Virus record (IMG/VR): IMGVR_UViG_2778261231_000005
Direction: 5' to 3' (one strand)
Length of the DNA stretch: 5,417 nt
Origin: a virus
Taxonomy: Duplodnaviria > Heunggongvirae > Uroviricota > Caudoviricetes
This document shows, in pieces, positions 1-5,417 of the stretch (positions are counted from its first letter, which is position 1; the number at the start of each line of letters is the position of its first letter). Under the pieces are notes generated by a model. The model was not told the DNA's origin. It was given only the letters and a program-made list of their open reading frames with translations, and searched no databases. The translations under genes and the position numbers were made by a program.

Positions 1-87
1 GTGGCATTTGAAGAGAAGTATGGCTCCCAGCTGGAGCTGATATTTCGTTTTATCGATCGTGCGCTGGCAATTGGCGTGCTGGCCTGA
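1..87 (+). CDS. 3' end of an upstream phage gene (partial; function unknown)
   Basis: Frame 1 is open from base 1 to TGA at 85..87 (VAFEEKYGSQLELIFRFIDRALAIGVLA*). It lies directly upstream of Q, where lambdoid phages carry nin-region genes. Too short to assign a product. Confidence 0.4.
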   Translation: MAFEEKYGSQLELIFRFIDRALAIGVLA

Positions 88-105
88 TTTTTGTGGAGTA
101 AGTTG

Positions 106-471
106 ATGCGTGATATTCAGATGGTTCTTGAGCGTTGGGGGGCATGGGCGGCGAGTGATAGTTCAGGCGTTGATTATTCACCTATAGCCGCTGGGTTTAA
201 GGGACTTCTTCCCTATACAAGCAAGAAACGCTTGGCTTGTTCGGATAGTGATGCCTTAATTATTGAAGGTTGTCTTGCTCGTCTAAAGCAAAAAAGGCCG
301 GACGAACATTCGCTTCTTGTTGCCCATTACCTATACGGTATCTCTAAAAGAAAGCTCGCCAAGGCTCGTAAAAAAGATGAGAAATTGATACGTATAGAAA
401 TACAGCTAGCCGAAGGATTTATTGATGGCTGCCTTTCCATGCTAGATCTAACATTAGATTTGGACGTTTAA
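106..471 (+). CDS. Q: Late-gene antitermination protein Q (short Q-like family, about 122 aa)
   Basis: The N-terminus MRDIQMVLERWGAWAA... and the IAAGFKGL and Cys-containing segments match my memory of short Q-like antiterminators of E. coli prophages (QuuD-like). I take ATG at 106 as the start because GGAG at 96..99 sits 6 nt upstream; the ORF track instead starts at TTG 91. Stop is TAA 469..471. Confidence 0.8.
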   Translation: MRDIQMVLERWGAWAASDSSGVDYSPIAAGFKGLLPYTSKKRLACSDSDALIIEGCLARLKQKRPDEHSLLVAHYLYGISKRKLAKARKKDEKLIRIEIQLAEGFIDGCLSMLDLTLDLDV

Positions 472-500
472 TAATACGCCCCTGCATGGGGCGTATTATT
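470..500. terminator. Perfect hairpin between convergent genes; candidate bidirectional intrinsic terminator
   Basis: The arm 470..482 (aataatacgcccc) pairs perfectly with 488..500 (ggggcgtattatt) around the 5-nt loop tgcat. The GC core cgcccc/ggggcg is followed by TATTATTT on the + strand and by TATTATTAAA on the - strand. The hairpin overlaps the stop codons of both Q (469..471) and the minus-strand NTPase (500..502). Confidence 0.45.
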
Positions 501-1831
501 TACTGGATGAATGACATTTGATTAATATATTTTATCAATAACTCTCTGGGTGTAGTACTCCAAAAATTTATGTGTTCATAATCAGTATAAACATTTGTGA
601 ATTTTTTAAGTTCTTCATCACTTTTAGGGGCAAATCGCTCATTAAGAGTAATACTGTCTTTAATTATTCCGAAGAATACAATGGATATTTCAGGGATTTG
701 CGATCTTCTCTCATAAGAATAAGGTATTTCTTTTATGTTAAGCAGGTCTGCTAAATAAGATATAGATTCAGCGGTAATTTCTTGTTTTAGTTTTTCCTTG
801 TTACCAAAGCAATGTATGAAGGCAGCTACGACAAAGATCATATTTATTAAAGGATTACTGCTTTTGTTCTCATCGTCGTTTAACAGTTGAAAAATGTTAA
901 GATTGCGTGAAAATGTTTGTGTTTCACGCAATGATAAGTTGGTTCGTTGAATTAAATCACGGATAAAGTAACCTGATAATCTATTGATTTTATTCAATAA
1001 CCTTGTTTTTTCTACAAGATAATCCCAATATATAACAGAGGCTTTACATACGTTGTGACCATTTATCAAACATGTATCTGGAAGCGTGATGGTATATTTT
1101 ATAAACTTGTCAAGATATTTTTGTGAGTTAATGCTATAACCATAAATATGATTTATAGATGCTTTTAATTGTTCTGTGTTTGTAACTAAAATAAAAAAGA
1201 CATTATTGATGTCAAAAATGTGTTTTATTGTTTCAATGACATTTGTTGAAAAACTCGGCTTACATCGGTCTAATTCATCAATTATAATTACGATTTTTTG
1301 ATTTTTTGATATACTTTCGATGCAGGATTTAAGTGAATTTATGTTTTTCTCTGAGTCCATATGGTCTTCAAGCAAATTTTCAATAGTCCCATCTATTGCT
1401 GCATTGCTTGCTTTCTTCATCGCATCTTGGAATTCTTCGGCAACTTCACTAGCCTCCTGTCGTAAAAACCAACCTGCACCAGCTTTTAGTACCGTTTTTA
1501 AACCAAAGCGAATTGCAGGAAGAGATCTCTTAATGAAGTGTTGTTTTTCTTCCTCAGGCAAAATGCTGGCAATTGCAGAGGTTATGAGAAGTAATGGAGA
1601 TTCTGCATGATCCCCTTTAAAGGCATCAATATAAACAACTTTAGATTCAGTTTCTTGCTCAATAATGAGATTTTTCAGTTTGATACTAAATTCTGTTTTC
1701 CCTGTTCCCCATGCGCCGTCTATTACCAGTGGTGAAATGTCTGCCTCTGGTTTTAGCAACTTGATGATATTTTCAGCGATGTTTCTTCGTTGGAACTCGT
1801 CACGTTCAGTGAAAGATAGTGTATCTAACAT
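500..1831 (-). CDS. KAP-family P-loop NTPase (443 aa); AT-rich cargo gene, candidate defence or abortive-infection protein
   Basis: Walker A GAWGTGKT (aa 39..46, nt 1694..1717) has the GxWGxGK[ST] form typical of KAP NTPases. Walker B IVIIIDELDR (aa 180..189, nt 1265..1294) has the hhhhDELDR form typical of the same family. Hydrophobic segments between the two motifs (LLLITSAIASILP, LPAIRFGLKTVLKAGAGWFL) fit the KAP insert. The ORF is long and uninterrupted, and its composition is clearly more AT-rich than the flanking phage genes. Confidence 0.8.
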   Translation of the reverse strand: MLDTLSFTERDEFQRRNIAENIIKLLKPEADISPLVIDGAWGTGKTEFSIKLKNLIIEQETESKVVYIDAFKGDHAESPLLLITSAIASILPEEEKQHFIKRSLPAIRFGLKTVLKAGAGWFLRQEASEVAEEFQDAMKKASNAAIDGTIENLLEDHMDSEKNINSLKSCIESISKNQKIVIIIDELDRCKPSFSTNVIETIKHIFDINNVFFILVTNTEQLKASINHIYGYSINSQKYLDKFIKYTITLPDTCLINGHNVCKASVIYWDYLVEKTRLLNKINRLSGYFIRDLIQRTNLSLRETQTFSRNLNIFQLLNDDENKSSNPLINMIFVVAAFIHCFGNKEKLKQEITAESISYLADLLNIKEIPYSYERRSQIPEISIVFFGIIKDSITLNERFAPKSDEELKKFTNVYTDYEHINFWSTTPRELLIKYINQMSFIQ

Positions 1832-1893
1832 AATATAAACCTATTAACTCCTACAGTAAAAAACGAATAATACGACTTTGGGATTAAAAATCA

Positions 1894-1922
1894 TTAACGC
1901 GGTCCGCAAAAATTCTTGTAAT
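1894..1922 (+). promoter_or_regulatory. Candidate sigma70 promoter, possibly the late promoter pR'
   Basis: -35 TTAACG (1894..1899), a 17-bp spacer, and -10 TGTAAT (1917..1922), placed about 35 bp upstream of the tR'-like terminator. Lambdoid phages place pR' and the Q-utilisation site between Q and the holin gene. This is motif matching by eye only. Confidence 0.2.
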
Positions 1923-1955
1923 CTGTTAAGAGTGGTTACTTCGCCACACAGCTTA

Positions 1956-1990
1956 AACCCGCCGTCGAGCGGGTTTTGTCGTTTTTGTTG
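1956..1990 (+). terminator. Rho-independent terminator, tR'-like (the late-operon terminator that Q overrides)
   Basis: Stem aacccgc (1956..1962) pairs with gcgggtt (1969..1975) around the loop cgtcga, followed by TTTTGTCGTTTTTGTTG. No + strand gene lies immediately upstream, so this would end a short leader RNA rather than an mRNA, as at lambda tR'. Confidence 0.55.
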
Positions 1991-2127
1991 CTGGGGATTC
2001 GTTGGGCCTGGCCTATCCCGCAGTTATCCATTGGTTCGGCTCTTTGACGTTTCCGCTTCTGATTTGCGGTACATGATGTTCCCTCATTTTGCACCTGCTG
2101 TATCAGCGAGGTGAGAGATAACTACAA

Positions 2128-2454
2128 ATGCCTCATAACCCAAATACCTGGTTGGAGTTGGTCCAGAGCTGGTGGCGTGGAGACACACCGCTGGGCGCAG
2201 TGATTATGTCGATTGTTATGGCTGGTTTACGTATTGCCTATTTTGGCGGTGGTGGGGGCTGGAAACGAAAAACACTCGAAATTCTACTCTGTGGCGCTCT
2301 GACGCTGACTTTTGCATCCGCTCTTGAGTATGTCGGATGGCCTAAATCACTTTCTGTTGCCATTGGTGGTGGTGTTGGGCTGATCGGTGTCGATGCTATT
2401 CGTGGGGCAGCAATGCGAGTAATCGGTAACAAATTTGGTAGCTCGAAGGAGTAA
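2128..2454 (+). CDS. S: Holin, lambda S-like (108 aa)
   Basis: Size and architecture resemble lambda S (107 aa): hydrophobic Gly-rich segments (GAVIMSIVMAGLRIAYFGGGGGW, LLCGALTLTFASALEYVGW, VAIGGGVGLIGV) and a charged C-terminal tail. It lies immediately upstream of the endolysin. SD-like GAGGTGAG sits at 2108..2115. The start codon is uncertain. Confidence 0.8.
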   Translation: MPHNPNTWLELVQSWWRGDTPLGAVIMSIVMAGLRIAYFGGGGGWKRKTLEILLCGALTLTFASALEYVGWPKSLSVAIGGGVGLIGVDAIRGAAMRVIGNKFGSSKE

Positions 2455-2457
2455 TTT

Positions 2458-2934
2458 ATGCAGGCACTAAATTCCCAGCGTAAAGCTTTCCTTGATATGG
2501 TGGCATGGTCAGAAGGAACGGATAACGGGCGACAACCGACACGTAACCACGGTTATGACGTTATTGTTGGTGGTGAACTGTTTACTGATTACTCCGATCA
2601 TCCTCGCAAACTTGTCACGCTAAACTCCAAACTCAAATCAACAGCCGCCGGACGTTACCAGCTTCTTTCACGTTGGTGGGATGCTTACCGTAAACAGCTT
2701 GGTTTGAAAGACTTCTCCCCCAAAAGCCAGGACGCTGTGGCATTGCAGCAGATTAAAGAACGTGGCGCTTTACCGATGATTGATCGTGGTGATATTCGTC
2801 AGGCTATCGACCGTTGCAGCAATATCTGGGCTTCGTTGCCGGGCGCTGGTTACGGTCAGTATGAACATAAAATTGGTGACCTGATTGCCAGGTTTAAAGA
2901 GGTTGGCGGGGTGGTAAATGAAGTTGAGCTATAA
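2458..2934 (+). CDS. R: Endolysin, lambda R-type lytic transglycosylase (158 aa)
   Basis: The translation is near-identical over long stretches to lambda R as I recall it (QRKAFLDM.AWSEGTDNGRQ.TRNHGYDVIVGGELFTDYSDHPRKLVTLN.KLKST.AGRYQLLSRWWDAYRKQLGLKDFSPKSQDAVALQQIKERGALPMIDRGDIRQAIDRCSNIWASLPGAGYGQ). AAGGAG at 2446..2451 sits 6 nt before the ATG. Confidence 0.95.
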   Translation: MQALNSQRKAFLDMVAWSEGTDNGRQPTRNHGYDVIVGGELFTDYSDHPRKLVTLNSKLKSTAAGRYQLLSRWWDAYRKQLGLKDFSPKSQDAVALQQIKERGALPMIDRGDIRQAIDRCSNIWASLPGAGYGQYEHKIGDLIARFKEVGGVVNEVEL

Positions 2935-3379
2935 GCTAGTTATCGCTGCTTTCTTCGTTACTATTATTGGTTCTTTCATCTGGTCAGCGAATCATTACCA
3001 CAATCAAGCCATTGAATACAAAAAGCAGCGCGACGAAAACGCTATGGCATTACATTCGGCTATGGCGACGATCTCTGATATGCAGAAGCGTCAACGTGAC
3101 GTAGCTGAACTTGACGCCAGATACACAAAGGAGCTTGCTGATGCTAACACGACTCTCGAAAGTCTCCGTACTGATGTCTCTGCTGGTCGTAAGCGCTTGC
3201 AAATCGCCGCCACCTGTGCAAAGTCAACGACCGGAGCCAGCGGCATGGGCTATGGAGAAAGTCCAAGACTTACAGCTGATGCTGAACTCAATTATTACCG
3301 CCTCCGAAGTGGGATCGACAAGATAACTGCACAGGTTAACTATTTGCAGGAGTACATCAAGACACAGTGCCAGAAATGA
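2918..3379 (+). CDS. Rz: Rz, inner-membrane spanin subunit (i-spanin, 153 aa)
   Basis: N-terminal transmembrane segment (LVIAAFFVTIIGSFIWSANHY) followed by a region closely resembling lambda Rz (QRDVAELDARYTKELADA..., AGRKRL, SPRLTADAE). Its start overlaps the end of R by 17 nt. Confidence 0.85.
   Translation: MKLSYKLVIAAFFVTIIGSFIWSANHYHNQAIEYKKQRDENAMALHSAMATISDMQKRQRDVAELDARYTKELADANTTLESLRTDVSAGRKRLQIAATCAKSTTGASGMGYGESPRLTADAELNYYRLRSGIDKITAQVNYLQEYIKTQCQK
3141..3326 (+). CDS. Rz1: Rz1, outer-membrane lipoprotein spanin subunit (o-spanin, 61 aa), embedded in the +1 frame of Rz
   Basis: ATG at 3141 is preceded by AAAGGAG (3127..3133). The product MLTRLSKVSVLMSLLVVSAC... has a lipoprotein signal with lipobox VSAC, then a Pro-rich stretch (KSPPPVQSQRPEPAAW) like lambda Rz1. 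The ORF track starts it at TTG 3111. Confidence 0.75.
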   Translation: MLTRLSKVSVLMSLLVVSACKSPPPVQSQRPEPAAWAMEKVQDLQLMLNSIITASEVGSTR

Positions 3380-3387
3380 ATCTATAG

Positions 3388-3415
3388 ATGACACTCCACG
3401 TTCGTATAAGATAAT
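3388..3415 (+). promoter_or_regulatory. Candidate sigma70 promoter for the 287-aa cargo gene
   Basis: -35 ATGACA (3388..3393), a 16-bp spacer, and -10 GATAAT (3410..3415), in the AT-rich gap between the Rz stop and the next ORF. This is motif matching by eye only. Confidence 0.25.
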
Positions 3416-3451
3416 GCTAAATTACTATTAGCTTAATCACAGGAGACGGAC

Positions 3452-4315
3452 ATGGAAAGAGGTGTGGTATTTAGTGCATGCGAATTACTTAAAACCGAGG
3501 ATGGAAAAGGCATCCGTACAGGTAAATGGATTAGTCAATTAGAAATAAACTATCTATGTCTTTATTGGGATAAACTAGTTTCACCCACTAATAATATTAT
3601 ACATACAGCATTAAATAACGAGGATGAATTAGAAAAATGTGGATTGCTAACCAGACCTGTATATAGACATCATGGTTGTTTTGATGGCCAATATATGGCT
3701 GATTTTTATGCTGAAACTCATGCCAAAACAATAGATATACTTAGGCATGCGGATTCTTCTGTCGATTGGCGCATGCATTTTTTAAGTGACCAAATAAACT
3801 TGGTGCCTGAATTATCTAGAACCTCAGAAGTGATACGTTTTGAGCTAGAAAATTTATTACCCGTTCCCACAGAAGATGTGCACCTACATGATATTCTTGA
3901 TTTCAAGGAAAGAAGAAAACCTGAATTAATCGCTTTACATGAATATCTTGATGAGCTTTACTTGGAAATAAAACGTTCTGGTGATATCAATCTTCAGAAA
4001 GCAAAAGCTCTTTCTAATCTTAAACAAGCAATAAAGGATATTGAACGCTTAAATTGTGAAGTGTGGAAAAGTCCAATAAAATTTAGCATCTCTACTTCCT
4101 TTGAGTTCGATTTTTCACAAATATTTAGTCTGGCGGGAACTGTTTTATCTATGTCAGTAGATTATCCTTATAATGTTATTGGAGGGGTAAGTAGTTTTGC
4201 TTATTTTTTGGGAGGATGCATAAAAATAAAGCCACAATTTCAACAAGTGTTATCATTAGGTAATGATAAATTAGTTTACATAAGCAAAGGAAAATCGGAG
4301 GGTATTATTTCCTGA
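3452..4315 (+). CDS. Hypothetical protein (287 aa), AT-rich cargo gene of unknown function
   Basis: Long open frame with a strong SD (AGGAG 3441..3445, 6 nt before ATG 3452). Composition is clearly more AT-rich than the flanking lysis and packaging genes. No catalytic motif recognised. The C-terminal part (about aa 224..257, nt 4121..4222) is moderately hydrophobic (IFSLAGTVLSMSV, VIGGVSSFAYFLGGCI). Confidence 0.7.
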   Translation: MERGVVFSACELLKTEDGKGIRTGKWISQLEINYLCLYWDKLVSPTNNIIHTALNNEDELEKCGLLTRPVYRHHGCFDGQYMADFYAETHAKTIDILRHADSSVDWRMHFLSDQINLVPELSRTSEVIRFELENLLPVPTEDVHLHDILDFKERRKPELIALHEYLDELYLEIKRSGDINLQKAKALSNLKQAIKDIERLNCEVWKSPIKFSISTSFEFDFSQIFSLAGTVLSMSVDYPYNVIGGVSSFAYFLGGCIKIKPQFQQVLSLGNDKLVYISKGKSEGIIS

Positions 4316-4391
4316 TTTTTGATTCTCATAATCAATGAATGTTTTTTGTGAATATACTTATTTTAACCCTATAAATAATCAAGGTAATAAA

Positions 4392-4742
4392 GTGCCTCCT
4401 CGTATCCCGAAAGCCTGCCGTGCTCGAGGTTGCCGTAATACCACCACAGACCCGTCAGGCTACTGCGAAAGCCACAAAAGCGAAGGCTGGAAGCAATACA
4501 AGCCAGGCCAGTCCCGACACCAGCGCGGTTATGGTGCGAAATGGGATGTTATCCGTGAACGTGTGCTCAAGCGTGACAAAGGCCTGTGTCAGTTGTGTTT
4601 GCGTGCCGGTGTGGTGCGCGAGGCGAAAACCGTTGACCACATCATCCCTAAAGCACATGGCGGCACTGATGCCGACAGCAATCTGCAGAGCCTGTGCTGG
4701 CCGTGTCATAAGGCGAAGACGGCCCGTGAACGGTTGAAGTAA
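4392..4742 (+). CDS. HNH endonuclease (phage packaging-associated HNH)
   Basis: HNH core VDHIIPKAHGGTDADSNLQSLCWPCHKAKT plus upstream Cys pairs (C..C.....C..H). It sits immediately upstream of the terminase small subunit, as in HK97-like packaging modules. I prefer GTG 4392 as the start (AAGG 7 nt upstream, and the composition shift occurs here); the ORF track alternative is ATG 4335, which has no SD and lies in AT-rich sequence. Confidence 0.8.
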   Translation: MPPRIPKACRARGCRNTTTDPSGYCESHKSEGWKQYKPGQSRHQRGYGAKWDVIRERVLKRDKGLCQLCLRAGVVREAKTVDHIIPKAHGGTDADSNLQSLCWPCHKAKTARERLK

Positions 4743-4761
4743 GAACCAGTTCCTACTGCCA

Positions 4762-4830
4762 GAGGGGAGGGGCGGGTCAAATCCCTGTGACCTGACGTCT
4801 TCCGGACTGCCCGCCCCATCGTTTTTTTAT
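4762..4830 (+). terminator. GC-rich inverted repeat followed by a T7 run; candidate intrinsic terminator and/or part of the cos region
   Basis: ggggcggg (4769..4776) is the exact reverse complement of cccgcccc (4810..4817), separated by a 33-nt loop and followed by a TTTTTTT run (4822..4828). It lies in the HNH to terS intergenic region, where HK97-like phages place cos. Confidence 0.3.
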
Positions 4831-4867
4831 ACCCGCGAAAAATGAAATTTAACCAGGAGTGCCGCAT

Positions 4868-5362
4868 ATGGCTGGAACGGCGGGGCGTTCCGGGCGTCGC
4901 CCCAAGCCAACGGCGCGCAAGGCGCTGGCCGGAAACCCCGGCAAGCGAGCCCTGAACAAAGATGAACCTGTTTTTACGCCCATCAAAGGTGTTGAGCCAC
5001 CGGAGTGGTTCGCTGAAGAAGATCTCCCTCTCGCCACGATCATGTGGCAACTGACAACCAAAGAACTCTGCGGTCAGGGCTTGCTGTGCGTGACTGACCT
5101 GGCGGTACTTGAGCGGTGGTGCGTGGCCTATGAGTTCTGGCGACGTGCCGTGAAAAATATTGCCAGACAGGGCAACACCATCACCGGTGCAATGGGCGGT
5201 ATGGTCAAAAATCCGGAGCTGACCGCCAAAAAAGAACAGGAGTCCGAGATGAGCAGTACGGGGGCAATGCTCGGACTCGACCCCAGCAGCCGCCAGCGTC
5301 TGATTGGCCTGGCGGGGAAGAAGAAAGCCACTAACCCGTTTCTGAAAATCATCGAATCATGA
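4868..5362 (+). CDS. Terminase small subunit, P27 family
   Basis: The N-terminal basic region with the ALAGNPGKRALN motif is the signature I associate with P27-family small terminases. AGGAG (4855..4859) sits 8 nt before ATG 4868; the ORF track starts at GTG 4859. The stop TGA 5360..5362 overlaps the next ATG. Confidence 0.85.
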   Translation: MAGTAGRSGRRPKPTARKALAGNPGKRALNKDEPVFTPIKGVEPPEWFAEEDLPLATIMWQLTTKELCGQGLLCVTDLAVLERWCVAYEFWRRAVKNIARQGNTITGAMGGMVKNPELTAKKEQESEMSSTGAMLGLDPSSRQRLIGLAGKKKATNPFLKIIES

Positions 5363-5417
5363 GCCGGAAATCTTACCCCAACGTAAATGCTGCCAATCAG
5401 TATGCCCGGGATGTCGT
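5359..5417 (+). CDS. Terminase large subunit, 5' end (partial)
   Basis: ATG at 5359..5361 overlaps the terS stop (ATGA), a typical translational-coupling junction. The frame is open to the window edge (MSRKSYPNVNAANQYARDV...). The product is assigned from gene order only. Confidence 0.5.
   Translation, partial: MSRKSYPNVNAANQYARDV

Follow-up and report, generated by a model that had tools for sequence, protein, structure and literature searches.

How does a late gene antiterminator serve its promoter when another gene lies between the two? The window analyzed here (the whole 5,417-nucleotide stretch of IMG/VR record IMGVR_UViG_2778261231_000005) raises this question. A sequence-only reading had pointed out that the lambda Q gene ends tens of base pairs before pR', whereas in the window Q would be about 1.4 kb from the region that it must act on, its stop codon (471) being followed by a hairpin and a convergent NTPase gene. 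These observations hold: the lambda Q stop is at 44509, with the –35 hexamer TTGACT about 45 bp downstream; the hairpin and the convergent gene are both present in the window (Table 1); and 1,447 bp lie between the Q stop and the predicted –10 element, so that Q is not immediately upstream of pR'. The arrangement is probably explained by two features. The segment 1886..1985 would be the pR'-tR' cassette of a lambdoid Escherichia coli prophage with a short Q21-family Q, and a 1.4-kb low-GC module, comprising a two-way terminator, a KAP NTPase gene, and its upstream region, would have been put between Q and the cassette by recombination at a recurrent hotspot.

Table 1. Features of the window from the Q gene to the lysis genes
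Feature	Position	Strand	Remarks
Q antiterminator gene	106..471	+	Short Q21-family member, 121 aa; PF06530 match
Two-way intrinsic terminator hairpin	470..500	both	13-bp stem in the gap between the Q and NTPase stop codons
KAP-family P-loop NTPase cargo gene	500..1831	–	Candidate single-gene anti-phage system, PADLOC PDC-S20
Candidate cargo-gene –10 (TATTAT on the – strand)	1867..1872	–	Read off the sequence; inference only
A-rich tract	1886..1891	+	About –45 to –40, UP-element-like; right-hand edge of the cargo insert
9-bp palindrome GCGGTCCGC	1899..1907	.	Candidate Q-binding element for the window's Q subtype
Predicted –10 of pR', TAATCT	1919..1924	+	Conserved TAnnnT; predicted start near A1931
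Invariant early transcribed segment	1925..1954	+	AAGAGT at 1928..1933; small hairpin GUGGU..GCCAC at 1932..1948
Late terminator tR'	1955..1985	+	Stem AAACCCGC/GCGGGUUU, then U-rich tail; from scan and fold
Holin S	2128..2454	+	Lysis cassette
Endolysin R	2458..2934	+	Lysis cassette
Rz	2918..3379	+	Lysis cassette and first late genes, 2128..3379; PF05106 and PF03245 matches in the cassette

The Q open reading frame spans 91..471 when counted from an alternative TTG start at 91, but the ATG at 106 is the likely start because homologues begin MRDIQ. Its product matches Pfam PF06530, which has been equated with the Q21 family (PMC9388147), over the full model (E = 1.8e-52; residues 1 to 118 on model positions 1 to 118 of 118), and identical or near-identical proteins are present in IMG/VR loci. 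A search of solved structures gave no match at the default threshold and, with E values up to 10 admitted, a weak direct match to the Q21 chains 6P18/6JNX (E = 0.005). The hairpin that follows Q has a folding energy of –22.1 kcal/mol on the plus strand (z = –5.4) and –20.8 kcal/mol on the minus strand (z = –6.3), none of 200 shuffles folded as well, and the phages cdtI and ev243 carry hairpins of their own at the equivalent place.

The late control region was sought by comparison with about 125 related loci, which places a putative pR'-tR' cassette at 1886..1985. In insert-free phages such as the Stx phage 1720a-02 (L001), the sequence right after the Q stop is homologous to 1886..1977, and across 1720a-02 and 26 other loci the homologous block is found within 7 to 48 nt of Q. 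In these relatives of the ancestral type, the cassette directly follows the Q stop. Homology with the insert-free phages starts at columns 1886..1891, which are A-rich in 42 distinct sequences. The proposal that pR' lies in 1880..1950 thus agrees with the relatives, both in this homology and in the TAnnnT at 1919..1924. Similarly, the sole intrinsic terminator before the holin, first placed at 1956..1990, was recovered by our scan with coordinates corrected to 1955..1985; it ranks first and is the only plus-strand match from 500 to the holin. Its stem-loop (1955..1976) has an 8-bp stem with 5 GC pairs and is followed by TGTCGTTTTT; at the same place, relatives have 36 distinct hairpins, nearly all with a U-run, so that structure is kept while sequence varies. 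The terminator lies 25 to 45 nt downstream of the –10 signature, and the predicted leader RNA is about 47 to 55 nt, in line with the few tens of nucleotides expected from the window alone. The succession of a sigma-70-type promoter signature, an adjoining intrinsic terminator, and the holin at 2128 is the order of a lambdoid late cassette. No Rfam family matched the window at E values up to 1, so the leader belongs to no described RNA family; transcription start, pause, or Q-binding data for the cassette were not found in the literature searched, and a full-text search for the block sequence matched no paper.

Late transcription could in principle start at or before the end of Q, by read-through from the early operon or from a site at 448..475, and cross the NTPase gene antisense, which would leave 1886..1985 as an internal attenuator only. 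This route had been named beforehand as one that would refute the separation of Q from its target, and the scan does give CTAACA-16-AATAAT at 448..475 (9 of 12 matches). We regard it as extremely improbable: promoter-like matches are at chance level in the scan (10 found versus 11.5 expected), the site is not conserved in relatives, the transcript would start inside the hairpin at 470..500, and no similarity links 472..499 with the cassette found behind Q in phages lacking an insert. The 448..475 site was rejected as a promoter on the first three of these counts.

Within the cassette, the predicted –10 element is conserved in the manner of a –10 hexamer: T1919 is found in 39 of the 42 distinct sequences, and A1920 and T1924 in all of them, with 1921..1923 variable. 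For the –35, the closest match to the consensus (TTAACG, 1894..1899) is weak, and the spacer is 19 bp long; such a poor –35 for this Q subtype counts against the preferred explanation. In types C and D, TTTACG/TTTACA or TTGCGG/TTGTGG is located 16 to 17 bp upstream of the –10. Two other placements of the –10 were considered: the A-tract at 1908..1913, lacking the conserved T at the last position, was rejected, and TGnTAAGAG (1924..1932), as an extended –10 lacking T at –7, is unlikely.

A different assignment would make TAATCT a sigma-dependent pause element, with the promoter just upstream, the A-tract 1908..1913 as –10, and the palindrome between –35 and –10 as in phage 21; the start would then be near 1919 and the leader about 60 to 65 nt. 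The distance from the palindrome center to TAATCT (18.5 bp) does match that from the downstream Q21 subsite to the pause element in phage 21 (19 bp), and A1908 is invariant. However, most variants have no T at the key position –7 of the A-tract (32 of 42 have A in column 1912, and 1913 is unconserved), no conserved –35-like element is present 17 bp upstream of it, and the good –35 hexamers of types C and D are spaced correctly for TAnnnT as –10. We consider this assignment unlikely and retain TAATCT as the –10 element of pR'.

With the start near A1931, the transcribed segment 1925..1954 is the likely place of the putative Q-loading pause. It is invariant even outside the bases fixed by the search pattern and resembles the early transcribed sequence of lambda pR', with which it shares 13 of 20 bases. 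Downstream of the predicted start there is no canonical sigma-dependent pause element (TAnnnT), a point against the preferred explanation; –10-like candidates are limited to AAGAGT (1928..1933), the best of them, which overlaps +1, and TACTTC (1937..1942), which is without the final T. By inspection, no match to the elemental pause consensus (G–10, Y–1, G+1) is evident in the early transcribed segment.

A less expected result of the analysis is that each Q subfamily has its own palindrome upstream of the –10. In the window this is GCGGTCCGC, present in just one exact copy, centered at about –28 relative to the predicted start, with 18.5 bp between its center and that of the –10 downstream. Six palindrome classes were recognized (GCGGTCCGC, GCGTACGC, TTACGWWCGTAA, GGAATTCC, TGTAATTACA, and TTCGTTACGAA); the distance between palindrome and –10 centers is constant (18 to 18.5 bp) in all six and in the GCGGGCCGC variant, and further classes at equal spacing occur in other genera. 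Within a type, the palindrome is at least 90% conserved and its flanks vary. The Q subtype matches the palindrome type in 107 of 107 loci, whereas the module starting about 55 nt downstream of the palindrome assorts freely; part of the concordance could be simple linkage, because each cargo type occurs here with one Q type. From this covariation, the subtype-specific palindromes at fixed position are candidate Q-binding sites, unlike the direct repeat of Q21.

These palindromes also bear on whether the block is a Q-dependent late promoter at all. It might instead be recognized by a stress sigma factor (RpoE has been proposed for DLP12 essDp) or be simply a constitutive unit whose product is a small terminated regulatory RNA. 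For DLP12, control of the lysis operon by RpoE has been reported (reference 28 in PMC7918800), short pR' RNAs can serve as small RNAs (StxS, for instance), and the transcribed segment is unusually invariant. On the other hand, insert-free phages have the block immediately behind Q, lysis or stx late genes come immediately after the block, its upstream palindrome tracks the Q subtype, no Rfam family matches, and the DLP12 lysis operon is also reported to be Q controlled (cited in PMC7918800); moreover, a small RNA role would be additional to pR' function and would not exclude it. Taken together, a block that is not a Q-dependent promoter is very unlikely, and we continue to regard it as pR'-tR'. 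The RpoE dependence claimed for the DLP12 version of the promoter (cited in the same paper) counts against this explanation.

The cargo NTPase matches KAP_NTPase PF07693 (E = 9.4e-71) and, over its full length, PADLOC PDC-S20 (E = 3.7e-177; residues 3 to 442 on profile positions 4 to 449 of 450), with further profile matches to PifA (6e-18) and QatA (7e-12). PDC-S20 is a candidate and not a validated defense family, as PDC families are by definition. The gene shows features of a moron or cargo module: the site is empty in relatives (the NTPase gene is missing from the matching junction in 1720a-02), the base composition is deviant (GC 0.26 to 0.40 versus 0.47 to 0.6 in the flanks), and it has its own terminator (470..500). 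Its promoter must be within 1832..1918; just weak consensus-level candidates were found on the minus strand in 1832..1897, and the consensus scan gives a weak promoter-like site at 1860..1832 rather than the hexamer listed in Table 1.

An insert between Q and pR' is a common layout among related phages: roughly three quarters of the related loci carry 0.5 to 3.8 kb of extra DNA at this junction (in IMG/VR, about 78 of 105 loci, with at least 25 length classes among them). Other inserts occupy the junction in cdtI, SfII, and ev243/PA-2, and 42 of 5,426 complete E. coli genomes contain the exact arrangement of the window. Among the matches listed (120 viral contigs), there are at least about 30 unrelated families of cargo protein. 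The cargoes are almost always antisense, and many match known or candidate defense systems (e.g., Kiwa, PD-Lambda-1, and several unvalidated PADLOC candidates). In the literature searched, no description of a cargo hotspot between Q and the late promoter was found. Combining the palindromes with this junction, we propose a tentative generalization, which we hold to be somewhat less than an even chance: short Q21-family Qs recognize a palindrome ~18 bp upstream of the –10 in at least six specificity classes; their loading geometry is symmetric or otherwise unlike the tandem repeats of Q21, possibly without a separate pause element; and the junction of Q and its site is a dedicated hotspot for antisense defense cargo in lambdoid prophages of Enterobacteriaceae.

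By analogy with phage 21, pR' would fire constitutively in the lysogen and RNA polymerase would stop at tR', yielding an RNA of about 50 nt. Transcription of the NTPase gene would run the other way, starting at a promoter of its own and ending at the hairpin at 470..500; the lysogen could therefore express the gene without transcripts entering the lysis genes. Upon induction, Q would be made from the early transcript and diffuse to its binding element, most likely GCGGTCCGC as suggested by covariation; it would load on polymerase paused in the invariant early transcribed segment, and the Q-loaded polymerase would continue past tR' to transcribe S, R, Rz, and the genes that follow. Since Q is a DNA-binding protein that can diffuse, a gene between Q and pR' is harmless and the 1.4-kb gap poses no mechanistic problem. 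The oddity implied by the sequence-only reading is thus not supported: phage 21 has a leader of similar length, Q can diffuse, and the viable phage 434B has a gap about twice as long. The finding is itself ordinary, the layout being already represented by DLP12, PA-2, and 434B. Its use lies elsewhere. The hotspot is rich and easily scanned, and hence a source of defense genes to test; the palindromes that track Q provide concrete, swappable candidate binding sites for a large branch of the Q21 family that has hardly been studied, and they bear on cross talk among co-resident lambdoid prophages, including Stx phages with this Q type. Lambda Q is reported to act preferentially in cis (cited in PMC5303824), and natural variants, with 0 to 3.8 kb from gene to site, offer a test of whether proximity matters for Q.

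Phage 21, the type member of the Q family, shares PF06530 and the order of parts with the window. Its annotated cassette runs from the Q stop through 6 nt, the –35, the Q-binding element, the –10, and the start site to the terminator. The terminated RNA of phage 21 is 50 nt (start site 1974, terminator end 2023; locus L126), equal to the predicted leader of about 50 nt in the window, which is therefore of normal length for the family, and both the Q-binding element of phage 21 and the window's candidate are located within or beside the promoter core. The differences are in Q and its site. Q21 has 162 aa, about 40 more than the 121 aa of the window's Q; the two are about 24 to 30% identical, and the C-terminal DNA-binding part of the window's Q is not alignable with Q21. 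The Q21 site consists of two TGAGCA direct repeats 8 bp apart, tandem subsites that overlap the spacer and the –10, whereas the window's candidate is a 9-bp palindrome and no tandem TGAGCA-type direct repeat occurs in 1880..1930. In addition, the gap between the Q gene and the cassette is 1.4 kb in the window and 6 bp in phage 21, and the pause element present in phage 21 has no clear counterpart found in the window.

Identical in architecture are DLP12 (qsr'), PA-2, ev243, and 434B, which share the succession of Q, convergent cargo, and invariant block before the holin, with one mismatch to the window in the transcribed segment. Instead of an NTPase gene, they carry as cargo a porin gene (nmpC/lc) in reverse orientation, together with its long regulatory region; their Q, of type C, is about 50% identical to that of the window and is paired with the palindrome TTACGTACGTAA, and their holin and endolysin are of the phage 21 type. 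A Q-like factor of DLP12 reportedly governs the essD lysis operon (PMC7918800, its references 27 and 28). Phage 434B, which forms plaques, has the Q of DLP12 followed by nmpC::IS5, the same block, and S, and its Q and block are about 2.9 kb apart. In the Shigella phage SfII (SfII/SfIV), the cassette and the S/R genes are 92 to 94% identical to the window at the DNA level, and its type B Q goes with the palindrome GCGTACGC. The junction that holds the NTPase gene in the window is occupied by two antisense genes in SfII and likewise in cdtI: a PDC-M53 A+B pair in the former, and DUF6731 plus a membrane protein in the latter. StxS, the terminated pR' RNA of the Sakai Stx phages (a 258-nt primary transcript processed to 74 nt), belongs to a different pR' type and is not homologous to the window's leader; the work on Stx pR' regions by Zhang et al. 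(2018) offers no element-level map for the window's pR' type. As a site of insertion, the junction resembles the defense gene hotspots of P2 and P4 (Rousset et al. 2022) and the lambdoid "morons": a fixed site between conserved phage genes accommodates numerous unrelated cargoes that are low in GC and transcribed independently, and many of which are anti-phage systems. Unlike the P2/P4 hotspots, the site in the window splits a regulator gene from its target promoter, and the cargo is almost always antisense to both flanks.

The 5.4-kb window belongs to a lambdoid E. coli prophage and covers its late-control and lysis region; the first 2.5 kb of the window is found at full length with 98 to 99.6% identity in 42 of 5,426 complete E. 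coli genomes. The Q protein matches Pfam PF06530 (E = 1.8e-52), the Q21 family (PMC9388147); its mechanical open reading frame (ORF) opens at TTG 91, whereas homologues support the downstream ATG.

Genes of the window and palindromes associated with the Q subfamilies (types A to D and divergent forms)
Feature	Position	Strand	Remark
Q antiterminator	106..471	+	ATG 106 start, where homologues begin MRDIQ
KAP-family P-loop NTPase gene	500..1831	opposite to Q	
Holin S	2128..2454		
Endolysin R	2458..2934		
Rz	2918..3379		
DUF6236 gene	3452..4315	+	
HNH endonuclease	4392..4742		
Small terminase subunit	4868..5362		
Type A palindrome (window)			GCGGTCCGC
Type B palindrome			GCGTACGC; SfII-like, Q ~50% identical
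Type C palindrome			TTACG(WW)CGTAA; DLP12, PA-2, ev243
Type D palindrome			GGAATTCC
Kosakonia palindrome (L132)			TGTAATTACA; paired with divergent Q
Pantoea MAG palindrome (L144)			TTCGTTACGAA; paired with divergent Q
Palindrome variant			GCGGGCCGC; paired with divergent Q

A hairpin with a 13-bp stem (470..500) connects the Q stop codon with that of the NTPase gene; it is a plausible two-way terminator because it folds strongly on both strands (plus strand, -22.1 kcal/mol, z-score -5.4; minus strand, -20.8 kcal/mol, z-score -6.3). This hairpin and the terminator scan bear out the layout proposed in the sequence-only reading, in which the Q stop is followed by a hairpin, the convergent NTPase gene, and a distant late promoter (pR'). 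Its picture of lambda also holds, the pR' -35 element there lying ~45 bp past the Q stop, as does its claim of a single terminator ahead of the holin gene: the sole plus-strand terminator-like site between 500 and holin is at 1955..1976, the best in the window, followed by TGTCGTTTTT.

The Q protein of Stx phage 1720a-02 is 73% identical to that of the window, and in this phage, where the NTPase gene is absent, the homologue of window 1886..1977 directly follows the Q stop. Scanning IMG/VR with 25 bases of this conserved block (1886..1977) yielded at least 120 loci; among the matches listed, 105 carry a Q homologue upstream of the block, at a distance from the Q stop of 7 to 48 nt in 27 loci and of 0.5 to 3.8 kb, falling into at least 25 length classes, in 78. 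The block opens with an A-rich tract (1886..1891), after which come a variable region, a TAnnnT motif with a -10 hexamer pattern (T1919 in 39, A1920 in 42, and T1924 in 42 of 42 distinct upstream sequences, with three variable interior positions) and an invariant stretch (1925..1954). At the position of the terminator after pR' (tR'), structure but not sequence is kept in relatives: the hairpin occurs in 36 distinct versions, and nearly all of them lead into a U-run. The adjacency of the block to Q in 1720a-02, the -10 signature, and the structure-conserved terminator point to a pR' at ~1886..1931, with TAATCT (1919..1924) as the putative -10 element and a predicted start near A1931, and to a tR' at 1955..1985, in agreement with the earlier guess of a promoter in 1880..1950. 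The predicted terminated RNA is ~47 to 55 nt long. So short a leader is not unusual: phage 21, whose Q belongs to the same family, has an annotated 50-nt RNA (start at 1974 of its record, pause element at +2, terminator end at 2023). Type A has a weak -35 match (TTAACG, 19-bp spacer), for which the UP-like A-tract may compensate; types C and D have good -35 hexamers at 16 to 17 bp. No Rfam family matched the leader in a scan of the window, and a full-text literature search with the block sequence matched no paper.

No canonical sigma-dependent pause element was identified at the predicted pR'. The invariant segment AAGAGTGGTTACTTCGCCAC (1928..1947) shares 13 of 20 bases, allowing one gap, with lambda AACGATGGGTTAATTCGCTCG (L147:789..809), the pause element and pause site of lambda pR'; the Q protein here and that of lambda are from unrelated families. 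Because AAGAGTGGTTACTTCGCCAC begins just 3 nt past the -10 hexamer, it would overlap +1. Reading TAATCT itself as the pause element and a second A-tract (1908..1913) as the -10 element agrees with the phage 21 spacing; however, this assignment fails because that A-tract has no conserved final T among the 42 distinct sequences and no upstream -35 element. We therefore consider it unlikely and keep TAATCT as the predicted -10 hexamer.

Shortly before the -10 element lies a short palindrome whose sequence is particular to each Q subfamily; further palindromes emerged when one genome of each species was scanned. Palindrome type equals Q type in 107 of 107 loci among the matches listed, whereas the module that starts just ~55 nt further downstream assorts independently of Q type. 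Measured between centres, the palindrome is 18 to 18.5 bp upstream of TAnnnT in all classes; within a type it shows at least 90% conservation between variable flanks, and the window holds a single exact copy. We regard these palindromes as candidate Q-binding elements. Since each type of cargo, the gene or genes between Q and the block, goes with a single Q type among the matches listed, part of the concordance could be linkage; the palindromic form of all six classes and the within-type conservation argue for a function. The block also occurs in prophages of other Enterobacteriaceae (Kosakonia L132, Pantoea MAG L144, LSJC7 L137, and Atlantibacter L136), with further Q variants and palindromes at the same spacing and different terminator stems. 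Exact copies on short MAG contigs labelled Chitinophagaceae, Bacillota, and Erysipelotrichaceae (L129, L135, L142) most likely stem from E. coli prophage DNA that contaminated the bins.

The cargo region has a GC content of 0.26 to 0.40, versus 0.47 to 0.6 for the backbone. The NTPase is a full-length match to the PADLOC candidate system PDC-S20 (E = 3.7e-177), with weaker matches to PifA and QatA; for its promoter, 1832..1897 contains weak consensus matches only. Among the IMG/VR matches listed, related loci carry ~30 unrelated cargo protein clusters. Junction cargoes include a complete Kiwa system, antisense in L007, L066, and L086 (KwaA, E = 1.9e-83; KwaB, 2.3e-150); PD-Lambda-1, the sole sense-strand cargo among the IMG/VR matches listed; matches to PDC-S42, PDC-S33 (a RelA/SpoT-like protein), PDC-M53A, a PDC-M68A-like HNH protein, PDC-M53B, and PDC-S60; a cytosine methyltransferase paired with an OLD/HEC-04-like ATPase; and a porin, an NA37 protein, a ClpP-like protease, and DUF6731. 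Counting ORFs of at least 70 aa, cargo among the matches listed is antisense to Q and the late genes apart from one PD-Lambda-1-like gene and one ORF of a Trabulsiella locus. Placed antisense, upstream of pR' and with a two-way terminator, cargo could be expressed in the lysogen without read-in to the lysis genes, and the same layout would keep it off the late transcript. The KAP NTPase module is followed by late regions of at least two different kinds, so the invariant block seems to act as a recombination joint. At the Q 3' end (window 430..471; L001, L002, and other loci), the last ~10 codons vary by cargo type (DLTLDLDV, DVKLEME, GVRLEMDDWLLKK, and others), which places the left joint of the module inside the 3' end of Q. 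A second low-GC island (0.31 to 0.37; 3388..4350), with the DUF6236 gene between Rz and the HNH and terminase genes, may be another cargo site; a promoter-like ATGACA-16-GATAAT (3388..3415) lies just upstream of this gene, which had no PADLOC match.

The separation of Q from pR' is neither exceptional nor an obstacle. Q is known from the literature to bind DNA and to associate with RNA polymerase at the promoter, so the position of its gene need not matter; preferential cis action has been reported for lambda Q (cited in PMC5303824), and the natural variants in Q-to-block distance would permit a test of it. Moreover, the same architecture is found in cdtI and SfII, each with two antisense genes at the junction (S and R of SfII are 92 to 94% DNA-identical to those of the window), and in PA-2 and ev243, where the junction holds an antisense porin gene. 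The plaque-forming phage 434B carries ~5.5 kb from the cryptic prophage DLP12, including Q, the late promoter, and the lysis genes; its Q (41385..41768) is followed by nmpC with an IS5 insertion and by the block at ~44,635, ~2.9 kb away. The essD lysis operon is reported, in references cited in PMC7918800, to be controlled by the Q-like factor of DLP12. The Q-cargo-pR' arrangement is thus ordinary for this phage group, and the layout is already known from DLP12, PA-2, and 434B; the PDC-S20 cargo is new, and the parts worth pursuing are the cargo hotspot and the subtype-specific palindromes. Against Q21, which is ~40 aa longer, the short Q proteins can be aligned over their N-terminal ~100 residues only, the C-terminal part being without reliable alignment. 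In phage 21, the Q stop is followed by 6 nt, the -35 element, the Q-binding element, the -10 element, and the start site. The candidate palindrome likewise overlaps the -35/spacer region, where the Q-binding elements of lambda and phage 21 sit; the Q21 site, however, consists of two direct repeats (TGAGCA) 8 bp apart, whereas a palindrome is found here.

Follow-up and report, generated by a model that had tools for sequence, protein, structure and literature searches.

A soluble stand-alone KAP-family NTPase as candidate anti-phage cargo between the antiterminator Q gene and the late genes of a lambdoid prophage

Many prokaryotic members of the KAP family of P-loop NTPases carry transmembrane (TM) helices at the NTPase domain, a trait that is typical of the family and not universal. 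The defence ATPases RdrA (RADAR) and BrxC (BREX) are proteins of about 800 aa or more that have partners, RdrB in one case and BrxB/PglZ, among others, in the other. Tmn is reportedly an anti-phage P-loop NTPase encoded by a single gene (Gao et al. 2020). It is a YobI-family protein whose P-loop domain contains two TM helices, and it assembles into a decamer in the membrane (PMC13001434). PifA, encoded on the F plasmid, belongs to the KAP family and has no TM helices; it stops T7 by aborting the infection (PMC13001434) and is a single-gene anti-phage function borne on a mobile element (PMC13001434; PMC8594841). QatA is a DNA-binding protein that assembles into heptamers or octamers (PMC13279940). 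EF_KAP and related KAP NTPases, whose C-terminal regions have no assigned function, defend Enterococcus (PLoS Biol 2026, PMC13552941); the model of EF_KAP, a protein from Firmicutes, has two TM helices and 322 aa of C-terminal region, and neither this region nor Walker B is dispensable for defence (PMC13552941). The defence mechanisms of the KAP family are poorly understood, the mechanism of PifA being described as unknown, the role of QatA as unclear and the mechanism of that study's own KAP proteins as open (PLoS Biol 2026, PMC13552941). Finally, PDC-S20 is a single-gene entry of PADLOC, one of 145 computationally predicted phage defence candidates, the PDCs having been defined from genes embedded in defence systems (Payne et al. 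2024, bioRxiv 10.1101/2024.01.29.577857). A literature search returned no paper naming PDC-S20, and none on the KAP family in connection with prophages and superinfection exclusion.

The gene described here lies in a 5,417-nt stretch of Caudoviricetes DNA (IMG/VR record IMGVR_UViG_2778261231_000005), the whole of which is referred to as the window. Its product is a stand-alone KAP-family P-loop NTPase, with the following parts:

500..1831, minus strand: coding sequence of the KAP-family NTPase, 443 aa (PADLOC PDC-S20; PHROG 8614), from the open reading frame and profile matches
[quoted passage not shown]
1694..1717, minus strand: Walker A, GAWGTGKT (aa 39-46), from a motif search
1265..1294, minus strand: Walker B, IVIIIDELDR (aa 180-189), from a motif search
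1481..1543, minus strand: conserved cationic amphipathic helix in the Walker A-B insert (aa 97-117), from the hydrophobic moment
503..880, minus strand: fast-evolving, all-helical C-terminal domain (aa 318-443), from alignment, dN/dS and AlphaFold

The open reading frame starts with ATG, and the motif search recovered both Walker motifs that the original prediction had read in the minus-strand 443-aa product. Its assignment to the KAP family was borne out by a match to Pfam KAP_NTPase (PF07693; E=9.4e-71, 238.9 bits against a gathering cut-off of 20), which spans aa 15-317 and profile positions 1-292 of 293, and the phrog_8614 profile matched at E=8.6e-189. In an alignment of 36 homologs, residues G39, W41, G42, T43, G44 and K45 of Walker A and D185, E186, L187, D188, R189 and C190 of the Walker B region are invariant, and this holds down to 38% identity. 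The gene is also more AT-rich than the phage backbone, as had been noticed beforehand, with a GC content of 0.327 against about 0.5 in the backbone and flanks; in sliding windows, values of 0.26-0.34 within the gene compare with 0.47-0.51 in the lysis genes.

When compared with defence models, the protein matched PADLOC PDC-S20 over its full length (model PDLC04956; E=3.7e-177, 588 bits, aa 3-442 on profile positions 4-449 of 450), and three further PDC-S20 models matched at E=6e-52 to 5e-29. This fits the proposal of a candidate defence gene made in the original prediction, but removes the novelty that it implied, since the family is already catalogued as PDC-S20 (Payne et al. 2024) and the RefSeq annotation of the gene reads KAP family NTPase. 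Being listed among these candidates, the gene is a good lead and not a new one. A 40%-identical homolog (P0116) is found inside a type I R-M operon, in the order hsdM-hsdS-DUF4357-KAP-hsdR on one strand (locus L106), which is the kind of context that defines PDCs, whereas the copy in the window is not embedded in a defence system and sits as prophage cargo beside Q.

Between the Walker motifs, the hydrophobic segments mentioned in the original prediction do exist, but they are not of TM grade, as the best 19-aa Kyte-Doolittle window reaches 0.99 in this insert and 1.53 in the whole protein (aa 325-343). At a threshold of about 1.6, no TM helix is predicted anywhere in the 443 aa, so that hydropathy does not support a transmembrane KAP architecture, and the protein is predicted to be soluble. 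The insert is occupied by an amphipathic helix (aa 97-117) instead of the TM helices that canonical KAP proteins have at this position. The hydrophobic moment of this helix is 0.58, while the protein as a whole averages 0.27 (sd 0.13), and the net charge over aa 93-126 is +3. Residues P105, A106, T113, K116 and A117 of the insert are invariant in the 36 homologs, and the AlphaFold model falls below a pLDDT of 50 at aa 113-154, next to the helix.

Each of the described systems resembles the protein in part. Like PifA, it is a KAP NTPase without TM helices, and the PADLOC PifA model matches aa 7-252 (E=6.3e-18); however, only the NTPase part is covered (profile positions 13-255 of 720), the long C-terminal region of PifA is absent, and the 125-aa C-terminal domain found here has no detected PifA similarity. 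With a match that ends at position 255 of 720, the 443-aa protein does not qualify as a whole-length PifA. With EF_KAP it shares the organisation as a single-protein KAP NTPase with an uncharacterised C-terminal region but, going by the published description only, it differs in having no predicted TM helix and about 125 C-terminal residues. QatA is also a KAP-family NTPase and its models give matches (PADLOC, E=7.2e-12; NCBIfam, E=1e-8), although these are restricted to aa 125-256 and the NCBIfam score is 34.4 bits against an equivalog cut-off of 600; given this score, and with Q and a holin as neighbours and no qatBCD nearby, membership in QatABCD was rejected. RdrA and BrxC differ from it in sequence (10-16% identity), and the protein does not belong to RADAR, as it is far shorter than these ATPases and has no adjacent RdrB. 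In general, genes of the RdrB, BrxB/PglZ or qatBCD type are absent beside the KAP gene. Tmn, to which the original prediction had related the protein, is similarly a single-gene P-loop NTPase without an obvious effector domain, but this link did not survive: Tmn is a YobI-family protein with two TM helices, the KAP protein has none, and no Tmn-named PADLOC match was obtained at E<=1, which presumes that PADLOC-DB 2.0 includes a Tmn model.

No recognised domain was found in aa 318-443 by Pfam, PADLOC, NCBIfam and PHROG profile searches, in agreement with the earlier reading that the protein lacks a recognisable effector domain. The consensus of this C-terminal domain is largely undefined among the 36 homologs. 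Measured against the Salmonella ortholog, dN/dS is 0.14 overall, 0.10 in the N-domain and 0.46 in the C-terminal domain, and identity to the proteins of 186-type prophages is 11-19% in the C-terminal domain against 51-54% in the N-domain. Swapping of C-terminal domains between lineages was rejected, given that hhalign finds these domains homologous (98.1%, E=1.2e-13) and that the identities of N- and C-domains correlate (r=0.86). The AlphaFold model has a pLDDT of 81 overall and of 84-94 in the C-terminal helices, and the best structural matches found with Foldseek are the defence ATPases BrxC and RdrA; with TM scores of 0.36-0.46, these matches are modest and reflect, for the most part, the generic AAA+/STAND-like core. 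A PDB sequence search with the KAP family profile gave no match. The gene is real, constrained and under purifying selection, and its C-terminal helical domain is a candidate specificity or sensor module.

The neighbourhood of the gene includes the following features:

91..471, plus strand: short-type antiterminator Q gene (PF06530; Pfam E=2.1e-52), left border of the slot
470..500, no strand assigned: 13-bp perfect palindromic hairpin with arms 470-482 and 488-500, from sequence and RNA folding
1832..1886, no strand assigned: 5' flank specific to the KAP cargo, containing a weak ribosome-binding site, from conservation
1887..2127, plus strand: conserved pre-holin block, right border of the slot, from SfII/SfIV homology and BLAST
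1955..~1986, within the pre-holin block: intrinsic terminator, stem-loop 1955-1976 plus a T-run to ~1986, from a terminator scan
2128..2454, plus strand: lambda-family holin S, first late gene 3' of the slot (Pfam PF05106, E=5.7e-25)

The start codon of Q is uncertain, RefSeq annotating the equivalent of 103-471 (in L001), and this Q type, at a coverage of at least 80% of the query, is present in 592 of 5,426 E. coli genomes. Q, on the plus strand, and the KAP gene, on the minus strand, are arranged tail-to-tail, and the hairpin overlaps the stop codons of both. Its folding energy is -22.1 kcal/mol on the plus strand (z=-5.1) and -20.8 on the minus strand (z=-5.9), with none of 200 shuffles as good. 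It is conserved in Salmonella and also in Citrobacter, there with a compensatory C-G to T-A change. The hairpin is a candidate bidirectional terminator. At the other end of the gene, the 5' flank is common to E. coli and Salmonella and is absent as a conserved stretch in Citrobacter. A promoter scan upstream of the gene found no convincing KAP promoter, the promoter-like sites being at chance frequency (8 found vs 6.9 expected). The sole match on the minus strand (1860-1832, 9/12) was rejected because it abuts the ATG, so that a transcript from it would begin within the open reading frame. Homology to SfII and SfIV begins at 1886/1887. The pre-holin block presumably contains the Q-dependent late promoter region; a search by eye of 1887..2127 for the exact late promoter and qut site gave no convincing sigma-70 match. 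The holin, endolysin and Rz genes occupy 2128-3379 on the plus strand. An Rfam scan of the whole window gave no match at E<=1, and a link to the Pas sRNA was discarded, as the preprint in question concerns another Q family (PF03589, against PF06530 here).

The interval between Q and the late block was surveyed in 80 related viral contigs or loci with a 74-99% identical short-type Q. BLAST located the conserved block in 72 of them, and in six the slot is empty, the block directly following the Q stop (at -10 to +9 relative to it). The non-empty slots hold at least 15 unrelated antisense cargos, and defence-type genes occupy equivalent positions in related phages. These include a TIR-TM protein (E=1.9e-57), PDC-S42 (3.6e-27), an HNH-effector-like/PDC-M68A protein (7.5e-27), an NYN protein and, in SfII, PDC-M53. 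The lc porin of PA-2 is a non-defence cargo, many other cargos have no assigned function, and neither cdtI orf53/54 nor SfIV gp48/49 had a PADLOC match; with such a porin and so many function-less genes in the same slot, guilt by location is not proof. The antisense insertion between Q and the late genes, as originally proposed, is thereby confirmed and delimited, and the locus has the properties of a moron site or hotspot, namely defined bounds, flanks that are conserved, an allele with an empty site and a choice of other cargos, defence genes among them. The comparison supports the view that the KAP gene is horizontally acquired cargo in a precisely bounded variable slot.

The identical protein occurs on 97 E. 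coli contigs, and its 92%-identical Salmonella ortholog on at least 1,000. Among 5,426 complete E. coli genomes, 50 carry the gene, beside Q in every case, and in two E. coli genomes that were inspected the host element is an SfV-like lambdoid prophage integrated at tRNA-Thr. One prophage that retains the gene is degraded, at ~12 kb, and another appears intact. The tail-to-tail arrangement with Q is also found in Salmonella, Citrobacter, Klebsiella and Cronobacter, beside differing lysis cassettes. In 186-like prophages of E. coli, Yersinia and Serratia, other homologs belong to the lysogenic operon, where they lie between the genes for the CI repressor and integrase and share their strand; this position has been named an antiviral hotspot in Vibrionaceae (PMC9122126). 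A nucleotide search of the phage collection found no deposited phage genome with the KAP gene, the best tblastn match being a Salmonella houtenae record at 44% identity.

The best explanation of these data would be that of a soluble, stand-alone KAP NTPase carried as prophage cargo, which most likely defends the lysogen against other phages; we give this reading a probability of roughly 60%. Circumstantially, the case for defence is strong, as it combines the PDC-S20 match, the slot-mates, the cI-int operon and the R-M operon. Both expression in the lysogen and a defence phenotype are what we infer, and the failure to find a convincing promoter weakens the case for expression in the lambdoid context.

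It is unlikely that the protein instead works for the prophage, be it in addiction or maintenance or by modulating lysis timing or Q-dependent late transcription. Such a role would explain the tight tail-to-tail linkage with Q, and it agrees with the retention of the gene in degraded prophages and with the conservation of the Q-KAP pairing and shared hairpin across E. coli, Citrobacter, Klebsiella and Cronobacter, at 44-92% protein identity and next to differing lysis cassettes. However, Q genes of this type do without the KAP protein, since their slot may be empty or hold any of the unrelated cargos; relatives of the KAP gene occur where there is no Q, in the 186-like cI-int operon and in the type I R-M operon, and no feature of the protein points to RNA polymerase or Q binding. 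Quite improbable, too, is a role in lysogenic conversion or host fitness that has nothing to do with phages, for instance in colonisation or virulence. Such a role is suggested by the place of the ortholog in Salmonella pathogenicity island 12 (SPI-12): in the phage remnant there, the gene separates the Q gene STM2239 from the late genes, adjoins an sspH2-like gene for an LRR-NEL effector and an oafA-like gene and, by gene order only, would correspond to STM2238. SPI-12 is linked to in-host fitness, as is STM2239, which is SsrB-regulated (PMC7380047; PMC5626846), and STM2238 goes up ~2-fold on PreA overexpression (PMC2653508); the lc porin of PA-2 adds an example of such cargo in the slot. Against this, the literature yielded no fitness phenotype attributed to the KAP gene itself, and the broad spread of the family over commensal and environmental Enterobacterales, together with its moron and R-M contexts, makes defence fit better than virulence.

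Conservation leaves very little room for a decaying or selfish passenger gene without current function, the least probable of these explanations. The AT-rich, foreign character of the DNA would suit such a gene, as would the disruption seen in two of the 12 KAP-bearing viral contigs and the truncated copies in the protein cluster, but dN/dS is low both overall (0.14) and in the NTPase domain (0.10), the catalytic motifs are invariant in 36 homologs, the length is conserved across genera at 440-447 aa and a representative library holds 270 family clusters at E<=1e-30. A pseudogene or junk reading was rejected on the basis of dN/dS and motif conservation.

If the protein defends the lysogen, the C-terminal helical domain may recognise a phage-derived trigger, either protein or nucleic acid, and the conserved NTPase would then assemble into a ring oligomer in an NTP-dependent way, as its structural relatives RdrA, BrxC and QatA do. 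For want of an enzymatic effector domain, the action would fall to the oligomer, which could bind and block phage DNA or a phage complex; alternatively, its conserved cationic amphipathic insert might act on the membrane or the energy state so that infection is aborted, in a PifA-like manner. We infer every step of this scheme, and the lack of an effector domain makes the killing or blocking step speculative. A defensive protein of this kind would be among the smallest NTPase-only anti-phage systems and, as such, a tractable model for KAP action without a dedicated effector. Defence would also bring a phage-related reading to SPI-12, an island that has been studied only for virulence.

A wider proposal has two parts that would have to hold together, and is put forward tentatively, with the odds somewhat against it. 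In this proposal, a soluble KAP NTPase of ~445 aa, without effector domain or partner gene, would be a complete anti-phage system in which the C-terminal domain senses and the NTP-driven oligomer is the effector, and the Q-late-block interval of SfV-like/lambdoid prophages would be an undescribed defence hotspot with a recognisable empty site, whose two most abundant cargos would be new defence systems. No description of this interval as a defence hotspot was found, and the bounded slot, its empty site and its varied cargos are newly described in this analysis. With its conserved flanks and empty-site allele, the slot could be used as bait for candidate defence genes of enterobacterial prophages, and this by-product may be worth more than the KAP gene itself. 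Two abundant cargo types of the slot carry no annotation. The two most abundant cargos are a ~150-aa TM protein with a DUF6731-like partner and a protein of 336-343 aa.

The gene between the Q antiterminator gene and the lysis genes encodes a KAP-family NTPase that, judged from its sequence, is a defence candidate of the PDC-S20 family, and the probability that it acts as a lysogen-expressed anti-phage gene can be put at about 0.6. The main new result is the defined cargo slot that it occupies, which extends from a short-type Q gene to a conserved block preceding the holin gene. The features of the window are as follows.

91-471, Q antiterminator gene (PF06530)
470-500, perfect 13-bp palindrome that overlaps the Q and KAP stop codons
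500-1831, minus strand, KAP-family NTPase ORF (443 aa, ATG start), with Walker A GAWGTGKT at aa 39-46 and Walker B IVIIIDELDR at aa 180-189 (motif search)
1887-2127, conserved pre-holin block
2128-3379, genes for holin, GH24 endolysin and Rz
after Rz, genes for an HNH endonuclease and then a P27-type small terminase

The KAP assignment with both Walker motifs, made in the original prediction, is confirmed by this ORF, its motifs and a Pfam KAP_NTPase match over aa 15-317 (E=9.4e-71; 238.9 bits against a cut-off of 20). The neighbours had also been named correctly, with Q on one side and the lysis genes on the other, as had the AT-richness relative to the backbone: the GC content of the gene is 0.327, with sliding-window values of 0.26-0.34 against 0.47-0.51 in the lysis genes. 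Hydrophobic segments do lie between the Walker motifs, as had been described, but they remain below transmembrane grade. The best 19-residue Kyte-Doolittle window reaches 0.99 there and 1.53 in the whole protein, where no segment attains the usual transmembrane threshold of about 1.6. PHROG 8614 (function unknown) matches the full length, and none of the family libraries searched recognised a family in aa 318-443.

The interpretation as a defence candidate is upheld by the PADLOC PDC-S20 model, which matches the full-length protein (E=3.7e-177); the implied novelty is not, the family being already catalogued under that name. PDCs are 145 computationally predicted candidates, derived by guilt-by-embedding in BREX, DISARM and type I R-M loci (Payne et al. 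2024 preprint), and a literature search found no paper naming PDC-S20. The suggested likeness to Tmn fails, since no Tmn-named PADLOC model matches the protein and Tmn belongs to the YobI family, defined by two transmembrane helices within the P-loop domain (PMC13001434). The PADLOC models of PifA (6e-18) and QatA (7e-12) match the NTPase part only, and the NCBIfam QatA score is far under its cut-off. QatA, which is likewise a KAP NTPase, is a DNA-binding protein that assembles into heptamers or octamers (PMC13279940). Despite having no transmembrane helices, PifA depolarises the membrane and causes nucleotides to leak (PMC13001434). In Enterococcus, KAP NTPases whose C-terminal regions are of unknown function provide defence and need their Walker B motif (PMC13552941).

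The slot was surveyed in 80 viral contigs with Q proteins 74-99% identical to that of the window, by locating the Q stop, the block and the intervening ORFs. The block was detected in 72 of these loci. Six loci (L059, L092, L096, L097, L099 and L100) show an empty site: no cargo is present, and the block is positioned at -10 to +9 relative to the Q stop. The remaining loci with enough downstream sequence carry a series of ORFs in antisense orientation to Q, in most cases located between the Q stop and the block. The cargos form 26 clusters and about 15 architectures, including the following.

KAP gene, 12 loci (2 disrupted)
about 150-aa TM protein with a 313-340-aa DUF6731-like protein, 20 of 80 loci, also orf53/54 of phage cdtI
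336-343-aa protein, 12 of 80 loci
set of three genes, the large protein matching PDC-S42 (3.6e-27), 6 loci, plus 1 without the small middle ORF
TIR-TM protein (1.9e-57), 4 loci
HNH protein resembling CBASS effectors and PDC-M68A (7.5e-27), 4 loci
NYN-domain protein, 3 loci

Other cargos include an SDH-type protease match, and the two abundant ones (the TM and DUF6731-like pair and the 336-343-aa protein) have neither annotation nor PADLOC match. In the same slot, phage SfII carries PDC-M53A+B (L024 1542-3156, minus strand), encoded by SfII_49 and SfII_50, which are annotated as hypothetical and match PDC-M53B and PDC-M53A (E=2.8e-54 and 2.1e-32, respectively), and PA-2 carries the lc porin. 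Defence-type genes are abundant in the Q-to-block slot. The backbone becomes homologous to that of SfII and SfIV again from window 1886/1887 onward, and the survey, the empty sites and the alternative cargos place the KAP gene exactly between Q and the block, in agreement with the predicted insertion between Q and the late promoter. The two disrupted copies consist of a single 214-aa ORF (L026) and of ORFs of 113 and 280 aa (L054).

Within the block, a strong terminator is found at 1955-1976 plus a T-run. The block presumably holds the Q-dependent late promoter and may represent a late promoter with a short terminated transcript, although no promoter was pinpointed and no Rfam family could be assigned in 1887-2127. 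At the other end of the slot, the palindrome at 470-500 folds at -22.1 kcal/mol on the plus strand (z=-5.1) and -20.8 on the minus strand (z=-5.9), and is kept in Citrobacter with a compensatory change; it could well act as a bidirectional terminator that keeps Q and KAP transcription apart. A promoter scan found no KAP promoter: promoter-like sites occur at chance level, and the sole consensus match abuts the ATG.

Beyond the window, Salmonella, Citrobacter, Klebsiella and Cronobacter also have a family member arranged tail-to-tail with Q; the gap is again 27-38 nt, and the Q-KAP pairs adjoin four different lysis cassettes. In 186-like prophages of E. coli, Yersinia and Serratia, a member lies between the CI repressor and integrase genes on the same strand; since this position falls within the lysogenic operon, expression in lysogens is implied, and the cI-int interval of a P2-related phage has been named an antiviral hotspot in Vibrionaceae (PMC9122126). 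Finally, a 40%-identical member sits within a type I R-M operon (hsdM-hsdS-DUF4357-KAP-hsdR; L106 4275-12619). The occurrence of one family in three unrelated mobile or defence contexts is the strongest argument for a defence role. In Citrobacter prophages (L003-L007, 5808-6893), the stretch from the KAP gene to the holin contains, downstream of the block, an extra gene for a FUSC-family membrane protein, a further cargo of the Q-to-lysis interval. The Yersinia and Serratia 186-like prophages (L013 7494-7976; L016 7470-7970) have an extra 160-166-aa ORF between the CI repressor and KAP genes, a possible partner gene, with a weak BRCT match in Serratia (E=0.0037); in E. coli (L008) just a 61-aa YdcA-like ORF is found there.

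Comparison with the 92%-identical Salmonella ortholog gives a dN/dS of 0.14 for the whole protein; taken separately, aa 1-317 give 0.10 and aa 318-443 give 0.46. When 36 homologs (to 38% identity) are aligned, little or no variation is seen in the catalytic motifs and in much of the first 315 residues, and the C-terminal 125 residues are almost without consensus. Lambdoid-type and 186-type proteins share 51-54% identity in the N-domain and 11-19% in the C-domain. A swapped C-terminal module was considered and rejected, because the two C-domains are homologous (hhalign 98.1%, E=1.2e-13) and N- and C-domain identities correlate (r=0.86); the C-domain is a single fold whose evolution is about two to three times faster. 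The GC content is 0.32-0.34 across E. coli, Salmonella, Citrobacter, Yersinia and Serratia, as is typical of mobile cargo. An exhaustive representative search returned 9,966 relatives at E<=1e-3 (270 clusters at E<=1e-30), mostly of 430-470 aa, which indicates a large family of compact stand-alone proteins; the majority of alignments end near query residue 345.

That the gene is junk is excluded, as selection and motif conservation contradict it, and the gene can be taken as functional. A function of the phage itself, linked to Q, is unlikely, given that this Q type also functions when the slot is empty or filled with another cargo, and that the family is found without Q as well. A role in host fitness deserves mention: the Salmonella Typhimurium ortholog (L002 8001-9332) is part of the phage remnant in SPI-12, with STM2239 (Q) on one side and the holin on the other, and an LRR-NEL effector gene (sspH2-like), an oafA-like gene and pagL are found nearby. 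STM2239 is SsrB-regulated (PMC7380047; PMC5626846), and STM2238, a 'putative phage protein' that by gene order is probably the ortholog, rises about 2-fold with PreA overexpression (PMC2653508); the literature search found no phenotype tied to the ortholog gene itself.

For a defence function, a tentative and rather doubtful mechanism can be outlined. The AlphaFold2 model (pLDDT 81.3, pTM 0.76; low confidence limited to aa 113-154) has an all-helical C-terminal domain, and a PDB sequence search found no relative. Where canonical KAP proteins have transmembrane helices, this protein has a cationic amphipathic helix (aa 97-117) that is conserved and whose hydrophobic moment is 0.58, the mean being 0.27. 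The variable C-terminal domain would sense a phage component, upon which the NTPase would assemble into a ring. Since no effector is present, assembly itself would act, either by blocking a phage nucleoprotein complex or by perturbing the membrane or energy state in a PifA-like manner. Both abortive and non-abortive outcomes are conceivable, as in one Enterococcus case KAP defence does not proceed via abortive infection (PMC13552941).

The window derives from an SfV-like lambdoid prophage of E. coli; in both genomes inspected, this prophage is integrated at tRNA-Thr. The 1.45-kb segment is present (at least 95% identity) in 50 of 5,426 complete E. coli genomes, always chromosomal and adjoining Q, and the KAP gene was not found in any deposited phage genome. 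In strain Combat11I9 the prophage is apparently intact, with a lambdoid early region, HK97-type head and contractile tail; in LH10-b-1 it is reduced to a remnant of about 12 kb that still keeps the KAP gene. The identical protein occurs on 97 contigs, and its 90% cluster comprises 2,139 members, mainly from Salmonella, one Salmonella sequence being found on at least 1,000 contigs; the protein cluster also contains truncated copies. A second AT-rich cargo gene (3452-4315, plus strand, GC 0.31-0.37) lies between Rz and the HNH and small-terminase genes and encodes a 287-aa DUF6236 protein (Pfam E=9e-32; phrog_23128, function unknown), which has no PADLOC match and is found in 32 of the 5,426 E. 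coli genomes. An ORF at 3111-3326 (plus strand), nested in the Rz gene in another reading frame and with the lipobox-like motif LLVVSAC, most likely encodes the Rz1 o-spanin.

Follow-up and report, generated by a model that had tools for sequence, protein, structure and literature searches.

What a small AT-rich gene does between the lysis and the packaging genes of a lambdoid prophage, and whether prophage, host or lytic phage profits from it, is the question raised by the locus described here. We analyzed a stretch of 5,417 nucleotides (hereafter the window; IMG/VR record IMGVR_UViG_2778261231_000005), for which a sequence-only reading had proposed that a 287-aa protein encoded at 3452..4315 is a candidate undescribed accessory or defence factor. 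Open reading frame calls and Pfam searches identified the window as part of a lambdoid E. coli prophage, namely the segment for late regulation, lysis and packaging. This segment comprises the antiterminator Q gene (91..471), a KAP-family NTPase gene on the minus strand (500..1831), a lambda-type holin gene (2128..2454), the endolysin gene (2458..2934) and the Rz i-spanin gene (2918..3379, plus strand; Pfam Phage_lysis, E=7.6e-39), followed by the target gene on the plus strand, an HNH endonuclease gene (4392..4742, plus strand; Pfam HNH, E=3.1e-16) and the gene of a P27-type small terminase subunit (TerS). An Rz1-like o-spanin open reading frame lies inside Rz in its +1 frame (3111..3326, plus strand); its lipobox-like LLVVSAC precedes a proline-rich stretch, and it carries no annotation in the two RefSeq records inspected.

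The target open reading frame is as previously called (ATG start, TGA stop, 287 aa), and the strong Shine-Dalgarno sequence attributed to it can be read off as AGGAG at 3441..3445 on the plus strand, 6 nt before the ATG. It also sits in the compositional island that had been outlined around it: GC content is 0.337 in the gene, 0.361 in the 72 nt upstream (3380..3451, plus strand) and 0.197 in the 76 nt downstream (4316..4391, plus strand), compared with 0.470 in Rz and 0.573 in the HNH gene. The island (3380..4391) fits the points at which homology to five related prophages ends (3369-3377) and resumes (4387-4393), so that the upstream 72 nt, which carry a promoter-like element and the Shine-Dalgarno sequence, fall within the region lacking homology to these prophages. 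The stop-free run of the island spans 292 codons, compared with at most 165 in 2000 shuffles, and the open reading frame is a real gene rather than a chance feature. Judging from a dN/dS of 0.05-0.08, computed against homologs of 68-72% identity, the gene is under strong purifying selection.

To assess how the gene is distributed, we searched 5426 complete E. coli genomes and found it at ≥99% identity in 32, whereas the flanking Rz and HNH/TerS genes were found in 2557. In all 32 genomes the order is Q, KAP (if present), holin, endolysin, Rz, DUF6236 (the family of the target, see below), HNH, TerS, TerL, with Rz as the left and the HNH gene as the right anchor of the slot. At the same site, related prophages carry unrelated cargo (n=5), namely a KilA-N gene, small hypothetical gene pairs or two minus-strand genes; no empty site was found among the related prophages sampled. 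The view that this is accessory cargo in a variable slot is thus borne out: the gene is sporadic and of deviant composition rather than a conserved core gene of all related phages, and the protein matched no Bor-like or lysis-regulator family that would mark it as a known structural or lysis accessory protein.

Three observations concern the surroundings of the slot. The longest open reading frame of the HNH gene begins at an ATG at 4335, within the AT-rich island (4335..4391), and its first 19 codons are probably not part of HNH, because homology to other prophages resumes exactly at the RefSeq start, a GTG at 4392. The AT-rich downstream spacer (4316..4391), which contains no hairpin, could be the end of the cassette, a recombination junction or a target of Rho or H-NS. 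Some prophage copies have IS3-family insertions near terminase or lysis genes (e.g. NZ_CP196255.1; L001 11692..12854), which suggests that several of the 32 prophages may be defective.

We then assigned the protein to a family. It matches Pfam DUF6236 (PF19749) with 111 bits (gathering cutoff 26.2; E=9e-32; aa 24-227 on profile positions 74-266) and phrog_23128, annotated as "unknown function", over nearly its full length (E=1.7e-143; aa 1-285 on positions 1-288 of 288). By exact look-up it is identical to RefSeq WP_097732668.1, "DUF6236 family protein [Escherichia coli]", and PF19749 was found in 91/91 word-indexed homologs. The label "undescribed" therefore holds for its function and fails for the protein as an entity, which is covered by Pfam, PHROGs and RefSeq annotation and by a published hotspot catalogue (Rousset 2022). 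No family beyond DUF6236 and phrog_23128 was returned by Pfam, PHROGs, PADLOC or NCBIfam; in particular, PADLOC-DB v2.0.0 gave 0 matches to the target protein at E≤0.1 and NCBIfam gave none. A literature search found neither "DUF6236" nor the protein accession in the main texts of papers.

A profile search of 1.84 billion representative proteins retrieved 1,744 DUF6236 clusters (407 at E≤1e-30), nearly all of them full-length single-domain proteins of 270-310 aa (~285 aa). A species-level genome scan placed members in alpha-, beta-, gamma-, delta- and epsilon-proteobacteria, Bacteroidota, Nitrospirota and Acidobacteriota, and additionally in one Firmicutes MAG, one cyanobacterium and one nanoarchaeal MAG. 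No domain fusions were seen in the family other than those to short SEC-C zinc-binding motifs (PF02810), N-terminal to the DUF6236 domain in one protein and C-terminal in another (P0104 and P0180). The window protein has the stand-alone architecture of ~270-310 aa and every near-invariant residue of the family: R3-G4, L37-Y38-W39-D40, P45, W106, P137/P139 (LPVP motif), F151-K152, Y170, D178 and Y276. The YWD, LPVP and FKxRR motifs, D178 and Y276 were conserved at ≥90% in alignments of 34 and 134 sequences, with R155 of FKxRR kept in ~90% of DUF6236 sequences. As the sequence-only reading had noted, no catalytic motif could be recognised, here by Pfam, PHROG, PADLOC, NCBIfam, PDB profile or fold search, and no effector-type domain (nuclease, TIR, phospholipase etc.) was found in the target protein.

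Whether the gene could be expressed on its own was assessed from the region upstream. The plausible promoter proposed at 3388..3415 reads ATGACA-16-GATAAT (-35-like hexamer at 3388..3393, -10-like hexamer at 3410..3415, both on the plus strand) and has 10/12 matches to the sigma-70 consensus; promoter-like sites in the region number 2 against 4.2 expected from shuffles, so their count is not raised. Stronger backing for this promoter came from aligning the upstream regions of homologs with 54-72% identical proteins, which revealed a conserved 15-nt block, GATAATGCTAAATTA (3410..3424, plus strand), that begins with the -10-like hexamer and lies at a fixed distance from the ATG. With 0-4 mismatches and at 27-31 nt from the ATG, the block is also found in front of homologs whose proteins are as little as ~44-47% identical, in other phage backbones and genera including Klebsiella prophages; the chance of ≤3 mismatches in a 5-position window is ~6e-5 per locus. 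The -35-like hexamer is weakly conserved, homologs having xxGGCA at this position. Some homologs have a TGT (extended -10) and a perfect palindrome, CAGGCA-N9-TGCCTG, before the -10 block, overlapping the -35 and spacer (e.g. L102 ~1925..1975, L019 ~5920..5970 and L121; degenerate in the window at 3388..3409), which may be an operator. A known RNA element in this block was ruled out, with no Rfam match to the conserved upstream region at E≤1. To judge by sequence conservation, the -10 block is the best available support for autonomous expression. On the plus strand of 4316..4391 no terminator-like hairpin was detected, nor was one found on either side of the gene, and late transcription should therefore also read through it.

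Such read-through and the position of the gene speak for a late function benefiting the phage, with expression from the late operon and action at the end of the lytic cycle, for example on lysis timing, on the envelope or against host defence. To evaluate this, we inspected the contexts of homologs in other phages. Enterobacterial homologs (28-50% identity) occupy the same lysis-packaging junction in phages with different holins, endolysins and terminases: in Klebsiella after Holin_8/Holin_3_7 and GH108 and before HNH and Terminase_4; in Citrobacter after Holin_2 and Phage_lysozyme and before Nu1-like and GpA genes; in a second E. coli locus (P0051) after GH108 and before Terminase_2/3; in Providencia after an M15 endolysin and LysC and before KilA-N and Terminase_2/6C; and in Enterobacter after a lysozyme and before an integrase-like gene and a portal gene. 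The gene lies directly downstream of spanins or endolysin, in late-gene orientation, in 7/7 enterobacterial contexts detailed. Among 48 non-redundant IMG/VR loci, endolysins (13), holins and Rz are over-represented on the upstream side, and HNH (7) and terminases on the downstream side. No terminator was found between the gene and Rz. A late function best explains the post-spanin position, though it does not account for the other sites at which the family occurs.

These other sites are numerous. A second IMG/VR group (25-38% identity) is found within a few kb of the contig end, facing P2/Mu-like tail genes in convergent orientation; the DUF6236 gene of Klebsiella phage Mulock is located between integrase and tail fibre, and Vibrio prophages carry theirs as the terminal gene. 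Pseudoalteromonas and Psychrobacter have it as a solitary gene on the chromosome, and outside Enterobacteriaceae it is mostly found among housekeeping genes. A lysis-accessory role was therefore rejected as the main explanation, given homologs that are att-proximal, in the P2 hotspot or in non-phage chromosomes. Against a late function of any kind stand these homologs between integrase and tail fibre, in the P2 gpA-gpQ region, at prophage ends where they converge with tail genes and on non-phage chromosomes of many phyla, as well as the sporadic distribution of the gene, its own conserved promoter block, and a protein with no signal peptide, no lipobox (N-terminus MERGVVFSACELLK) and no holin, antiholin or Bor match. 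In the contexts inspected the gene was never translationally coupled to late genes, and every enterobacterial context had a non-coding gap upstream of it, of 47-535 bp. We consider a late function improbable.

No conserved partner or neighbour gene was found across 61 species-level loci. In a defence-island test, the 150 nearest neighbours were mostly housekeeping genes or genes of unknown function, with few and sporadic defence genes among them. Enterobacterial homologs have a GC content of 0.32-0.40, compared with 0.42-0.57 for their backbones. Because the sites are varied and no neighbour is conserved, we conclude that the DUF6236 gene works alone and is not tied to lysis.

One gene nevertheless had to be weighed as a partner, since the sequence-only reading had asked whether the target co-occurs with the KAP NTPase of the same window. 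This second cargo gene (443 aa, GC 0.33), located between Q and holin, matches PDC-S20, a phage-defence candidate in PADLOC, over nearly its full length (E=3.7e-177) and, more weakly, PifA and QatA, and was found in 50/5426 complete E. coli genomes. The two proteins could form a split two-gene system, with KAP as sensor or motor and DUF6236 as effector, or the reverse. Both are AT-rich cargo of one prophage (GC 0.33 and 0.34), and 22/32 E. coli genomes with the DUF6236 gene also have the KAP gene, leaving 10 with DUF6236 only and 28 with KAP only. The pairing recurs in an unrelated, P2-like prophage, where a 443-aa KAP homolog (43% identity) lies between CI and integrase and a 30%-identical DUF6236 homolog at a separate site; here 10 genomes have both genes, 12 DUF6236 only and 5 KAP only.

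The association does not extend further: in IMG/VR the KAP gene is near 2/8 copies of the same DUF6236 gene, and no KAP homolog was found near other DUF6236 loci (~140 loci, ≤5-8 kb either side). Co-occurrence is thus partial in E. coli and absent from the other DUF6236 loci inspected. An obligate linkage was rejected on these grounds, each gene also occurring alone. The two genes, moreover, occupy separate slots on opposite strands, and PADLOC defines PDC-S20 as a single-gene candidate. The double pairing is probably coincidental, and we regard a joint system as very improbable.

To look for functional clues in the protein itself, we examined an AF2 model (pLDDT 86). A fold search returned no solved structural neighbour of the model, and PDB sequence-profile matches to 14-3-3 and Rop were discarded as spurious (E≥0.2). 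The sequence-only reading had pointed to hydrophobic stretches in the C-terminal third as possibly membrane-interacting, an arrangement known from some abortive-infection effectors. Such a segment does exist (aa 224-257, encoded at 4121..4222, plus strand), charge-poor, hydrophobic and rich in Gly/Ala/Ser, and its relative position is conserved, but it falls short of classical membrane criteria by Kyte-Doolittle hydropathy in 19-residue windows (KD19), hydrophobic moment and AF2. In a crude hydropathy test, run in place of a dedicated TM predictor, the KD19 peak of the window protein is 1.25 at aa 241-259 (threshold ~1.6); the family median is 1.48, always at relative position ~0.86, and 24% of 134 members reach 1.6. 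The segment has a helical hydrophobic moment of ≤0.35, and the strands on its flanks show beta-amphipathicity. In the AF2 model, aa 248-279 form beta-strands and aa 224-257 a low-confidence loop and the start of a beta-strand, with pLDDT <50 at aa 232-235 and 243-245. A classical TM or amphipathic helix at aa 224-257 is therefore not supported, the KD19 peak lying below threshold, helical amphipathicity being absent and the model showing strands; neither the TM segment nor the strongly amphipathic helix expected of a membrane-acting abortive-infection effector was detected by crude hydropathy and AF2. The modelled loop might still act as a membrane-inserting or oligomerising element.

Two published studies bear on a defence function. 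The catalogue of the P2 gpA-gpQ (old/tin) region, a validated anti-phage hotspot, lists DUF6236 as stand-alone System #125, with 23 occurrences (Rousset 2022). The P2 homolog of the WP_053901735.1 type, with 30% identity to the target over the full length (E=7e-49), is located in this hotspot beside a PIN protein. In the second study, DefensePredictor (Science 2026), members of the DUF6236 family were flagged with log-odds of 8.3-11.0 for defence and no homology to known defence proteins, including candidate "6236" (WP_097421955.1; log-odds 8.56, Table S6); the window protein is not among the table entries listed. For this candidate, of 289 aa, a low-copy plasmid carrying the gene with its native promoter was put into MG1655 and challenged with 24 coliphages; the result was "defensive = FALSE". 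Two 289-aa homolog genes gave no megablast match in complete E. coli genomes. Because the only published test of a family member was negative, we do not rank the defence reading higher. It also counts against this reading that hotspot residence is guilt by association, and hotspot slots hold non-defence cargo as well, e.g. partition systems and toxins (Rousset 2022).

Alternatively, the gene could serve lysogenic conversion or host fitness independently of phage defence, through a soluble protein with ligand-binding or enzymatic activity that would benefit the lysogen by way of stress tolerance, the envelope, metabolism or virulence. Yet Pfam, NCBIfam, the PDB sequence profile and the fold search turned up no enzyme family or motif, the slots in which the family recurs, P2 gpA-gpQ included, are dominated by conflict systems, and the machine-learning predictor scored it as defence-like. 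We regard a host-fitness factor as unlikely, though as the strongest of the rival readings.

Our preferred reading is that the gene is a self-contained, lysogen-expressed moron whose most likely role lies in inter-phage conflict, a tentative choice to which we give somewhat less than an even chance. We favour it because of the defined boundaries of the cassette, its sporadic distribution, its autonomy, its residence in hotspots (the lysis-packaging junction, integrase/tail-fibre junctions, prophage ends and P2 gpA-gpQ), the lack of a partner gene and purifying selection. The DUF6236 gene would then be a horizontally mobile cargo cassette with its own sigma-70-type promoter and strong Shine-Dalgarno sequence, inserted into a lambdoid E. 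coli prophage of the HK97-head type, at the exchangeable slot that separates the lysis genes from the HNH/terminase genes. In the lysogen it would be transcribed from its own promoter, and during lytic growth read-through of Q-dependent late transcription would transcribe it as well. Its product would act as a single protein, in superinfection exclusion or narrow-range anti-phage defence.

As to how this moron product might work, the protein would be cytoplasmic, and the near-invariant polar residues of the family (R3, D40, R68, K152, R155, D167, Y170 and D178) are located in an N-terminal alpha/beta (Rossmann-like) domain and a long helical hairpin. They may form a binding site for the trigger, be it a phage protein or a nucleotide-like ligand, and the output may come from the C-terminal beta-sheet and its flexible hydrophobic loop, rich in Gly/Ala, through membrane association or oligomerisation. 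We put this sensor-plus-hydrophobic-output mechanism forward as a conjecture that is more likely wrong than right by a wide measure. A broader proposal is that DUF6236 opens a new class of exclusion or immunity factors that are carried by prophages and act as single proteins, with a new fold combining an alpha/beta sensor domain and a Gly/Ala-rich hydrophobic output loop, a promoter cassette mobile between phage hotspots, and activity against particular phages, such as temperate competitors, that lytic panels miss. It strikes us as rather unlikely but worth stating.

Genes for phage defence and lysogenic conversion have a major reservoir in prophage hotspots. DUF6236 is a recurrent, unexplained occupant of these, with ~1,700 clusters in many phyla, two lineages in E. 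coli prophages and flags from two independent studies. Should it turn out to act in defence or exclusion, it would represent a single-protein system of new fold that lacks any recognisable effector domain; otherwise, it would show where "guilt by hotspot" and the prediction of defence genes by machine learning reach a limit. In either case, the travelling promoter block offers a handle on expression in lysogens, and the lambdoid lysis-packaging junction merits cataloguing in the way of the P2 and P4 hotspots.

Among known systems, lambda bor and cargo of the Rha/KilA-N antirepressor type offer the closest positional parallels, the target likewise lying after Rz/Rz1 and before packaging genes, with deviant composition, its own predicted promoter and a sporadic distribution. 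It has neither sequence nor fold relationship to Bor and no lipoprotein signal, and it is encoded on the strand of the late genes, unlike bor, which has the opposite orientation. A moron, as reportedly defined by Hendrix and colleagues, is an autonomous cargo cassette in a phage genome. The slot holds different DNA in relatives and the base composition deviates (GC 0.34, compared with 0.47-0.58 in the flanks), as such a cassette would have it; the target falls short of the textbook promoter-gene-terminator layout in that no terminator was detected (4316..4391).

Comparison with single-protein sensor-effector defence proteins that pair a Rossmann-like sensor with a membrane output, such as Cam1 (CARF-TM) and the 2TM effectors of CBASS and Thoeris, yields a mechanistic lead and no membership: the target has no signal-generating partner gene, and its hydrophobic element, modelled in part as beta-strands, fails TM thresholds. 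Its modelled fold appears to match CARF/SAVED-type sensors no better than it matches dozens of unrelated Rossmann-like enzymes. DefensePredictor candidate "6236" is, like the target, an E. coli DUF6236 protein encoded in a single-gene transcription unit, but it is a different member of the family. P2 System #125 (WP_053901735.1) belongs to the same family and is likewise stand-alone prophage cargo in a small, high-turnover slot near cos and the packaging genes; it differs in its P2-like rather than lambdoid/HK97-type backbone, in its slot, in representing a distant paralogous lineage and in adjoining a PIN-domain gene. From Pfam DUF6236 and phrog_23128, a family with no assigned function or structure, the protein shows no sequence difference. 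The target is thus a new instance of a catalogued, functionally uncharacterised family in a known kind of locus, to which the present analysis adds a positional survey across phage backbones, a conserved promoter block, a confident structure model for which no solved neighbour was found, and the finding that the hydrophobic segment misses TM criteria.
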